This document shows positions 1 through 64,000 of a stretch of DNA of 64,000 bases, piece after piece. Position numbers and translations under genes: made by a program. Source of the stretch: Obrimoposthia wandeli (Eukaryota); assembly GCA_977020255.1 (NCBI GenBank), contig CDROCS010004085.1, forward strand, positions 1 through 64,000. The letters are read 5' to 3'. The notes below the pieces were generated by a model that saw only the letters and a list, made by a program, of their open reading frames with translations, made no database searches and was not told where the DNA came from. Numbering within the stretch: position 1 is the stretch's first letter; the number at the start of each line of letters is the position of its first letter.

Positions 1-803
1 TTGATAAACGTTGCTCTGGCACTTGAGATCCCCAGTTTTTCAGCTTCACTCACTAACGTCATGGCATGATCAATATCGCCTTGCTCTACGCTATTCTGAA
101 TCGAATTAAGGTAGTAAGCACTTTTCGCTTCGATCTCAGGCACATAATCAATAGCAGGTTGAGTTGGGGGTCGATTCGTTAGACTCACAGCCGTTACGGT
201 TAAATGTAGTTGACCATACTCGCTGTGCACCGCAGTAAGATCTGGGATCATCGGTGGTTGCGTGCCTGTTCCTATAGCGAATGCTTTAGCGGGATGAATA
301 ACTGTTGTACTGCCTTTTAGATCTTCGGAAGTGGTATAGATCAAAACATTAACCTGATCTGTCCCGGTTTGCGGAATAATGGTAAATTGTTTCTGAACGC
401 GATCACCCTCTAAAAGCCTTGCAGGTATATAGTTGAATTTACTTGATTTTATGTGGTAAAGCACCCCCCCTTTGGAATTCGTGACCAATACATTTGGTAC
501 ATAAAGGGTTAATTCTTTACCAACATGGCTAGTCAGCACAATGTTTACGGGGCCTCTGTCTGCTGGAATAACAAAACTTGCGACCGGTCCTGTACTGTTA
601 TCGTTTAGCAGTACCTGGCTTTTCTCATTAAATTCAAAATTAATGTCTGTCGGCAGGCTCAGCGCCTGCCAGTTCAACTCTGCCATCGAAACGGTTTTAT
701 TGCTTGCAAGATTTTTGGCCTGAGTGCTAACGTCAGGCACCGACATACAGCCCGCAACAAATACGACCCATAGGTACAACGCTAAGTTTTTTGGCTTTAC
801 CAT
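1..803 (-). CDS. malM: Maltose operon periplasmic protein MalM (runs off the left edge of the window)
   Basis: Hand translation from ATG 803 (MVKPKNLALYLWVVFVAGCMSVP..., lipoprotein-like signal) gives an open frame heading to the window edge. It has MalM-like segments (GPVASFVIPADRG, IHPAKAFA, AYYLNSIQNSVEQGDIDHAMTLVSEAEKLG) and lies directly downstream of lamB. Confidence 0.85.
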   Translation of the reverse strand, partial: MVKPKNLALYLWVVFVAGCMSVPDVSTQAKNLASNKTVSMAELNWQALSLPTDINFEFNEKSQVLLNDNSTGPVASFVIPADRGPVNIVLTSHVGKELTLYVPNVLVTNSKGGVLYHIKSSKFNYIPARLLEGDRVQKQFTIIPQTGTDQVNVLIYTTSEDLKGSTTVIHPAKAFAIGTGTQPPMIPDLTAVHSEYGQLHLTVTAVSLTNRPPTQPAIDYVPEIEAKSAYYLNSIQNSVEQGDIDHAMTLVSEAEKLGISSARATFI

Positions 804-823
804 TCCCTTGAGCCTCATTATGT

Positions 824-2092
<1,269 letters not shown>

Positions 2093-2349
2093 TTATTGTG
2101 CTTTACTCTTTGTTTTTATTTTCTTCTTAAACAGCATAGCCGCCTGTGAGAGGCCTTCCATCACATCCATCGAGCAACCCGCTATTTATACTTTCTAAAC
2201 TTACAATTGAGACGGGGTTGTGAAAAAAAGGCAGTTAATGTGTCGAGCCTGAGGGCCATTATCGGGCTCGCTCAGTTTTGAATCATTAAACTATAGTTAT
2301 TAATGATATCAATAGGGATGTGTCAATAACCTTAAGGGAGTGACCAGAA

Positions 2350-3273
2350 ATGACCACAGCCTTTATTACCCACGGGGATTACCTGCTGCATGAAATGGGA
2401 TCGGATCATCCGGAATGTCCCGAACGGCTGGTGGCCATTACTCAATATCTGGCATCTTCAGCGCTGGGCAACCGATTAAAGTGGTTGGCTGCGCAGCTGG
2501 TGTCAGAGAAGCTGCTGGAGAAGGTGCATCCTGCTGAATACATTCGCTGGCTCGATAGCCTGCAACCGGAGAAAGGGCTGGCTTATGCCGATCCCGACAC
2601 GGCACTTAATCCTCATACCATGCATGCCGCCCGTTTGGCTGCAGGGGCAGTGACCATGGCGACAAAGATGGTACTTGGTGGCGAGATAAACAATGCATTC
2701 TGTGCAGTACGGCCGCCGGGGCACCATGCTGAAAGAAGCATGGCCATGGGGTTTTGTTTTTTTAACAATATTGCTCTAGGCGTAGAGCAGGCACTGAGCC
2801 ATAGCGATATAGAGCGGGTAGCCATACTTGATTTTGATGTGCACCACTGTAATGGCACGGTCGATATATTTAAGAATCGACCCGAGGTACTGGTGTGTTC
2901 GACTTTTCAGCACCCCTTTTTTCCCCACCGTCATTATGACATTCAGCGACCTAATATTATTAATTCACCGTTACCTGCGGGTACTACAGGCAGCGAGTTT
3001 CGCCGTGCAGTCGAACGGGACTGGTTGCCTGCCTTGCACAACCATCGGCCGCAAATGATATTTGTCTCTGCTGGTTTCGATGCCCACAAGGCTGATCCGC
3101 TGGGGCAACTTCTGCTCGATGAAAGTGACTACCGCTGGGTAACCAATCTTATCGTAGAGGCCGCGGCTTGTTTCGCTGGCCGCAGGATCGTCTCGGTACT
3201 GGAAGGAGGTTATGATTTGGAGGTTCTGGCTCATAGTGTTCATACCCACCTAGAAGGTTTGGCTAGCGGATAA
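2350..3273 (+). CDS. Histone deacetylase family protein (AcuC/APAH-like Zn deacetylase)
   Basis: Motifs HPECPERL, RPPGHHA, GFCFFNN, DFDVHHCNG, SAGFDAH and LEGGY. Confidence 0.93.
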   Translation: MTTAFITHGDYLLHEMGSDHPECPERLVAITQYLASSALGNRLKWLAAQLVSEKLLEKVHPAEYIRWLDSLQPEKGLAYADPDTALNPHTMHAARLAAGAVTMATKMVLGGEINNAFCAVRPPGHHAERSMAMGFCFFNNIALGVEQALSHSDIERVAILDFDVHHCNGTVDIFKNRPEVLVCSTFQHPFFPHRHYDIQRPNIINSPLPAGTTGSEFRRAVERDWLPALHNHRPQMIFVSAGFDAHKADPLGQLLLDESDYRWVTNLIVEAAACFAGRRIVSVLEGGYDLEVLAHSVHTHLEGLASG

Positions 3274-3292
3274 CATTTTTGTAAGAAGCAGA

Positions 3293-3316
3293 TATACCCA
3301 AGGTAAATTGGGTATA
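3293..3316. repeat. Collapsed ERIC/MITE-like palindrome TATACCCAA-GGTAAA-TTGGGTATA
   Basis: Perfect 9-bp inverted repeat. The ends match the element end at 7329-7348 and the palindrome at 55313-55346. It sits between convergent genes. Confidence 0.7.
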
Positions 3317-3353
3317 AACCCCGTAACGAATCGTTTGAATCCTAAGTGAATTA

Positions 3354-4145
3354 TTATTGATTTATGCCTAATCGCTGGCGATATTGTTCAGGTGTACAGT
3401 TGGCGTGTTTTTTAAAAAGAGTAATAAAGGGTGATGCTTGATGATAACCAAGCGTTAATGCTATTTCTTTTATGGATAACCCTTTTCGCAGTAAATGTAA
3501 GGAATAAACATACTTACGGCGTTGTCGCCATTCGGTAAAACTCATCCCGAGTTTATCCTGACAGTGTCTTGCCAAGGTGCGTTCTGTTGTATGAATTGTT
3601 TTAGCCCATTGTGCGAGTGTTTTATTATTCGTTGGATTCTTTTCGAGTTCGATCAAAATGGGTTTGAGTAATTTATCGTCACTGGTTGGTAGAAATTGTT
3701 GATGTTCTTTAGCATTGATTACCTGATCTAATAACACATGAACTAAACGATGATCTTCGGGGGTTTTAGGAACAGAGACACGGCGCTCACGCAGGCTATT
3801 AATTATCGCACTGACGATTGGGTCCACTTCTAATAGGCAGGCGTAGCTAGGTAATCGAATCGCAAGAGGCTGTATAATATTCATCGAGCAATAGTTCATG
3901 CTGCGACGCATATGGCTTTCATGCTCAATACCAGCTGGTACCCAAACGGCGTATTCTGAAGGTAATAAAAAATGTTTACCTTCAGCGTGTAGCTCTAATA
4001 TTCCGCCATTGATTAATTGCAGTTGTCCCCAAGAGTGTTTGTGCTTTTGCGTTGTTGTATTAGGCAAAAAAACTTCATGACCAAAAAAGATATCGCCAGG
4101 TGGATTATCATCATCAAACAGTGGTCGATACAGTTTAGACATCAA
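3354..4145 (-). CDS. AraC family transcriptional regulator (cupin + HTH)
   Basis: N-terminal cupin (HKHSWGQL, VWVPAGIEH) and C-terminal AraC HTH (TTERTLARH, GMSFTEWR, LGYHQASPFITLFKK). Confidence 0.94.
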   Translation of the reverse strand: MMSKLYRPLFDDDNPPGDIFFGHEVFLPNTTTQKHKHSWGQLQLINGGILELHAEGKHFLLPSEYAVWVPAGIEHESHMRRSMNYCSMNIIQPLAIRLPSYACLLEVDPIVSAIINSLRERRVSVPKTPEDHRLVHVLLDQVINAKEHQQFLPTSDDKLLKPILIELEKNPTNNKTLAQWAKTIHTTERTLARHCQDKLGMSFTEWRQRRKYVYSLHLLRKGLSIKEIALTLGYHQASPFITLFKKHANCTPEQYRQRLGINQ

Positions 4146-4201
4146 ACATCGCCTTATTAATAAATAGGTACATAGATTTCAATTATACAATTGCTTTTAA
4201 G

Positions 4202-4262
4202 TACCCTCAAGTTACTCTAGATGCTCAAGCCAGCTGAGAGAATTTTATTAGGCTTTGTAGCG
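4202..4262. repeat. Degenerate single end of an ERIC/MITE-like element
   Basis: TACCCTCAAGTTACTCTAGATGC...CAGCTGAGAGAATTT...GGCTTTGTAG resembles the reverse complement of the right end at 7290-7348 and the arm at 55313-55328. Confidence 0.45.
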
Positions 4263-4385
4263 CTAATTTATCGTAACTTAAATGGAGAGTGAGTGGGTAA
4301 TGGGAGTTTTTCACCGAGGTTGGCTGCTGAAATCAAGAATAAATGATATGATCTAACGAGTTTTAGTGTCGTGCTCGGAAAGGTA

Positions 4386-4667
4386 ATGAATTTTAATCGA
4401 ATCGTCTGTTTTGACCTCGAAATGTGTTGTTGGGATGATGGCCGGGATCCAAAAACCGGAACTCATTGATTTATGATTTAAGAGATGCGACGAACTCAAC
4501 ATTATGTAAAGCCTGAGCATGATGAAATCTCTGAGTTTTGTACCGAGTTAACCGGTATTAAACCACAGGTTATTCATAAAAATGGTAAGCCTTTAGCTGA
4601 AATATTACGTTCTATTGAGTCTAATTTGGTAAACACAAATTATGTAATATCGACGATCGTGGTTTAA
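4386..4667 (+). pseudogene. Truncated and frameshifted DEDDh 3'-5' exonuclease (KapD/ERI1-like)
   Basis: MNFNRIVCFDLEMCCWDDGRDPKTG (ExoI motif DxE) stops after ~28 codons. It resumes in another frame as HYVKPEHDEISEFCTELTGIKPQVIHKNGKPLAEIL, and the C-terminal half is absent. Confidence 0.8.
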
Positions 4668-4952
4668 GTATGCTGAGTGTGTGTATGAAGTCCCTTTTAC
4701 TGAATACTTAAACTTAGCGATGATTTTTCGGTTACAGCGTCACGTAAAAAAGAAGCGTTGTGAATATCAAAGGGATGGAAATCGCAGGTCTTGAGGGGGT
4801 GCGTAGGTATCCGTGTTATGTTTGATGCGGCTAACCTTTGAATGAACGCTTTTATATAAGGATACCTCAAAGAAAACATATGATCGTTTTAAAAAGGCCA
4901 GTTGGTAACAACCCCATACCAATTTACTCCCCAAAAAGTATTGATCAGGACA

Positions 4953-5408
4953 TTATGTAAAGCGTACGTTCATCGTGATTTCTGCTGAAAACACGATATT
5001 TCCTTCAGTATCAGTCACACTTACAGGTACTAATTTATCCCCGTCAGTATTCCAATCAATGTCTTTTCCATCGGCTACAGCAACTAAATCTGTTTTTGCT
5101 TTTTTAAGGTATTTAACAGACATGCCAGTTGGCAACCAGCGACTTTTAACAGGTACAGATACATCGGTCATCATGCCTGCAGCTAGCTCTGCCATATTAC
5201 ACATAGCAATAGCATGCACTGTTTTAATGTGATTTTGCACTTTTCGACGCTTCTTAATACTTACGCTTGAATAGCCAGGTTTTAGATCGGTGATCAAAGG
5301 TTTAATGGAAGAAAAATAAGGCGCTGTTCGGCAAACGATAAAAGTAAATAAGTGTTGTCCAAATGGCAGCTTGGTTATTCGACGATAAGTTTTAAGATTT
5401 TTACGCAT
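4953..5408 (-). CDS. Hotdog-fold thioesterase-like protein (DUF4442/PaaI-like)
   Basis: PYFSSIKP, NHIKTVHAIAMCNMAELAAG and KYLKKAKTD. Likely start is ATG 5408, preceded by AAGGA; the ORF-track extension to 5549 is probably non-coding. Confidence 0.85.
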   Translation of the reverse strand: MRKNLKTYRRITKLPFGQHLFTFIVCRTAPYFSSIKPLITDLKPGYSSVSIKKRRKVQNHIKTVHAIAMCNMAELAAGMMTDVSVPVKSRWLPTGMSVKYLKKAKTDLVAVADGKDIDWNTDGDKLVPVSVTDTEGNIVFSAEITMNVRFT

Positions 5409-5640
5409 AGAAAATTCCTTTTTCAAATAACACTCTGGTCTGACCACGCTACATTTTGTGCGGTCGAAAATCAACCATGTCTCACTATCATGCCTCACAG
5501 TTTTTACACTGTTTCTTACTAGGAAAGATTCAGCTGTCAAATGCAACATTTGCTTTTTTATCTATTTAATCAGTTGGTTATGTTGTTTTTGTTCATGGTG
5601 ATTCAATGAGTAAAATCATTTTATGCCACTGAAATAGTAA

Positions 5641-5671
5641 ATGTCTGACAATAGAGTCCATATGTCTGATT
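5641..5671 (+). promoter_or_regulatory. Putative AraC-family operator: ATGTCTGA direct repeats 21 bp apart
   Basis: ATGTCTGA occurs at 5641 and 5662, a spacing of two helical turns, upstream of the EamA gene. A related inverted half-site (TGTCAGA) lies at ~5697. Confidence 0.45.
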
Positions 5672-5763
5672 ACAGATATTTATATCTCTAGTGACGTGTC
5701 AGAATACACTTAAGAAAAATACGTAATCCCGATAAAAAACGAACTTATACAAAAAGGCAATCA

Positions 5764-6651
5764 ATGTTCTACCTACTTCCCTTATTAACCGTTTCTATCT
5801 GGGCAGGGAATGCCATAGTAAACAAACTTTCTATTAGCGTGATAGATCCCGGAGCGATCGCATTCTACCGATGGTTTTTTGCCATGCTGGTGCTGACCCC
5901 ATTTTTAGCCAAGTCTATTTGGCAGCATCGCAAAACAATTAAACCATACTTACCAAAATTAGCGTTTTTGTCGTTATTAGGCATGGTGTTAAACCAGTCT
6001 TTGGGCTATTTTGCCGCCGCGACAACAACAGCAACAAATATGGCATTAATCATATCGCTAGTGCCGTTGATCAGTATGTTTTTAAGTGTGCCATTACTGA
6101 ATAAACGTTTATCGCCGCTTGCCATTGTAGGGGCAATATTGTCGTTGGGTGGGCTTGTATTGATGCTAAGCCACGGTAATCTCAATCAATTAGCCGCGCA
6201 AGGGATCACCCAAGGTGATGGCTTATTGCTGATCGCCGCGTTTGTTTATGCCCTTTATTGTGTATTACTGAAACGTTGGCAGATGCCACTCACCAATTGG
6301 CAATCAGTGTATGTACAAGGTGTTCTTGCTGTCATCATGCTGTTTCCAATGTTCTTAAGCAGTGAACGCATGGCGATAACTGCAGAAGCATTTCCATTAG
6401 TGATGTATGCAGCAATGCTGGGTTCATTAATTGCCCCTTGGTGCTGGTTGTTAGGTATTCAACGTTTAGGGGCTGATCGTACTGCAATGTTCATGAACTT
6501 GATGCCAGTCATTACTGCGGTTATTGCAAGCGTAATCTTGAATGAGCAGTTAGAGTCTTACCATTACATTGGTGGGGTGATGGTATTAAGTGGCGTTGCG
6601 TTAGCCCAAAAGAAAGTCAAAGCTCGTCAACAAAAAATGGCGACTGCATAG
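5764..6651 (+). CDS. DMT/EamA family exporter
   Basis: About 10 hydrophobic helices in two EamA repeats (IWAGNAIVNKL, FYRW, GDGLLLIAAFVYALY, FMNLMPV). Confidence 0.94.
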   Translation: MFYLLPLLTVSIWAGNAIVNKLSISVIDPGAIAFYRWFFAMLVLTPFLAKSIWQHRKTIKPYLPKLAFLSLLGMVLNQSLGYFAAATTTATNMALIISLVPLISMFLSVPLLNKRLSPLAIVGAILSLGGLVLMLSHGNLNQLAAQGITQGDGLLLIAAFVYALYCVLLKRWQMPLTNWQSVYVQGVLAVIMLFPMFLSSERMAITAEAFPLVMYAAMLGSLIAPWCWLLGIQRLGADRTAMFMNLMPVITAVIASVILNEQLESYHYIGGVMVLSGVALAQKKVKARQQKMATA

Positions 6652-6687
6652 TTGTAAAGTGAACTAAAAATACGCGATAGTGAAAAT

Positions 6688-6738
6688 AAAGCGGTAATAA
6701 CGTGTTTTATCTAAACACCGTTATTACCGTTTTTTTTT
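6688..6738 (+). terminator. Rho-independent terminator after the EamA gene
   Basis: GCGGTAATAAC...GTTATTACCG stem followed by a run of 9 T. Confidence 0.75.
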
Positions 6739-6880
6739 GTTTATGCGATAAGAAAAGTAATAAAATAAATGGGTTATAAAGTTCAATGAAAAATGCAGAT
6801 TATTGTAAATATAATGTTGCATTTATGGTTTTTATAACCTGTTATGTTTAAACAACGAGATCATAACAAGTGAGTACATT

Positions 6881-7039
6881 ATGAAAGTTGTTGTTGAATT
6901 CCAAAAAAATGGTATCTATCGAGATCACTACTGGGAAGGGTACTTTCACTCTGTTAAAGGTCAGCTGCGTGAAGTAACACCGTCTTACGCGGCACAGTTA
7001 ATTACAGAGTCAAAAGCGACATTGTATGTGAAGGAGTGA
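6881..7039 (+). CDS. Small hypothetical protein (52 aa)
   Basis: MKVVVEFQKNGIYRDHYWEGYFHSVKGQLREVTPSYAAQLITESKATLYVKE. It is below the ORF-track cutoff, has GAG upstream of the ATG, and a terminator follows at 7131. Confidence 0.65.
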   Translation: MKVVVEFQKNGIYRDHYWEGYFHSVKGQLREVTPSYAAQLITESKATLYVKE

Positions 7040-7045
7040 TAAAAC

Positions 7046-7118
7046 TTATATCAATCTAGATAAGTACCTGATCATCCTAAGCAACTATCTGATCATTTAC
7101 TTATCCAGAATGGTATTA
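7046..7118. repeat. Internally deleted ERIC-like/MITE element (second repeat family)
   Basis: Imperfect terminal inverted repeats, 17 of 21 matching (TTATATCAATCTAGATAAGTA vs reverse complement TAATACCATTCTGGATAAGTA), plus internal CTGATCAT repeats. Confidence 0.55.
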
Positions 7119-7127
7119 TCAAGTATA

Positions 7128-7154
7128 GAAAGGCAAGCGAAAGCTTGCCTTTTT
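7128..7154 (+). terminator. Rho-independent terminator
   Basis: AGGCAAGC-GAAA-GCTTGCCT followed by TTTT; an A tract on the other side suggests it is bidirectional. Confidence 0.85.
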
Positions 7155-7348
7155 GATGCCCGTCATCCTTTTTCAAGCACATTTTGCGCGGAAGTGAATT
7201 TCCAGAGGAGCTCCCAAGGGGCGAGTTTCAGTGGCTTTTATACTGCGTTAGCCATACTTCAAATAGAACCACTATTCGCTCATATGGCTGCCTTGCCTAA
7301 AAGCCACTGAATTCTCTGAACATTGCATCTTGAAGTCGTTTGGGTATA
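7155..7348. mobile_element. ERIC-like miniature inverted-repeat element (~190 bp)
   Basis: Left end ATGCCCGTCATCCTT..TCAAG and right end GCATCTTGAAGTCGTTTGGGTATA resemble ERIC termini. There is an internal inverted repeat CAGTGGCTTTTA / TAAAAGCCACTG and no coding capacity. Confidence 0.65.
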
Positions 7349-7584
7349 GCGTACCAGGCCCTGATAACGATCATTTGATATGCAATAAACAGAAGATTCG
7401 GAGTCCACCGGAAATCCCCTAAAACTGTCACAATCTCTCAATTCAGCGTGTAGGAATAGGAATAATTTGCCAAAGGTATATTATGTGTCAGCATAATAAT
7501 AAACATACGCCGTACGGCACGCGAAAGGCAATTCATTCTGGGAAGATAATCCAGCGACAAAGCATGGCTGCATACTGAGAACCG

Positions 7585-8316
7585 ATGACTTACAAAATTT
7601 TGATTGTAGAAGACGACCCTATTATTAGGATGAAGATTAAGGGGCACTTCGCCCAGGCTGGTCACACTGTTTTCGAGGCTGATAACGGTGTTGGGATGAA
7701 AGAGATCCTTAACCGCGAGAAAATTGATTTGATCCTGCTGGATATTAACTTACCAGGAGAAGACGGCATACAGCTCACCCGTGACGTGAGGAACAGATCT
7801 GACATTGCTATCATCATGGTCACAGGCCGAACTGACCCCATCGACCGAATTTTAGGCCTTGAAATGGGCGCAGATGACTATGTAACCAAGCCTGTAGAAC
7901 CACGAGAGCTGCTGGTACGTGCAAAAAACTTGCTATGGCGTATCCAGCTTACCCGTGACGCTTTGGAACAGGCAGAGGCTGCTTGGTCGCAACTGGAAAA
8001 GGATGATAGTACATTCCGGTTCCTGAACTTTGAATTTGATGTTGCTCAGCGTCAGCTGTCAAAGGGTCACGATATGGTAAAGCTAACCAAAGCTGAATAT
8101 GAGTTGCTGGTCGCTTTCATCACGCACCCCAACCGGGTTTTAGGTCGAGACCGGCTTCTAAACCTGATCTCTCATCGAGTTGATACACCGAGCGATCGTA
8201 CCGTTGACGTTTTGATACGCCGGCTGAGAAACAAGATGGAAGAGTGCATCAAAAACCCCAAGATTTTTATCACCATACACGGTGAAGGTTACCTCTTTGC
8301 GCCAGAGGTCGCTTAG
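7585..8316 (+). CDS. torR: TorR-like OmpR-family response regulator
   Basis: Receiver motifs ([29 protein letters not shown]) and TorR/ArcA-type [14 protein letters not shown], followed by a winged helix ([19 protein letters not shown]). It may be a paralog rather than the true torR. Confidence 0.85.
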
Positions 8317-9692
8317 CCCCGTGAATATAACAATAAGAGCCAAGCTTTCATTCATTATGTGCGCCTCATTGCTGACAATGAGTGGTTTTTTTATCACAAG
8401 CCTTATGAATACGGAACAATCTGTTCTTGCGACGGAACAAAGTAATGTGAGTGTTAAGGTTGCTAAGTTATTGAATGATAATTTAAAGGGCCAGGTTGAT
8501 ACCGTTACCCGCTCCCTTTCCTATTATTATGAGAATTCGAAGCTAGAAAATATCAAGGCAGAATTAGCGACTGATATCACTACGTTTAGAAATGCCATAG
8601 ACAATATTTATAACAACAGTGACTCTGCGGCCGATGCCGAAACCAGCATTCATGCTTTTATCAATGAATACCGCTGGGACAATGGCCGGTATATCTTTGC
8701 CTATGATGCCGCCTCAATAGTGAACAAGGCTAACGGAGCCAACGTCAGTATTATCGGCACCAGTGCTTATGACAAAAAAGACACCAATGGCAACTATTAC
8801 GCACGAAATATTGTCAGTGCAACCAAAGCCAATGCTATTGGGTTTACCAGTTATCACTTCTTAAACCCGGAAACCCAAAAAGTCGAAGAAAAACTGACGG
8901 CATCGTTTTATTTTGAACCGTTAAACATGGTTGTTGCGACGGGCGAATACATCAGTACATTAAGGCGAGATGAACTAGAGGCGGCTCTTAATACTATCAG
9001 TTCATCAAAATACGGCCAAAATGGCTACTTTTGGGTACAGGACAAGAGCGGCAAGATCCTGGCTCATCCCAAGGCCGACATTATCGGTACTGTCATTCCG
9101 TCAACAACATTCAGAATTGCCGACAGAATAAAAGGCCAATCCGAAGCCTTTGTTAAAATTGCTTACGAAAATCCGACCACCAAACAAACAGAGAACAAAA
9201 TTGCCTATGCCAGAAATATTTTTCCTGAATGGGGCTGGACGATTGCTACTGGCACTTATGAGAGCGACATCACTAGCATTCAAGATGGGCTGACTCGCGC
9301 TACGGCAGAAATTTTTAATGACAAAGTGTACATGAACATTGCTACTGCCGCTGTACTGCTGATTATTGCTCTGCTGGTCGCAACCTGGTCGATCAATAAG
9401 ATTGTTAGAGGCTTAGTGATCCTCAAAGAGCGCATTGATACTTTATCGACCGGCGAAGCCGACTTAACCTCACGGATTGATATCACGTCACATGATGAGT
9501 TGGGCGATATTGGCAAGTCGGTAAACAACTTCATTATTTATCTGCAATCCATGACTCTGGAAATTTCGCAAGCCTCTGCTCATATCACTGACGGTATCAA
9601 GCACGCCTCCGAGACGACCGCAAACACTCAAAAAGCCAGTGACCAAGCACTGTTGTTAAAATATGATGTGGCTGAGGCTCCTGGCAGTATGA
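8313..9692 (+). repeat. Diverged direct duplicate of 12559-14055 (MCP 5' half)
   Basis: Shared sequence starts at TTAGCCCC(G/A)TGAAT and ends at CTGGCAGTATGA. Many identical codon runs occur in between, and this copy has two in-frame deletions (45 and 72 nt). Confidence 0.95.
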
Positions 9693-11428
9693 CAGCGGTA
9701 ATAAGAAAACTGGCGGCGGGTGATCTCTCCGTCGATATTCCGCGGGGGGAAAGTGACGAGATAGGCCACCTTGCGGATGCAATATCGGTATTTAAGAAAA
9801 ATGCTTTAGCCTTGCGAGAGCACCAGAATGAACTACAAAAACTGGTAGATGAACGTACGACGCAGCTTACAGAGGCCAATAACGCACTAAACAGTGAAGT
9901 CGCCAAGCATGCAAAAGCACGAGAACAAGCGGAACAGGCCAACAAAGCCAAATCGTCTTTCCTTACCCACATGAGCCACGAGATCCGCACCCCCATGAAC
10001 GGGATAATGGGGACGCTACACCTCCTTGATGATACAACCTTAGACAACGCACAAAAACACTACACTAAAACCATTATTTCATCAGGCGAAATTCTGATGG
10101 GGGTACTCAATAATGTCCTGGATTATTCTAAAATCGAAGCCGGGTGTTTCGATATTAATGAAACAAATTTCCGCACCGATTTGATTGTGGGCAATGTTGT
10201 CAACATGCTTAAAGCCAGAGCCAAAGAAAAGAACATCAAACTAACCTATGCAGTCGCAAGCGATGTTCCAATTTGTTTGTATGGTGACGCCAACAAAATC
10301 ATCCAGATCCTCATTAACTTAGTCGGTAATGCCATTAAATTTACCAATATGGGAAGCGTCACAATCCGGGTGTTGGTCAAGGAGCAACTGGCGGAAGAAC
10401 GATTTTTGCTCACGTTTGAGGTGCTAGACACTGGTAAAGGTATTAATGAAGAAAAACAGTCGGCTATCTTTGAGCCTTTTGAGCAGGCGACTCAATCAGA
10501 ACGTGGTACCGGATTAGGTTTGCCTATCAGTAAGCGGTTCGCCGAGATGCTTGGCGGGGAGTTAACTGTGTACAGTGAGCCGGATATCGGTAGCCGGTTT
10601 ATTCTCATACTGCCGTTGAGTGCAGCCGAGGAGTGCGATCCAATTTCCACAGACGAGCCTGTTTCCCTTACTGTCCCGCCATTGAATATTTTGCTGGTAG
10701 AAGATAATGAAACGAATGTGCTGGTCGCTAAAGGATTCCTAGACAAGCTTGGTCACAAGGTTGTTGTAGCCATGACAGGAGAAATGGCACAACGTGCGAT
10801 AGAGGATCATCATGTCGACATCATCTTAATGGATATTAATCTACCGGATACTGACGGTGTGACGCTGACGGGTAGATTGAGAGAGAAAGCAAATCGCTAT
10901 ATACCCACTATTGCCTTCTCTGCCCATGTTTTCCGACAAGACATTGAATCATACCTTGAGGCCGGCCTCGATGGTTTCTTAGGTAAACCGGTACAGTTTA
11001 AGCAGATGCAGACTGTTATCGCTAATGTCTATAACGGCCAATCCAGCAAGTTCGATGCAGTTAGGGATATAGATCGGGACGTGGGCAAGGAACCTGCCGT
11101 CACTCTTTTTGACTACTCGGTGCTGGAGAACGATCGGCAGATCCTCGGAGATGGACTAGTGCAGGATATGGTAGAAATGTTTTACGTACGTTCGGCGACT
11201 CTGACCCATGAAATAAAAATCCAGAGCTCAGCAAAATCTCTTGAGTTGCTAGTTCACAGCCTTAAAAGCTCTGCCGGAGCCATTGGCCTAATTGCCCTGA
11301 GTAAAGCCTGTGAGGAACTGGAAATAGCTTGTAAGCAAGGGGCAGATGAGCTGGCGTTAACGAAATTGTCAGCGGCCTTACTTGCTATCTATGCCCCTTC
11401 TATCGACAGACTGAAAGAAGAATTTTAA
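8321..11428 (+). CDS. Chimeric hybrid sensor kinase: MCP-derived Cache sensor and HAMP + TorS-like HAMP-HisKA-HATPase-REC-HPt
   Basis: GTG 8321 aligns with the ATG of the MCP at 12567, and the N-terminal ~460 aa align with that MCP. These are followed by [10 protein letters not shown] (H-box), [22 protein letters not shown], a receiver ([16 protein letters not shown]) and an HPt ([13 protein letters not shown]). Confidence 0.92.
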
Positions 11429-11432
11429 GGAA

Positions 11433-11473
11433 AAAACAAGGGTGAATGCTGTTTAATGGCATGCCCTTGTTTT
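11433..11473 (+). terminator. Probable terminator hairpin after the hybrid kinase
   Basis: AAAACAAGGGT ... GCCCTTGTTTT stem. Confidence 0.55.
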
Positions 11474-11799
11474 ATTACCTCTTTTTTGCATACTGCACTT
11501 ACCGTTAACTTGTCCTGATTTTTTCCTTATTATCAACACACCTCTCAGAATTAAACATCACTTACGCCTCGATAAAACGAACTGATTTATATCTAACCTG
11601 CTGATACTTAATAAATAAGACCTGCGCGCAATATCGATGAGGGCAATCTGTTCATATTTTTACGCATTTCTTTAATACTTGTTCTCAAAAAAAATGCATG
11701 ATTTGAACATCAACTGATTGCACGTAAGTTGTTGCATAAGTTGAAAGGAACTTCTGAGACAAGAAGTACTTCTGTTGTATTTTTCGAAGGATAGAAGAT

Positions 11800-12381
11800 A
11801 TGTCACTACCAAATGTAATTCTAACTGTGCTGAGCAATCGCGACGCAACCGGTTACGATATCACCAAAGAATTCTCGCGCAGCATCGGTTATTTCTGGAA
11901 AGCGAGCCACCAACAGGTGTATCGCGAATTGAATAAAATGGCCGACAACAACTTGGCGACCTCCCGACTTGAACCGCAAAATGGCAAACCGGATCGTAAG
12001 GTCTACTCCATTACCGAGCTCGGACGACAGGCTCTGTTTGAATGGTTCCAGGAACCTGCTCGCAATCCAAAGATCCGCGATGAGTTTTTGGCCAAACTAC
12101 TGGTTTGTGGTGTTCATAATTCAGAACCATTGCAAGAACAGCTTGAGGCACTCATTCAAGAGTCTCATTCGCTAATGAACAACTATGATGAACTGGAAAA
12201 AATCCACTTCGCGAATTACAAAGAGATGGATCGCCAGTTTCGTCTTGACCGCCTGACCCTGCGCCGCGGCATGCATAACCGCCAGGCGTGGATTAACTGG
12301 GCAGAAGAAGTCCTCATTGAGCTTAAAGCAATCGAGAGTTCGAAAAGCAGCTGCGCGGGAGAAGTCCGTCTTTGTGGATAG
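11800..12381 (+). CDS. aphA: AphA-like PadR family regulator
   Basis: MSLPNVILTVLSNRDATGYDITKEFSRSIGYFWKASHQQVYRELNKM is nearly the canonical Vibrio AphA N-terminus, and KPDRKVYSIT, RDEFLAKL and RLTLRR follow. It has an extra ~15-aa C-terminal tail and may be a paralog. Confidence 0.88.
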   Translation: MSLPNVILTVLSNRDATGYDITKEFSRSIGYFWKASHQQVYRELNKMADNNLATSRLEPQNGKPDRKVYSITELGRQALFEWFQEPARNPKIRDEFLAKLLVCGVHNSEPLQEQLEALIQESHSLMNNYDELEKIHFANYKEMDRQFRLDRLTLRRGMHNRQAWINWAEEVLIELKAIESSKSSCAGEVRLCG

Positions 12382-12566
12382 ATTGCCTGAAGTGGATGTG
12401 TTTGGTTGCTTCTTATAGCACGAGAGTTTAAAAGGTTGTTGATAATATATTGAATAATAAAAATGTAGTTCGACAACCGTCATGAATATATTTTCATTTG
12501 CGACGTAACTTAAATATAACAATAATATTTTTCAAATGTTGTGTGTAGAACAAAAGGTTTAGCCCC

Positions 12567-14642
12567 ATGAATTTAACAATAAAAGCCAAGCTGGCCGCAT
12601 TGCTATGCGTACCATTGCTTACCATGAGTGGTTTTTTTATTACAAGTCTTATAAATACGGAAAATTCTGTTCTTGAGGCGGAAAGTAGCAATGTCAGTGT
12701 GAAGGTCGCTAAGTTATTGAATGATAACTTAAAGGGGCAGGTTGATACTGTTACCCGCTCCATTTCTTATTATTATGAGAATTCGAAGCAAGAAAATATC
12801 AAGGCAGAGTTGGCGACTGATATCGCGACGTTTAGAGACACAATTGAAAGTATTTATAACAACAGTGCTTCCGCTGTCGATGCAGAAACCAGTATTAACG
12901 CTTTTATTAACCAATATCGGTGGGGCGGTGGCCGTTATATCTTTGCGTATGATGCCGCAACAGTTATTAACAAGGCTAACGGTGCCAACGAAAGTATTAT
13001 CGGCACCAGTGCTTATGATAAAAAAGACACCAATGGCAAATATTATGCGCGAAATATTGTCAGTGCAGCTAAAGCCAATGGAATTGGGTTTACCAGTTAT
13101 TATTTCTTAAACCCGGTCAGCAATAAAGTCGAAGAAAAATTGACAGCATCGGTTTACTTCGAACCGTTGAACCTGGTTATTGCGACGGGTGAGTACATTA
13201 GTACCCTAAGGCAAGATGAACTTGAGGCGGCCATTAAGACCATCAGTTCATCTAAATACGGCCAAAATGGCTACTTTTGGGTACAAGATAAGAACGGCAA
13301 GATCCTGGCTCACCCAAAGGAAGAAGTTATCGGTACTGTCATTCCGGCAACAACATTAAAAATTGCCAACAGCATCAAAAGCCAATCCGAAGCTTTTGTT
13401 AAAATCGCTTTCGAAAACCCGGCCACCAAACAGACAGAAAACAAATTTGTCTATGCTCGAAATATTTTCCCGGAGTGGGGCTGGACCATTGCGACTGGCA
13501 CTTATGAAAGCGACGTCACGAATATTCAAGATGAGCTGACTAACGCTACGGCAGAAATTTTTGAAGACAAAGTGAATATGAGCATTGCAATTGCCGCTGC
13601 ACTGCTGGTGATTTCTCTGCTGGTCGCGGCTTGGTCGATCAATAAGATTGTTAAAGGCTTAGTAATGCTCAAAGAGCGCATTGACACCTTATCGACCGGC
13701 GAAGCCGATTTAACCTCGCGGATTGATATTACGTCACATGATGAGTTGGGTGATATTGGCAATTCGGTAAACAACTTCATTATTTATCTGCAATCCATGA
13801 TCCTGGAAATTTCACAAGCCTCTGCTCATATTACTGATGGTATCAAGCAGCTTGATGTGCAGTCAGAGCAAAATAATCAGGCGTTAATCCAGCACGCATC
13901 AGAGACGGATCAAGTCGTCGCGGCTATTACTGAAATGAGCGCAACGGCTGAAACCGTCGCACAGAATGCTACCGAGACAGCCGCTAACACCCAAAAAGCC
14001 AATGATGATGCGCTGTTGGCAAAAGACGATGTGCTTGAGGCGTCTGGCAGTATGATTGTTCTGGTGGATGAAGTGGGTACGGCATCAGCGAGCATTAATA
14101 CCATGAACGAGAATACTCAGCAGATTGTCAGTGTGCTAGGTGTGATTGGTGAAATTGCCGATCAGACTAACTTGCTGGCGCTCAATGCCGCTATCGAAGC
14201 AGCACGCGCCGGAGAGCAAGGACGAGGCTTCGCCGTGGTTGCCGATGAAGTACGATCGCTTGCTGCGCGTACCCAGTCTAGCACCGCAGAAATCAATGAG
14301 ATCTTAACGACATTACGTCAGGATGCCTCTAGTGCGGTTGCCGCAATGGAAGTGACGAAAACAAGCTGCGAACGTACAGCTGAAAATGCTGAGCGGGTAT
14401 CAAACAGTCTGGATGCGGTGACCGGATCCATTGTCGAAATCAATGATCTCAGCACCCAAATTGCAACCGCTTCTGAGGAGCAAAGTTCGGTAACCGAAGA
14501 AGTAAGCCGTAATATGAATAACATCCGCGAGATGGTTCAGGAATTGACCCAAAACGGACAAGCTACGGTAGACAGTACTCAAAGCTTGGCAGCTGCCAAC
14601 ACCCAACTGAACACTCTGGTCAGTAAGTTTAAATTGCAATAG
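12567..14642 (+). CDS. Methyl-accepting chemotaxis protein with tandem Cache domains
   Basis: TM1, periplasmic Cache motifs ([29 protein letters not shown]), TM2, HAMP and the MA hairpin [34 protein letters not shown]. Confidence 0.96.
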
Positions 14643-14692
14643 GCTTTTCAAACACAGTAATAAAGACAATTTAGCTTAAACAATCCGCTTAT

Positions 14693-14722
14693 AAAGGCTT
14701 CTAAATCTAGAAGCCTTTTTTT
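14693..14722 (+). terminator. Rho-independent terminator after the MCP
   Basis: AAAGGCTTCT-AAATCT-AGAAGCCTTT followed by a T run. Confidence 0.8.
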
Positions 14723-14806
14723 ATGCCGCCATTTTAAATTATTGTTATCAAACAAGAATAATTAACAAGAATATCAATTAATAGGGTAATCCACTGCAGA
14801 GCGGCA

Positions 14807-14998
14807 TTATTGTGCAAGCGACCAGGCAGTGACGGGTTGCCAATCAGTATCGCTGTCAGCAATCAAATCGCAATAGTGCTCGCCATCATCCATCAAGCGC
14901 AGCGTTTTACTTCCCGATGCCGGCCAGCTTAACGTTGTTTGCAGTTCAACACTTTTGGTATCCAGGCTCAGTGTTTCGTTGGTATTGAGCCTGATCAC
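14807..14998 (-). other. Short GC-richer ORF or gene fragment of unknown function
   Basis: 63-codon GTG-start ORF in otherwise AT-rich intergenic DNA, with no recognisable motif. It could be the 3' remnant of a deleted gene. Confidence 0.25.
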
Positions 14999-15075
14999 GC
15001 CTCATCACTCTGGTTTGCAACAAAACACGTATTTCTTCGATAAGTTATTAGAAGGGATTAAATTGAAAAACACAA

Positions 15076-15110
15076 TATACTTCACAGTATAAATTATACT
15101 AAGTAGTATT
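15076..15110. promoter_or_regulatory. Tandem palindromic operator TATACT-N4-AGTAT(A/T) x2
   Basis: TATACTtcacAGTATA (15076-15091) and TATACTaagtAGTATT (15095-15110) lie immediately upstream of the dauB-like gene. Confidence 0.55.
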
Positions 15111-15147
15111 CTTGTTGTTGTGTTAATCAATCAGATGTGTGAAAAAG

Positions 15148-16122
15148 ATGCTTATGGACCACTTCAATCATAGCCACGCTCCTTTCATTTTAGATGACAA
15201 AGCGGTGAGTGAATTATTACCTAAACTAGATGTTCAATCGCTCATGAAAGAGCTGTTTATCGCGATCGCAAATCAAAAGGCGGTTCAGCCAAATCAAACA
15301 CTCACCCCTTTTCCTGATGATAAAGGGGACTACATTACTTACCTGGGTGCGCTAGCCGATGAAGGCGTATTTGGTGCTAAACTTTCACCGTATATAGTGA
15401 CGGAAACCACGCCGATTATTACTGCATGGACGAATTTGATGTCGATGAAGACTGGGCAGCCACTAATGTGGTGTGATTCTGGACAACTGACGGTAGAAAG
15501 AACGGCAGGAACAACGGCCCTTGCGATTGATTGCCTTGCACCTCAACAAAGCCAACAATTGGCTATGGTCGGGGCTGGAAATGTTGCATTAGCTCATCTT
15601 CGTCATGTGTTAGGTCTGCGTAATTGGAAAACCATTTCTGTTTTCGCGCCAGAACTAAGTGACGATCTAGAACGCCAAGCGATTGTTCGTGCCATGGACC
15701 CAAGAATCGAAATATCAACTTCCGTCATGGATGCGATAAACCAAGCGGATGTCATCATGCTTTGCACCTCTTCAGCGACCCCAGTGATTGCTAAAGCGCA
15801 TGTAAAGGCATCGGCACTGATCACTTCTATCAGTACCAATGCAGTGAACGCTCATGAAATTCCACCAGAAATGCTTAACGATATCGACGTTTATTGTGAT
15901 TATAAAGAAACGACACCGAGCAGTGCGGGAGAAATGTGTTTAGCGGTTAAGTTACACGATTGGGATACCAATAACATAGTCGGAGACCTTGCAGATCTTG
16001 TTTCCGGAAAGTGTGATATGCCTAATTATAAAAGACCTGTTTTCTTCCGTTCAATTGGATTGGGGTTGGAAGATGTTGCGATCGCTTATGGCATTTGGCA
16101 ACAAGCTCTTAAAGGTGAATAA
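15148..16122 (+). CDS. dauB: Ornithine cyclodeaminase/mu-crystallin family, DauB-like NAD(P)H-dependent amino acid dehydrogenase
   Basis: Matches recalled Pseudomonas DauB segments: KLSPYIV..TAWT.LMSM.TGQPL..CD, MLCTSS, TSISTNA..AHE.P, VYCDY..TTP.SAGEM and FFRSIGLGLEDVA. Start could be 15139, 15148 or 15154. Confidence 0.85.
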   Translation: MLMDHFNHSHAPFILDDKAVSELLPKLDVQSLMKELFIAIANQKAVQPNQTLTPFPDDKGDYITYLGALADEGVFGAKLSPYIVTETTPIITAWTNLMSMKTGQPLMWCDSGQLTVERTAGTTALAIDCLAPQQSQQLAMVGAGNVALAHLRHVLGLRNWKTISVFAPELSDDLERQAIVRAMDPRIEISTSVMDAINQADVIMLCTSSATPVIAKAHVKASALITSISTNAVNAHEIPPEMLNDIDVYCDYKETTPSSAGEMCLAVKLHDWDTNNIVGDLADLVSGKCDMPNYKRPVFFRSIGLGLEDVAIAYGIWQQALKGE

Positions 16123-16169
16123 CCTAAAACTCCTGCTACTTTTAGACCATGATTAATAAAGGATATACT

Positions 16170-17294
16170 ATGAAAATCAAAGAGTTTGGTGTCGAAATTT
16201 GGATGAACGAATACGAAAATAGCTGTGTCTATAATTTAGCAGAAACGTGTGTGGAGTCATTGACGGTCGAGCAGCTACTCGATATGGCGGGTAAAAGAGA
16301 TTGCATCATCGACGAACTGTTACCCATGAAGCTGACATATGGTGCGATTGAAGGCTCTGATCGACTGCGTGATAATGTGACCGCGCTTTATCATAACCAG
16401 AAGCGCAGCAATATATTGATCACCCATGGTGCGATTGGAGCGAATGCACTGATTCATGAAACCTTAATTGAACCGGGTGATCGCGTCGTATCTGTGCTTC
16501 CTACCTATCAGCAGCATTATTCGATCCCTGAAAGCTATGGCGCAGACGTACAGGTGCTAAAGCTGAAAGAAGAAAATCAATTTTTACCCGATTTAGAACA
16601 GCTACAAAAACTCACGACGAAAAATACTCGTCTAATTACTATCAATAATCCTAATAACCCTACAGGGGCATTGATGGATGAAAGTTTATTAAAGCGAATT
16701 GTAGACATTGCTCGAGCTTGTGACGCATATATCTTGTGTGATGAGGTGTATCGAGGCACCGATGCGGAAGGTAATGGTTTTACGGCTTCGATAGCCGATC
16801 TATACGAGAAGGGGATCAGCACGGCAAGCATGTCGAAGTCGTTTTCCTTGGCTGGATTAAGACTTGGTTGGATTGCAGCCCCTGAAGAGCTGATTGAAAA
16901 AGTCTGCATCCATCGTGATTACAATACGATAAGTGTTGGCATGTTGAATGATCACTTTGCTTGTATTGCCCTAGAGTGTCGTGACGCCATCTTGCAAAGA
17001 AGTCGCGATATTTGTCAAACCAACCGAGCTGTGTTGGATGCTTGGGTCAAAAATGAACCACTGATTAGCTATGTGAAGCCAACATCGGGAACGATAGCGT
17101 TACTAAAATATGATTTAGACATGTCCTCGCGCGATTTTTGCGTGAAGTTGCTTGAATCAAAAGGGGTGATGTTTACGCCTGGAAGTGTATTAGAAATGGA
17201 AGGGTATGTAAGGGTAGGTTATGCCAACAACCCACAAGTGCTAAAAGAAGGGTTGAAGAAGGTTTCTGAGTTTCTTGCTGAAATATCACACTAA
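16170..17294 (+). CDS. Class I/II PLP-dependent aminotransferase
   Basis: NNPNNPTG, CDEVYRG and SMSKSFSLAGLRLGW (PLP lysine). AAGGA precedes ATG 16170. Confidence 0.93.
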   Translation: MKIKEFGVEIWMNEYENSCVYNLAETCVESLTVEQLLDMAGKRDCIIDELLPMKLTYGAIEGSDRLRDNVTALYHNQKRSNILITHGAIGANALIHETLIEPGDRVVSVLPTYQQHYSIPESYGADVQVLKLKEENQFLPDLEQLQKLTTKNTRLITINNPNNPTGALMDESLLKRIVDIARACDAYILCDEVYRGTDAEGNGFTASIADLYEKGISTASMSKSFSLAGLRLGWIAAPEELIEKVCIHRDYNTISVGMLNDHFACIALECRDAILQRSRDICQTNRAVLDAWVKNEPLISYVKPTSGTIALLKYDLDMSSRDFCVKLLESKGVMFTPGSVLEMEGYVRVGYANNPQVLKEGLKKVSEFLAEISH

Positions 17295-17305
17295 GATATT
17301 TAAAT

Positions 17306-17333
17306 TCATGCCCTTAGTTTGTTGAGGGCATGA
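17306..17333. terminator. Hairpin between convergent genes
   Basis: TCATGCCCT ... AGGGCATGA inverted repeat. Confidence 0.6.
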
Positions 17334-17336
17334 TTA

Positions 17337-17984
17337 CTATTTTTGACGTGCTTTTTTAATCTCACGTAAATAATTGAAGACTGTCGCACGTCCCATACTT
17401 AATACATTAGCAACATAATCCGCCGAACTTTTCCCTTTGAAAGCTCCTTCATCAAACAGTGCCTCAACTAACAGCCGCTTCTCTTGTTGTGACAATGAAG
17501 AGATGGTTTGATGTTTACTTGCAAGCCAAGCATGAATAAAGCTATTTACTTTATCTTGCCAGTCATCATGAAATAATTTTTCAGGTTGTGGGATGAGGTT
17601 TTTGATCGGTAACAATAGGGCTAATGCTTCTTGCGCGGCTTCGACTGGCGCCGTATTCATATTGATACATAACATGCCGATTGGGGTATTTTTTGAATCC
17701 CTCAGTACCACACTCGTTGAGCATATCTTTTTGCCATCCCAATTTAGTTTTTCATAGGGACCAATCACCGTTTCTGCTTGATCGAAATTAACATCTTCTA
17801 ATGAGGACGGGTCACCTATTTTCCGTTTAGAGATATTATTGGCAATATAGACCACACTCTGACTGCCTAGATCGTGAATAATGACTTCAACATAATCTGA
17901 AAACAGTAGGGTAATACCATCGGCAACAGCTGCATATTGCTGCAACAATATGTCTGCATTCTTAACGCTTTTACTTTGTTCCAT
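17337..17984 (-). CDS. YheO-like PAS_6 + HTH regulator (DauR-like)
   Basis: EVIIHDL, NNISKRKIGDPS, IGPYEKLNWDGKKI.S.S.VLRD, LCIN, GAFKGKSSADYVANVLSMGRATVFNYL. Confidence 0.9.
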   Translation of the reverse strand: MEQSKSVKNADILLQQYAAVADGITLLFSDYVEVIIHDLGSQSVVYIANNISKRKIGDPSSLEDVNFDQAETVIGPYEKLNWDGKKICSTSVVLRDSKNTPIGMLCINMNTAPVEAAQEALALLLPIKNLIPQPEKLFHDDWQDKVNSFIHAWLASKHQTISSLSQQEKRLLVEALFDEGAFKGKSSADYVANVLSMGRATVFNYLREIKKARQK

Positions 17985-18249
17985 CGTGATAACACTATTC
18001 AATATTTACTGACAGAATACTACCTAGCTAACTTTGTTTTGTATAGCTTCACTCTTCGATTTTCAGGGCAGTAAACACGTCTAAATTATGATGTTAGCAA
18101 TATAGAAGCAGTCCTGATGATTAGAACGTAAATTGACTGATAAAAATTTTGACGTTGCAGGTTAGTCGACTCGGTAGCTATTGGGTATCCCGAGGTGAGT
18201 AACGCGATTTAAAATAGAACAACCGAGTAACATTTCCTTTGACTGATTT

Positions 18250-18620
18250 TCAAACTCTCTGTTGTGGTTTTTATCCCACGGCCTGTTTGTCCTGGTCGTA
18301 AATCAAAGTAAGAAGCGATCACTACTGGCGATGAATTTGATGGTGAGTCTGTGTACTGCTTGTACCGTTTATGTTGTTCAGGCGCGGAAGGAATAAAAAG
18401 ATTGTTGATGACCCAGCTGCCACCTTGTCGCTGCCCATTAAGAAAAACGTTGATGTAGCCAGAACCCAAGGGGTGCCATATCGATCGTAGAGTTGGTCGG
18501 TTATGACTTTAAATTGTCCCCAGTCGCTATTTCGAATAGTACCGACTTCGAGGTTGAAGGTGACTTGTTCAAATGTGACCGCGGGTGATGACGCTGCCAA
18601 TAAGGTTAAAGGAAACCGAT
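18250..18620 (-). pseudogene. Frameshifted relic of an unidentified, probably secreted protein
   Basis: PLTLLAASSPAVTFEQVTFNLEVGTIRNSDWGQFKVITDQLYDRYGT continues after a frameshift as GSGYINVFLNGQRQGGSWVINNLFIPSAPEQ...VIASYFDL. No start codon or RBS is present. Confidence 0.5.
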
Positions 18621-18637
18621 CGATAGGGGAGCATGTT

Positions 18638-18925
18638 GGTATTGCGAATGCTTTACAAACAGTTATGTTGGCAGATGTCGTTGATTATGTTGAGTATAAA
18701 ACAGGTCGTCGTAGTGAGAGTGTTATCTTCTCAGTACAAACCATGTTAGTTAAATTCGCGGGTGCCGCTGGTGGATTCATCGTGGGTATTGGTCTTTCAG
18801 TGGTGGGCTATGTACCCAACGTTGAGCAGTCGGAAAGCACAATCTGGGTTTAGAAGTTATGATGGTTGGTATACCAGCTGTGCTGATGAAATCGTAAAAT
18901 TAAGCGACTTGGTAAGTAGGTAAAC
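18638..18925 (+). pseudogene. melB: 3' relic of a MelB/GPH family sugar:cation symporter
   Basis: GIANALQTVMLADVVDYVEYKTGRRSESVIFSVQTMLVKFAGAAGGFIVGIGLSVVGYVPN is MelB C-terminal-like. After a frameshift it continues GLEVMMVGIPAVLM. The 5' three-quarters is missing. Confidence 0.85.
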
Positions 18926-18928
18926 GTT

Positions 18929-18963
18929 AAGGATGGTCATTAATATGAACCATCCTTTTTTTC
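18929..18963 (+). terminator. Terminator left over from the melB relic
   Basis: AAGGATGGT...ACCATCCTT followed by a T run. Confidence 0.7.
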
Positions 18964-19264
18964 CATTTTAAGCTATGCACCGTTTTGACTTAGCAAACGA
19001 ATTTTTCTAGCATTCAAGCGTTAAGCTCTGCAATAAATCTCTCTGCTTTTTGCAAGCGGAAGTATTCTTATATGAGATAACATATATGCACAGTTATTTT
19101 AAATCGGTGAGAACATGCTTATCACATAGGTTAGAACTGAAGTCTATGTTGATATTTGCATTCATGCAGTAAAGATAACGAGGAGATAACTATTAAATAG
19201 GTTTATTTTTTATAATCGTTATTCTGAATATTTAATTAATAATTATGCCAATTATCTAATGGTA

Positions 19265-19474
19265 TTAGAAAGAAATAGAAAAGTTACCAATCAGCTGATT
19301 GTTGCTATTAGTGATATTTCCTTCACATGTTTCTTCACAATATGAAAGTTTAAGATTAATATCATCCACATTGCCTTTCATTAAAATGTGGCGCAATAAA
19401 ACATCACCATTTAACTGATGGATTAATGCTTTCCAAGAAATTTCACCGTTTAGAATATTAAAGTTTACTATCAT
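19265..19474 (-). CDS. Small hypothetical protein (69 aa) downstream of cspA
   Basis: GAGG RBS upstream, co-oriented with cspA, no recognised motif. Confidence 0.6.
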   Translation of the reverse strand: MIVNFNILNGEISWKALIHQLNGDVLLRHILMKGNVDDINLKLSYCEETCEGNITNSNNQLIGNFSISF

Positions 19475-19812
19475 TTCTTTACCTCTGTTTTTGTTGTGTT
19501 ATTTTCTTCACGAGATTGTTGGTACCAAAATCGTTTGCGACCGATTGAACGAGACATAAGCATCCTTAGCTTTATTATCAGCATGGCAAATCACAATAAG
19601 TACAAACTTAGATATGATCTTAGCCATTGATATTTAATGTTAATAATTTTATTTATTATAATATAACGAAGTGAATAAGAAACGTAACGACACATACAAG
19701 AAGCAGATGTTTGAAATGTTAATATTTTCGAAGATATGATATAAACTATTGATTAATAATGGTTAAAAAGTGACGTAAATGGTAATGAAACCATTTACGT
19801 CGACGTTCGAAA

Positions 19813-20025
19813 TTAAAGCGCTACTACGTTAGCTGCTTGAAGACCTTTTTGGCCTTGCTCTACTTCGAAAGATACTTTTTGGCCTTCAGCTAGCGTTTTA
19901 AAGCCTTCTGAAGCGATTGCACGGAAGTGAACAAATACGTCAGCGCCGCCGTTGTCTTGAGTAATGAAACCAAAACCTTTATCTTCGTTAAACCATTTTA
20001 CTAGACCAGTTGTTGTATTAGACAT
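19813..20025 (-). CDS. cspA: Cold shock protein (CspA family)
   Basis: [22 protein letters not shown] (RNP1) and DVFVHFRAI (RNP2), 70 aa, AAGGG RBS. Confidence 0.97.
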
Positions 20026-20215
20026 GTTGTGTCCCTTAATATTAAATTCATAAATTATCACGATAATGTGATGTGCTGAGAGCTTGAATTATTGAATGTT
20101 ACGATGAAGCTAAGGGAAACACTGAGGATAACAACATTAACGAAGAAATTCTGAGGTTTTACTTTTACTTGATGTTTCATTAATAACTCTGAACAACAGA
20201 GCGAGATGGATAATA
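20026..20215 (-). promoter_or_regulatory. Probable long 5' UTR of cspA
   Basis: About 190 nt of ORF-free leader with a hairpin (CTCTG-AACAA-CAGAG) near its 5' end. Long structured leaders are typical of cspA genes; the boundaries are estimates. Confidence 0.35.
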
Positions 20216-20508
20216 CCTTAATATCAAATGTTGTAAAGGTTTATTTAAAAATATAAAAATTGAATCTAACATTGGAGAGCGGCGTTCCCACATTAACCAA
20301 GGCTAATCCAAGTTATCTCAAGGTGCTAATTTCAATAAAAATCGCAGAGAATACTTTGCTCCAGAAATCATTTTTAGTGCCTTCGCTAGTATGGTTCACC
20401 TCACATCCAATGAGTTACGTTTTTATCAACGTATTCGAACAGAAGCTTGATGAAACATTGGATTTATATTTCTTACACAAAGATTCTTGTGTGATGTTAC
20501 CGAGTTTA

Positions 20509-20805
20509 TTAACCGCCGATTAACACTGTTGGCATCCCCATAATTATAGTGCCGCCATGCGCAGTTAAATCGCCCATACGAGCGGCTGGTTTGTTGTTAA
20601 CAAGAACCGTAGCGCTTCCTTTTACTACGCTATCAGGTGGGCCAACGCAGACGCATATTTGCCCCACGGTAGCTGCTGGTAAATTACCAATTAGCACTGT
20701 TGTTGGTAGAGGTAAAAGAGGGCCGCCAACGTGTGGAATAGGAACTATGGCAGGGGTTTGCATTGGACACATATGCATGTCAGTTGCTCTTGCTGCTGGT
20801 AACAT
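20509..20805 (-). CDS. PAAR domain spike-tip protein
   Basis: PAAR-type repeats (PAARATD, PAATVG, PAARMGD) with Cys/His Zn ligands, 98 aa, no C-terminal extension. Confidence 0.95.
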   Translation of the reverse strand: MLPAARATDMHMCPMQTPAIVPIPHVGGPLLPLPTTVLIGNLPAATVGQICVCVGPPDSVVKGSATVLVNNKPAARMGDLTAHGGTIIMGMPTVLIGG

Positions 20806-21378
20806 TTAAGCCTCCAAAACCTTGCCATTACCACCTTTGGCAATGTCTATACCAATATCGATAAATACTTTATAACGCTCTTTTGCTTCTTCGCCATCAG
20901 GGAGAACTGCCGTCAGGTTAATGCAGCCCGCGACAGCTTGTGCGTATAAATACTCAGGAGGCGGAACAATAGGATCGCTAGGGCTAGTCATACTTCCACC
21001 ACTCCAAAATGCGGCTTGCGCAGCCCAGCCAGCGCCTGAGTCTAGCCCTGAGATCTCGGCCATTTTCTCTGCGAAACGACGATTGGTTTCATCGGGAGTA
21101 TGTACCCACGATTTGGCTGATTGGATGGCATTTTCTTCTGCCTCATTCCAATCGTGACGACTTGAAGCGCAACAGCTTGCCCACCAAATAGATTCACGGA
21201 TAGGCAGCGCATGAGCGAGGTATGTTACCGCTTCAGAAAATAATTCATCGTCAAGAGCCGCATATATGAGGTCGTAAGGTAAATGGTGCTCTTCAGCGAG
21301 TGGTAATAGGGCCGCACTTGCTTCAAAAAGAACTAAAATTTGCTTTGCATCAGTATAAGGTATTTTTAATAGTTTCAT
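20806..21378 (-). CDS. DUF6931/Imm5-like T6SS-associated protein
   Basis: LAHALPIRESIWWASCC, W...P.E..RR and WAAQAAFWSGGSM; lies between vgrG and PAAR with overlapping or abutting codons. Confidence 0.75.
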   Translation of the reverse strand: MKLLKIPYTDAKQILVLFEASAALLPLAEEHHLPYDLIYAALDDELFSEAVTYLAHALPIRESIWWASCCASSRHDWNEAEENAIQSAKSWVHTPDETNRRFAEKMAEISGLDSGAGWAAQAAFWSGGSMTSPSDPIVPPPEYLYAQAVAGCINLTAVLPDGEEAKERYKVFIDIGIDIAKGGNGKVLEA

Positions 21379-23378
21379 CAGTTAACCTTGGCTATTGCCC
21401 CTTGTATTTGTACCATTGCCCCAGCTTTTACTTGTGTCATGGCACTGCCATTCAAAGTAACTAGGGTGCCCTTAACATCTGTTTTCCCTTTACCTTCAAT
21501 ACTCACCATTGCCGCTTTTATTTCGGCTTTTCCTTTACCATTTATTGAAATTTGAGGGGCATCTAATTTGATCCCGCTTGCGGATATTTCAATTTTACTC
21601 GCACCAACTTTTAGCTCTATTTTACTTTTTCCGGTAATGGAAATTTTACTGCCATCGACAATGACGGATGATTTTGCTTTCAGCTCAGAATTAGCACCAG
21701 ATTCTAGTTGAAGATCTTTGTCACTTTTAGCGGACAAATTCTCTTTGCTGTTCATAAGCAACTGCTTTTCTGTCGTGATGCTAATGTTTTCTTTTGCGAT
21801 GAGTTCGACAGATTTTTCGATGGTTGATGTAACTTTGCCTTTCACGGTTGTCGTTAAGTCATTGTTTGTATCAATCAATAGATCTTTTTCCGCATGAAGG
21901 TAAATGTGTTCTTTGTCTTTTTGATCTTCAAACCGTAGCTCGTTACCTTGCTTGCTGTTGCCTTTTGGTGTTGTTCGAGTTTTGATACCACTTTGAGATG
22001 CAGATGAATAGGCGGGAGTATTGGTCTTGTTATAAATTGAACCCATAATTACCGGACGGTTTGGATTTCCATCTATATATTGGATGAGAACTTCGTCGCC
22101 AACACGAGGTAGAAAATGGACTCCAAACCCTTTACTTGCAACGCCTTGAGAAACCGGTATCCAGCATGAAGTGTTTTCATCATTTTTGCCGACTAAATCC
22201 CAATGGAATTGCACCTTAATACGGCCAAGTTTATCTCTATAAATTTCTTCGTTTTTTGGTCCTGTAACGGTTGCGGTATGTATTTGTTGTGCAATAGGGT
22301 AGTGGATATACACTGGTCTGTAGGGTGTTTTGACATCACTGCATTGAAAATGATTTTCATAACTAACATTTCGCCCAGATTCGTCAGTGGTAATATGGTG
22401 GGTAATCTGAGTGATCAGGTATTCTTGATTTAGGCTAGACACTGGGTGCTTATCTAGTTTGAATTTTACACCACAAGATAAATTACTAATGGTCGATGTG
22501 GCGGAAGCAACAACCTTACGTCCGTCTATCGCTTCCATTTGGCGTTTTACAGCATTGCGAATGTCACTTTTGTCTTCAAAGCCTTGCCCATAATGATAGC
22601 TAGAAAGAGCAGAAGGAGATTCGTTACGTGCACTTTTGCGTATTCCAGTATCAAATACTTCAGCTAATTCTTGATTGTGATCGGCTAAAGTCAGTTTTGC
22701 TGTGCCGACTCTGGTTCTTACTTTCCAGTTAGAAAGTTGATAGTTTGATGATTGGCTGCCATCTCGAAAATATAACTTCTCGTTGTCTATAGACTTAAAC
22801 GTTTGATTAGAATCACCTATGATAATCGTCGGCTTATTACCTGAATTCTCGAGGTGATAATGCCATCCTTCTTCCGCAAGTAATCGTTGGACAAAACACA
22901 AATCGCTTTCATCCAACTGAATACAATAATCATGCTTTTTACCTGCGCCAGAAACTGAAAACTTAAAGAAACTACTAAAGTTTGAATCACCGAATAGTGA
23001 GTTTAAGATTTGTTTGGTTGTCATATTCTGGAACACTTGCCGATTCATACGAAAGTGCAATAGGCTGAGAGGATCTTGGGCTTCTATTTCATAAAAATAC
23101 AACGATTTCTCAATATTGTAGCCAGTGAGTTCGATGCTGGTGGCTAAACCTACGAATACACGGGTGCTACTCTCTTGCTTATAAGAAATAGTGATTTTTT
23201 TTCCCAATATACTTGAGTCGATTTCATCATTCGCCGCTACAGATAATGTCATTTGAGAGCCTTGCGAAAGGCTATCTTTAGATTCAAACTTTGAAACGAC
23301 ATAAATTTGACTATTTGACAGCTTAACCTGAAGCGGACGAGTATTGTAAGACAATTCATTATTGATCATAATTGTCAT
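21378..23378 (-). CDS. vgrG: VgrG spike protein without an effector extension
   Basis: YCIQLDESDLCFVQRLLAEEGW, DKLGRIKVQFHWD, SCWIPVSQ, FLPRVGDEVL, GNELRFED and HAEKD, followed by C-terminal beta-helix repeats only. Confidence 0.96.
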   Translation of the reverse strand: MTIMINNELSYNTRPLQVKLSNSQIYVVSKFESKDSLSQGSQMTLSVAANDEIDSSILGKKITISYKQESSTRVFVGLATSIELTGYNIEKSLYFYEIEAQDPLSLLHFRMNRQVFQNMTTKQILNSLFGDSNFSSFFKFSVSGAGKKHDYCIQLDESDLCFVQRLLAEEGWHYHLENSGNKPTIIIGDSNQTFKSIDNEKLYFRDGSQSSNYQLSNWKVRTRVGTAKLTLADHNQELAEVFDTGIRKSARNESPSALSSYHYGQGFEDKSDIRNAVKRQMEAIDGRKVVASATSTISNLSCGVKFKLDKHPVSSLNQEYLITQITHHITTDESGRNVSYENHFQCSDVKTPYRPVYIHYPIAQQIHTATVTGPKNEEIYRDKLGRIKVQFHWDLVGKNDENTSCWIPVSQGVASKGFGVHFLPRVGDEVLIQYIDGNPNRPVIMGSIYNKTNTPAYSSASQSGIKTRTTPKGNSKQGNELRFEDQKDKEHIYLHAEKDLLIDTNNDLTTTVKGKVTSTIEKSVELIAKENISITTEKQLLMNSKENLSAKSDKDLQLESGANSELKAKSSVIVDGSKISITGKSKIELKVGASKIEISASGIKLDAPQISINGKGKAEIKAAMVSIEGKGKTDVKGTLVTLNGSAMTQVKAGAMVQIQGAIAKVN

Positions 23379-24042
23379 TAATCCTTATAAAATCTCAAGT
23401 GAAATTAAACACTATTTAATTGCTATGAGTAGGCTGTGTATCAAGAGGTTTTTTTTGCAAGTGACTCAACCATAGTGCAATATAACCTCTATTTAATTTG
23501 AATGATATTTATATTAACATTCTCTAATTAATGCTCGTGGCATGACAAATTTTTTATTAATTATAGCGATAGAGTAATCGCTCTAAAATAACATTCATGA
23601 TACAACGCCACTTATTTTTATGAGACTATGTTTATAATAATTATACAAATATATTTATTCACAAACTGGTTGGATGAGAACGCCTCTAAAAGGCTTGTTG
23701 CATTTATTTTCAATCAAAACAATTGCTTATCGTTATTCTTGTAGGGTGTGATTGTGATTCCTCTTCAATTTTATAGGTTTCTAGTTAAAAACTGTATAAA
23801 TAATCGGGCATTATGTATGGTGTTTGGTTATAATCCTCATCAATAATTTTGAGTTGAAGTTTATTTATAGAATAAAAATATTTTCATGTGATTTATAAAA
23901 TTCAATTTCGTTAGATTTATTATGCAATCAATTTTGTCGCGATGGAATGGACATTTCAAAAATTAAGTGTCAAATTTCTGGTGCGTTTTTTATATGAAAA
24001 TGAATTTATAAAACTTGAAAATTAAATAAAATTTGGATTGAA
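23379..24042. promoter_or_regulatory. AT-rich divergent promoter region of the T6SS (vgrG leftward, tssA rightward)
   Basis: About 660 bp without an ORF, very AT-rich, between divergent operons. Confidence 0.6.
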
Positions 24043-25446
24043 ATGCTGCTTTCTTTTAAAAATATCTCACCGTTAATCGAGCCGATATCTGAAGATTTTC
24101 CGTGTGGGGAATATCTAAAAAATAATAAAAATTCCTTCCGTCCATTACGTAACGAATTTAATGTTGCGCAAACGTCGCTACGTAAATTAAGCCAAAACCC
24201 GAGCCTCGAAGATCTTGATGGACTGAAAGAAGAAAATCACCAAAATTGGCTTATGTTGTCAGAGTCTTTGTTTGGATGTTTTTCGAATGTTAGTCGAGAT
24301 ATTGAACTCATAGGTTGGTTTTTCACGTCACAAATATTACTCGACTCATCATTAAGTAGTGCTGCAAATACGCTGAATTGGCTTGCTGATTTGGTTGAGC
24401 ATCAATGGACATCGCTAAATCCGATTGTCGCGACAGAAAAATTGAAAAGTGATACCGAAGCAGGGCAAGTTGCTGAGCAAACACAAGCGAAAGTTAAAGC
24501 ATTTTTTCAGATGGTTGGTGACAGCGAACAAAGTAGTCTGGTTTACGCACCATTACTTTTACAGCCTTTGGTTGGTGGCGTTACATTTTTTGAATATCAG
24601 AGTTCAGAACAAAAAGGCCTAATTAGCCAATTAAAACAGCAAGTATCATCTAATGTTGCGCATGAGCGTGCTGCTGTACTTCAAAAGCTTGAAAATATTC
24701 ATCGCTGCTTAACTGAATTGGAACGTTTAAGAAAAACGACCTTATCTTATTCTCAATCTTCTGGCGTAAGTGCTCCCAATTTTGGTTTTCTGAAAAATTT
24801 ATTCACTAAATATGATTACGCTTTGCAGCAATTGACCAATATGAAATATGAGCCGAAAAAGAACGCGATAGCTCAAGAGAAGCAAGATACCAATGTAAAT
24901 AATGAGGTTACTCAGCTAGAGGCGCAACCTTCGGTGCAGGCGAATGATCAGAAAGCGTTAATGAATTCTGAGCAAAACTCATTAATTTTAAGTTCGAGCA
25001 ATCTAGCTGAAACAGCTTCAAACAACAGCATGAATCGTGATTTAGCATTTCATTTACTACGCGAAGTCTCGGATTATTTTCGTCAAAGCGAACCTCATAG
25101 CCCTGTTTCCTTTTTACTCGAAAAGGCGATCCGTTGGGGGTACTTATCTCTACCTGAATTGCTGCAAGAAATGATGGAAGAGCAAGATGGAACCAGTTTG
25201 AATAAAATTTTTAATGCCGCAGGTTTGAACCATCTTGATCAGGTTTTGCTACCGGATGTAGAGGTACCCAATGTCGACATTAAAAAACCTTCAGCTTTTA
25301 CAGCCTCTTCACCAAACGTGACTCCTGTAAAAATGGAAACTGTAAAAACTGAAGATTTCGTATCAGAAGCTTCCACTGCTGATACTCAATTACCAAGAAA
25401 GAATGAAGCCCGAGCACAATCTAATACAACAGCACTAGATTGGTAA
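24043..25446 (+). CDS. tssA: T6SS TssA (ImpA_N domain + VasJ-type C-terminal domain)
   Basis: PISEDFPCGEYL and SRDIELIGWF in the N-terminus; RDLAFHLLREVSDYFRQSEPHSPVSFLLEKAIRWG in the C-terminus. Confidence 0.92.
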   Translation: MLLSFKNISPLIEPISEDFPCGEYLKNNKNSFRPLRNEFNVAQTSLRKLSQNPSLEDLDGLKEENHQNWLMLSESLFGCFSNVSRDIELIGWFFTSQILLDSSLSSAANTLNWLADLVEHQWTSLNPIVATEKLKSDTEAGQVAEQTQAKVKAFFQMVGDSEQSSLVYAPLLLQPLVGGVTFFEYQSSEQKGLISQLKQQVSSNVAHERAAVLQKLENIHRCLTELERLRKTTLSYSQSSGVSAPNFGFLKNLFTKYDYALQQLTNMKYEPKKNAIAQEKQDTNVNNEVTQLEAQPSVQANDQKALMNSEQNSLILSSSNLAETASNNSMNRDLAFHLLREVSDYFRQSEPHSPVSFLLEKAIRWGYLSLPELLQEMMEEQDGTSLNKIFNAAGLNHLDQVLLPDVEVPNVDIKKPSAFTASSPNVTPVKMETVKTEDFVSEASTADTQLPRKNEARAQSNTTALDW

Positions 25447-25475
25447 AGGGCTCTCACTAATAAGGAAGAATGATC

Positions 25476-26009
25476 ATGGCAAGTATATACATGCGCGTTG
25501 AAGGCCTAGATGTAAAAGGTGGCGCGACAATTACTGATGTTAAAGCTTTAGAAGGGAAAGATGAGGGTTGGTTTGCAATCTCTTCATATTCTTGGGGAGC
25601 GGTACGTAATGTAGCAATGGATATCGGCAATAGTAACAACGCTGATTCAGGCATGGTTGCGATGAGCGAAGTTAACGTTTCTAAGCAAGTTGACGGTGCA
25701 TCAGAAGATCTACTTTCTTACCTATTTAATCCAGGTAAAGAAGGGAAAACAGTCGAAATCGCATTCACCAAGCCTCAACATGATGGTCAAGGTGCAGAAG
25801 TATATTTCCAAATTAAACTAACGAAAGCACGCTTAGTTTCTTACAACGTAAGTGGCTCTGATGGTTCTCAACCGTACGAAAGTTTAGCTCTTTCTTACAT
25901 TGAAATTTCTCAAAAACATAATTATGAGAAAGACGGCGGTGACATGGTTTCTGGTGGGATTGTGACTTACAACCTACCTATTGGCAAAATGACGTCTGGC
26001 GCGAAATAA
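25476..26009 (+). CDS. hcp: T6SS tube protein Hcp
   Basis: IYMRVEG..VKG, WFAISSYSWG, SEVNVSKQVDGAS, IKLTKARLVSY and ESLALSY. ATG 25476 has the better RBS spacing than 25470. Confidence 0.95.
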   Translation: MASIYMRVEGLDVKGGATITDVKALEGKDEGWFAISSYSWGAVRNVAMDIGNSNNADSGMVAMSEVNVSKQVDGASEDLLSYLFNPGKEGKTVEIAFTKPQHDGQGAEVYFQIKLTKARLVSYNVSGSDGSQPYESLALSYIEISQKHNYEKDGGDMVSGGIVTYNLPIGKMTSGAK

Positions 26010-26019
26010 TAACTATTAC

Positions 26020-26048
26020 TAGGTGTCTTACCTTAGGTAGGGCACTTA
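26020..26048 (+). terminator. Hairpin after hcp (stabiliser or leaky terminator)
   Basis: 13-pair stem including G-U pairs (TAGGTGTCTTACC / GGTAGGGCACTTA) with no U-tract. Confidence 0.5.
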
Positions 26049-26083
26049 ATTGCGATCATACAATGATCTATTAGGACCCATCT

Positions 26084-26593
26084 ATGGCATTAAATTCACA
26101 GCACAAACGTGTGAGCAAAAACCGTGTCAGCATCACTTATGATGTTGAAACAAATGGCGCAGTAGAAACCAAAGAATTGCCTTTTGTTGTCGGTGTTATT
26201 GGTGACTTTTCAGGACATAAGCCTGAAGCAGACAAAGTGGAATTGGAAGAGCGTGAATTTACTGGTGTTGATAAAGATAACTTCGATACGGTAATGGAAC
26301 AGATTCATCCAACGCTTTCTTATAAAGTCGATAACAAACTAGCGAATGATGACAGCCAATTTGAAGTCAGCATGAGCTTCCGCTCAATGAAAGACTTTCA
26401 TCCAGAGAAATTGGTTGAGCAAATTGATCCACTAAAACAGTTGGTTGAAACACGTAATCAGTTGAAAGTGCTTTTAAGCAAAGCTGACCGTTCTCGTGAT
26501 TTAGAAAAATTATTGAAAGAAGTGTTGCAAAGTACGGACGCAATTCAAGGTTTAGCTGAAGAGTTAGGGCTCAACAACGAGGGAGCAGAATAA
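26084..26593 (+). CDS. tssB: T6SS sheath small subunit TssB (VipA)
   Basis: KNRVSITYDVETNGAVETKELPFVVGVIGDFSG and DKDNFD. Confidence 0.97.
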   Translation: MALNSQHKRVSKNRVSITYDVETNGAVETKELPFVVGVIGDFSGHKPEADKVELEEREFTGVDKDNFDTVMEQIHPTLSYKVDNKLANDDSQFEVSMSFRSMKDFHPEKLVEQIDPLKQLVETRNQLKVLLSKADRSRDLEKLLKEVLQSTDAIQGLAEELGLNNEGAE

Positions 26594-28071
26594 TGTCTAC
26601 TGAACAACAAACTCTCGAACAAGCGGGTGTTGAGACTGAAACAGCGAGCTTTTTGGATCGAGCCATAACAGCAACAGCACAAACACCTGTAGATACAACC
26701 AAAGAATTGCTGGGTATTTTAACCTCTCAAGCTCTTGAAGGTACGGTAACGTGGGATAACAATTTAACGTTAACGATTGAAAAGGCCATCAGCGCTATTG
26801 ATAGTAAGATCTCGCAACAGCTATCGATAGTAATGAAAAATAGCGACTTCCAAAAATTGGAAGGAACGTGGCTTGGTCTACAAAAGTTAGTAAAGAATAG
26901 CGAACTTGGTCCTGATTTAAAGATCAAATTGGCTGATTACACAAAAGATGAACTGCTTGAGCAATTCGAAGATGCACCAGCAATCGATCGCAGCCGTTTC
27001 TTTACCATGGTTTACCAAGAAGAATTTGGTACTGCTGGTGGCCAACCGTACGGTGCTTTAATTGGTGACTACGAATTTGGTTACGGTGATGAAGATGTTG
27101 CATTGATGCGTTATATGGGCGAAGTAGCTTCGGCTTCACATTCACCATTTATTGCGGCTGCAAACGCAAGCATGTTTGATTTCAACTCATTTGCAAGATT
27201 TGCAGATGGCAAGCCTGTTGCCGCTGGTTTTGATTCTCCAGCTTATGCTAGTTGGAACGCTTTCCGTGAAAGTGACGATTCTCGCTACGTGGCATTAACA
27301 CTACCAAAAACAATGGCTCGCCAACCATATGGTGCGGCTACAGTACCCGTTAAGTCATTCGAATTCGAAGAGCTAAATACACGTGATAATGGTCAACAAA
27401 TTGTAGAGAATGATTCAGATTTTGTATGGAGCAATGCTGCTTATGAATTCGGTCTTCTAATGACTCAAGCGTACACACAGTACGGTTGGTGTACTGCAAT
27501 TCGTGGAACAGAGAATGGCGGTAAAGTTCAGAACTTACCTAATTTTACTCATTACTCAAATGCGGGTGATTTAATTCAGCAGTGTCCTACTGAAGTGAAC
27601 CTAACTGATGAACGTGAGAAAGAGCTAAGTGATCTTGGTTTCCTTCCTCTAGTTCATTACAAAAATACCAATTTCGCGGTATTTATGGGCGCACAAACGA
27701 CACATAAACCTAAGACATATGTTGATCCTGATGCGACTGCTAATGCGGCAATTTCAGCACGTCTTCCTTACACGATGGCGAGTAGCCGTATTGCTCAATA
27801 CCTAAAAGTAATGGGCCGTGATCGTATTGGTTCAAACCTAGATCCAAGCGATGTAGAGAAAGATCTCAACACATGGATTCATCAATATGTGAACCCAAAT
27901 GCAATCGGTAATGATGCGAAGGCACATCATCCGCTTGTTGAAGCAAAAGTGACAGTTGAAGAGCAAGCAGGGCGCCCTGGTGCATATTCCGCGGTTGCAT
28001 ACCTTCGTCCTTGGTTACAAATGGAAGAATTATCAACCTCGCTACGCATGGTTGCAAACATTCCGGGTTAA
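26593..28071 (+). CDS. tssC: T6SS sheath large subunit TssC (VipB)
   Basis: FQKLEGTWLGL, EEFGTAGGQPYG, AHSPFIAAA-like segment, WNAFRESDDSRY and ISARLPY. Confidence 0.97.
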   Translation: MSTEQQTLEQAGVETETASFLDRAITATAQTPVDTTKELLGILTSQALEGTVTWDNNLTLTIEKAISAIDSKISQQLSIVMKNSDFQKLEGTWLGLQKLVKNSELGPDLKIKLADYTKDELLEQFEDAPAIDRSRFFTMVYQEEFGTAGGQPYGALIGDYEFGYGDEDVALMRYMGEVASASHSPFIAAANASMFDFNSFARFADGKPVAAGFDSPAYASWNAFRESDDSRYVALTLPKTMARQPYGAATVPVKSFEFEELNTRDNGQQIVENDSDFVWSNAAYEFGLLMTQAYTQYGWCTAIRGTENGGKVQNLPNFTHYSNAGDLIQQCPTEVNLTDEREKELSDLGFLPLVHYKNTNFAVFMGAQTTHKPKTYVDPDATANAAISARLPYTMASSRIAQYLKVMGRDRIGSNLDPSDVEKDLNTWIHQYVNPNAIGNDAKAHHPLVEAKVTVEEQAGRPGAYSAVAYLRPWLQMEELSTSLRMVANIPG

Positions 28072-28119
28072 CCCGATTCGGGGATGAAAATCTCCGGATA
28101 GCTTTGAATTGGACAGTCG

Positions 28120-29481
28120 ATGAAAACTCATAATAAAACAACAGTGTCCCCCCTTCTATCTGCTGATTTACCGTGGCAGAAGCTATTAAAGCTTGCTCAA
28201 GGCGAGGCGACTGTTCAATTCAAAGCTTTATTAATTCAAGTAATAACAGGCTTAGATGACTTAATTAGCCAACAACTCAATGAGGTGATGATTCACCCAC
28301 ATTTTAAGCAACTTGAATCAAGTTGGTTAGGGTTGCAGACGTTGACGCACCTGCCTGTATCGAATCGCCGCGTAAAGATCCGCCTTCTCGATTTTAGCTG
28401 GAAAATGGTCTCTAACGATCTCAATTATTCCTTCGATATAAAACAGACGGCGCTGTTTAAGAAGTTGTATTCCAATGAGTTTGATACCGCAGGCGGAACG
28501 CCATATGGAATGGTGGTCGTTGATCACCGGGTTACATCTGATTATGGCGACGACGGTGAGTATGATGATCTTTACACATTACAGCTATTAGCTGAGTTGG
28601 CCGAACGCTCGTTATGCCCAGTGGTATTAGGTGTTGATGAAGATTTTTTTGGTGATGATATTAATCGCCAATTACACGATAGTTCACGTGCTAAGCGTAT
28701 TTTAGACAGCCGTGATTTTATTTCATGGCAACTATTACGTGATAATCCTGCATCACGTTTTTTGCATCTTGCTCTGCCTGAATATTTGCAACGCGAACCT
28801 TATCATCATTGTGTGGCTGGTTTTATTTATAACCAGCCAAACACTAGGCAGCATTCGTTGTGGGGCAATAGTGCGTACTTGTTAGCGATGAATGTTATTC
28901 GTGAATTTGATCGAATTAGTTGGTTTGGTTTTTTGCGCTCATATAACGAAACGGGTTTATATGGTGCTATTACTCAAATGGATCAGCCCTTGTGCGGCAA
29001 GGTTGATATTTATGCCGAAGACGATGGTTTTTGGGCTGAACAAGGTTTTGTCCCTTTGTCGAGCTTGTATCTCACCGAGCAAAAAGGATTCTTTAGCAAC
29101 CAGTCTGTTTGGAAAGCTAAAAATGATACGGAGCGAATGCTTGGTATGTTGCAAACCAATTTAATGGCATGTCGATTTGGTCACTATATAAAAGCTCAAA
29201 TTCGTGATCAGATTGGGCGTTACGACAGTGCTGAAGATTGTAAGCGTAGTTTAGAGCGTTGGTTGCAGAATTACATCAGTGAAGTTGATTATGGTGAAGA
29301 CTCCATTATGGCGCGATTTCCGCTAAAAGCTTGTGAAGTTCGCATTGAGCAAGATCCACGAGACAACACAAGGTACCAATGTCAGATCATGCTTCAACCT
29401 CAATACCAATACGAAATGATGGACGCGCAAGTTGTACTTAAAGCGTCAGTATCGAGCCAAGAAGTTGGAGAGTCGGCATGA
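28120..29481 (+). CDS. tssC: Second, divergent TssC-like subunit
   Basis: FKQLESSWLGL, LYSNEFDTAGGTPYG, WGNSAYLLA and RFGHYIKAQIRDQIG. Confidence 0.9.
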   Translation: MKTHNKTTVSPLLSADLPWQKLLKLAQGEATVQFKALLIQVITGLDDLISQQLNEVMIHPHFKQLESSWLGLQTLTHLPVSNRRVKIRLLDFSWKMVSNDLNYSFDIKQTALFKKLYSNEFDTAGGTPYGMVVVDHRVTSDYGDDGEYDDLYTLQLLAELAERSLCPVVLGVDEDFFGDDINRQLHDSSRAKRILDSRDFISWQLLRDNPASRFLHLALPEYLQREPYHHCVAGFIYNQPNTRQHSLWGNSAYLLAMNVIREFDRISWFGFLRSYNETGLYGAITQMDQPLCGKVDIYAEDDGFWAEQGFVPLSSLYLTEQKGFFSNQSVWKAKNDTERMLGMLQTNLMACRFGHYIKAQIRDQIGRYDSAEDCKRSLERWLQNYISEVDYGEDSIMARFPLKACEVRIEQDPRDNTRYQCQIMLQPQYQYEMMDAQVVLKASVSSQEVGESA

Positions 29482-29903
29482 GCCTAATGGCAAAACTTGA
29501 TGGTAGCTGGCAAGACGATATTGATGGGCTGCGCGATGCCATTATAGAAAATGTATGTGCATTGATTTCTAGTCGAGCTCCTATTTGGTCTTCTGTTGAA
29601 GACGAAGCAAATCTAGTGGAAGGTTCGATCGTGCATATAGGTCTAAGCAATGCCACTCGTTCACAAAGCAAATCAAATAGTGATGTGTTGGTCGCTGATA
29701 TCGCTGAACTGATCCGTTTATATGAACCACGATTAGCTCAGGTCGATATTGAACTTAATGAACAATCAGCAGGAAGTAATCAACTGCAATTTCGAATTTC
29801 CGCGATTATGCACTCACAGCAAGGCGATGAAGCCATTGTTCTGGATTCTTTGCTAGATTTCAGTCGAAATAAACTTGATGTAAGGAAGTCGAACCTTGTC
29901 TGA
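29478..29903 (+). CDS. tssE: T6SS baseplate TssE (gp25-like)
   Basis: I..YEPRLAQVDI and LQFRISA; position in the cluster. Confidence 0.88.
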   Translation: MSLMAKLDGSWQDDIDGLRDAIIENVCALISSRAPIWSSVEDEANLVEGSIVHIGLSNATRSQSKSNSDVLVADIAELIRLYEPRLAQVDIELNEQSAGSNQLQFRISAIMHSQQGDEAIVLDSLLDFSRNKLDVRKSNLV

Positions 29904-31674
29904 TTCATTGCTGCAATACTTTGAACAAGAGCTGAATTTTATTCGTGGTGAAGCAGCTCAGTTTGCAGATCGTCACCCTAGTTCTGCTCGCTCTTTAGGT
30001 ATTACAAAGGATGGTGTTGACGATCCACAAATAACGCGCTTAATCGAAAGTGTGGCTCTGTTAAATGGCCGTTTACAAAAGCGATTAGATGAGTCGTTCC
30101 CTGAATTAACCGATAGTTTAATTCGCTTGCTCTTTCCACACTATTTACGTCCGATTCCATCATACAGTATGCTCAATTTTGATGTGACTAGCGACGCCAG
30201 TGCAACACACAGTATTCCGGCAGGCACTGAATTTGAAATTGGTGATACCAGTAATAAAGCACTGTTTCGTACCACCAAAAATGTTGATTTATTTCCAGTC
30301 GAAATTGAAACAGTAAAGGTTGCATTCGCACCATTTGAAACGGTAAAGCCAGCAGGGGCCGAACAAGCGAAGGCTTTGATTGAAATCACTATTTCAGCAG
30401 TCGATGAAGGTATTGATATTTCTTTGCTCGCGATGGAAAGCCTTAACTTGAATCTAAAAGGTGAAAGCAGCTTTGCTCTAAAGCTGTATGACTTATTGGT
30501 TCATGGCACTTCTCAAGTTTGTATTCGAACCCAAAAGAGTACTCACATACTGGGTAAGCAATCAATCCAACCTATTGGCTTTGATGTGGATGACACTATA
30601 TTGCCTTATCAGGCTGCCAGCTTCGGTGGTTTTAAATTATTGACTGAATTTTTTGTATTTTCAGATCGGTTCAATGGTTTTACCGTGCAGCTTAATCAGG
30701 CATTAAAGGATTGTGTGAGTAACCGTTTTACCCTGCAAATTTACGTTGATGAATTAAGTGTCGATGTTGCACGAAGCCTATCTACTGAGCACTTCTCTCT
30801 GTTTTCAACCCCGATCGTTAACTTGCATCATATGGTCGCAGATCCTGTTGAAATAGATTTTTTACAAAAAGACTATCCGATAGTTCTTGATGCGACACAA
30901 GTTCAAGACTTAGAGCTTTTTTCAATAGATGAAGTTATCGACGTTACAACTTCTGATCTCGTCACTATCCCGCAAATATACGGCGAAAAATACAGTGGTT
31001 CACAAAGTGGTTTACGTTGGCAGTTAGTGCAAAAGTTACATGAAAGTGGCGAGCTAGAGAGTGCATTGAAGGTTGCCGATCTCGAACATAGCAGTCTAAC
31101 AAGCGAAAAACAGACTTGGCTAGTTAACGCGACAGTAACCAACGGTAGCAGAGTGGGCTCATTGCCGATAAATAGTTCAGTCGAGTGTATGGAATCGATC
31201 ACGATTCCTGCTGAGATGAGCTTACTTCGTCGCCCTTCGCTGCCCATTCGAAGTAAGGATAACAGCACTAATGTGTGGTCATTATTGTGCCATCTTCACT
31301 TTAATTATCACGCCATTCTAGGCAGTGACGATCCAAAATCGACCTTAAAAAATGTATTTGAACTTTATAACCACAACCACAGTTCACAAAACCAGCTCTA
31401 CATCGAATCTTTAGTTGCAATTGATCAAGAGCAAGTGGTGGCGCCGATCCGAGTTTCAGGTCGAACGTGTTTTGCCTATGGAACCAAAATTACAGTGACA
31501 CTCGATCCGACCAATGTTAACGGCGGAATTACCATGTTTAGCCATCTACTTGATCACTTTTTTGCTTTCTTTGCGGGCTTTAACAGCTTTACCCAAGTGG
31601 ATATCAAATTTGAAGGCCAAGATGCGTTGTATATCGCCTTCCCGAGGAGAACCGGATGCAAGAGTCTCCTCTAG
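29896..31674 (+). CDS. tssF: T6SS baseplate TssF
   Basis: YFEQELNFIR, DDPQITRLIESVALL, FPHYLRPIPS, LLTEFF, LFSTPIVNL and FNSFTQ; TTG start. Confidence 0.96.
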   Translation: MSDSLLQYFEQELNFIRGEAAQFADRHPSSARSLGITKDGVDDPQITRLIESVALLNGRLQKRLDESFPELTDSLIRLLFPHYLRPIPSYSMLNFDVTSDASATHSIPAGTEFEIGDTSNKALFRTTKNVDLFPVEIETVKVAFAPFETVKPAGAEQAKALIEITISAVDEGIDISLLAMESLNLNLKGESSFALKLYDLLVHGTSQVCIRTQKSTHILGKQSIQPIGFDVDDTILPYQAASFGGFKLLTEFFVFSDRFNGFTVQLNQALKDCVSNRFTLQIYVDELSVDVARSLSTEHFSLFSTPIVNLHHMVADPVEIDFLQKDYPIVLDATQVQDLELFSIDEVIDVTTSDLVTIPQIYGEKYSGSQSGLRWQLVQKLHESGELESALKVADLEHSSLTSEKQTWLVNATVTNGSRVGSLPINSSVECMESITIPAEMSLLRRPSLPIRSKDNSTNVWSLLCHLHFNYHAILGSDDPKSTLKNVFELYNHNHSSQNQLYIESLVAIDQEQVVAPIRVSGRTCFAYGTKITVTLDPTNVNGGITMFSHLLDHFFAFFAGFNSFTQVDIKFEGQDALYIAFPRRTGCKSLL

Positions 31675-32639
31675 TGCGTTTTGATGCAATGCAAAATCGT
31701 TCGGATCTTGAGCGGGTATGGCAATGGTTCAAGCACAAGGCGGATCATTTAGGTGTTCGTCCTAATGTTAGGTTCAGTGTTGAGCAGCTACCCGCTCATT
31801 ATCATAGCCATGTTACGCAAGTGTATGCGGATCGCGCTAATCATTATGTGGTGAAGACTTCTCTATCTGGTCTTTCTGGTAGCCAAGCCAGCATGCCTCG
31901 TTCCATGTATCAACAGGCACTAGTGACCAAATTTGACTTGGGTAATGAAGCGGCAGTTGATTTTTTTGACACATTCAATAATCGCTATTTTCGCCTCTAT
32001 TGCCAAGCGCAGTTAAAACACGACTTAACCAGTCAAATGGAAGAAGAAACGTTTGCTTGGAATCGTCATCAACATTCGCTGACGTCTATGTTGGCGAGCT
32101 TATGTGGTGTGGCAGAGAATAGTGAGTTTTTACCGCAACAGCATCTTATTCAGTACACCGGATTACTTGGATTGAAGCTCACTTGTCCTATCACGCTGAA
32201 GGAACTGCTAGAAGACTATTTTGAAGCGGAGTTTCAAATTGATCATAGCGAACTTGAGTATCAGCCGTTAACACCATGTTCATTAAGTAAATTAGGAAAT
32301 ACTGGTCAGAATACACGGCTGGGAATGGGAGCTTTGCTGGGTAAAACGACGCCAATGTTAGGTCAAAAACTGAGTATAAAAATTCGCCCGAAAGATTATC
32401 GCCACTACTTGGCTATCCGCCAAGATAGGAAAATGATCAAAGCTATTGATCATTTAGTGCGCAGTTACATGGGTATCAACATCAAATACAACTTATACAT
32501 GAGCGTAAATAGCCAGTATTTACCCCGAGTCAAGCTTACTAGCATTGCAGAGAAAGGGGTAAGGATAGGGCAGTCGGCTTGGATGAATAGTCGAGAAAAC
32601 AAAAAGCAATATGTAGATATGCCACTCACGATTAGTTAG
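31656..32639 (+). CDS. tssG: T6SS baseplate TssG
   Basis: SGLSGSQASMP, DFFDTFNNRYFRLY and LGMGALLG; position in the cluster. Confidence 0.92.
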   Translation: MQESPLVRFDAMQNRSDLERVWQWFKHKADHLGVRPNVRFSVEQLPAHYHSHVTQVYADRANHYVVKTSLSGLSGSQASMPRSMYQQALVTKFDLGNEAAVDFFDTFNNRYFRLYCQAQLKHDLTSQMEEETFAWNRHQHSLTSMLASLCGVAENSEFLPQQHLIQYTGLLGLKLTCPITLKELLEDYFEAEFQIDHSELEYQPLTPCSLSKLGNTGQNTRLGMGALLGKTTPMLGQKLSIKIRPKDYRHYLAIRQDRKMIKAIDHLVRSYMGINIKYNLYMSVNSQYLPRVKLTSIAEKGVRIGQSAWMNSRENKKQYVDMPLTIS

Positions 32640-32647
32640 GACAAATA

Positions 32648-35260
32648 ATGATAAACATTGAATTACAAAGTCTGGTAAAGCGACTTGCACCCAACGTGAA
32701 GGCATCGTTAGAGTCTGCTGCTGGCGATTGTGTAAAACAAGGGCATTATGCAGTTGAATTAGAACATTGGTTCATTCAATTGTTACAACAGTCGTCTCAA
32801 GGTTGGTCTGCTGCAGTAGATAAAGCCGCGATAGCGAAAGAGCGCTTAATTGAGCAGTTACAAGACAACTTGTCTACATTCGGTCGTGGTAATGATGCAT
32901 CACCCGCTTTATCACCACAGTTAGTCGAAATGATTAAAGACGCGTGGATGATCGCATCGCTAAATCACGCTCAATTAATGGTAAATGAATATCATCTACT
33001 GTTGGTTCTCAAGCAACGCATTGAGCAAGGGGCTTATAACGGCCCATTAAGCCAATGGCTAAAAGTATTGTCGTCTGAGTGGTTAAAAACTCAAGCGAAG
33101 GCCGCTACAACCCCCAGTTACCTTGAGTCGACGTCGGCCCAAAGCATGGAGCAATCATTTAATGCCTCAGGCACGCCAGCGCTGGATAAGTACTCGCAAA
33201 ATTTAACCGAGGCAGCTCGAAATGGTCAGCTAGATCCTATTTCTGGCCGTGGTGACGAAATTCGAAAGTCTATCGATATCTTGTGTCGTCGTCGTCAAAA
33301 TAGCCCGATTTTAGTTGGCGACCCAGGCGTTGGAAAAACGGCTATCGTGGAAGGGCTAGCACAACAAATTGTCGACGGCAACGTGCCGCCTGCGTTGCAA
33401 AATGTAGAATTAAGAAGCCTTGACCTGTCACTTCTACAAGCTGGCGCAAGCATAAAGGGTGAGTTTGAAAACCGCTTGAAAGACGTTATCAATGAAATTA
33501 AGCAATCAACAACGCCAATCATCATGTTTATTGATGAAGCCCATACTCTCATTGGTGCTGGTGGCGCTGCTGGGCAAAATGATGCTGCGAACATTCTAAA
33601 ACCAGCTCTTGCGCGTGGTGAGTTTCGTTCTCTTGCTGCTACAACGTGGGCTGAATATAAGCAATATTTTGAATCTGATGCTGCATTGACTCGCCGTTTT
33701 CAAGTCGTTGCCATTGATGAACCTAGCGAAAATAATGCAGTACATATGCTACGTGGTGTTAAAAAGAGCTTAGAAAAACATCACAATGTGAAAGTGATGC
33801 AAGAAGCCATTGATGCTGCGGTATCACTCTCTGTTCGTTATCTGCCGGAAAGAAAGCTCCCTGATAAAGCCATTAGCCTGTTAGACACCGCTTGTTCACG
33901 GATTGGTTTAAGTCAAAGTGCAACCCCAAGCCAATTGGATGCGATTGAAGAGCAAATTCGATACACCAGAAATGAGATCGAGACTTTACTTCATGAAGCA
34001 GCTTTATGGTCGATTGAAGATGGTCGTATTGATATTGCGCAGACTCATTTAGTAGAGCTAGAGCAGCGTCGAGAAGGATTAGCTGGTCGCTGGGATCAAG
34101 AGAAGCAGTTAGTTGAGCATATCATTGAGCTGCAAAATGAACTTGATGGACTGTACGTTGAAGGTAACGACATCGCTTTGCACCCGAGCAAAGCCCTGCT
34201 AGCCGAAAAAATGACGGAACTGCGTAACATTCAAGGTGAGCAGCCATTGGTGTTACCACAAGTATCGCAACAAACTATTGCTGAAGTGATTGCACTTTGG
34301 ACTGGTGTTCCTGTTGGTAACATGCTGGCTGAAGAAGTGGATTGCCTCATGCACCTTGAAAGCCACATTGGTGAACGTGTGATTGGTCAAGTCACGCCTA
34401 TTGCCGAAATATCTCAAGCGATTCGTATGTCTCGTGCTGGCTTAACCGATCCTCGTAAACCTGTCGGTGTATTCCTGATGTGCGGGCCGAGTGGGGTGGG
34501 TAAAACTGAAACCGCCTTGGCGTTAACCGACATTTTATATGGTGGTGAACGCAATATTACCACCATCAACATGACTGAATTTAAAGAAGAACACAAAGTT
34601 TCGATGTTGCTAGGTTCTCCTGCTGGTTACGTTGGCTATGGCAAAGGCGGCGTGTTGACAGAAGCCGTGCGTAAAAATCCTTACTCAGTTCTGTTGCTTG
34701 ATGAAATGGAAAAAGCACACCCAGGTGTTCACGATATTTTCTATCAAATTTTTGATAAGGGTTCTATTTCTGATAGCGAAGGTCGAAATGTTGATTTTCG
34801 TAACACCATTATCATTATGACATCGAACGCGGCAGACAGTGCCGTCGTTAATGCTTGTGTGAATGAAAGACCTGCAGTTCCTGAACTCACGCAGGCAATC
34901 TTCCCTGAATTACAGCGTTTCTTTAAACCGGCATTCTTAGGTCGAGCGACGATTGTTCCTTATTTTCCTCTTGATGATGAAGAGATGGCGAAAATCGCGC
35001 AATTATCACTACGACGCATAGAGAAGCGTGTGACAGCTCATTACAACGCGACGTTTACTTACGAACCACAAGTCATTGATTTATTAATCTCGATGAATCA
35101 GTCGCCGGAAACTGGTGCTCGTGCGATTGAACAGTTGATCAATCGACAACTTATGCCTGAACTCGCGAATCAGTGCATCGTAAAAATGAGCCAAGGTGAA
35201 CTTATCAACTCAGTCAATATTAGTATCGACAATCATCAGTTCCAAATAGATATTGAGTAA
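32648..35260 (+). CDS. tssH: T6SS ATPase ClpV/TssH
   Basis: Two AAA+ modules (GDPGVGKT, FIDEAH; GPSGVGKT, LLDEMEKAH) plus GEFENRLK. Confidence 0.98.
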   Translation: MINIELQSLVKRLAPNVKASLESAAGDCVKQGHYAVELEHWFIQLLQQSSQGWSAAVDKAAIAKERLIEQLQDNLSTFGRGNDASPALSPQLVEMIKDAWMIASLNHAQLMVNEYHLLLVLKQRIEQGAYNGPLSQWLKVLSSEWLKTQAKAATTPSYLESTSAQSMEQSFNASGTPALDKYSQNLTEAARNGQLDPISGRGDEIRKSIDILCRRRQNSPILVGDPGVGKTAIVEGLAQQIVDGNVPPALQNVELRSLDLSLLQAGASIKGEFENRLKDVINEIKQSTTPIIMFIDEAHTLIGAGGAAGQNDAANILKPALARGEFRSLAATTWAEYKQYFESDAALTRRFQVVAIDEPSENNAVHMLRGVKKSLEKHHNVKVMQEAIDAAVSLSVRYLPERKLPDKAISLLDTACSRIGLSQSATPSQLDAIEEQIRYTRNEIETLLHEAALWSIEDGRIDIAQTHLVELEQRREGLAGRWDQEKQLVEHIIELQNELDGLYVEGNDIALHPSKALLAEKMTELRNIQGEQPLVLPQVSQQTIAEVIALWTGVPVGNMLAEEVDCLMHLESHIGERVIGQVTPIAEISQAIRMSRAGLTDPRKPVGVFLMCGPSGVGKTETALALTDILYGGERNITTINMTEFKEEHKVSMLLGSPAGYVGYGKGGVLTEAVRKNPYSVLLLDEMEKAHPGVHDIFYQIFDKGSISDSEGRNVDFRNTIIIMTSNAADSAVVNACVNERPAVPELTQAIFPELQRFFKPAFLGRATIVPYFPLDDEEMAKIAQLSLRRIEKRVTAHYNATFTYEPQVIDLLISMNQSPETGARAIEQLINRQLMPELANQCIVKMSQGELINSVNISIDNHQFQIDIE

Positions 35261-35414
35261 ATACAGTCACTCTAACAATGAGTGATACGAGATGGATGGG
35301 TCTGTAAGTGGTCTGCCATTTATAACGATTATAAAGATAACTTTTTTGCTATTCGACTATTCACTTGCTTTGGCAATTTCGGTCTTTGAATAGCGCTTGT
35401 TGTAGGTAAATAAA

Positions 35415-36569
35415 ATGCAAAACGAAGTATTTTCACTCACTCAGCTAGAGTGGATCCGTAATAACCTTAAGATTGCTGTGATTCACGGTGGTGATAAATC
35501 GCAAACACAAAGCTATATTTTTGAGAATTTGAGCCCTCGTTCGACGAAGACTTATGCGCCTGTGGCCCATGATATCGCCAATGCGTTACGTGAATCTGGC
35601 TTTGATTCAGTTGAAGTTTTAGCTGAAGACATTCACTTAGCTAAGCAACTAGAAAGTAAAAAAATCGATTTAGTGATCACTAATAGTGGTGGGCTGCAAG
35701 GTTTTGATGCTATGTGCCATTTGCCGTCGACATTAGAAATGTTAGGTGTACCTTATGTCGGTCATTCGCCAATGACTGCTGGCATTTTAGATAATAAACA
35801 CCTGTTTAAACATGAAATTAAAGCGGCAGGCCTGCCAACGGCACCATTTATCACTATCGGCATTGATGAAGATTTTGAGAGTGATAGTAACCAGCAAGCA
35901 CTTGATGATATTTCGAGTAGTTTCCCGCATGGATTTGTGGTTAAACCTGTTTCTGGCCGTGCTTCGATACACGTTTATCCAGTATTCGATCGCGCAGACC
36001 TTAAAGCAGTCGTAAGCAAGGTGAAAAACGCGACTAATAACATCGTGATGATTGAACCATTTCTGCCTGGTCGAGAGTTTGTGGTTGCCGTTGCTGGGGA
36101 ATATATTTTTAAAAATGGCGAATTGACTCAATCGACAACCCCATTAGCCTTCTCAATTACAGAGCGCATATTAGAAGCTGACGAACCTATTTTTACCTCG
36201 ATGGATGTAAAACCCATTACTCAAGATCGCTTAGTGGCGGTCAATGAGCCAGTCTTACGTGCACAGTTAGCGGATATTGGACAAAAAATCTATCGTCAAT
36301 TGGGATTGCAAACATTAGTACGCGTCGATTTACGCATGGACGAAGTAGGCAACTTGTATGTTTTAGAAACCAACCCTAAACCTGATCTTAAACGACCTGA
36401 AGGCAGTAAGGTTAGCTTAGTCTGTCATGATTTGGGACGCGAAGGGATGAATTACTCTGATCTTATCCAATCATTGGTTTTCAACCGTTTGTCATTTTTA
36501 AAGTCAAAACGTCCAATGGCGCTCAAACATTGTTTTAACTTACAGTTTGATCAAATGGCTGGCGTTTAA
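35415..36569 (+). CDS. D-Ala-D-Ala ligase-like ATP-grasp enzyme
   Basis: IAVIHGG, LEMLGVPYVG, DNKHLFK, VVKP, IEPFLPGREF and RVDLRMD..GNLYVLETNPKP. Confidence 0.88.
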   Translation: MQNEVFSLTQLEWIRNNLKIAVIHGGDKSQTQSYIFENLSPRSTKTYAPVAHDIANALRESGFDSVEVLAEDIHLAKQLESKKIDLVITNSGGLQGFDAMCHLPSTLEMLGVPYVGHSPMTAGILDNKHLFKHEIKAAGLPTAPFITIGIDEDFESDSNQQALDDISSSFPHGFVVKPVSGRASIHVYPVFDRADLKAVVSKVKNATNNIVMIEPFLPGREFVVAVAGEYIFKNGELTQSTTPLAFSITERILEADEPIFTSMDVKPITQDRLVAVNEPVLRAQLADIGQKIYRQLGLQTLVRVDLRMDEVGNLYVLETNPKPDLKRPEGSKVSLVCHDLGREGMNYSDLIQSLVFNRLSFLKSKRPMALKHCFNLQFDQMAGV

Positions 36570-36571
36570 AC

Positions 36572-38776
36572 GTGAGTTTGCAGACTTTGAGGCAACATAG
36601 CCGATTGATTCTAGGCGCCTTATTGGTTTTCGTTTCGTTATCGCTTATTTTTGTAGTTGGTTATGCGCAAGCGTTGAAAGGTTACCAACAACAAAGCCGC
36701 GACGCCGTATTGGCACAAACAGAAGCGGCGCGAATTGGTTTAGAGCAAATCTTAAGTTCTGGCGTACCCCTACAAGATATTGCTGGGTTAGAGAAAGTGC
36801 TGTCGCCGATTGTAGATGCGGATCGTTCCGTGGTAGATATTCGCGTTATCTCTGGTCAGCAAGAGCTCTATCGTTATACCACCGATAATTTTGAGGCCAG
36901 TCGAATATCGATACCACTGCGTAATAAGTTTACTCAGGTCGGCTCGCTAGAGGTTTTACTCAGTGACGTAGAAGTGACAAAGGCCATCAACGAAAGTTTT
37001 GCTCCGATGGCGTGGTTAATCGCGATTTCAGTCGCGTTATTTGTCTTTATGGTTTTGCAAAGCCAACAAGCAAAAATCTATTTTACAGCGTTTGGTGTCG
37101 TGTTCATCGCGATGTCGTTCAGCGTAATTTTGATGGTAGGGGCTTTATATAAATCAGGCTTAGAAAATAAAGCTAATTCAATGGCTAATATTGTTACTCA
37201 TCGTTTATCTCCTGTGCTTAATCTCGGTATCGATCCTGAACGAGTGAGCGGCATGGACGAGATGTTGGCAAGTTTCCGACAGGCGAATGATGAAGTCTCC
37301 AGTATTACTGTCGAGCACCAATCTCAGGTTATTGCTCGTAGCGCCACTGAAGGTGAAATGATGGGATCTGAGAGTTTGGCTCAGTTCCCTATTTCAGATT
37401 CGATGGGTAATCAAGTAACGATCTCATTTCATCCTAAAGTGCTGTTGTCTCAGTTGATTAATATTCTGAAGAACTTTGCGATTCTTTTTGCTGGGTGTGC
37501 GTTTATTTGTTTTGCTTTTATCCGACTACTCAGCCGTTCAGATAATGACAGTCAGGCGGAAGTGGTATTGGCACAAGTGAAGCCATTACTGTTAGTGACG
37601 GTATTAATGGAGTCGTTAATGGCTCCTGTATTACCTCAGTATCTAGCGGATGTAGCGCTATCAAATGGCTTAGATGCGGGGTGGACCTCTTATTTCTTTA
37701 CCCTGTACTTTGTGGGTTTTGCTTGTTCTCTACTACCTGTATCGAGATTGGTGGAGCAATTGGATATTCGCCGCGTATTAGCGAGTGGCATCGTGCTATC
37801 TAGCGTTGGCTGCTTGTTGTTAATGTACGAGGAGTACTTAGCGCTTATTTTGCTTGCTCGCTTTATTTCAGGCGTCGGCCAGGCAACGATTTTTGTGGCG
37901 ATTCAAGCGTATATTTTACGATTTAGCGATAAAACCAATAAAACTCAAGCCGCCGGAATCATTGTATTTTGTTTTAATGCGGGCTTTATTTCTGGAGCGG
38001 GTATTGGCGCTTTGTTAGCGGATGCGCTTGGTATCAACGGAATCTTCTTATTATCGGCATTGGTCGGTGGTTTGATGTTTGTGTTTAGCATGGTGTTACC
38101 TTCAATGGTTCCTGATAAGCAGGTGGGTGGAAGTCTACGTGGCTCTCTTCAGTCGATGTTAAGTGGGTGTGCTGCTTTGCTTCGTGTCCCTTCGTTTATG
38201 CGCACTATGGTGTTGGTCGGTATTCCAACCAAGATGATGCTGACTGGCGTAGTGTTTTTTGCCGTGCCTATTTTACTTAGCGAAAAAGGCGTGACGAAAG
38301 AGAGCATTGGCCAAGTATTAATGGCTTATGCTTTCGCTGTTTTGTTTGTTAGTGGCAAAGTTGCCCCGATGATTGACCGCATTGGTTCAACTAAATGGGC
38401 ATTGTGTCTTGGTAATCTGATTGCGTCTATCTCTTTGGCTATGCTTGGCACCGTCTTCTTAGTACAAGATAGTACTTACGCGGTTCTAATCGCGACAGGA
38501 TCAATGCTGGTTATGGGGTTAGCTCACGGTTTTGTAAACGCCCCTGTCGTCACCCATGTTGTGAATACCACTAGTGATAATGATGCCAACATGGTTGCGA
38601 CCACGTATCGATTTTTAGAAAGACTCGGCCATGTATTAGGCGCAATTGTGGTAGGGCAACTTTTGATGCTTGTCGGTAACAGTGCAACATTTTGGGTGCT
38701 AAGTGGTTTCTTCTTAGTGGCGAGTGGTTCGCTTTGGTTATTTGACCGACCAAGCAAGCAAGGAGTCAGCGCATGA
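36572..38776 (+). CDS. MFS transporter fused to an N-terminal membrane/periplasmic domain
   Basis: The C-terminal ~400 aa has about 12 hydrophobic helices with MFS-like motifs (VEQLDIRR, LLARFISGVGQA). The N-terminal ~320 aa alternates TM helices and soluble loops. Confidence 0.88.
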   Translation: MSLQTLRQHSRLILGALLVFVSLSLIFVVGYAQALKGYQQQSRDAVLAQTEAARIGLEQILSSGVPLQDIAGLEKVLSPIVDADRSVVDIRVISGQQELYRYTTDNFEASRISIPLRNKFTQVGSLEVLLSDVEVTKAINESFAPMAWLIAISVALFVFMVLQSQQAKIYFTAFGVVFIAMSFSVILMVGALYKSGLENKANSMANIVTHRLSPVLNLGIDPERVSGMDEMLASFRQANDEVSSITVEHQSQVIARSATEGEMMGSESLAQFPISDSMGNQVTISFHPKVLLSQLINILKNFAILFAGCAFICFAFIRLLSRSDNDSQAEVVLAQVKPLLLVTVLMESLMAPVLPQYLADVALSNGLDAGWTSYFFTLYFVGFACSLLPVSRLVEQLDIRRVLASGIVLSSVGCLLLMYEEYLALILLARFISGVGQATIFVAIQAYILRFSDKTNKTQAAGIIVFCFNAGFISGAGIGALLADALGINGIFLLSALVGGLMFVFSMVLPSMVPDKQVGGSLRGSLQSMLSGCAALLRVPSFMRTMVLVGIPTKMMLTGVVFFAVPILLSEKGVTKESIGQVLMAYAFAVLFVSGKVAPMIDRIGSTKWALCLGNLIASISLAMLGTVFLVQDSTYAVLIATGSMLVMGLAHGFVNAPVVTHVVNTTSDNDANMVATTYRFLERLGHVLGAIVVGQLLMLVGNSATFWVLSGFFLVASGSLWLFDRPSKQGVSA

Positions 38777-39921
38777 GAATTCGCCTTCTAATATCGATGT
38801 TAAGTGTGCTTGTGCTGCCGTTGATATTTTCCCCGGTATTGGCTGATATTCCCGATTGGTTAGGTGCTGATTTAGAGGTGTCGACAAAACTCGCGTGGGA
38901 AACGACAACTAACGAGCAATATGTCGATTTTATTCCGCGTAATAAATATCCGAAAGTGTGGGTATTGGTTTCACGTAAAGCCAATTCGTATGACACGGCA
39001 TTAGCCACCATGCTCAATGTATTTAGACGAGAGCTAGGTAATGCGACTTTTCGAGTATTCCTGCTTCCCGCAACAGACGATGCGATTATTCGATGGACAA
39101 AATTGGCGGAGAGTAAGGCCGATTTGATTTATACCGTTGGTTCTAAGGCAACCGTACAACTGCATGAATTGTACGCGGGTCAGCGACTACCGGTAGTATC
39201 AGTCAATGCAAAAGATCCGGTTTTACTTGGATTAACTAATAATTATCTTAGCAGCAATAACAACTTTGCGTTTACGTCATTAAACCTTCCTGCAGATATT
39301 ACACTGAATTTTCTGCTTAAATTTAAACCTGAATTAAGCCAAATCGGAGTGTTGTACGCGAAGAAAAATACCAGTGCTTATCTCACTCAATATTTACCGT
39401 TAAAGAAAGAAGCACAAAAACGAGGAATTGAAATCGTCACCTTCGAAGTCGATGAAAGCCAAGCGGATTCTTCATTAGAAATGGTCATGCAATCCCAAGT
39501 GAAGCAAATGCAGCTTTTAGATCCAAACCAATCAATCTTATGGCTAACAGGCAGTTCAAGCCTTTTGGACCGAATTGACGAAATTAATCAATTGGCCGAA
39601 GGCATACCGCTTCTGACTGTCGTACCTGATGCGGTGAACAACACTGAGCAAAGTGCCTTGATGTCTGTTGGCGTCAGCTTTGAGAATAACGCGCATCAAG
39701 CGGCTCTCTATGGGGTAAGAATTTTGCGAGATGGCGTCTTGCCGAGAGATCTGCCTGTGGGCGTATTATCGCCACCAGATATCTCGATCAACTTTAAGCA
39801 AGCTGAAGCAATTAAAGCGCAGATCCCATTCGTGTTAATCGAAATGGCAAGCGATCTTTATGCCCCTGATGGTAATGCTATTCGCGCTGCGGGCATGACA
39901 ATGCGGGGAGAAACTCAATGA
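38773..39921 (+). CDS. ABC-type periplasmic substrate-binding protein (ABC_sub_bind-like)
   Basis: Signal peptide, DLIYTVGSKAT, PVVSVNAKDP..LG, IGVLY and PPDISINFKQA. Confidence 0.8.
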   Translation: MRIRLLISMLSVLVLPLIFSPVLADIPDWLGADLEVSTKLAWETTTNEQYVDFIPRNKYPKVWVLVSRKANSYDTALATMLNVFRRELGNATFRVFLLPATDDAIIRWTKLAESKADLIYTVGSKATVQLHELYAGQRLPVVSVNAKDPVLLGLTNNYLSSNNNFAFTSLNLPADITLNFLLKFKPELSQIGVLYAKKNTSAYLTQYLPLKKEAQKRGIEIVTFEVDESQADSSLEMVMQSQVKQMQLLDPNQSILWLTGSSSLLDRIDEINQLAEGIPLLTVVPDAVNNTEQSALMSVGVSFENNAHQAALYGVRILRDGVLPRDLPVGVLSPPDISINFKQAEAIKAQIPFVLIEMASDLYAPDGNAIRAAGMTMRGETQ

Positions 39922-40685
39922 TTGGTTTACATACTCTAGTTCAATGTTCACTACCTGTTTATTTATCCAAGTGGCTGAACCGTAATATTGTCATCATTTT
40001 TGCCTTGTTAGGATTGTTCAGTTACCCACAACTGACTTTCGCTTATGGAAAACCAGAACGTTTACTGCTCGCTACGCAGGAATGGTTCCCTTATCAATAC
40101 CAAGAAAAAGGTGTGATGAAAGGACCAGGAATAGACAAAATTAAGTGCGTAATGCGTGCGATGAAACAGCCTTATCAAATAACAATGACAAGTTGGGATA
40201 GAGCTCAGCTATTGACTGAAGTGGGTACTCAACATGGGTTCTTCTTAGCGTCTCATAATGTTAAGCGAGATGAATATGCTATCTACTCAGACCAAATTGA
40301 ACAGCAAAATTGGAGCTGGTTCTCTTTATCTGATGCTACGGATGTTGATAGTGCGATGTTTAAAAGCCAAGTTGAAGTCGTTGCCCTATTTGGGTCAAAC
40401 AAATGGTTTTGGCTGCAGAAAAATGGTTATCGCGCATCGATGAAACCACGCAGTGCCAAAGCGATGATTGACCTGATGTTAAAAGGGGAGGTCGGCGCAA
40501 TTTTAGGCAATGACGCAGTGATAGAAGAGACCATTAAACAGATGGGAATTAGCTATCGAGCGATCTCAAAAACACAGGTGAAATCGCAACCGTTAGGCGC
40601 ATATTTTTCAAAGTCATTTGTAAAAGAATATCCACAATTTGTTGATGAATTTAACCGTGCTACACAACAGTGTAAGGGGAACTAA
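39918..40685 (+). CDS. Amino-acid-type periplasmic binding protein (SBP_bac_3-like)
   Basis: ATQEWFPYQY, G.GIDKIKCVM..M, WDRAQ and YFSKSFV..YP.FV..FN. Confidence 0.82.
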   Translation: MIGLHTLVQCSLPVYLSKWLNRNIVIIFALLGLFSYPQLTFAYGKPERLLLATQEWFPYQYQEKGVMKGPGIDKIKCVMRAMKQPYQITMTSWDRAQLLTEVGTQHGFFLASHNVKRDEYAIYSDQIEQQNWSWFSLSDATDVDSAMFKSQVEVVALFGSNKWFWLQKNGYRASMKPRSAKAMIDLMLKGEVGAILGNDAVIEETIKQMGISYRAISKTQVKSQPLGAYFSKSFVKEYPQFVDEFNRATQQCKGN

Positions 40686-40686
40686 C

Positions 40687-41667
40687 ATGCCATTATCAAT
40701 AAGAATTATCAGCTCTCCAGACGGTGAAAGTATTGCAGAATGGAATAAAGCATTTCCTGAAGAAGGCGGCGATATTGGCCGCGCTTACGGAGTAACAATG
40801 CAGCTCGGTGATGCAAGGCGTGAAGTATCAAGCAAACACGTAGTGATCAACAAAACACATCGTGGCTATCAGGTAGCAGACAACAGTACCAACGGTTTGT
40901 TTATCAATGGGTCAAGTAACGCGCTCGGCAAAGGTAACCAATCTGTACTTAATGATGGTGATGTACTTGATATTGGCCGTTACCGATTATTAGTGTCGTG
41001 CTTTATTCCTGATCAAGCCCGCGCCCAAGAGTTTAATGAGCTTTCTCTAGAGAATGGTGCCTTTGGTGATGACCCATTCAGTAGTGGTAATGATCTCGAC
41101 ATGGGTCAACGTTTTGAGCCTCATGCATCCCAAACGACGGCATATATTTCGACAACACACGAAAAGTTAGTTGAAGTGGAAATGCGACATTCTGATGTGG
41201 TTGAAGGTGACCCGTTTCAAGTTGCTACTACACATAAAAAAAGACAACGAAATGATTTTAATATGAACTTTAGCACGTTAGATGATGATCCATTAGCCGA
41301 GTCTGACTTTCAGTCGACCTTTCTCGTCAGTTCAAAAAATAATATTTCACCGCCGATTTCATCTTCTTCGCAAGATCGTTCTATGACTCAATTCCGTTCG
41401 AGTGAAGATCGAATGCAGCAACAGATGGATAAAGCATTAGAGATGGCTCTTAATCGTCTGTTGACTGATATTTCACCACAAGGGCTTGAGTCTATGTTTG
41501 ATGATCTTATGGCGCCGCGCTTTTGGCAAAGTAAACCTAAGTATTGGGATATGTATAAGCGCTATTTCAGTCGCCAGATGGACAATCGTGATTGGCAAAT
41601 CAAGTTTCATGCGTACTTTCAAGATGCGATGCGCTTGCAAAGAAATCTGGAAGGAGAAAAACAATGA
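40687..41667 (+). CDS. tagH: T6SS FHA domain protein (TagH/Fha)
   Basis: FHA motifs IGR, VSSKH, STNG and LNDGDVLDIGRY; C-terminal helical region (WDMYKRYF). Confidence 0.92.
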   Translation: MPLSIRIISSPDGESIAEWNKAFPEEGGDIGRAYGVTMQLGDARREVSSKHVVINKTHRGYQVADNSTNGLFINGSSNALGKGNQSVLNDGDVLDIGRYRLLVSCFIPDQARAQEFNELSLENGAFGDDPFSSGNDLDMGQRFEPHASQTTAYISTTHEKLVEVEMRHSDVVEGDPFQVATTHKKRQRNDFNMNFSTLDDDPLAESDFQSTFLVSSKNNISPPISSSSQDRSMTQFRSSEDRMQQQMDKALEMALNRLLTDISPQGLESMFDDLMAPRFWQSKPKYWDMYKRYFSRQMDNRDWQIKFHAYFQDAMRLQRNLEGEKQ

Positions 41668-42128
41668 ACCGACTGATTATCGTCGCGATGATTACATTGC
41701 TCTCAGGCTGTAGTTTTTGGGGACAAGAAGATATTACCTCTCAGCTGTTTTTGAAGATTAAAGCGGCATCTAATATCAACCCGAATGTTGAAGGCAAACC
41801 ATCACCGATAGAAATTCGAGTCTATCAATTGAGTGACAGCCAAGCGTTTGAACAAGCTGAATTCATTCAATTATATAACGATGCGCAAGGCGTACTTAAA
41901 GCTGAAGTTCTATTAACTCGTGATCTGGAAAGTATTCTGCCTGGTGAAGAACGTAATGAGGCTTTGCCCTTAGCTTCTGAGACTAAATATATCGGTATTA
42001 TTGCTGGGTTTGCCGACTATCGTGAAGCAAAAAACAAAGCCATTTATCAACCCTTTGTATTGGGTTCATCAGCAATTAATATTGTGCTAGATGGCATCAA
42101 CCTGTCTATATCGGGTGAAGAGGAATAA
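41664..42128 (+). CDS. tssJ: T6SS lipoprotein TssJ
   Basis: Lipobox LSGC, NPNVEGKPSPIEIRVYQL and YIGIIAGFADY. Confidence 0.95.
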   Translation: MNRLIIVAMITLLSGCSFWGQEDITSQLFLKIKAASNINPNVEGKPSPIEIRVYQLSDSQAFEQAEFIQLYNDAQGVLKAEVLLTRDLESILPGEERNEALPLASETKYIGIIAGFADYREAKNKAIYQPFVLGSSAINIVLDGINLSISGEEE

Positions 42129-42130
42129 TT

Positions 42131-43447
42131 ATGGATAAGAACAAAGTGGTTTGGAGTGAAGGCATGTTTCTTTCACCACAGCATTTTCAGCAGCAAGAAC
42201 GCTACATTGAGAACTTTACTCGTGAATATGCGGGTCAAATGACGGCGCAATGTTTTGGTCTTACTCAGCTAGAGCTAGATCGTTCGATATTGAATATTGG
42301 TAAAGTGTCTGTTCGTAAAGCGAGGGGTATTTTCCCTGATGGCACACCATTCGAAATTAAGCGTGGGCTGGTTTTAGATGTGCCCAAAAACACCGCTCAT
42401 AAAAAAGTCTATTTGGCTCTTCCTCTTTCTATGCCAGGTGTTGTTGATGTTGGCGAAGGACAGCGTTTAAGAAACGCGCCACTTGAGCATCGCGTATTTG
42501 ATAGCAGTCGAGAACATAGCGAACCGGTACAACTAGAGTTAGCTGAACTTAATATTGAGATCAAATTGGAAGGGCAAGAGCTGCAAGATTACACCCTGAT
42601 TGCAGTCGCTGATATTAGTGAGCATAAGTCTGAAGGTGCGGTGATATTGAATCAAGCATTTGTGCCTCAGTGTTTGCATTTTGGGCAATCTAATTACTTA
42701 AAAGATTGCGTGGCGGATGTATTTTCACAGGTGCAATACCGCGCACGTACAATTTCAACAAGGTTACAAAAAGAACATAGCAGTAAGAGTTACCAAGCTC
42801 TAATGCGTGATTACTTATGGTTACAAGCATTGGGTGCTTGGATGCCAAAATTGCAGCAATGGAATGAAGATCCAACATTGCTGACCAAGTATTTGTATTT
42901 GGAATGCACTTCAATGGCAGGGCAACTGCAAGGGCTTGAAGGTAAGATGCCAAAAACGTTTATGCCTTGGGATCAAAATGATCTGTATGGCGTATTTTCA
43001 GCTGTCTTTTCAGAATTGTTCGTGCTGTTGCGTGAAGTTCAAATTGATAACGTAACCACCCTCAAATGGGATACTCAGTTATTTACGAGCCGTCGGCTAC
43101 TACGCACGATTGTTCAAGATCGAAGCCTATACAACGAAGGTCGCTTTATTTTGGTGGCAACGTCAATTATTGGCGCTTCTCGTTTGAGTGAAGAGTTTCC
43201 TCAGGCAACGAAGCTTGCGGGCAACAGCGATATTGCGGGCTTGGTGCGTAATGCACTTTCTGGCGTCTCTTTACGTAATTTGCCTTACGCTCCAGCGGAA
43301 CTGAAATCGAAGAACGATGCCGCCTATTTTGAGATCGATACCAAGTCTGAACTTTGGCAATCGCTTGTGAAAAAAGATGAACCAATCGCCTTGCATATCG
43401 ACGAAAGAATTGACGATATTCAAGTCGAGTTTCATGTGATTAGGTAG
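42131..43447 (+). CDS. tssK: T6SS TssK
   Basis: KVVWSEGMFLSPQHFQQQERY, GIFPDGTPF, LVRNALSG and YFEID. Confidence 0.97.
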   Translation: MDKNKVVWSEGMFLSPQHFQQQERYIENFTREYAGQMTAQCFGLTQLELDRSILNIGKVSVRKARGIFPDGTPFEIKRGLVLDVPKNTAHKKVYLALPLSMPGVVDVGEGQRLRNAPLEHRVFDSSREHSEPVQLELAELNIEIKLEGQELQDYTLIAVADISEHKSEGAVILNQAFVPQCLHFGQSNYLKDCVADVFSQVQYRARTISTRLQKEHSSKSYQALMRDYLWLQALGAWMPKLQQWNEDPTLLTKYLYLECTSMAGQLQGLEGKMPKTFMPWDQNDLYGVFSAVFSELFVLLREVQIDNVTTLKWDTQLFTSRRLLRTIVQDRSLYNEGRFILVATSIIGASRLSEEFPQATKLAGNSDIAGLVRNALSGVSLRNLPYAPAELKSKNDAAYFEIDTKSELWQSLVKKDEPIALHIDERIDDIQVEFHVIR

Positions 43448-43454
43448 GCATTCG

Positions 43455-44597
43455 ATGACTGGATTATTTAACGAAGAACCAACGATAGTCGTGCATCGTA
43501 AAGCGACTGAAACTGTCCATAATACAAATGAACTCAGTACGCTGACGGCTGAATTATCCGGTACAGAGCGATTAATTGAGACCTTTGCCGTATACGAAAG
43601 CTCATTACTCAATGCTGCGACAGAGCTGTTAGGCATGTTGGTTACTTTGCCTCGTCAAACGAGCCCAAGAGATGTCGAACGCTTTAGGCAACGAGTGCTT
43701 GATGCCATAGTGACTTTTCGTCAGCGCGGTCTTTATCTTGATTATCACCCGAGCATTATAGAGAAAAGCTGCTTTGTATTATGCGCTGCTTTTGATGAAG
43801 CCATTCTTTATACCTCTTGGGGTGAACAAGCGCGTTGGGAAAACCATTCTTTATTGAGTAAAGTTTTTTCGCAACGTAATGGTGGAGAAGCATTTTTTGT
43901 ATTGCTTGATAAAGCGAGTCAACAACCCGCTAAATTAGTGGATTTTCTTGAGCTGCAATATGTGCTTTTGATGCTTAATTTTAAGGGGCGTTATCGTCAT
44001 GAAGATGAAAATCAGCTGCACGAAATCAAATCGAACGTGTATGGCATCATTCGTCATTACCGCTCTGAAAACACATTACTGACCCCTAAAACGCCAGAAT
44101 TGATTATTGGTAAACAGCCATGGCGAATGCTCAGTTTTGGTAAAATGATGGGTTTAGTTTTTCTTTTTTTTGGGATGAGTTATGGCGCATCAGAGTATTG
44201 GTATTCAAACCGAAGTCAGCCAATTTTGCATCAATTTAGTGCTATTGATATGTCAGGTGTTAGCCTGAAAAGTGAAAATAATGATCTCGTTTACATCAGT
44301 ACCGATGCCGATATCGACCAAGTGGAACTGAATCCGATCAGTAATGAAACACCGAAACCAAAAGTGACGGTTATCCAATGGGAAGTGGTCTTAGCTGTTT
44401 TTACTCGTTCATCCGATGCCGTGCGAATGTCGGCTGAATTGCAGCAAGCGGGGTATGAAGCGTATACCCGCGAAACTGAGCACGGGATCGAGCTATTTTT
44501 ACGCGCTGGTGACAACTTGACGGTGATCCGTAAATTGAAAAATGAGCTTAATGTTCGTTTTGGTTTGAACGCTACGATTAGAAGAGCGCAGAAGTAA
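43455..44597 (+). CDS. tssL: T6SS TssL (DotU) with C-terminal SPOR domain
   Basis: FVLCAAFDEAIL, W..HSLLS, NGGEAFF, LELQY..L.L.FKGRY and a TM helix, followed by a SPOR-like C-terminus (WEVVLAVF...AELQQAGY...LNVRFGLNATIRR). Confidence 0.93.
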   Translation: MTGLFNEEPTIVVHRKATETVHNTNELSTLTAELSGTERLIETFAVYESSLLNAATELLGMLVTLPRQTSPRDVERFRQRVLDAIVTFRQRGLYLDYHPSIIEKSCFVLCAAFDEAILYTSWGEQARWENHSLLSKVFSQRNGGEAFFVLLDKASQQPAKLVDFLELQYVLLMLNFKGRYRHEDENQLHEIKSNVYGIIRHYRSENTLLTPKTPELIIGKQPWRMLSFGKMMGLVFLFFGMSYGASEYWYSNRSQPILHQFSAIDMSGVSLKSENNDLVYISTDADIDQVELNPISNETPKPKVTVIQWEVVLAVFTRSSDAVRMSAELQQAGYEAYTRETEHGIELFLRAGDNLTVIRKLKNELNVRFGLNATIRRAQK

Positions 44598-44598
44598 T

Positions 44599-47500
44599 AT
44601 GATTAAGACATTCCTCATCACATTATTGGTGATTACCCTCTTAGCTGGGATCACATGTGTATGGCTGTTGTTACCAACAGTACAGTGGTTGTGGCTACAG
44701 GTTAGCATCACTGTGGTTAGCGTGATTGTGTTGTCCGTTATCGCAGTATTTCTGTATAAATGGAGACAAAAAGAACGCGATAATCAAGATGTGCATGAAC
44801 AACATATTTTGCTTAAGCAAGACACTAAAGTTATTCAGCAGCTGTTTAAATTAGCGACAAAAAAAATCCGTGGTCATGGAACGAATAAGCTCGACAGCCT
44901 TTATAGCTTGCCTTGGTATATCGTTTTAGGTGGTGAAAAAGAAGCCAAAAGCGCGCTATTGCAACAAAACGGATTAGAACCTGTTCTAGATAAACACCTT
45001 CAAGATAGTGATAGTGAGCAGTATTTAAAATTTTGGAGCAACGATCATGCGGTCGTTATCGAAATTGGTCATCGTATTTTTGATAGTGAAGGCGTTGATG
45101 AAACGTTGTGGAACATTGTCGCGCAGCAACTATTAAAATATCGCCCTAGACAAGGTTTGAATGGTATTGCTGCGGTGATCGGTTGTGACCGTTTATTACA
45201 AGGTGATCGCAAAGAGCGTCAAAAAATCAGTTCAAACTATCAAGAAGCGGCGCTCTCTATGAGTGGTTTATTGGGCCTCACATTACCAGTATATTGCCTG
45301 TTCTCTAAAGCGGATACCATCGCTGATTTTGTAGAGTTTTTTGAAAGCTTTTCTGGGTGTGATGTTGAGAACCCATTTGGGGTGACATTCCCTTGCGATA
45401 CATCAAAACGCTTTGATAAGTATAAATTTGAAGAATTACGCAAAGAGTTATTGAAATCTTTGGCGACTCAGCAGTTCGAGCTTTTGAGAAATATAAGCAG
45501 TGAAAAGTCGAGTTCTGTTATTGCTTTTCCATATCAGTTACGCATCTTTTTTGATCGTGTTGAAGAATTGTTAACTGATATTGGTCGAGAAAATCGAGTG
45601 CGTGAAGCGGTATGGATCCGAGGCTCTTACTTACTCTCGTCGGGTCAAAAGGGCAATGAATTCGATTTATTAACTCAAACCGTTGCAGAACGTGCTGAGT
45701 TTAATTCCTTGCTAACCCGAGAGCAAACTCCAGGTCGTCGTAGTTACTTTACATCACGTTTATTTAGCCATGTCATTTTGCCTGAAAAGGGCATTGTAGG
45801 GGTGAATGAATGGCGTCATGCTGGTTATCTTGTAGCACGCAGCGCCACACTGTTATTCGTGCTTTCTGCGGTTTCTATGGTCGGTTTAGTCCTGAAAGAC
45901 AATTGGAATCAAGACGAGCAGTGGCGTGTGGATGCAATGACACAACTACGCTTGTATGTAAGCGATATTCAACGACTTGAAAATAACTATTCTTGGTCGG
46001 ATATGATTGCCATTCTTAATGAATTACGCGTAGTGGCTGATGCTGGGATCATGCCTAAAGCTTGGTATCAGCAAGTCAGTATTAAGCAAGGGGATACTGC
46101 CGATCGTATTTATACAACTTATCAAGATCAGCTTAATCTTATCTTGTTACCAAAACTTGAAGAGCTAATTAGTAGTGAGCTATATGTCTACGTCAGTTTG
46201 GGTAACCCGAGTAAAATCTTTGAAATACTTCGCTATTACCAAATGCTTTTTGATAAGCAATATCTCAATGTAGATGAGATACAAACATATTTGCTCGATA
46301 ATCTAAAAGATCAAGGTGACGTTTCATCAACTGACATCAATACACTATCAGTGCTTATTGAAGACTTATTTAATAGCAACTACAGCGGAAGTATTGCGCC
46401 TAACAAAGAGCTGATTGCGGTTGCGACGAATAATCTTGATGGCTTATCTCCTGAACGATTGATCTATGCACGCATTAAAAGCCTGCCTGAATACCGTAAA
46501 CAAGTTGATATTCGCCGACAGTTAGGTGAAAAGTTTGACTCAATGTTTGAATTTTCTGATGGCTTTCATGGTTATTTGGTCCCAGAAATTTTTACAAAGC
46601 AAGGTTATAGCCAAATTGATCTTACCGCCAAATCTGAATTACTTCGTAGACAACTGAGTGACTTTAAAGCGATTCAAGGCGATTCGTCAGGAACGTCAAT
46701 TACCGAAATAACTGATTTAAGTAAACAAATACAAAGGCTGTATTTTTCTGATTATGTCTATTACTGGAAAGATCTCCTGAATAATATTCATATTAAAAAA
46801 TTAGGGTTAAGTTCTGATTTCGCATATGCATTAAAGAATGCACGTGAGCCAGCAACCAGCCCTATTTTAGACGTACTTGGTGCCTTGGTTGTGAATACGA
46901 CCTTGGCGGTAGAAGAGCAGCCCGATACTAAAGGTAATAAACGTATAGCTTCTCAGCTTGGCTTAAAGAAAGTCGCTAAAGGGCTGAAAAAGGCTGACAG
47001 AATCAACCGAGCAGTAGGTGACAAGTTACTAAGATTACAACCTTCATATGCCGTCAATGAAGCTTTTATCAACTACGCAAATTACGTTAATGGTACAGGA
47101 AAGAAAGGGGGCCCAATCCCTATTGATGCATTGATTAAAGAGTTTGATGCACTAAATCTTTATTTTGATAGTGCACTCAGTAGTTCAAATCCAGGAAAAG
47201 CTTTTCATGCTTATTCTCTTGCGCATGCAGAAGGAAGCCAAGACGCAATCGAAGTGTTTAAACGTCAGGGAAGTCAATCTCCTAGCCAGGTAGCAAAGTG
47301 GACGCAAAGCATTGCAGATCAATCTTGGAAGCAGGTCGTTTCTGGGAGTATCGGCTACTTGAATAAGCAGTGGAATGAGCAAGTTTATCAATTTTATGCT
47401 GCGGCTGTTGAAGGTCGTTTCCCGTTTTCAGTTCAAGGTCGAGGAGAAGTAGATCTCAATGATTTTGTGCAGTTCTTTAAACCTCAAGGTCGGATTGACC

Positions 47501-48054
47501 AGTATGTCGATACATTACTCAAACCTTTTGTGTATTGGGATAACGGAACTCTAAAACTTAATGAAGTGGATGGGGTAACGCTGCCAATTAGTGCAATAAC
47601 AAGAAAGCAATTACGCCAGGCCCGCCAACTGCGTAAAACCTTTTTTGGCCCAACTGGTCAGGAGTTAGCACTTAAATTCGCCTTCCGCCCAAGCTCTATG
47701 AGTACTTCAGTAACTGCGTATCAAATTCGCGAGTCAGAAAGCGTATTTAGTTATCGCCATGGACCAAGAGTGTGGACTGAGCTTACTTGGCCTTCTACCG
47801 CGGTGGATGGATATCTAACAACCAATTTCTATCAAGGCGAGAACCGAGTCGCAACACGATCTTATACCGGCCAATGGGCGCTTTTTAGAGCTTTATTTGA
47901 TGGTAATTCGAGTAAAACTGCGACTCGCCTTGTACGTAAATGGAATTACAAGCTGAACGATAACAGCATCGTGATTGACTACACCTTACGTGACTCAAAT
48001 GAAACATTGGATAAGTCTTTGTTTACTTCGTTTTCTTTACCTTCAAAACTGTAA
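44599..48054 (+). CDS. tssM: T6SS TssM (IcmF)
   Basis: Two N-terminal TMs, LPWYIVLG..AKS.LL, KYRPRQGLNGI, PVYCLFSKAD, GRFPFS, F.P.GRID.Y and W.LFRAL. Confidence 0.96.
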   Translation: MIKTFLITLLVITLLAGITCVWLLLPTVQWLWLQVSITVVSVIVLSVIAVFLYKWRQKERDNQDVHEQHILLKQDTKVIQQLFKLATKKIRGHGTNKLDSLYSLPWYIVLGGEKEAKSALLQQNGLEPVLDKHLQDSDSEQYLKFWSNDHAVVIEIGHRIFDSEGVDETLWNIVAQQLLKYRPRQGLNGIAAVIGCDRLLQGDRKERQKISSNYQEAALSMSGLLGLTLPVYCLFSKADTIADFVEFFESFSGCDVENPFGVTFPCDTSKRFDKYKFEELRKELLKSLATQQFELLRNISSEKSSSVIAFPYQLRIFFDRVEELLTDIGRENRVREAVWIRGSYLLSSGQKGNEFDLLTQTVAERAEFNSLLTREQTPGRRSYFTSRLFSHVILPEKGIVGVNEWRHAGYLVARSATLLFVLSAVSMVGLVLKDNWNQDEQWRVDAMTQLRLYVSDIQRLENNYSWSDMIAILNELRVVADAGIMPKAWYQQVSIKQGDTADRIYTTYQDQLNLILLPKLEELISSELYVYVSLGNPSKIFEILRYYQMLFDKQYLNVDEIQTYLLDNLKDQGDVSSTDINTLSVLIEDLFNSNYSGSIAPNKELIAVATNNLDGLSPERLIYARIKSLPEYRKQVDIRRQLGEKFDSMFEFSDGFHGYLVPEIFTKQGYSQIDLTAKSELLRRQLSDFKAIQGDSSGTSITEITDLSKQIQRLYFSDYVYYWKDLLNNIHIKKLGLSSDFAYALKNAREPATSPILDVLGALVVNTTLAVEEQPDTKGNKRIASQLGLKKVAKGLKKADRINRAVGDKLLRLQPSYAVNEAFINYANYVNGTGKKGGPIPIDALIKEFDALNLYFDSALSSSNPGKAFHAYSLAHAEGSQDAIEVFKRQGSQSPSQVAKWTQSIADQSWKQVVSGSIGYLNKQWNEQVYQFYAAAVEGRFPFSVQGRGEVDLNDFVQFFKPQGRIDQYVDTLLKPFVYWDNGTLKLNEVDGVTLPISAITRKQLRQARQLRKTFFGPTGQELALKFAFRPSSMSTSVTAYQIRESESVFSYRHGPRVWTELTWPSTAVDGYLTTNFYQGENRVATRSYTGQWALFRALFDGNSSKTATRLVRKWNYKLNDNSIVIDYTLRDSNETLDKSLFTSFSLPSKL

Positions 48055-48057
48055 AAG

Positions 48058-48690
48058 ATGAAAGAAATGATGTTATCAACCAGCAGAAATGCGAGTACTC
48101 ATTTTGTTGTTAATGAGTTGGTTAATTGGGATGAAGTTGGGAAATCTTATGCCATAGAAAAAGATTTTCAACGTGAGCACTCCGCTCTTATGGATTGTAA
48201 AGGTCCTTATATTCAGGAGTTAGTGCGTGTAGATAACGGTAACAAATATTTGTTTTGTAAATTTTACAGAAATGCAATTCCTTTGAGTAAATTTGCAATA
48301 GAGCAAATCAGCCAATTTTTGGATGTGTTGCCTGCAATCATTAGAGCAATTGATCATTGCCATCGCAGAGGCTGGGTTCATGGCGATATAAAACCATCAA
48401 ACATTTTGTTTATACCTGAAACCGGCTCTATTCGACTAATTGATTTTGGTGCGAGCTTGCCTTTAGGAACAAATAGGCAAGGATTAGATTGCTGGCAGGT
48501 GTCAAAGGGGTATTCACCTGAAAATAAACTAAAAGGGTTAGGTGAAGTTACTGCTAGTGATGATTGGTACGCTTTATCAAAAATGATCGAGCAGACCATG
48601 AGTTTTATTTCGGACAAAAAAATACGGAGTCGAGCCATTTCCATTAAGTGCTCACTAACACATTGGTTCAATACAACATTAATTCAATAA
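48058..48690 (+). CDS. Minimal Ser/Thr protein kinase (T6SS-associated)
   Basis: HGDIKPSN catalytic loop, LIDFG, GYSPE and DWYAL; only 210 aa with no TM segment. Confidence 0.88.
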   Translation: MKEMMLSTSRNASTHFVVNELVNWDEVGKSYAIEKDFQREHSALMDCKGPYIQELVRVDNGNKYLFCKFYRNAIPLSKFAIEQISQFLDVLPAIIRAIDHCHRRGWVHGDIKPSNILFIPETGSIRLIDFGASLPLGTNRQGLDCWQVSKGYSPENKLKGLGEVTASDDWYALSKMIEQTMSFISDKKIRSRAISIKCSLTHWFNTTLIQ

Positions 48691-48742
48691 GAAATAGTTG
48701 AATGAACCGAATACAACATAATGATAATAAATAGGAGGCACT

Positions 48743-50077
48743 ATGCCTGTTTCGATTGCTGATATTAACGAGAGATGGGATACATCTCAGATGGACATAC
48801 AACAGCGAGAGCTTTTTTATTCTCGAATCAATATTATTAATTATTTAGCTGAATTAGAAGTGTCACCTGCAAGTGGTGTTAGCACGGGGGTTGTTGGCAA
48901 TCTCTTGTCCGATACGACAGCTCTAGAAGATATAACAATGCTAGCAAAAAAGGGCTGCACGACTATTCTAAACCATGCTGACGATAAGTTTACTTTAACT
49001 AAAACGGCGTCAAGTGTTGCGGCAGTCATTAAAAACAGTAAGGTTGGTAAAGCCGCCAGTGCTGTTTCACATGCTTTTTCAGAAGTAAAAGAGAAACTGA
49101 AAGCTCTTATTTCAAAGGGTATTGGGAAAATTATTGCACTACTGAAAAAGGTTTACGCACATTCTTCTTGGGTATTATCTTTTCTTTCTGATTTGTCTGG
49201 TTGGCTTGTTGAATCGATTACCGAATCAGTATCCAAAGAGTTAAAAAAACTTATTCCAGGTGTTGGTTATATCCAAGGTGCTGCTGATTTGTATGCCGGT
49301 GTAAAAAAGGCAATTGATGGTGTGGTTGATTCGGTATCCATTCATCGCTCGGGTAAAGGTGTGGCATTACTTGATGGCCACCCAAATGAGATTGCTTATT
49401 GGCTTGAAAATCATATGGTATCAAAGGCGTTATCGGGCACTATTGATTCTCTTATTGCGGTAACAAAGCTTACCGTTGAAGCTGCCGGAGATGCAGCTGG
49501 TGGGTTTGGTAGTATTTTTGGTTATGTAAGTGGTGCCATTACTCGCTTAATTAAATTTATCGAATATTTTATTCAACGAGTAAACCTGTATCGAGTGTTG
49601 AAAAAAGCGAAAGATGAGCAGTCAAAATTACTTTCTCAGAATTCGATTACAGGAGATAAAGTCCGATTTAATCGTTGGTTTAGTTCGACGTTAAAGCGGA
49701 GTCCTGTGGTTGGAGCGTTGGTATTGCATTCCGGTTCTGCGGCGTCTTCATATAACTTTTTGAAGTTGATGGATCATAAAGGTCAGTTAATCTCGGATGT
49801 AAGTTGTATTAAAGGTATGAAACATATCGAAAATATGAAGAAGTTATCTGGTAAGTATATTCGTAGTTACAGTGGTGAATACAGCCTGACCTTTTCGTCT
49901 GGTTGTGGGTGGCAAAACGAATTGCTTAAACAGCAGCTAGAAGCGCCAGATGCCTATCAGATTACTACCGATGTAGAAGCTCCAAAGTGGCATGCATTGC
50001 AGCGTAGCAATGCAATACGTAGGCATGAGTCACCGTTAAAACGCCAAGCTGCTTTTCGACGTAAAGCGTCTATTTAA
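48743..50077 (+). CDS. Hypothetical alpha-helical protein, candidate T6SS effector
   Basis: Strong AGGAGG RBS, 444 aa, Gly/Ala-rich amphipathic and hydrophobic helices; directly follows the T6SS kinase. Confidence 0.85.
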   Translation: MPVSIADINERWDTSQMDIQQRELFYSRINIINYLAELEVSPASGVSTGVVGNLLSDTTALEDITMLAKKGCTTILNHADDKFTLTKTASSVAAVIKNSKVGKAASAVSHAFSEVKEKLKALISKGIGKIIALLKKVYAHSSWVLSFLSDLSGWLVESITESVSKELKKLIPGVGYIQGAADLYAGVKKAIDGVVDSVSIHRSGKGVALLDGHPNEIAYWLENHMVSKALSGTIDSLIAVTKLTVEAAGDAAGGFGSIFGYVSGAITRLIKFIEYFIQRVNLYRVLKKAKDEQSKLLSQNSITGDKVRFNRWFSSTLKRSPVVGALVLHSGSAASSYNFLKLMDHKGQLISDVSCIKGMKHIENMKKLSGKYIRSYSGEYSLTFSSGCGWQNELLKQQLEAPDAYQITTDVEAPKWHALQRSNAIRRHESPLKRQAAFRRKASI

Positions 50078-50095
50078 CTTAGTTGTTATTGAAAG

Positions 50096-50128
50096 GGGTC
50101 ATCGCAATGTTGCGTTGGCCCTAATTTT
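50096..50128 (+). terminator. Probable terminator
   Basis: GGGTCATCGCAA / TTGCGTTGGCCC stem followed by TAATTTT. Confidence 0.55.
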
Positions 50129-50267
50129 ATTTGAATACGATGCTTATTCATCATGTATCAGAGGCTCACAATAACGGATTTTCGACCTATCTAGTACGAA
50201 AAAATTTAGTGTGCGAGTATAAATACGTAACTAACGTAATATAAAAATTATAGCGTGAGAGAAGTAA

Positions 50268-51206
50268 ATGAAAATTAGCCTAAACGTAGCAAAATTAAAA
50301 TCAATTGTTGTAGGGGCTGCATCAGCCACTACTTTTGCAAAGATAGCCCAAGAATTGATTAGTTTAGCTGAGAGTCGAGATTTTAAAATCAGTTATTGCG
50401 AGGCTCCAAACCCGAATGCAATGCCGCTGTATGATGCTGTATCTAAAAAGTTAATCGGAGCGCATGTAACATATCGAAAAAATGATATGCCAAACTTCAT
50501 TCACGAAATGACTCACGCGAGTGTATTGAAATCATATCAATGTGATTTGATTAATTACTATTGTGGTACAACAAATACGGTACCGTTGGAATACGGTTCA
50601 ACGAAAATTGATGGTTCTTATGACAACACGGTTTCAGCGCTAGGGGTCAGCTTAATCAGCCGTCGTAAGGCTTGGTATAGAAGCGATTGCGAAAGAACAT
50701 TACAAGGGAACTTGCAAGGTTTGATGAGAGTGGCGGAAAGCGGTAATTATGTTCAGTCGCCAGAACCTTATATGTCGGTAGATGAGAAAAAACGACTAAA
50801 AGAGCTCAAAGGAAATGGAGATATTCGATTGTTGGACTTTTTAGAAGATATGAACGAACGTGGTTTAGTCGTAAAGTCTAATAAGTTTTTAAAAGCATCA
50901 GAAATCAACAAAACACAAATAGATATGGAATTAACAAGGCGAAAAAACTGGATAAAAGATCGTATCAATTACGGTTTAAACGGGATGAGTGGCTTGGGTG
51001 ATGTTCATTTTGAATACGATACTGTTGTGAACCAAATGCTGACTCAAATGCATTTGTGGGGTTATGATTCTCGCTATGAACTGTTCAGAGCAATAGACCA
51101 AGTGGCTTTAGAGGCTTATGAGCGTCGTGTAAGTGCTCTTGAAATCCAGAAGCTGGGAGGAATCACACGCCCAGTAATTGCTATACCTCGCAATATTACT
51201 TTTTAA
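50268..51206 (+). CDS. Hypothetical protein with an HExxH motif (candidate Zn peptidase)
   Basis: 312 aa ORF with FIHEMTHA at 50496-50519 and no signal peptide. Confidence 0.82.
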   Translation: MKISLNVAKLKSIVVGAASATTFAKIAQELISLAESRDFKISYCEAPNPNAMPLYDAVSKKLIGAHVTYRKNDMPNFIHEMTHASVLKSYQCDLINYYCGTTNTVPLEYGSTKIDGSYDNTVSALGVSLISRRKAWYRSDCERTLQGNLQGLMRVAESGNYVQSPEPYMSVDEKKRLKELKGNGDIRLLDFLEDMNERGLVVKSNKFLKASEINKTQIDMELTRRKNWIKDRINYGLNGMSGLGDVHFEYDTVVNQMLTQMHLWGYDSRYELFRAIDQVALEAYERRVSALEIQKLGGITRPVIAIPRNITF

Positions 51207-51243
51207 GCACGGCTATAACGTAATGTATTAATTCGTTAGTTCT

Positions 51244-51266
51244 AAAAAAAGAGGCCCAAAGGCCTC
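51244..51266 (-). terminator. Terminator of the minus-strand MCP
   Basis: GAGGCC-CAAA-GGCCTC with A7 on the left, giving a U-tract on the minus strand. Confidence 0.75.
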
Positions 51267-51301
51267 CTGAAATTTGATAAAAGTTACATGTTCAAGCGTA
51301 A

Positions 51302-53344
51302 TTAATGGAAGTAGTTCACCTGTTGTTTCAAGTCGCCCGATAAACCTTGCAATGTGGCTGCACTGTTTGATGTTTTAGCGACAATGTCACGACTTTGCTG
51401 ATTGAGATGACTGATCTCCGTCGCGTTTGCTGCAATTTCTTGTGATACATGCGCTTGTTCTTCAGAGGTAGCAGCAATCACTTCTGATTGCGCCGCAATG
51501 GCCGTCACTTGCATGGTGATACTTTCTAGTGCTAATCCTGCTTGGGTGGCTTGCTCTGTCACTCGTTGACCTTTCGTTTGACTCTCTGACATCATGGTCA
51601 CAGCACTGTTGGTGCACAAACGTAACTGATCAATGATGGCAACAACCTCTTTCACCGATTCTTGTGTACGGTGCGCCAACGTACGCACTTCATCAGCAAC
51701 CACCGCGAACCCACGTCCTTGTTCACCAGCACGCGCAGCTTCAATGGCTGCATTCAATGCCAACAAGTTCGTTTGTCCTGCTATCTCATCAATCATACGT
51801 GTCACGGCCTGAATGTTGTCACTTTCAAGGCTAACTTTATCGATCGCTTCTGCCGACTGACGCAACTGTTCATTAAGGTTCGCAATTTCGACACTGACCT
51901 GTCCCACCAATTCAGAACCCGACAAGCTATCTTCATTAGCTGATCGTACACTGGAAGCTATTTCTTCTACTTGCTGCGCCACAGACTGCGCTGACGATGC
52001 CATTTCTTCAATGGCAGTAACCACTTGTTCCACTTGATCTTGCTGCTTTTCAGACTGCGACAAACAGGCACTGGCATCACTTGATACGCTATCAGCTTGC
52101 GTTTGTACTGCATCACTGGTGGTGCGAATTTGACTAACAAGATCATTAAGATTGTGCGCCATATGGCGAACACCATAAGTTAGGCGCTCAATTTCATTGC
52201 GAGACTGCGCTTCTCCGCCCGTCATATATAGACTAACTTCGCCTTCCCCCAGACGATCCATATAACCAGAAAGCTCCGTCAGTGGACGTGTCATTTTACT
52301 AAGTAAAATGCTCAAACAAACAAACGTTACTGTGCCGACCACCACGGCAATCATGATGATCAAATTCAACAGATCTTGGCTAGCTTTGGTTACTTCACTT
52401 ACAAATGTGCCACCCAACAGCTTCCAGTTCCAGCCAGGTACTTCGGTGTACACCACATATTTTTCGCCAATCACACCTTGATATTCAAAGGGGTAAAATA
52501 ACACTCCACTTGTCTGATCAAAGATCTGACCAAACGGTTTATTACCATTGTAATCACTAATAGTTGTTATCGACTTATTACCCACGGGTTGAGTAGGATG
52601 ATAAAGATATACCCCAAGCCGGTTAGGATCATTATCAGTTACGAATGTGTAGCCAGTGTCACCCCAAGAGATATTGCCTAGATTTGCAAAAATAGCTTTT
52701 GTTGCTGCTTCAATCGGTACTCCAATGAAAGAGATACCTTGCACCTGACCATCGGTATCTTTGATCGGGGAATAATATGTTAAGTAAGCATGTCCAAACA
52801 GCGTAACTTTTGCGTAGTACGGTTTACCACTTCTCAAATCGGCGTAGCCAGGATGGTTTTTTCCTAATAAAGTGCCTACCGCACGCTCTCCGTTTTGAGC
52901 TTTTAGTGAGGTGGCGACTCGTAAAAAATCACCCTGTGAAGCTAGGAATAAAGTTGCTACAGCACCGGTGTCTTGAGTGAAACGATCAATCGTTGTCATG
53001 TTCCCCACCAAAGATTGACCATTGATGAAGGCATTAACGACCTGTTGGCCTTGATATTGGGTTAGCTCACCATTAAACGTAATCTCATGCAAATAACCAT
53101 TACGAAAAGCACTTTCTAACTGCTTGGCATTGTCTAAATATGTATCAAATTGACTCGCAATCGTGTCAGCCAGCGCATTAAGTTTTGATTGATGCTCTTC
53201 CATGGTTTCTTTTAACAACACATCAGAAGCGTTTTGATACACCATGGTTGCGATTGAAGAGAATGAAATAATCAAAAAGAGGCTAATCACCAACCGTAAC
53301 TGGACGCTAATACTACTATTTTTTATCTTTTTCCACATGTCCAT
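51302..53344 (-). CDS. Methyl-accepting chemotaxis protein (Cache_3-Cache_2 fusion-type sensor)
   Basis: [38 protein letters not shown]...[17 protein letters not shown] and the MA hairpin [26 protein letters not shown]. Confidence 0.96.
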
Positions 53345-53713
53345 TCAGAGTAAGTCATACTGACTTCTCCCCCACCGATAAATTTTGAAAAAGAATGATG
53401 CATAGATTTTTTTGATGTGTAAATTACTAGACATGCATAAATCAAATAGAAATACAGTTACCTTGATCTAAGTTAGCTTAATGTGTGCCAATTTGGGTGA
53501 TTTACGTGCGAGATGTAGAAAAGCCTCTCTCAAATTATAACTAATTACCTTATATATAAGCCACTTAGCGCATATTGATTGTTTGGTTAGTAGGGAGCCC
53601 TTCAGGCGATGCTCGTTTTGTTGCAGGGTTTTATGGGCACTTTCGTTAATAGATGCAACTAGATCTGTTTCATGAAACCATGAATTGAATTATTTGCTTT
53701 ACGTGTCTTATGA

Positions 53714-54088
53714 TTAACGATCTGCTGGGTGATTAACACCATCACTAACTGGCACGTCACCTAATTCATACGGGTTAATGCCGTCTAAACACCCCACATT
53801 GATCCCGAATTCTGTCGGATCTGAGCGCCGTTGGTGATGAGTGTAAATACCACAGTTAGAACAAAAGTAGTGTTTTGCCGTATGGGTATTGAACTGGTAC
53901 AAACGTAATACATTTTCACCTGCCGTGATAGTCAGGTTAGGCAAGGTTACAGATGCCACGATAGCCCCTCTGCGCCGGCACATGGAACAGTCGCAGCGGC
54001 GTAATTTTTCCAGCCCATTGGGTAAGTTCACAGTGAATTTTACGGTGCCGCAATGGCATTGCCCGGTATGAATAGGTTTGAAATCCAT
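53714..54088 (-). CDS. GFA/CENP-V family protein
   Basis: GQCHCG, CDCSMCRR, HYFCSNCGIYTHH and GINVGCL. Confidence 0.94.
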   Translation of the reverse strand: MDFKPIHTGQCHCGTVKFTVNLPNGLEKLRRCDCSMCRRRGAIVASVTLPNLTITAGENVLRLYQFNTHTAKHYFCSNCGIYTHHQRRSDPTEFGINVGCLDGINPYELGDVPVSDGVNHPADR

Positions 54089-54116
54089 TTCTTTTGTATT
54101 CCCTTGTTTGTGCTAA

Positions 54117-55280
54117 CTACAAAATAATGTGTGGCAAATAACGCGACATATCTTGAGTCACTTTTGATTTGTCTTCCCTGATCGAAATTCCCCCCGGTTT
54201 ATCGTTAATCAACCAACTGCCAATGAGGGTGTAATAATCACCAAATTTAGGTAAAGGATGGTATGCCTGATAAATCACCCCTTCATCACCGTAAGGGCCG
54301 TCAACACGTAAGGTTTGTTTACCATTTTGAACAATGGAAATATTGGCACCTTCACGCGCAAATAACGGCTTGATAACGTAATCGCGCAGGCTACTGAGCC
54401 CTTTGTCGTCTGGGAAATAGGCGGGCAATAGGTTGGGATGATGTTTGAATTTTTGCCATAAAAGAGGTAATAGAGCTTTATTACTAATTACCGATTTCCA
54501 CATTGGTTCTAACCAGTTTACTTTGGCATCGGCTAAGTTTTCAGCATAGTTTTCGCGGAACATAAATTCCCAAGGGTACAGTTTGAACATCCAACGGATA
54601 GGGCGACTCGCCATATCGGTGAATTCCCCTTTATTGTTCAATCCAATATCTTCGATGTGAACAAAGGAAGTCGATAGTCCGGCTTCTTTTGCACAATCTT
54701 CCATGTATTGCACGGTGCCGCGATCTTCTTCTGTATCGTGACAGCAAGAAAAGTGCAGTGTTTGACCTGGCTGAGAATGCGCGAGTTCTTTAAAGCGGTT
54801 GATCAGTAATTCTTGCAGTAAGTTAAATTGGTCGGCATCACGGCGAATAGCCCCGCTTTTTACTTGGTCTTCAAGCCATAGCCATTGCCAGAACCCAGTT
54901 TCGAAAAGAGAGGTCGGCGTATCTGCGTTATTTTCATATAGCTTTGCATGCCCTGTACCGTCGTAGGCAAAATCTAAGCGAGAATAAAGCGAGGGTTCTT
55001 TACGTTGCCATGAATCTAATACGTTTTGCCACATGGCTTCAGGTATTTGGAATTTACGTAACCAATATTCATCTCGTACTACAGTATCAACTACATCAAG
55101 ACACATCTGGTGTATTTCTTCAGTGGGATCTTCTATATCACGTTCAATTTGCTCTAACGTGAATTGATAATAAGCGGTTTCGTCCCAATAAGGGTCTTCA
55201 TACATTGAGTGAAAACCAAAGCCATATTCGGCGGCTAATTCACGCCAATGTTTACGTTCCTTACTATCAATTCTAAGCAT
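54117..55280 (-). CDS. Glutathionylspermidine synthase family ATP-grasp protein (YgiC/YjfC-like)
   Basis: YWDE.AYYQF, LYSRLDF, YENNADTPTSL, FKLYPWE, EPMWKSVISNKALL.LLW, KPLFAREG.N and IGSWL. Confidence 0.94.
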   Translation of the reverse strand: MLRIDSKERKHWRELAAEYGFGFHSMYEDPYWDETAYYQFTLEQIERDIEDPTEEIHQMCLDVVDTVVRDEYWLRKFQIPEAMWQNVLDSWQRKEPSLYSRLDFAYDGTGHAKLYENNADTPTSLFETGFWQWLWLEDQVKSGAIRRDADQFNLLQELLINRFKELAHSQPGQTLHFSCCHDTEEDRGTVQYMEDCAKEAGLSTSFVHIEDIGLNNKGEFTDMASRPIRWMFKLYPWEFMFRENYAENLADAKVNWLEPMWKSVISNKALLPLLWQKFKHHPNLLPAYFPDDKGLSSLRDYVIKPLFAREGANISIVQNGKQTLRVDGPYGDEGVIYQAYHPLPKFGDYYTLIGSWLINDKPGGISIREDKSKVTQDMSRYLPHIIL

Positions 55281-55312
55281 TAATGATTGTCCTTACTGCA
55301 TACAAAGGGTGT

Positions 55313-55346
55313 TATACCCAAGTTACCTTGAGGTGACTTGGGTATA
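55313..55346. repeat. Collapsed ERIC/MITE-like palindrome (two termini joined)
   Basis: TATACCCAAGTTACCT-TG-AGGTGACTTGGGTATA: 16-bp arms with 1 mismatch and TA at both ends. Confidence 0.78.
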
Positions 55347-55571
55347 AAGCGTTACGCTACTGAGAATATGACACTTTTCAGCGTGATAGCCAAACTTGAG
55401 TTGTAATATTTAAAGACGAATACCGAATATCGAGGAGGAGCGAGTTAAACGAAGGGATCATTAAAAAGCCAAAGTAAAAGGATTTCCAATGGCTTTATGT
55501 ACAGTGGTATTTCATACACCTAAATTGATTTAGAAAAGAGATACGGTGTTATGGAATATAAGAGAAGTCGG

Positions 55572-55880
55572 TTACATGATTTTTTGGTGCTTACTACTTA
55601 CTACTGCACCATCTAGTATATTAAATTTATACACGGAGCTTTTATCTGTGCATTCAAGTGCCTTCTCCAAGAGGGTGCATGTTCCACCTGCACGGGTGAA
55701 CATACTTTGAACGACCTTAACCTCGGTGCCTTTATCGATGGCATGTAATTCTTCTGTAGTCACTGGGGCGATACGACCAGATTTCACTAATTTAGGTATA
55801 TCAAACATACTTGTTGTCTGGCAACCTGCCAATATAAATGGCGACAATGTTATTAGCGCAAGTAGTTTTGAGCATTTCAT
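55572..55880 (-). CDS. Hypothetical lipoprotein (102 aa)
   Basis: Lipobox LAGC after a hydrophobic signal; AGGA RBS. Confidence 0.75.
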   Translation of the reverse strand: MKCSKLLALITLSPFILAGCQTTSMFDIPKLVKSGRIAPVTTEELHAIDKGTEVKVVQSMFTRAGGTCTLLEKALECTDKSSVYKFNILDGAVVSSKHQKIM

Positions 55881-56113
55881 TTTTATTCCTTTTAAGTTTT
55901 GAATGGTGTTTTATATTTTCGTGGGAATTTACCGTCAATAGATTGGCGTGTAAACCTTTTTATATACCTATTGGGAATTTTAATCAGAAAGGTATTCAAC
56001 AATTGAATGCTTACTTGCCTAAAGCTGGGATGAGGGAAAGGTATTTATTGAAATGTATTGCGGATGCGGCACTCACCAGAAGATGAGTACCGATTTTGAA
56101 CTGATTTGAAATA

Positions 56114-56722
56114 CTATTCTTTTAAATAGGTACATAAAAATTGTGTAACTGATGTTTCAATCGCTATTTGTTGTTCTTGTGCATTGGCTGGTGGAAGATG
56201 GATCAGTATTTGAGGCCAGAAAACGATAGCTTTGATTGAAGCAAAAAATTGTTCAGAAGCGACTTTTGGATAAGCGACATCAAGTTTATCGGCTGCAATC
56301 CCTGCTTCTATCCATTGAGTTAACCCAATACATCCTTCTAAATCTAGAATTTTTTCTTGCATGATGGTCGCAGATTTACTTGAGCGCATACACTCAGATA
56401 AAACCATACGTGCTAGTGACAAAAAGTCATCGCTACAGAATAACTTTACTTCTGTTTCTGCTATCGCGGTAAGCTGAGATTTTACTGATGTTGTGGTATT
56501 AAATTGAACGTCAGCAATGGCATGAATGTTTGAGAATAGACGCTCAATAATCATGCTAAATAGGCTGTCTTTTGTTGGGTAATATTTATACAGCGTACGT
56601 TTAGAGACTTCTGCTTTTTTGGAGATAGCCTCCATGCTGGTTTGATCCAGCCCTTTTTCTGTGAAAAGGGCTATAGCAGCCAGAATAATATTTTCTTGTT
56701 TTATTTCAGCAAGCTTAACCAT
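56114..56722 (-). CDS. TetR/AcrR family regulator
   Basis: AAIALFTEKG..TSMEAISKKAEVSKRTLYKYYPTK HTH. Confidence 0.95.
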   Translation of the reverse strand: MVKLAEIKQENIILAAIALFTEKGLDQTSMEAISKKAEVSKRTLYKYYPTKDSLFSMIIERLFSNIHAIADVQFNTTTSVKSQLTAIAETEVKLFCSDDFLSLARMVLSECMRSSKSATIMQEKILDLEGCIGLTQWIEAGIAADKLDVAYPKVASEQFFASIKAIVFWPQILIHLPPANAQEQQIAIETSVTQFLCTYLKE

Positions 56723-56744
56723 ATATCACTCAATAGTTGAAATA

Positions 56745-56816
56745 AAAAGTAAACGGATATGTTTACTTTTATTCAGTTCACGTTATTATTAAAAGTATAC
56801 ACTGTCGTTTACTTTT
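56745..56816. promoter_or_regulatory. Two TetR-type operators AAAAGTA(A/T)AC-N6-GTTTACTTTT
   Basis: Perfect palindrome at 56745-56770 and a one-mismatch copy at 56791-56816, in the 110-bp divergent intergenic region. Confidence 0.85.
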
Positions 56817-56831
56817 GAGGCCAGCATAAAT

Positions 56832-57995
56832 ATGAATACCAAGTTGAAAACATCGTTGATACCTTTAATGACTGTACTTGGATTAGCTGCCTGTAATGAT
56901 AATGTGATTACGGGGGATCATGTTCTGAGTGCTGACTTACGTAACACTCGTATTGAACAATCGGCTCAATTCGTTGATGGCAAAGTTATTTCTCGTATTC
57001 CACAGGTTGAAAACCAAGAAGGTGTTGTAAAAACGCTATGGAAATTTTTTTCCCAACGTAGCCAATATAAGCCTTCACAAGCATTACCGTATCAAGATGT
57101 TGATATTACACGATTACAAAACCCCAGTGAGCAATTACGTGTGACTTGGCTCGGGCATTCGTCATTATTTATTGAAGCCGACAAAACACGTATTTTAATT
57201 GATCCTGTATTTGAATATGCAGCACCTGTTTTTTTTGCTCGAATGTTTCAACGTAATGTCGTGGCACCTGTTAGCCGTGAAGACTTACCACTGCCTGATG
57301 TGATTGTGATTTCGCATGATCATTATGACCATTTAGAAGAAAATACTGCTCGATTTTATGCCAACAAAGACGTGATGTTCTTTGTACCGCTAGAGGTTGG
57401 ACGTCACCTTGAAAAATGGGGTGTTTCACCAAAAAATATTAAAGAATTTGATTGGTGGGAAAGCCGACAAATAAATTCGGTAACTATTACCGCGGCGCCA
57501 GCCAACCATAATTCCGGTAGAGGGCTGTTTGATTCAAATAAAACGTTATGGGCTTCTTGGGCAATTCAGGCTGATACGGGGAGCGTGTTTTTTAGTGGTG
57601 ATACCGCTTATGGTGAGCATTTTAAGCAAATAGGTGAACGCTTAGGTCCGTTTGATTTGGCTTTTATTGAAGTTGCTGCCAACCTAAAAGAAGACAGTGG
57701 TTACCCTGTTGAAGGGTGGGGCCACATGCAGGCTTCTCATACCCTGCAGGCACATTTAGATGTTCAAGCTGATAAACTATTTCCTGTTCATTGGTCAACG
57801 TATGAACTCTTTATTCATCAGTGGGATGAACCCGTTAATGACTTGATTGCAGAGGCGGTTAAATATGACGTTGAGTTAGTGACGCCGATGGTCGGTGTTT
57901 CTATTGATCTGCCTTTAGCTGAGAAAACGGCGTATTGGTGGCAAGATGTGTATGACAAAGGTGCAGCAATTCCTTTGGTGTTTAATGCACAATAA
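56832..57995 (+). CDS. MBL-fold metallo-hydrolase lipoprotein (NAPE-PLD/RomA-like)
   Basis: Lipobox LAAC, TWLGHSS, ILIDPVF, ISHDHYDHL (HxHxDH), FFSGDT and PVHWSTY. Confidence 0.92.
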   Translation: MNTKLKTSLIPLMTVLGLAACNDNVITGDHVLSADLRNTRIEQSAQFVDGKVISRIPQVENQEGVVKTLWKFFSQRSQYKPSQALPYQDVDITRLQNPSEQLRVTWLGHSSLFIEADKTRILIDPVFEYAAPVFFARMFQRNVVAPVSREDLPLPDVIVISHDHYDHLEENTARFYANKDVMFFVPLEVGRHLEKWGVSPKNIKEFDWWESRQINSVTITAAPANHNSGRGLFDSNKTLWASWAIQADTGSVFFSGDTAYGEHFKQIGERLGPFDLAFIEVAANLKEDSGYPVEGWGHMQASHTLQAHLDVQADKLFPVHWSTYELFIHQWDEPVNDLIAEAVKYDVELVTPMVGVSIDLPLAEKTAYWWQDVYDKGAAIPLVFNAQ

Positions 57996-58024
57996 TAAGT
58001 AAATGTAGAGCATTGTTCACCATC

Positions 58025-58049
58025 AGCTGAGCAGGAAACTCAGCTTTTT
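58025..58049 (+). terminator. Rho-independent terminator
   Basis: AGCTGAG-CAGGAAA-CTCAGCT followed by TTTT. Confidence 0.75.
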
Positions 58050-58164
58050 ATATTTCCTTTTCTTTGAGTTCTATTTAATACGTTAGTTGTAACTACCATA
58101 TTAAATAGAGATAAAGAGTCATTAAAACGTCAAAGACCCTTCTTCTTTATTGGCGCTAAATCTT

Positions 58165-59106
58165 CTAAAGCCCCTCGACGTTAATCCAATTCCAGCGTCT
58201 CTGCACTTCTTGTACTTTCTGATTAAGAATAATATTTCTAATATCCTTCACAAATTCTTCAATCATGCTGCCAAACTCCCCCTTTCGGCTGATAACGGCT
58301 AATTGTCGGGTGATGCCAGGAGCAGGTAATGGCTGGCATTCCAGTTTATCCAGTAGCTCAAGTTGTCGAGCCAAAAAAGTGGGTGAAGAAAGCGACCACC
58401 CCAACCCTTCTGCCACCATACCCAGTACGTTATCGGCACGATCAAGAGAGAATTGACTCTGTGGCTTATAGTTGCGCCAGCGTAGCCAATTGTTGGTTTG
58501 GGTACCTGTCGGTGTCCAGTTTTCATAGGCGATATAAGGTTTGTTTTTTGCCAGCCATTGGATGTCTTTCGCTTCCCAGTAGGCAGGAGTAACAACGACG
58601 TATTGTTCTTCCAACAGTGGGAACATGGCGAGATCCTGTGGGATATCCTGATTAGCCATACTGATGATGATATCGGTTTTGCCAGACTGAAGTGAGGTTA
58701 GCAGTTCTGGTGCGGTGCCGGTTATCTGGTTGATATGGGCAACTTTGGGGTGGAGGTATTTGAGCAACTCTATACCCGCAATTTGGGTAACTGAATCGAC
58801 CATGCCAATACGCAATCGGGGTAGCTTGCCTTTCTCTATCGAGTGCATCCAGTCTTGCAGTTTGCGCGATTCAGCCAGCAGTTTGCTGCCCTGCTCGTAC
58901 AGTTCCCGTCCGGCCAGTGTCAGTTTGATTGGGCGCTTACTTCTGTCTAGCAGTTTGCTGTCGAGTATCTGCTCTAGGCTCTGAACCAGCTGTGAAACCG
59001 CAGATTGGGTTTGATTAAGCTGTTGGGCTGCTTTGCTAAACGAGCCAGTCTCGGCCACGGTAATGAAAGTTCTGAGTTGGCGAAGATCAAAGGCAATATT
59101 GTCCAT
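58165..59106 (-). CDS. LysR family regulator
   Basis: FDLRQLRTFITVAETGSFSKAAQQLNQTQSAVSQ. Start is 59106 or 59118. Confidence 0.95.
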   Translation of the reverse strand: MDNIAFDLRQLRTFITVAETGSFSKAAQQLNQTQSAVSQLVQSLEQILDSKLLDRSKRPIKLTLAGRELYEQGSKLLAESRKLQDWMHSIEKGKLPRLRIGMVDSVTQIAGIELLKYLHPKVAHINQITGTAPELLTSLQSGKTDIIISMANQDIPQDLAMFPLLEEQYVVVTPAYWEAKDIQWLAKNKPYIAYENWTPTGTQTNNWLRWRNYKPQSQFSLDRADNVLGMVAEGLGWSLSSPTFLARQLELLDKLECQPLPAPGITRQLAVISRKGEFGSMIEEFVKDIRNIILNQKVQEVQRRWNWINVEGL

Positions 59107-59119
59107 ACGTAGCCACATT

Positions 59120-59134
59120 ATAAGTTGAACTAAT
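59120..59134. promoter_or_regulatory. LysR-type T-N11-A box
   Basis: ATAAG-TTGAA-CTAAT dyad at the 5' end of the LysR gene, in the divergent promoter. Confidence 0.5.
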
Positions 59135-59274
59135 ACTCTGTATTATATTCTCCACTGCTAGCTAAGTTCGGAGCTACATCAAAAAATCAAGCAAAGCCAT
59201 GGCATAGAATCCTAGTTATTCAGAAAGTACTCAAAAAGTATTTCCAAAATATCTAAAAAATGCAGGGCTTAGCG

Positions 59275-60759
59275 ATGAGAAAAGAAACTGATGTATTAGG
59301 CGAGATGATGTTACCCGATGAAGTTTACTATGGTATTCAGACTGTTCGTGCCCGCGATAACTTTGCTGTATCTGGTCGTACGGCGGTGGATGTACCACAT
59401 TATTTGTGGTCCGTCGCGGCTATTAAGCAAGCGGCAGCTAAAGCTAACTGTAAAATTGGTGCGCTGGACGACACAGTGGCTAAAGTGATTGTACAGGCTT
59501 CACAGGAAATGATGGATCACCGTTTCGATGATCAGTTCCCGATTGATATTTTTCAAGGTGGCGGCGGAACCTCGACCAATATGAACGCCAATGAGGTGAT
59601 AGCAAATCGTGCTAACGAAATTATTACCGGAAAGAAAGGCTATGATGTCGTACATCCCAATACTCACGTCAATATGGGGCAGTCTACTAACGATGTGATC
59701 CCTGCGGCGATGAAGATGACTTGCCGTATTAATTTACATGCGCTAATCGCAGAAGTAGCAGCACTTGAAGTCATGCTGGAAGAAAAAACACAAGCCTTTG
59801 ATCACGTAGTGAAGCTGGCGAGAACCTGCTTGCAAGATGCAGTGCCGATTACTCTTGGCCAGCAATTCAGCGGCTATTTACATCAAGTTCGCCGCCTGCA
59901 TCAATCGTTGAAAACAGCCAGCGAACAAACACTTGATTTACCGTTAGGTGCTACGGCGGTTGGTACGGGCTTGTCTACACATGAGGGCTACCTAGAGCAG
60001 GTATATATCGAGCTTCAGGAAATATCGGGTGAACAGTTTATTGCTGAAGAGAACTTCTTCGACGGTTTGCAAAATGGCGATACCTACCTTGAAGTTGCCT
60101 CTCAACTGAAAAAGTTGGCTGCATTTTTATCTAAGATGGCAACTGACTTTCGTCTTCAAGGAAGTGGTCCGCGTGCTGGTTTCAACGAATTATTCTTACC
60201 CGCGGTTCAGCCTGGATCTTCAATTATGCCGGGTAAAATTAACCCTGTGATGCCAGAACTGATCAATCAGATTGCCTATCAGGTGATTGGTAATGATGTG
60301 ACGATCACGATGGCGGTTGAAGGTGGCGAGCTGGATCTCAATGTCTGGGAACCGGTTATTATCAAGGCACTGTTTGAGTCGTGTAACTTACTCACCAATG
60401 CTATTCCATTGTTTGTTGGGAAATGTCTGAAAGACTTGTTACCCAACGAGCCGGTTTGTCGTGAATATGCGGAGAAAAGCACCGCATTAGCCACGGTGAT
60501 AGCGACTCTGTTTGGCTACAAAGTGGGATGCCGTATTGCAGCGAAAGCCTTCGAGCAGAATCTTCGTGTGCGAGACGTTGTGCTGGACGAGCAGTTGTTA
60601 ACGCCAGAGCAGGCTGACTATTTGTTGGATCCGATGGTAATGACAAATCCTAAAACCAGTGCGGCGGCAGTCACCCGTTATCAACAAGAAATGGCTAATG
60701 CTGAAGTGAGCCCGCAAGAAATCCAGAGCTCAGAGGTTAATACTAAGGAGCCAGCATAA
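59275..60759 (+). CDS. Aspartase/fumarase-family lyase (AspA-like, atypical)
   Basis: YYGIQTVRARDNF, GGGTSTNMNANEVIANRA, HVNMGQSTNDV and the SS-loop GSSIMPGKINP; RTCLQDA replaces the usual RT(H/Q)LQDA. Start is 59260 or 59275. Confidence 0.92.
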   Translation: MRKETDVLGEMMLPDEVYYGIQTVRARDNFAVSGRTAVDVPHYLWSVAAIKQAAAKANCKIGALDDTVAKVIVQASQEMMDHRFDDQFPIDIFQGGGGTSTNMNANEVIANRANEIITGKKGYDVVHPNTHVNMGQSTNDVIPAAMKMTCRINLHALIAEVAALEVMLEEKTQAFDHVVKLARTCLQDAVPITLGQQFSGYLHQVRRLHQSLKTASEQTLDLPLGATAVGTGLSTHEGYLEQVYIELQEISGEQFIAEENFFDGLQNGDTYLEVASQLKKLAAFLSKMATDFRLQGSGPRAGFNELFLPAVQPGSSIMPGKINPVMPELINQIAYQVIGNDVTITMAVEGGELDLNVWEPVIIKALFESCNLLTNAIPLFVGKCLKDLLPNEPVCREYAEKSTALATVIATLFGYKVGCRIAAKAFEQNLRVRDVVLDEQLLTPEQADYLLDPMVMTNPKTSAAAVTRYQQEMANAEVSPQEIQSSEVNTKEPA

Positions 60760-62117
60760 TGGCTGATTCCTTAATACTGCAAATCGCACGCTGGTGCGTG
60801 GGTCTTCGGTCTGAAGATATTCCCAGTGATGTTATCGATATCGCCAAAACCGCACTGACTGATTATGTTGCCGTCACTATTGCCGGTAGCGACATGCCTG
60901 TTGCCAAAAATCTTCAACAGTTTGCCGTTCAGCGTGCGGCACAAGGCAATTGTAGTGTGTTTGGCACTGAACAAAAAAGCAACATGGCTTATGCAAGTTA
61001 TGCGAACGGGGCTGCATCTCACGCCCTTGATTTTGATGATGTGAGCTGGGCGACGATTGGCCACCCAACCGTGACCGTTGCCCCCGTGGCTTTTGCTGTG
61101 GCCGAAGAGCGAAAGTTGGATGGTGCGAGCATTTTGCGGGCTTATATTGCAGGCGTCGAGGCTCAACACCAGATAGCAAGATGGGTGATGCCACAACTGT
61201 CTGAGCAGGGCTGGCATACCACCCCGACGATTGGTGTTTTTGGATCAACTGTTGCTGCTGGGATCCTGCTTGAGCTTGACGAAGATACCTTGGCTCATGC
61301 GCTGGCTGTTGCTGCGTCGTCGGCATCCGGCGTTCGGGGAAATTTCGGTAGTCAAACCAAAGCAATGCATGCCGGACTCGCAGCATTTAACGGCATTAAT
61401 GCCGTTGAGTTGGCAATGATTGGCGTAACAGGGAAGCCCAATGTGATTGAGTCTGCAGATGGCTTCGCCCAGTGTTTTACCGGTATTACTTCGCTCGAAG
61501 GGGCTGAAGTGACATTGGGTAAATACTGGGATCTGAAAGAAAATGGTCTGGTTTTTAAACAATACCCGTGTTGTAGCGGTAGCCATCCTGCCATCGATTG
61601 TTGGGATGCCTTCTTGCAGGAAAGATCACTTAATGCTGATGACATTGAGTACTTGCAAGTTGGCGTGAGTTTACTGGGGCCGAGAGAGCTGGTGTGTAAT
61701 TGCCCGAAAAATGCCATTGAGGCTAAGTTTTCGATGCCGTATGCCCTTGCTGCTCGATTGATCTATGGCGAGGTGGGTTTGACTGAGTTTACCGATGAAG
61801 CGGTGTTGGATCTGCGTATTCAGGCGCTGATGCCGAAAATTCAGATGCGTATTGATCCCGAACTCGAAAAGCTGGGATTCATCGGTACTGCCCCTGTCAA
61901 AATCAGGGTCTACTTGAAAAATGGAGAGATGATCAGTCTCGATAATGACCTAGCGAAGGGTAACCCAGAAAAGCCCTTTTCACAGGAAGAAATATACCGG
62001 AAGTTTATGGCCTGTGTTGTCTCTAAATATGGCGAAAATCGATGCCTGCATTGGCTTACAGTATTAGCGCATTTAGAAACTGCAACGTATGAAGAACTTA
62101 ACCAACTCCTGAATTAA
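60759..62117 (+). CDS. MmgE/PrpD family protein
   Basis: NGAASHALDFDD..HP, GWH..PTIG.FG, QTKAMHAG.AA..G, FKQYPCCSGSHPAID, EAKFSMPY and KGNPE.P; start overlaps the lyase stop. Confidence 0.93.
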   Translation: MADSLILQIARWCVGLRSEDIPSDVIDIAKTALTDYVAVTIAGSDMPVAKNLQQFAVQRAAQGNCSVFGTEQKSNMAYASYANGAASHALDFDDVSWATIGHPTVTVAPVAFAVAEERKLDGASILRAYIAGVEAQHQIARWVMPQLSEQGWHTTPTIGVFGSTVAAGILLELDEDTLAHALAVAASSASGVRGNFGSQTKAMHAGLAAFNGINAVELAMIGVTGKPNVIESADGFAQCFTGITSLEGAEVTLGKYWDLKENGLVFKQYPCCSGSHPAIDCWDAFLQERSLNADDIEYLQVGVSLLGPRELVCNCPKNAIEAKFSMPYALAARLIYGEVGLTEFTDEAVLDLRIQALMPKIQMRIDPELEKLGFIGTAPVKIRVYLKNGEMISLDNDLAKGNPEKPFSQEEIYRKFMACVVSKYGENRCLHWLTVLAHLETATYEELNQLLN

Positions 62118-62132
62118 TAACGGGAGTATCCA

Positions 62133-62853
62133 ATGGTATTGTTATTAAGATTATTCTTGGAGAGGGTTGCGGGTGGTTTGGGAATGGCTTTGTAAGGCTA
62201 GCTAAGATATTCCGGTTTCGGTTATTTTGATTATTATGCCCAGCCTTACATTAGTGGTAATGGAATATTGAACGTTATCTCAATCGTTAGCTTTCGGTTT
62301 TGTTCGTATGTATTAGTCTTATGTTGTTGCTTCATTCGTGGCAAGTCGTCAGGGGTGTGAGCTGAAAGATGACCCATTGAATTATTTACGTTGAACCGAC
62401 GATAGCCAAGCTGAGATTGTCGCCTTGTTGTCCAAATACATGCCTTGAGTTCTATCATCGTTATTGTGATGCTGCTAACCAGCTTCATTATGGCAATGGT
62501 GTGTAAGGTTCGAATCAAGAAAGCGCCGATATGGTGCAGATGGTGATCTCGGTAGTTTGTTGCTTTATCGGCGTGCATATTCTAATACTGGCGGGTGATA
62601 ACCTTAGTCTTTTTTGTACATCGGCTTTGCTGTTTAGCCAAGGGGCAACCAGTGCTTTGTTAGTGCCAATTGCAGCGTCGCTGAATGTTGATCCGGCTGC
62701 AATCGGCCAGTAGCGGTGAGCGCGCTGCATACCCAACAACGGCTTTCGCTATTGCAACGGATGACACTGGCTCTTTTCTCAGAATAACCATCCGTTCTTT
62801 CTTGTGTTGCAGCTGTACCGTTCGGTTTTGTACTGGCGAATATTTTTGTTTAA
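62133..62853 (+). pseudogene. Heavily deleted anaerobic C4-dicarboxylate transporter (DcuA/DcuB family)
   Basis: RBS plus a short N-terminal relic (...GGLGMAL*), then fragments SALLFSQGATSALLVPIA, AVSAL, PTTAFAIATDDTGS, NHPFFL and FGFVLANIFV* in broken frames. Confidence 0.85.
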
Positions 62854-62979
62854 CAGATCCAAACAATGGTGTTATTGCCTTTGTAAGGCTAGTTAAGATA
62901 ATTGAACTCAGTGAACATGGAATATTGAACGCTATCTCAATCGTTAGCTTTCGGTTTTGTTCGTATGTATTAGTCTTAT
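62188..62979 (+). repeat. Bipartite direct repeat: 62188-62209 = 62879-62900 (22 bp) and 62260-62322 = 62917-62979 (63 bp)
   Basis: Each pair has only one mismatch. Confidence 0.92.
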
Positions 62980-63014
62980 CATACTTGAATTATGTTTAGG
63001 CTGAGAGTAAATAC

Positions 63015-64000
63015 ATGCTGAGTTCTATGAGTATGGCTGGCGAACGAATTAAATGGCTTAGTGTTAAGCTTTTACTAATCATAACCTTATCTTTTTCGTT
63101 TGTTGGACATGCAGAAGATCGTGATCTTCGTGCTTTTCAGCATGGCTTAGATATTCTGCCGTTACCGAATGGTCACTATGTATCAATTTGGTCTTCTGTT
63201 GTATCAGAGAAATTACAGCTAACAAATAATGATGAGGAATGGAGCCATGACGTATATATGGCTTCATTTTCTAATGTCTCTACACGACTCTCTCCTGAAT
63301 TATTAATCTCTGCGCCTGATCATACCGCTCAAGAGCCAGCGAGTTCTGCTATAAGCCGTGATGGTCATATTATGGTGACGATGGAAGATGCTTATCAGGC
63401 TAAGCATGAATTAATGCAATCTTACGCTGTGTTTGATACTCAATTTAATTCGATAGCCCCTTATCAACAAGTTGCTTTTGATGGTGGGCATTCGGGGCAT
63501 GTTGCTGCTGTTGATAATCACTTTGTTATCTTCTTTTCTGAAGGCTGGGTAGACGGTGGTGGGGTTGATGATCTTGGTTCGGGTGATGATGTATTACTGA
63601 AAACCTATAATTCAATAGGAAAAGAGCTCGCGCAGCTTTCGGTATCTGTTGGTGAAAATCATCGTGATTGGTGGCCAATGTTAGCGGGTTCTCGGCGCGT
63701 TGCACTTCTAGTCTGGCAGCGATTTATTGATGATAAAACGGATGCCCAATTAATGTATTCAGTTTATGACCCAATAAAAAATACATTGATCAAACAACCC
63801 ATAGCACTTCGCGGTGATGTTCAGTACTACACGTATGACGTGCAATTTTTACCCACTATCAATCGATTTTTAATTACAGGTACAGCAGACGATAATACGG
63901 GTTTCGCATACTTAATTGATGAGCAAGGGTTCGTTGTAAATACACTCAATACGCTACCCCCTTTTGTTCGTGAAGCGCAGCCTGCGATTATTGGTTTAAA
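63015..64000 (+). CDS. Secreted hypothetical protein, beta-rich (runs off the right edge)
   Basis: Open frame from ATG 63015 to the window end by hand translation. Signal peptide-like KWLSVKLLLIITLSFSFVGHA, followed by QHGLD, WSHDVY, QEPAS, GGHSGHVAA, SEGWVDGGGVDDLGSGDDV and RDWWP. Confidence 0.8.
   Translation, partial: MLSSMSMAGERIKWLSVKLLLIITLSFSFVGHAEDRDLRAFQHGLDILPLPNGHYVSIWSSVVSEKLQLTNNDEEWSHDVYMASFSNVSTRLSPELLISAPDHTAQEPASSAISRDGHIMVTMEDAYQAKHELMQSYAVFDTQFNSIAPYQQVAFDGGHSGHVAAVDNHFVIFFSEGWVDGGGVDDLGSGDDVLLKTYNSIGKELAQLSVSVGENHRDWWPMLAGSRRVALLVWQRFIDDKTDAQLMYSVYDPIKNTLIKQPIALRGDVQYYTYDVQFLPTINRFLITGTADDNTGFAYLIDEQGFVVNTLNTLPPFVREAQPAIIGL

Follow-up and report, generated by a model that had tools for sequence, protein, structure and literature searches.

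The closest described system is TorS-TorT-TorR of Escherichia coli, Shewanella and Vibrio, which serves in TMAO sensing. Chemoreceptors and histidine kinases have also been joined by engineering, for example in Taz (Tar-EnvZ) and NarX-Tar, and Taz established that sensors and outputs are recombinable modules. In addition, sensor-domain families are common to chemoreceptors, kinases and cyclases, with the same type of ligand-binding domain connected to different outputs. No paper on an MCP-TorS chimera was found in the literature on Cache-type TorS in Photobacterium and on chemoreceptor/kinase domain shuffling, and nothing relevant was found in the literature on AphA paralogs in Photobacterium.

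The stretch of DNA analyzed here (the window, 64,000 nucleotides) carries the gene order torR-kinase-aphA2-mcp on the plus strand. The kinase gene is, with a probability of about 0.8, a natural Photobacterium chimera and a functional MCP-TorS fusion of single origin. In what was most probably an ancient fusion, the 5' 1.4 kb of an MCP gene took the place of the TorT-dependent periplasmic region of TorS, together with its two transmembrane helices and the beginning of its HAMP domain. By alignment, the acquired MCP part consists of TM1, tandem Cache domains, TM2, HAMP and the start of the methylation helix. As in Taz and NarX-Tar, a chemoreceptor sensor, transmembrane and HAMP region precedes a histidine-kinase output, and the fusion point lies in or beside a HAMP domain. 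In contrast to these constructs, the chimera occurs in nature and is no younger than a Photobacterium species clade, its donor MCP still adjoins it, and its two HAMP domains are parted by a degenerate MCP remnant of 35-68 aa instead of a clean in-register junction. From the general sharing of sensor domains, the locus differs in that the donor adjoins the recipient, the breakpoint is base-exact and DNA was later exchanged between the copies.

A repeat search of the window returned direct repeats in three blocks between 8313-9692 and 12559-14055, with spacings of 4246 and 4363 that differ by a 117-nt indel. Two in-frame deletions of 45 and 72 nt, beside the short repeats ATC[A/C]AGCA and C[A/C]GAGAC, best account for the 117 nt that the kinase lacks. 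In a codon alignment of 458 shared codons, kinase codons 1-458 (8321-9692) are 85.2% identical to MCP 12567-14055 in nucleotides and 81.7% in amino acids, and the two products match with 772 bits in BLASTP. The homology begins approximately 10 nt 5' of the start codons, exactly at the torR TAG, and ends at ...CTGGCAGTATGA (9692 in the kinase and 14055 in the MCP). Beyond ...GSM, the kinase sequence corresponds to the middle of helix AS1 of the TorS HAMP, followed by HisKA-HATPase-REC-HPt.

The kinase gene (8321..11428, +; 1035 aa; Pfam, BLASTP and NCBIfam) most likely starts at the GTG at 8321, which is in register with the ATG of the MCP; its orthologs have an ATG at the matching position. 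A start at 8282, as given by mechanical ORF calling, would overlap torR. The MCP-derived segment (8313..9692, +) contains TM1, dCache_2 (aa 37-317), TM2, HAMP1 (aa 358-408) and a methylation-helix remnant. The TorS-derived transmitter (9692..11425, +) is entered in the middle of HAMP helix AS1 and continues with a coiled coil, HisKA, HATPase_c, a receiver and HPt. A terminator-like hairpin with a U run lies 3' of the gene (11435..11475, +); RNAfold gave -23.3 kcal/mol for 11425-11500, with the stem AACAAGGG...CCCUUGUU followed by UUUU. The neighboring methyl-accepting chemotaxis protein (12567..14642, +; 691 aa), with its sister dCache_2 sensor, has the counterpart of the N-terminal half of the kinase at 12559-14055 (+), as placed by the repeat and codon alignments. 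Pfam finds dCache_2 and HAMP in both proteins (dCache_2, PF08269, 152 bits in the kinase against a cutoff of 26.5, and 158.8 bits in the MCP). MCPsignal (PF00015, 139.5 bits) is limited to the MCP, and the kinase alone has HisKA, HATPase_c, Response_reg and Hpt. The kinase has no PF00015 match and retains only a 44-aa remnant of the first MCP methylation helix. A strong terminator is present 3' of the MCP gene (14693-14718), and no terminator was found in the interval between aphA2 and the MCP gene.

The kinase matches the TorS model TIGR02956 (PRK11466) with 585 bits (model positions 363-951, residues 457-1015); the shortfall from the whole-protein cutoff of 676.5 is due solely to the missing N-terminal third of the model. 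The phosphorelay residues are intact, namely His553 (nt 9977), Asp838 (nt 10832) and His979 (nt 11255) in the kinase and Asp53 in TorR, and the HATPase_c motifs G1 (DTGKGI) and G2 (GTGLGL) are present. PF21689, the periplasmic TorS sensor domain that docks TorT, is absent from the kinase in Pfam searches, which return dCache_2, sCache_2 and Cache_3-Cache_2 instead; the domain is present in the canonical relatives P0060 and P0121-P0123. The regulator gene torR (7585..8316, +; 243 aa, receiver Asp53) encodes an OmpR-family response regulator with Pfam Response_reg and Trans_reg_C. Its product scores 365.5 bits against NCBIfam NF008034 (TorR; equivalog cutoff 275), with ArcA as the next family at 222 bits. 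The torR stop codon lies 4 nt 5' of the kinase start, making translational coupling likely. In this way, the earlier note's description of 8313-9692 as a diverged direct copy of 12559-14055, of the point at which the homology switches, of an MCP-type TM1-dCache-TM2-HAMP region joined in frame to a TorS-type transmitter, and of a TorR-like gene abutting the kinase was recovered throughout.

The kinase shares a homologous HAMP-HisKA-HATPase-receiver-HPt region with TorS, has a TorR equivalog as partner and lies near an E. coli tor box decamer. It differs from TorS-TorT-TorR in lacking PF21689 and both TorS transmembrane helices, in having no torT or torCAD nearby, and in the position of the box, which is upstream of an AphA paralog. 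Its transmitter also belongs to another subfamily. The closest canonical TorS proteins (P0121, P0122, P0123 and P0060) are 50-53% identical to the kinase, and the closest canonical TorS/TorR pairs are located on RecT/DUF2913/Toprim islands in Vibrio and Shewanella. In locus L001, the partner regulator of a canonical TorS shares 74% identity with the torR product. The island-borne pairs do not adjoin torCAD, and a TorT-like gene is found beside one of them (L085). In contrast, the housekeeping TorS of Photobacterium is 40-42% identical to the kinase, and Photobacterium sp. SDRW27 holds both. By these identities, the TorS half and TorR are from the island-borne TorS/TorR subfamily and not from housekeeping TorS. 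The TorS-type origin read in the earlier note stands, with the correction that its source is not housekeeping TorS. No torT, periplasmic-binding-protein or tor structural genes are present near the cassette in the 64-kb window or in L003, L084 and L089. A scan of genome contigs with TorR as query was swamped by the OmpR-family pattern EMGADDYV, with no Photobacterium cassette among the matches listed.

The two HAMP domains are connected by a degenerate linker, the leftover of the MCP signaling helix between HAMP1 and the TorS HAMP (9560..9691, +; aa 414-457). In 17 kinases, it spans 35-68 aa, five of the seven heptad phases and 0-6 prolines, and in the window, it has two deletions relative to the MCP. 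Between the window and its L089 ortholog, the linker has five nonsynonymous changes and one synonymous change (dN/dS approximately 1.5), and it is modeled as coil by AlphaFold (pLDDT approximately 30). Judged by this variation, the linker is leftover MCP helix that is decaying into a variable, proline-containing segment. Alignment of the kinase with canonical TorS P0060 across the junction indicates that only approximately the last 10 residues of TorS AS1 are kept. A linker this variable, with prolines and predicted disorder, does not fit easily with rigid helical transmission from HAMP1 into the truncated HAMP2, and coupling between sensor and kinase could therefore be poor. These features favor the view that the fusion is a relic whose Cache sensor has lost control of the kinase, with a transmitter that is constitutive or responds to a cytoplasmic or membrane cue. 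This view is nevertheless quite unlikely, since the kinase sensor is constrained like the MCP sensor in the same species pair (dN/dS 0.14 versus 0.18, window and L089), HAMP1 has no amino-acid change between the two, the linker ends EISQASxHITD and DVLEAxGSM are conserved in all orthologs, and the architecture persists across species in which the cassette dS exceeds 1.2. The dN/dS between kinase and MCP is 0.21 (0.17 for the Cache part and 0.11 for HAMP), and in the kinase lineage alone (window versus L089), the transmitter has a value of 0.20 and torR of 0.09. By these ratios, the kinase sensor, HAMP1 and transmitter are under purifying selection, and with 0.21 between the copies and 0.14 in the kinase-lineage sensor, the earlier suggestion that selection has kept the fusion is borne out.

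The arrangement is not peculiar to the scanned genome. Kinase orthologs with 71-92% identity and the same domain set are found in Photobacterium, and the junction GSM|TA[AV]I[KR]KLAAGDL is identical in all 16 orthologous protein clusters, which come from eight or more named Photobacterium species. All kinases also have a 15-aa deletion in common. The identical junction indicates one old fusion and not a strain event. The MCP family is widespread, occurring in Photobacterium, Psychromonas, Moritella, Shewanella and Vibrio, and the MCP-TorS fusion was seen only in Photobacterium; together with the MCP-helix remnant in the kinase, this gives the direction of transfer as MCP to kinase. It is therefore highly probable that the fusion arose once, in frame, in a Photobacterium ancestor, and that it resulted in a rewired two-component system. 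In a protein tree, the kinase sensors form one clade (support 100/98), with the exception of P0007, whose sensor does not group with those of the other kinases (AU p = 0.047, for a group picked after viewing the tree). That the copy arises from the assembly, or the similarity from chance, has next to no probability, and no point in its favor was found. The same gene order is present in independent assemblies (L003, L089, L099, L135 and L137), which excludes an artifact, both reading frames are unbroken, and the 181 substitutions in 1281 aligned bases have a third-position excess (43/29/109 by codon position). The earlier note had likewise considered an assembly artifact unlikely.

The similarity between kinase and MCP does not date the fusion. 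The sensors have a dS of 0.45 in the window, whereas kinase orthologs have a dS of 1.6 up to saturation, and every cassette gene has a dS of 1.2-1.8 between the window and SDRW27. Within SDRW27, which has the same gene order, kinase and MCP are saturated (dS 2.0). A kinase-MCP dS of 0.45 against a kinase-ortholog dS of 1.6 or more indicates that the kinase lineages split before kinase and MCP last shared DNA in the window's lineage. On these synonymous distances, the two sensors must have exchanged DNA again after the fusion in this lineage, and it is this later exchange that removes the 85% similarity as a clock. A recent fusion in the window's lineage, followed by horizontal spread to other Photobacterium and no gene conversion, would agree with the protein tree, in which the sister group of the kinase clade is the MCPs of the window's species group and not all syntenic MCPs, and with a kinase-MCP divergence that is even over 1.28 kb (chi-square p = 0.30) and has 37 nt as its longest identical run, as expected by chance. 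It is very improbable given the ortholog distances and the saturated pair in SDRW27; moreover, the tree is weakly supported at its deep nodes, and the AU test does not reject a monophyletic group of syntenic MCPs (p = 0.32). The homogeneous divergence and a longest identical run of the expected length led to rejection of a mosaic of recent conversion tracts. A strict diagnostic-column analysis of the sensors gave zero columns, and quartet counts were used in its place, with third-position counts that are confounded by species codon usage and do not constitute proof.

In the AlphaFold model, kinase aa 40-330 (pLDDT 84-95) form two alpha/beta modules on a long helix. The best solved matches to the sensor are the sCache_2 domains 4EXO, 4K08 and TlpB (target TM-score 0.75-0.83), and the Cache modules singly match solved sCache_2 domains with E-values from 1e-5 to 4e-8 (target TM-score 0.67-0.83). 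Both modules resemble the sCache_2 carboxylate domains of PscD (5G4Y/5G4Z), Adeh_3718 (4K08), V. parahaemolyticus (4EXO) and TlpB (3UB6), although here the two stand in tandem (Pfam dCache_2) and the alignments on which the ligand class depends are at only 17-24% identity. The proximal module keeps the Tyr/His/Lys carboxylate triad, with Tyr236, His249 and Lys293 aligned to Tyr90, His103 and Lys156 of PscD and identical in kinase and MCP, and the distal module has Asn at the equivalent of PscD His103. From these alignments, a short carboxylate is a tentative candidate ligand of the Cache sensor. The residues at the positions aligned with carboxylate-binding residues are the same in kinase and MCP, with one Tyr/Phe difference at a pocket-lining position, and the chances that both sensors share one ligand are approximately even.

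Between the kinase and MCP genes lies aphA2 (11800..12381, +; 193 aa; Pfam PadR and Vir_act_alpha_C), which encodes a PadR-family regulator; this AphA paralog with its conserved perfect tor box had been overlooked in the earlier note. Its product matches V. cholerae AphA (PDB 1YG2) over the whole length (E 1.2e-73, residues 1-178) and is 63-66% identical to Vibrio AphA. Compared with V. cholerae AphA, it is a second copy with another C-terminal tail and another promoter, and it is found only with the torR-kinase cassette. Canonical Photobacterium AphA has 187-190 aa and is encoded elsewhere, and P. sagamiensis has both types; by length and location, aphA2 is a separate 193-aa paralog type and not an ortholog of canonical aphA. 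The order torR-kinase-aphA2 is kept in L003, L084, L089 and L137, and kinase-aphA2 in the truncated loci L099 and L135.

The tor box consensus is the E. coli decamer (PMC9239176), and a perfect match, CTGTTCATAT, lies 143 nt upstream of aphA2 (11648..11657, +), with a second TGTTC core 31 nt downstream (11680-11684) that is partly conserved (TTATTC in SDRW27). This is the sole perfect match in the 64-kb window; from base composition, the intergenic DNA next to torR and the kinase is estimated to contain a perfect 10-mer by chance with a probability of approximately 0.005. The box is perfect in six of the seven cassette loci (the window, L089, L003, L099, L135 and L137, at -151 to -157 in the latter five), matches at 9 of 10 positions upstream of aphA2 in L084, and occurs in 0 of 43 evaluable aphA loci without the cassette, although the cassette loci are interrelated and this co-occurrence is effectively one evolutionary observation. 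It sits in a promoter block common to cassette loci only, and this block could serve a regulator other than the TorR type. In L023, used as a positive control, three perfect boxes (the torC promoter) adjoin torR of E. coli; this promoter has a fourth, weaker box (PMC9239176). Neither tandem boxes (TTCATA-N4-TTCATA) nor clustered degenerate boxes were found near the cassette, which has a single perfect box and no E. coli-like array, and no conserved box was seen upstream of torR. One-mismatch boxes (TTGTTCATAT) 5' of PadR genes in L140, L142, L143 and L145 are unrelated, with no TorR or kinase nearby and 31-33% identity. The odds are about even that the TorR-type regulator acts through the candidate box on aphA2, which is the best candidate for its output.

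Alternatively, the regulator could still control TMAO respiration through distant torCAD-type operons under a new cue, with the aphA2 box incidental. The score above the TorR cutoff would fit this, the DNA-binding domain aligns without gaps to E. coli TorR in the recognition region, and a box equal to the E. coli consensus makes cross-talk with tor promoters possible. This alternative is unlikely, as the tor structural genes and torT are missing from the window and from beside the cassette in L003, L084 and L089, Photobacterium has its separate housekeeping TorS (SDRW27 carrying both), torCAD is likewise absent from beside the island-borne parent pairs, and the only perfect box of the window is at aphA2.

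Under the preferred reading of a functional chimera, a small periplasmic ligand, possibly a short carboxylate, would bind the Cache sensor and modulate autophosphorylation, and phosphate would be relayed His-Asp-His to the TorR-type regulator. The regulator would then bind the tor box upstream of aphA2 and alter transcription of aphA2, and possibly of the downstream MCP gene as well, so that one cue would act quickly on chemotaxis by way of the MCP and slowly on transcription by way of AphA2. That torR-kinase-aphA2-mcp forms a self-contained behavioral and transcriptional module, in which one periplasmic metabolite is read by two sensor copies rematched at least once by gene conversion, one of them steering swimming and the other driving, via the TorR-type regulator and a tor box, a private AphA, a master regulator of the quorum-sensing type, and possibly the MCP gene, is possible but doubtful. 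If so, a chemical cue would switch an AphA-like regulon without cell-density input, and the signal would cross a non-helical, proline-containing linker, which is not predicted by HAMP helix-rotation or piston models. A functional tor box would link a metabolite cue to a type of regulator that in Vibrionaceae is otherwise under quorum-sensing control.

More than a dozen diverged orthologs provide a natural mutagenesis series of the junction, with a breakpoint that can be read to the base. The chimera makes it testable to what extent a HAMP-to-HAMP relay tolerates linker disorder, whether a chemoreceptor and a kinase with sister sensors keep the same ligand and gene conversion helps in this, and in what way TorS/TorR is redirected from TMAO respiration to a new target. 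In current annotation, chimeric kinases are named "sensor protein TorS" or "cache domain-containing protein", and P0033, a true MCP, is annotated as TorS.

Four genes are read in one direction (+ strand) in the window: an OmpR-family regulator gene, torR (7585-8316), a hybrid sensor kinase of 1035 aa (8321-11428), the PadR-family gene aphA2, encoding 193 aa (11800-12381), and a chemoreceptor (MCP) of 691 aa (12567-14642). The earlier note described the sensor half of the kinase as a diverged copy of that of the MCP, followed by a TorS-like half. A repeat search matches 8313-9692 to 12559-14055 in three blocks, with the spacing shifting from 4246 to 4363 nt, and the protein alignment runs from the first residue through ...GSM with a single 39-residue gap on the kinase side. 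Over 458 shared codons, the identity is 85.2% for nucleotides and 81.7% for amino acids. The TAG of torR marks the beginning of the homology, approximately 10 nt 5' of the two start codons; its end is at 9692/14055. In Pfam, dCache_2 and HAMP are found in both proteins, MCPsignal in the MCP only, and HisKA, HATPase_c, Response_reg and Hpt in the kinase only. As the repeats, alignment, homology limits and domains all match it, the description is accurate; the finding is real and its reading essentially right in substance.

The remainder of the kinase (residues 457-1015) matches positions 363-951 of the NCBIfam TorS equivalog TIGR02956 with 585 bits; the sole reason why this stays under the cutoff of 676.5 bits is that a third of the model, its sensor part, has no counterpart in this protein. 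For the product of torR, the TorR equivalog NF008034 gives 365 bits (cutoff 275). When the kinase is aligned with P0060, a canonical TorS, the breakpoint falls within AS1, a helix of the TorS HAMP, where P0060 reads ...LNEITKVVKRLTEGDL. The phosphorelay residues are intact (His553, Asp838 and HPt His979 in the kinase, Asp53 in the regulator), as are the G1 and G2 boxes.

The same architecture is found in 16 protein clusters with 71-92% identity, from P. lipolyticum, P. frigidiphilum, P. sagamiensis, P. proteolyticum and the strains SDRW27 and J15, and further from MAGs and metagenomes. The junction is identical in all 16 clusters, and every kinase lacks an identical set of 15 MCP-helix residues, which points to a fusion that arose once. 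The sensor-region tree groups the kinases, P0007 excepted, in one clade (100/98). Constraining all kinases together, P0007 included, gave a borderline AU p of 0.047 for a group that was picked after the tree was seen, and constraining the syntenic MCPs together was not rejected (AU p = 0.32). Since this MCP type is common in Photobacterium, Psychromonas, Moritella, Shewanella and Vibrio, Cache domains occur only in Photobacterium proteins among the 120 closest transmitter relatives (the remainder being canonical TorS), and a piece of the MCP helix lies inside the kinase, the sequences indicate that the sensor moved from MCP to kinase and not the reverse. The fusion is conserved within a Photobacterium clade.

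P0007, on a 643,997-bp P. lipolyticum contig, has the usual junction, and its sensor groups with the MCP lineage P0023, P0024 and P0030; in columns ~300-350 it is 82-88% identical to these MCPs versus 62-72% to other kinases. A second sensor exchange, involving another MCP paralog, may lie behind this. Two distinct fusion kinases, P0003 and P0005 (91% and 87% identical to that of the window), are each reported on a P. lipolyticum contig of one and the same length (568,721 bp), and the cassette of four genes or its kinase may have been duplicated there. In two metagenomic loci, L135 (LLEN01000413) and L137 (LLEM01000224), the tblastn matches for the kinase, the MCP and aphA2 fall into overlapping pieces in different frames, so the cassettes contain frameshifts; this could reflect sequencing errors or real decay. 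Annotation also drifts: P0033 of P. marinum, a true MCP of 691 aa, carries the name 'Sensor protein torS'; the label of the fusion kinase (an example being P0004 of P. frigidiphilum) is TorS in a single genome and, elsewhere, 'cache domain-containing protein'.

The canonical TorS proteins nearest to the kinase transmitter are 50-53% identical and come from V. parahaemolyticus, V. alginolyticus, Shewanella oncorhynchi and one sequencing run, whereas the housekeeping TorS of Photobacterium and Vibrio are merely 40-42% identical. A regulator gene precedes each TorS looked up (P0121 of V. parahaemolyticus, P0123 of S. oncorhynchi, and P0060), and the regulator of L001 (243 aa) is 74% identical to the TorR of the window. 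Canonical TorR-(TorT-like)-TorS sets lie at 9216-12820 in L001, 7005-12868 in L085 and 8717-12910 in L088, loci from V. parahaemolyticus, S. oncorhynchi and one sequencing run. In L085, an unusually long TorT-like gene of the periplasmic-binding type (729 aa, two periplasmic-binding-protein matches) stands between regulator and kinase. The surroundings hold two RecT genes, DUF2913, Toprim_3/DUF7146 and dozens of small unannotated genes, with no tor structural genes near the three sets, and look like a mobile island. The recipient of the Cache sensor was therefore a second, paralogous TorS/TorR system, probably a mobile one.

It had also been proposed that selection kept the fusion. Between kinase and MCP of the window, dN/dS is 0.21 (dS 0.46), with 0.17 for the Cache part and 0.11 for HAMP. 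Because this comparison blends two lineages, the window was compared with the orthologous cassette L089, giving dN/dS values of 0.14 for the kinase sensor, 0.18 for the MCP sensor, 0.20 for the kinase transmitter, 0.09 for torR and 0.08 for aphA2, with zero amino acid changes in TM2 and HAMP1 of the kinase. Both the kinase-MCP value and that of the kinase sensor bear the proposal out. For the linker, the MCP-helix remnant between the MCP-derived HAMP1 and the TorS-derived HAMP2, dN/dS is about 1.5 (5 nonsynonymous and 1 synonymous changes).

The linker is bounded by the conserved HAMP1 output EISQASxHITD and the junction, and measures 35, 40, 42, 43, 44, 49, 50, 52, 66 or 68 residues across orthologs, using five of the seven heptad phases and containing up to six prolines. 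In the window, it results from a 45-nt deletion common to the kinases and a lineage-specific deletion of 72 nt, both adjoined by short repeats. An AlphaFold monomer model built on 35 sequences predicts the tandem-Cache sensor confidently (pLDDT 84-95) and residues 430-456 as coil (pLDDT about 30), the latter being weak evidence since every cytoplasmic part of the model is poorly predicted. Any signal from HAMP1 would have to cross this linker to reach the truncated HAMP2.

The two sensors also appear to have been re-matched after the fusion. Kinase and MCP differ by a dS of 0.45 within the window, of 0.51 within L089 and of 2.0 within SDRW27; when the cassettes of the window and SDRW27 are compared, dS is 1.2-1.8, alike for torR, kinase, aphA2 and MCP. 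Within genomes, the sensors of kinase and MCP are 80-83% identical in amino acids in the window group and 74-77% in SDRW27 and ena11; the 64-65% of J15 and uncPh refers to an MCP not known to adjoin the kinase (non-adjacent in uncPh). Because the fusion is older than the splits among these lineages, yet the kinase-MCP dS of the window is lower, the two genes of the window must have shared DNA again later, via gene conversion or re-copying. In quartets with P. lipolyticum, 25 sites follow orthology and 0 are concerted, which places the re-exchange before the split from that species. With SDRW27, 16 amino-acid sites follow orthology, 10 are concerted and 2 fall in neither class; for codon positions 1 and 2 combined, the respective numbers are 17, 17 and 4. 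Along the segment, divergence is evenly spread (chi-square p = 0.30), which suggests one exchange event. Sixteen kinase-specific or MCP-specific residues, five of them in TM1, persist despite the exchange, possibly through patchy repair or selection for class-specific residues.

The closest matches to each Cache module, in sequence and in fold alike, are sCache_2 domains whose crystals were obtained with pyruvate, acetate, propionate or urea. In PscD, the carboxylate is contacted by Tyr90, Trp92, His103 and Lys156 (PMC5062169), and these align with Tyr236, Trp238, His249 and Lys293 of the proximal module, at which kinase and MCP are the same; the two show a Tyr/Phe difference at the Trp145 equivalent (residue 282). 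In the distal module, the Tyr90 equivalent is kept and Asn replaces His. For the ligand, a reasonable starting guess, at low confidence, is a short carboxylate, and the conserved pocket positions are consistent with kinase and MCP reading the same or a similar ligand.

The product of aphA2 matches AphA of V. cholerae (1YG2, E 1e-73). It is of a 193-aa type, unlike canonical Photobacterium AphA (187-190 aa); that of P. profundum is 83% identical to it, and both types are present in P. sagamiensis. The order torR-kinase-aphA2 is kept in the window, L003, L084, L089 and L137, the loci reaching far enough upstream, while L099 and L135, which are truncated, retain kinase-aphA2; an MCP gene comes next in most loci, though not in L084. 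A perfect match to the E. coli tor box consensus CTGTTCATAT (PMC9239176) lies at 11648-11657 (+), 143 nt upstream of aphA2, the sole one in the 64-kb window, with a second TGTTC core 31 nt downstream. In L089, L003, L099, L135 and L137, a perfect box lies at -151 to -157; L084 has it at 9/10, and it is found in none of 43 aphA-type loci without the cassette that have enough upstream sequence; the promoter block around it is common to cassette loci only. As a control, the same method recovers three perfect boxes beside E. coli torR. Comparative support for this predicted aphA2 output site is good and effectively one evolutionary observation, and the output of the cassette is probably aphA2. A hairpin with a U run lies directly 3' of the kinase gene. 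No terminator was found between aphA2 and the MCP gene and a strong one follows the latter, so the two may be co-transcribed. In L140, L142, L143 and L145, probably related loci from one study, TTGTTCATAT occurs 157-212 nt upstream of distant PadR-family genes (31-33% identical to aphA2) with no TorR or kinase nearby; this match is probably due to chance.

The system resembles TorS/TorR phosphorelays and Cache-sensor hybrid kinases, and no description of this fusion was found in the searched literature. It stands above routine domain shuffling through its visible donor and breakpoint, the decaying linker between the HAMPs, and the evidence of later sensor re-matching, combined with a predicted connection to an AphA paralog.

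Around the cassette, a 52-codon ORF (MKVVVEFQKNG...; 6882-7040, +), preceded by a 10/12 promoter-like site (6786-6815), is located in the 930-nt gap from an EamA transporter gene to torR. Genes of the ornithine cyclodeaminase/mu-crystallin family and of a class I/II aminotransferase follow the MCP (15139-17294, +), and SDRW27 has an aminotransferase gene at a similar distance 3' of the cassette. At 19769-20205 (-), a full-length match to the Rfam cspA thermoregulator (RF01766; 114.7 bits, gathering score 78), a cold-shock 5'UTR element, sits in an inter-ORF gap.

Follow-up and report, generated by a model that had tools for sequence, protein, structure and literature searches.

Gene organization of the locus

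The window (a stretch of 64,000 nucleotides from contig CDROCS010004085.1) contains a hybrid sensor kinase gene that matches a neighbouring chemoreceptor (MCP) gene across dCache, TM2, HAMP1 and into the first methylation helix. The relevant features, all on the forward (+) strand, are the following.

7585..8316, +: response regulator, OmpR/TorR-type (Pfam Response_reg and Trans_reg_C)
8321..11428, +: hybrid sensor kinase, in the order dCache_2, TM2, HAMP1, MCP-helix remnant, HAMP2, HisKA, HATPase, REC, Hpt (Pfam)
8429..9271, +: dCache_2 periplasmic sensor, aa 50-330, common to kinase and MCP (PF08269, E=2e-44)
9392..9544, +: HAMP1, aa 371-421, MCP-derived (PF00672)
9545..9601, +: conserved helical extension after HAMP1, up to GIK, almost the same in kinases and MCPs
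9600..9603, +: deletion 1 junction, single AGCA, 45 nt (15 codons) fewer than the MCP
9602..9691, +: remnant of MCP methylation helix 1, 30 codons (HASET to GSM), homologous to MCP 13893-13907 and 13980-14054
9611..9615, +: deletion 2 junction, single GAGAC, 72 nt (24 codons) fewer than the MCP
9686..9784, +: HAMP2, aa ~469-501, TorS-derived from 9692 (PF00672, profile positions 12-44 of 53)
9691..9692, +: original fusion point, Met/Thr, within AS1 of HAMP2, from comparison with the nearest non-fused TorS proteins
9947..11362, +: phosphorelay core HisKA, HATPase_c, REC, Hpt, TorS-like (Pfam)
11800..12381, +: PadR-family regulator, between kinase and MCP (Pfam)
12567..14642, +: paralogous MCP with dCache_2, HAMP and MCPsignal (Pfam), used as a stand-in for the donor lineage
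13848..13892, +: MCP segment 1, 15 codons, missing from every alignable kinase; the AGCA repeat lets the boundary slide over 13846-13894
13908..13979, +: MCP segment 2, 24 codons, not present in the window kinase or in its closest relatives; the GAGAC repeat lets the boundary slide over 13902-13978

The kinase reading frame as called mechanically begins at GTG 8282, but translation probably starts at GTG 8321, which comes after the stop codon of the response regulator (8314-8316) and corresponds to Met1 of the MCP in the alignment. The response regulator, which is likely the partner of the kinase, is found directly 5' of it in 13 of 14 related loci checked, and the PadR-family regulator 3' of it, again in 13 of 14. 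The genes scanned near the kinase comprise RR, PadR, EamA, DUF4442, OCD-like, aminotransferase and YheO-like regulator genes.

From the sensor through HAMP1 (427 aa) the kinase and the neighbouring MCP are 83% identical, and the stretch 9545..9601 of the kinase corresponds to the start of methylation helix 1 in the MCP. Scored as fragments against PF00672, HAMP1 of the kinase meets the Pfam gathering score with 35.5 bits and HAMP2 reaches 28 bits against a cut-off of 25 (E=2.8e-6). Pfam detects MCPsignal (PF00015) in the MCP and not in the kinase. A scan with the methylation-site consensus pattern [ASTG]2-x2-[EQ]2-x2-[ASTG]2 gave no match in either protein, and the MCP at 12567-14642 carries no C-terminal pentapeptide.

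Position of the fusion and origin of the kinase

The MCP homology of the kinase stops at MCP position 14054. When the kinase is set against its closest TorS relatives without the fusion (P0121-P0123), the true fusion point falls at 9691/9692, in AS1 of the TorS-derived HAMP2. The sequence-only reading had described a remnant of methylation helix 1 of about 30 residues linking two HAMP domains. The remnant and the two flanking HAMPs are indeed present (aa 371-421 and ~469-501 by Pfam), but the remnant is not a mere linker, as its last ~9 residues belong to AS1 of HAMP2. These residues are conserved throughout the family and take the place of the N-terminal part of AS1 in the TorS-derived HAMP2. 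Mean column identity of HAMP2 and the S-helix across the family is 88%.

The kinase possesses the HisKA, HATPase, REC and Hpt domains that, together with nearest homology to TorS, define the TorS family. Its closest non-fusion relatives are annotated as TorS, and the part comprising HAMP, S-helix, HisKA, HATPase, REC and Hpt is 51-53% identical to theirs. Like TorS/TorR, it has an adjacent gene for an OmpR-family regulator. Unlike TorS, it has dCache_2, TM2, HAMP1 and the remnant in place of the periplasmic sensor PF21689, which Pfam lists for the TorS relatives only, and no TorT or TMAO reductase genes were found among the ORFs scanned next to it. Our literature search found no description of this chemoreceptor-kinase fusion.

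Two deletions with short repeats at their ends

In the MCP, AGCA occurs at 13846-13849 and 13891-13894, 45 nt apart, and GAGAC at 13902-13906 and 13974-13978, 72 nt apart; the kinase has a single copy of each, at 9600-9603 and 9611-9615. All coordinates of the missing 45 and 72 nt agree with the original reading. Deletion 1 removed 15 residues (QLDV to ALIQ) and deletion 2 removed 24 (DQVV to ATET). The two gaps appear in the BLASTP alignment of kinase and MCP, whereas MAFFT gives one gap of 117 nt (39 aa), in DNA and protein alike. A single 117-nt deletion, with the two gaps an alignment artefact, would fit the MAFFT result, and a near-repeat within the MCP (HASET/NATET) makes the placement of the gap ambiguous. 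However, kinases of four lineages carry gap 1 only, which establishes two separate in-frame events, as had been proposed, and the start of the remnant is identical to MCP HASET at 13/15 nt compared with 10/15 nt for the alternative placement. At the six nucleotide sites that separate HASET from NATET in the MCP, the window kinase agrees with HASET at 4, with NATET at 1 and with neither at 1.

Each repeat stands at both ends of the undeleted segment and in one copy at the junction, the arrangement expected of a deletion by microhomology or slippage. Among 2284 distinct possible in-frame deletions of 30-90 nt in the MCP stretch, 0.66% have junction microhomology of at least 4 nt and 0.13% of at least 5 nt; the repeats at the junctions exceed chance. 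In MCPs that have Lys before HASET the repeat of deletion 1 extends to 8 of 9 nt (ATY-AAG-CA). The junctions thus resemble known slipped-strand or microhomology deletions, in which one copy of the repeat is left and which involve repeats of the size seen here (4-5 nt, or 8/9 nt in some MCPs). The mechanism itself is nothing unusual; what is of interest is the location of the deletions. An assembly artefact behind the kinase junction is excluded by the identical junction in six genomes.

Polarity and order of the deletions

Of the 102 MCP homologues in which the spacing from HAMP1 to the tip is measurable, 100 share a single value, as do all 22 MCPs of the fetched loci; the other 2 of the 102 are off by one residue, possibly through a fuzzy match of the anchor. 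The outgroup MCPs L003 and L004 retain both segments. Because the MCP homologues hold this spacing invariant, the deletions took place in the kinase, in agreement with the proposed direction of change. The opposite case, in which MCP orthologs already lack the segments and both were inserted in this MCP, is contradicted by the same invariance across genera. We consider a single 117-nt deletion or insertions in the MCP extremely improbable, refuted by the intermediates and by the outgroups.

Segment 1 is missing in every kinase with a still alignable linker, whereas segment 2 is still held in four kinase lineages: P. obscurum, P0008, and the third paralogs of P. lipolyticum and P. sagamiensis. 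The intermediates, which have deletion 1 but not deletion 2, are P0007/L012, P0016/L021, P0010/L013 and P0008. Deletion 2 is carried by 9 genes in 6 genomes and is not found in the long-linker kinases L012, L013, L021 and P0008. The intermediate linker lengths that the sequence-only reading suggested looking for in orthologs therefore exist, in four lineages that keep segment 2 without segment 1. From this distribution, deletion 1 is an old event, and the younger deletion 2 followed the fusion. For deletion 2, trimming after the fusion is thus borne out by fused kinases that retain segment 2. A metagenome scan added four loci, none with the full-length (undeleted) helix.

The number of deletion 2 events is less simple to read from the gene trees. 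In the sensor tree, the adjacent MCPs form their own clade beside the kinase sensors, both within one joint clade. In the tree of the kinase C-terminal part, paralogs with long linkers are nested among those with short linkers; monophyly of the short-linker kinases is rejected there (AU p=0.003). This conflict between the sensor and C-terminal trees of the kinases points to exchange between paralogs, and it means that the C-terminal tree gives no clean count of deletion events. The nine short forms have derived linker codons in common that are missing from the long forms (GCC in HASET, with the exception of the HN18 MAG, which has GCT, and GAC-CAA/CGA later), which argues for a single origin of deletion 2; given the AU result, one origin needs exchange between paralogs. 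In the group of the window, dS between each kinase and its adjacent MCP is 0.2-1.0, and in P. obscurum and P. chitinilyticum it has reached saturation, a pattern that may hint at gene conversion. A recurrent hotspot, at which paralogs lost the same 72 nt independently of one another through the GAGAC repeats, would agree with the nesting of long among short forms and its AU test, and slippage between fixed repeats is able to recur. We nevertheless regard recurrence as quite improbable, since the derived codons are missing from both nested long forms and the tree conflict leads to exchange between paralogs instead.

Variability and constraint of the linker

We compared linkers among intact kinases, in which the RR-kinase-PadR locus is conserved wherever this could be checked. 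Their lengths fall into 13 classes of 11-53 aa, with remainders modulo 7 of 0, 1, 2, 4 and 6 and hence no common heptad phase, and the number of prolines per linker ranges from 0 to 6. Kinase genes that are ~90% identical overall still differ by ±1 codon in the linker, and slippage in a C-run gives further ±1-codon changes. Pooled dN/dS among the kinases is 0.60 for the linker compared with 0.04 for HAMP1 and 0.04 for HAMP2, and 0.15 for the MCP codons that match the kinase linker. In four independent pairs, nonsynonymous and synonymous differences number 23.5/12.5 in the linker and 9/78 in the flanks (p=7e-10 by Fisher's exact test), and substitution in the linker is not distinguishable from neutral (p=0.16).

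A register-tuned coiled coil would have a fixed length, or one changing in heptad (or 7/11) steps, and no helix breakers, and the linkers show neither. The earlier proposal that linker length and helical register were tuned is at odds with the length classes, the lack of a shared phase, the prolines and the contrast in dN/dS; variable length, prolines and dN/dS of ~0.6 speak for relaxed constraint on a vestige rather than for a register-critical coiled coil. The kinase family nevertheless appears to be still functional, judging from the intact genes, the RR-kinase-PadR locus in 13/14 cases and the conservation of HAMP2 and the S-helix. An AlphaFold2 model of the full-length monomer (87-sequence alignment) renders the linker as coil. 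Its pLDDT is <50 not only in the linker but also in HAMP1 and early HAMP2, which leaves the monomer model unable to show that the linker is unstructured; such low values are expected because HAMPs are dimeric.

Discussion

We propose, with a probability of roughly 0.7, that the remnant is a vestigial fragment of an MCP helix that has been eroding by slippage deletions under relaxed constraint since an ancestral fusion. That fusion would have taken place in an ancestor shared by a group of Photobacterium. A dCache chemoreceptor gene would have contributed its 5' portion, up to and including HAMP1 and 69 codons at the start of methylation helix 1, and this portion would have become continuous, in frame, with the gene of a TorS-like hybrid kinase, the join landing mid-helix in AS1 of the kinase's own HAMP. 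With the rest of the MCP hairpin gone, the trapped helix fragment would have been left without its partner helix and become a spacer under little constraint, with a strongly constrained HAMP on either side. This spacer would then have been worn down by in-frame deletions between short direct repeats, through replication slippage or microhomology-mediated deletion. The first deletion took the 15 codons whose loss is common to all known members with an alignable linker. The second took 24 codons in the lineage to which the window belongs, comprising P. indicum, frigidiphilum, sagamiensis, lipolyticum and a MAG; other kinase lineages would have lost different pieces independently. We infer that the spacer is a tolerant tether rather than a register-critical coiled coil; of its residues, only the last ~9 would be important, since they stand in for the start of AS1 in HAMP2.

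Some observations run contrary to a full vestige. The linker dN/dS of 0.6 is below 1, and the motifs KAND and LL persist in the short forms; constraint is reduced, not gone. Selection for a shorter connector could be an alternative source of the same pattern, given that every change reduces linker length and that the whole family is fixed for deletion 1. HAMP1 is under very strong purifying selection in the kinases, so its output must matter, and the signal would have to pass through a proline-containing spacer.

The stronger claim, that selection acting after the fusion cut the connector to a length and helical register at which HAMP1 correctly controls HAMP2 and the kinase, as engineers do with Tar-EnvZ-type chimeras, appears unlikely to us. 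It draws on the fixation of two in-frame deletions, the first of them universal, on later changes that all shorten the connector, and on the strong conservation of the HAMPs on both sides, from which coupling presumably matters; in addition, prolines 13 or 14 residues before the GDL glycine, close to where AS1 canonically has a proline, arose independently and could be adaptive capping. Yet no register is kept over the range of lengths and heptad remainders, nearly identical genes differ by single codons, neither 15 nor 24, the numbers of residues lost, is a multiple of seven, and the linker contains prolines and evolves nearly neutrally. In-frame microhomology deletions at a fusion joint can thus be neutral erosion and are not necessarily tuning.

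Engineered chemoreceptor-kinase chimeras are sensitive to junction phase. In Taz (Tar-EnvZ) and related constructs, as in this kinase, an MCP sensor, TM and HAMP drive a histidine-kinase core, with the junction in or next to a HAMP helix. Unlike them, the kinase is natural and at least genus-old, retains the HAMPs of both parents with a stretch of MCP methylation helix between them, and has a connector whose length varies freely among species. In poly-HAMP arrays, di-HAMP modules are joined tightly, the helices run on without a break and the inter-HAMP linkers all have the same length (PMC13446029). The kinase is closer to what that work terms multi-HAMP proteins, in having two dissimilar HAMPs with a linker between; unlike in the arrays, this linker spans 11-53 aa among close relatives, contains prolines and is traceable to a vestige of an MCP helix.

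Shuffling of sensor domains between chemoreceptors and kinases is known, and its scar is rarely visible. In this case the donor lineage is represented in the immediate neighbourhood, the fusion joint is resolved to the codon, and living relatives document the leftover helix at successive stages. It is possible, though somewhat doubtful, that the family forms a natural titration series in which conserved HAMPs are joined by ~50 down to ~10 residues, often with several prolines, and the form towards which the kinase lineages may be converging is a di-HAMP whose two domains adjoin directly. Provided that every one of these kinases still answers the dCache ligand, HAMP-to-HAMP signalling here needs neither helical continuity nor fixed register, and might instead go through dimer geometry or bundle stability. 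The kinase family is thus a dated natural counterpart to the laboratory Tar-EnvZ-type chimeras, and its native linkers are a ready set for asking how much helical continuity HAMP-to-HAMP signalling needs.

The fused kinase and its neighbours

The hybrid sensor kinase joins an MCP-derived dCache_2/TM2/HAMP1 part to a TorS-like HAMP2 and kinase core, and its paralogous MCP lies nearby.

Genes around the fused kinase, with Pfam domains in parentheses
7585-8316, + strand: OmpR-type response regulator
8321-11428, + strand: hybrid kinase, 1035/1048 aa, ORF from 8282, likely start GTG 8321 (dCache_2, HAMP in two stretches, HisKA, HATPase_c, REC, Hpt)
11800-12381, + strand: PadR regulator
12567-14642, + strand: MCP, 691 aa (dCache_2, HAMP, MCPsignal)

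The mechanically called kinase ORF, opening at GTG 8282, runs into the regulator gene. GTG 8321 is the likelier start because it lies 4 nt past the regulator's TAG, is preceded by AGAGG and lines up with Met1 of the MCP. Kinase and MCP are 83% identical across a 427-aa stretch from the sensor through HAMP1 (81% by six-frame genome search), and BLASTP extends the homology into the first cytoplasmic helix of the MCP, with gaps of 15 and 24 residues. A pattern scan of the MCP (12567-14642) found neither the classical methylation-site pattern nor a C-terminal CheR/CheB-binding pentapeptide, the protein ending in KFKLQ. The assembly comprises 1.35 Gb in 6912 contigs, many of them bacterial, and the window contig is from a Photobacterium near P. 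indicum and P. frigidiphilum (94–97% protein identity).

Two deletions in the linker

The sequence-only reading had explained the gaps by two in-frame microhomology deletions, and this part of it is confirmed at every coordinate. The two AGCA copies of the MCP stand at 13846 and 13891, its two GAGAC copies at 13902 and 13974, and a single copy of each is left in the kinase (9600-9603 and 9611-9615). The kinase lacks 45 and 72 nt (deletions 1 and 2, removing segments 1 and 2), both in frame, and retains 30 codons (9602-9691) of MCP methylation helix 1. As a control for chance we enumerated all 2284 distinct in-frame deletions of 30–90 nt possible in this MCP stretch; junction microhomology reached at least 4 nt in 0.66% and at least 5 nt in 0.13% of them. 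In MCPs with a Lys before the HASET motif, deletion 1 is flanked by an ATY-AAG-CA repeat matching at 8 of 9 nt.

MCP orthologues already lacking the segments, which would make these insertions in this MCP, had been named as the refuting condition, and that refutation fails. Of the 102 MCP homologues in which the distance from HAMP1 to the signalling tip could be measured (from Photobacterium, Psychromonas, Shewanella, Vibrio and Moritella), 100 share one value, the other two being off by one residue, possibly owing to a fuzzy anchor match. All 22 MCPs of the fetched loci have that same spacing, and two distant MCPs encoded elsewhere in this assembly retain both segments. In the sensor tree, related MCPs of two other contigs of the assembly (C506 and C5819) cluster with a Shewanella MCP.

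Distribution and order of events

Homologue searches found the fused kinase in Photobacterium only, with the closest relative in P. indicum (94%) and others in P. frigidiphilum, sagamiensis, lipolyticum, obscurum, chitinilyticum, marinum, alginatilyticum, proteolyticum, kasasachensis and several MAGs. Our literature search for this kinase fusion found no paper describing it. The regulator-kinase-PadR unit is kept in 13 of 14 loci checked, the exception being L012 of P. lipolyticum, and an MCP follows it in the window's group, P. obscurum and P. chitinilyticum.

Orthologues of intermediate linker length, proposed earlier as a check, do exist, with segment 2 retained and segment 1 gone. In the codon alignment, segment 1 is absent with an identical boundary from all kinases whose linker can still be aligned. 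Nine genes, spread over six genomes, lack segment 2 as well: those of the window, of P. indicum and of one MAG, and the tandem pairs of P. frigidiphilum, P. sagamiensis and P. lipolyticum. This segment is present in P. obscurum (L013/P0010), in the homologue P0008 and in the third paralogs of P. lipolyticum (L012/P0007) and P. sagamiensis (L021/P0016). Losses of segment 1 alone establish two separate deletion events and led us to reject the single 117-nt (39-aa) gap that MAFFT prefers because the MCP carries an internal HASET/NATET near-repeat. In this kinase–MCP pair taken by itself, the five codons lying between the two gaps agree with the HASET site in 13 of 15 nt; placed the other way, they agree in 10 of 15. 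Judged from this alignment, deletion 1 is old, dating from the fusion or later, and deletion 2 is younger, and certainly later than the fusion. Derived linker codons common to the nine short forms, apart from one at which the HN18 MAG differs, are absent from the long forms and point to a single origin of deletion 2. The C-terminal gene tree rejects monophyly of the short forms (AU p = 0.003) and disagrees with the sensor tree, a conflict that we interpret as exchange between paralogs.

In the sensor tree, kinase sensors and adjacent MCPs form one clade (SH-aLRT 95), within which the adjacent MCPs form their own (93), indicating that the fusion is old and that the MCP beside the kinase is a representative of the donor lineage and not the literal donor. 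The sensor of the long-linker P. lipolyticum kinase (L012, 7970-11222) falls apart from those of the other kinases, grouping with another MCP paralog (L023, L024; SH-aLRT 99), and may reflect a second sensor replacement or gene conversion. Fused kinases stand in tandem in P. frigidiphilum and P. sagamiensis (RR-KIN-KIN-PadR-MCP), and the KIN-PadR unit is doubled in P. lipolyticum (RR-KIN-PadR-KIN-PadR-MCP). In these loci (L009, 4716-11108; L010, 4705-11123; L011, 3694-11117) the copies diverge mainly in the dCache sensor (83–86% versus 91–97% identity to that of the window), the kinase parts being equally close. Between kinase and adjacent MCP (window 8321-9600 versus 12567-13845, and corresponding pairs in L013 and L014), dS ranges from 0.2 to 1.0 within the window's group but has reached saturation in P. 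obscurum and P. chitinilyticum, a possible sign of gene conversion between neighbouring sensors or of rates that differ.

The fusion point

Searched with the C-terminal 581 residues, the nearest unfused relatives are proteins annotated as TorS (51–53% identity). By TM2-HAMP alignment, TorS-type sequence starts at Thr471 (9692), inside helix AS1 and ten residues ahead of the glycine of the GDL motif. The MCP-derived residues just upstream, with consensus D-[VIL]-L-[ED]-x-x-G-x-M, are kept family-wide and sit where the N-terminal part of TorS AS1 lies, including hydrophobic positions -17, -16 and -10. The HAMP2 Pfam match spans profile positions 12–44 only, which fits a hybrid AS1. Prolines were gained independently before the HAMP2 GDL glycine, at -13 in the window's group (window 9680-9682) and, for the chitinilyticum/alginatilyticum/marinum group, at -14. 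Position -14 is that of the AS1 proline in the Pfam HAMP consensus, and both gains lie near this canonical site. By descent the fused kinase is a TorS paralog with its sensor replaced, not a TorS, and its resemblance to Taz-type chimeras is functional. PMC13446029 distinguishes multi-HAMP proteins from poly-HAMP arrays; in those terms the fused kinase, with its variable linker, belongs to the former.

Linker variability and constraint

The further proposal, that linker length and helical register were tuned after the fusion as in Tar-EnvZ-type chimeras, finds no comparative support, as length is variable, phase mixed and substitution near neutral. The sequence-only interpretation as a whole is partly supported. 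Connector length, counted from the GIK lysine to the GSM glycine, falls into 13 classes: 53, 51, 37, 35, 34, 29, 28, 27, 25, 20 and 11 aa, and variants of 36 aa (from C-run slippage) and 54 aa (P0008). Modulo 7 these lengths give 0, 1, 2, 4 and 6, and neither deletion size (15 and 24 residues) is a heptad multiple. One-codon differences occur between genes about 90% identical overall, and connectors contain from 0 to 6 prolines.

dN/dS (Nei–Gojobori) over nine short-linker kinase genes and seven MCPs
Kinases, 30-codon linker remnant: 0.60
Kinases, HAMP1: 0.04
Kinases, HAMP2: 0.04
Kinases, dCache: 0.21
MCPs, same 30 codons: 0.15
MCPs, segment 1 (deleted in all alignable kinases): 0.06
MCPs, segment 2 (deleted in the window kinase): 0.03

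Four gene pairs chosen to be phylogenetically independent show 23.5 non-synonymous and 12.5 synonymous differences in the linker, versus 9 and 78 in the flanks (p = 7e-10 by Fisher's test), and for the linker neutrality is not rejected (p = 0.16). The AlphaFold2 monomer shows the linker as coil, but with confidence below 50 across both HAMPs as well, and carries little weight. In the metagenome contig L051 (~950-1025), -1 and +1 (A-run) frameshifts 67 nt apart, with two stops between them, span the linker to the start of HAMP2; this copy is either misassembled or broken.

These results lead us to propose that cutting away the rest of the MCP left one helix of an antiparallel four-helix bundle without its partner, and that the trapped fragment would have become a weakly constrained spacer. 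Ordinary slippage deletions, necessarily in frame in surviving genes, would then shorten it lineage by lineage, deletions 1 and 2 being two steps of this erosion. Selection may nevertheless have tuned the connector at any single deletion step, a notion consistent with every change making it shorter and with the fixation of deletion 1 everywhere; however, no preferred length or phase appears anywhere in the comparative record. HAMP1 is conserved equally strongly in kinases and MCPs, so that its output presumably reaches HAMP2, and puzzlingly does so across a connector whose form in many species rules out a single rigid helix.
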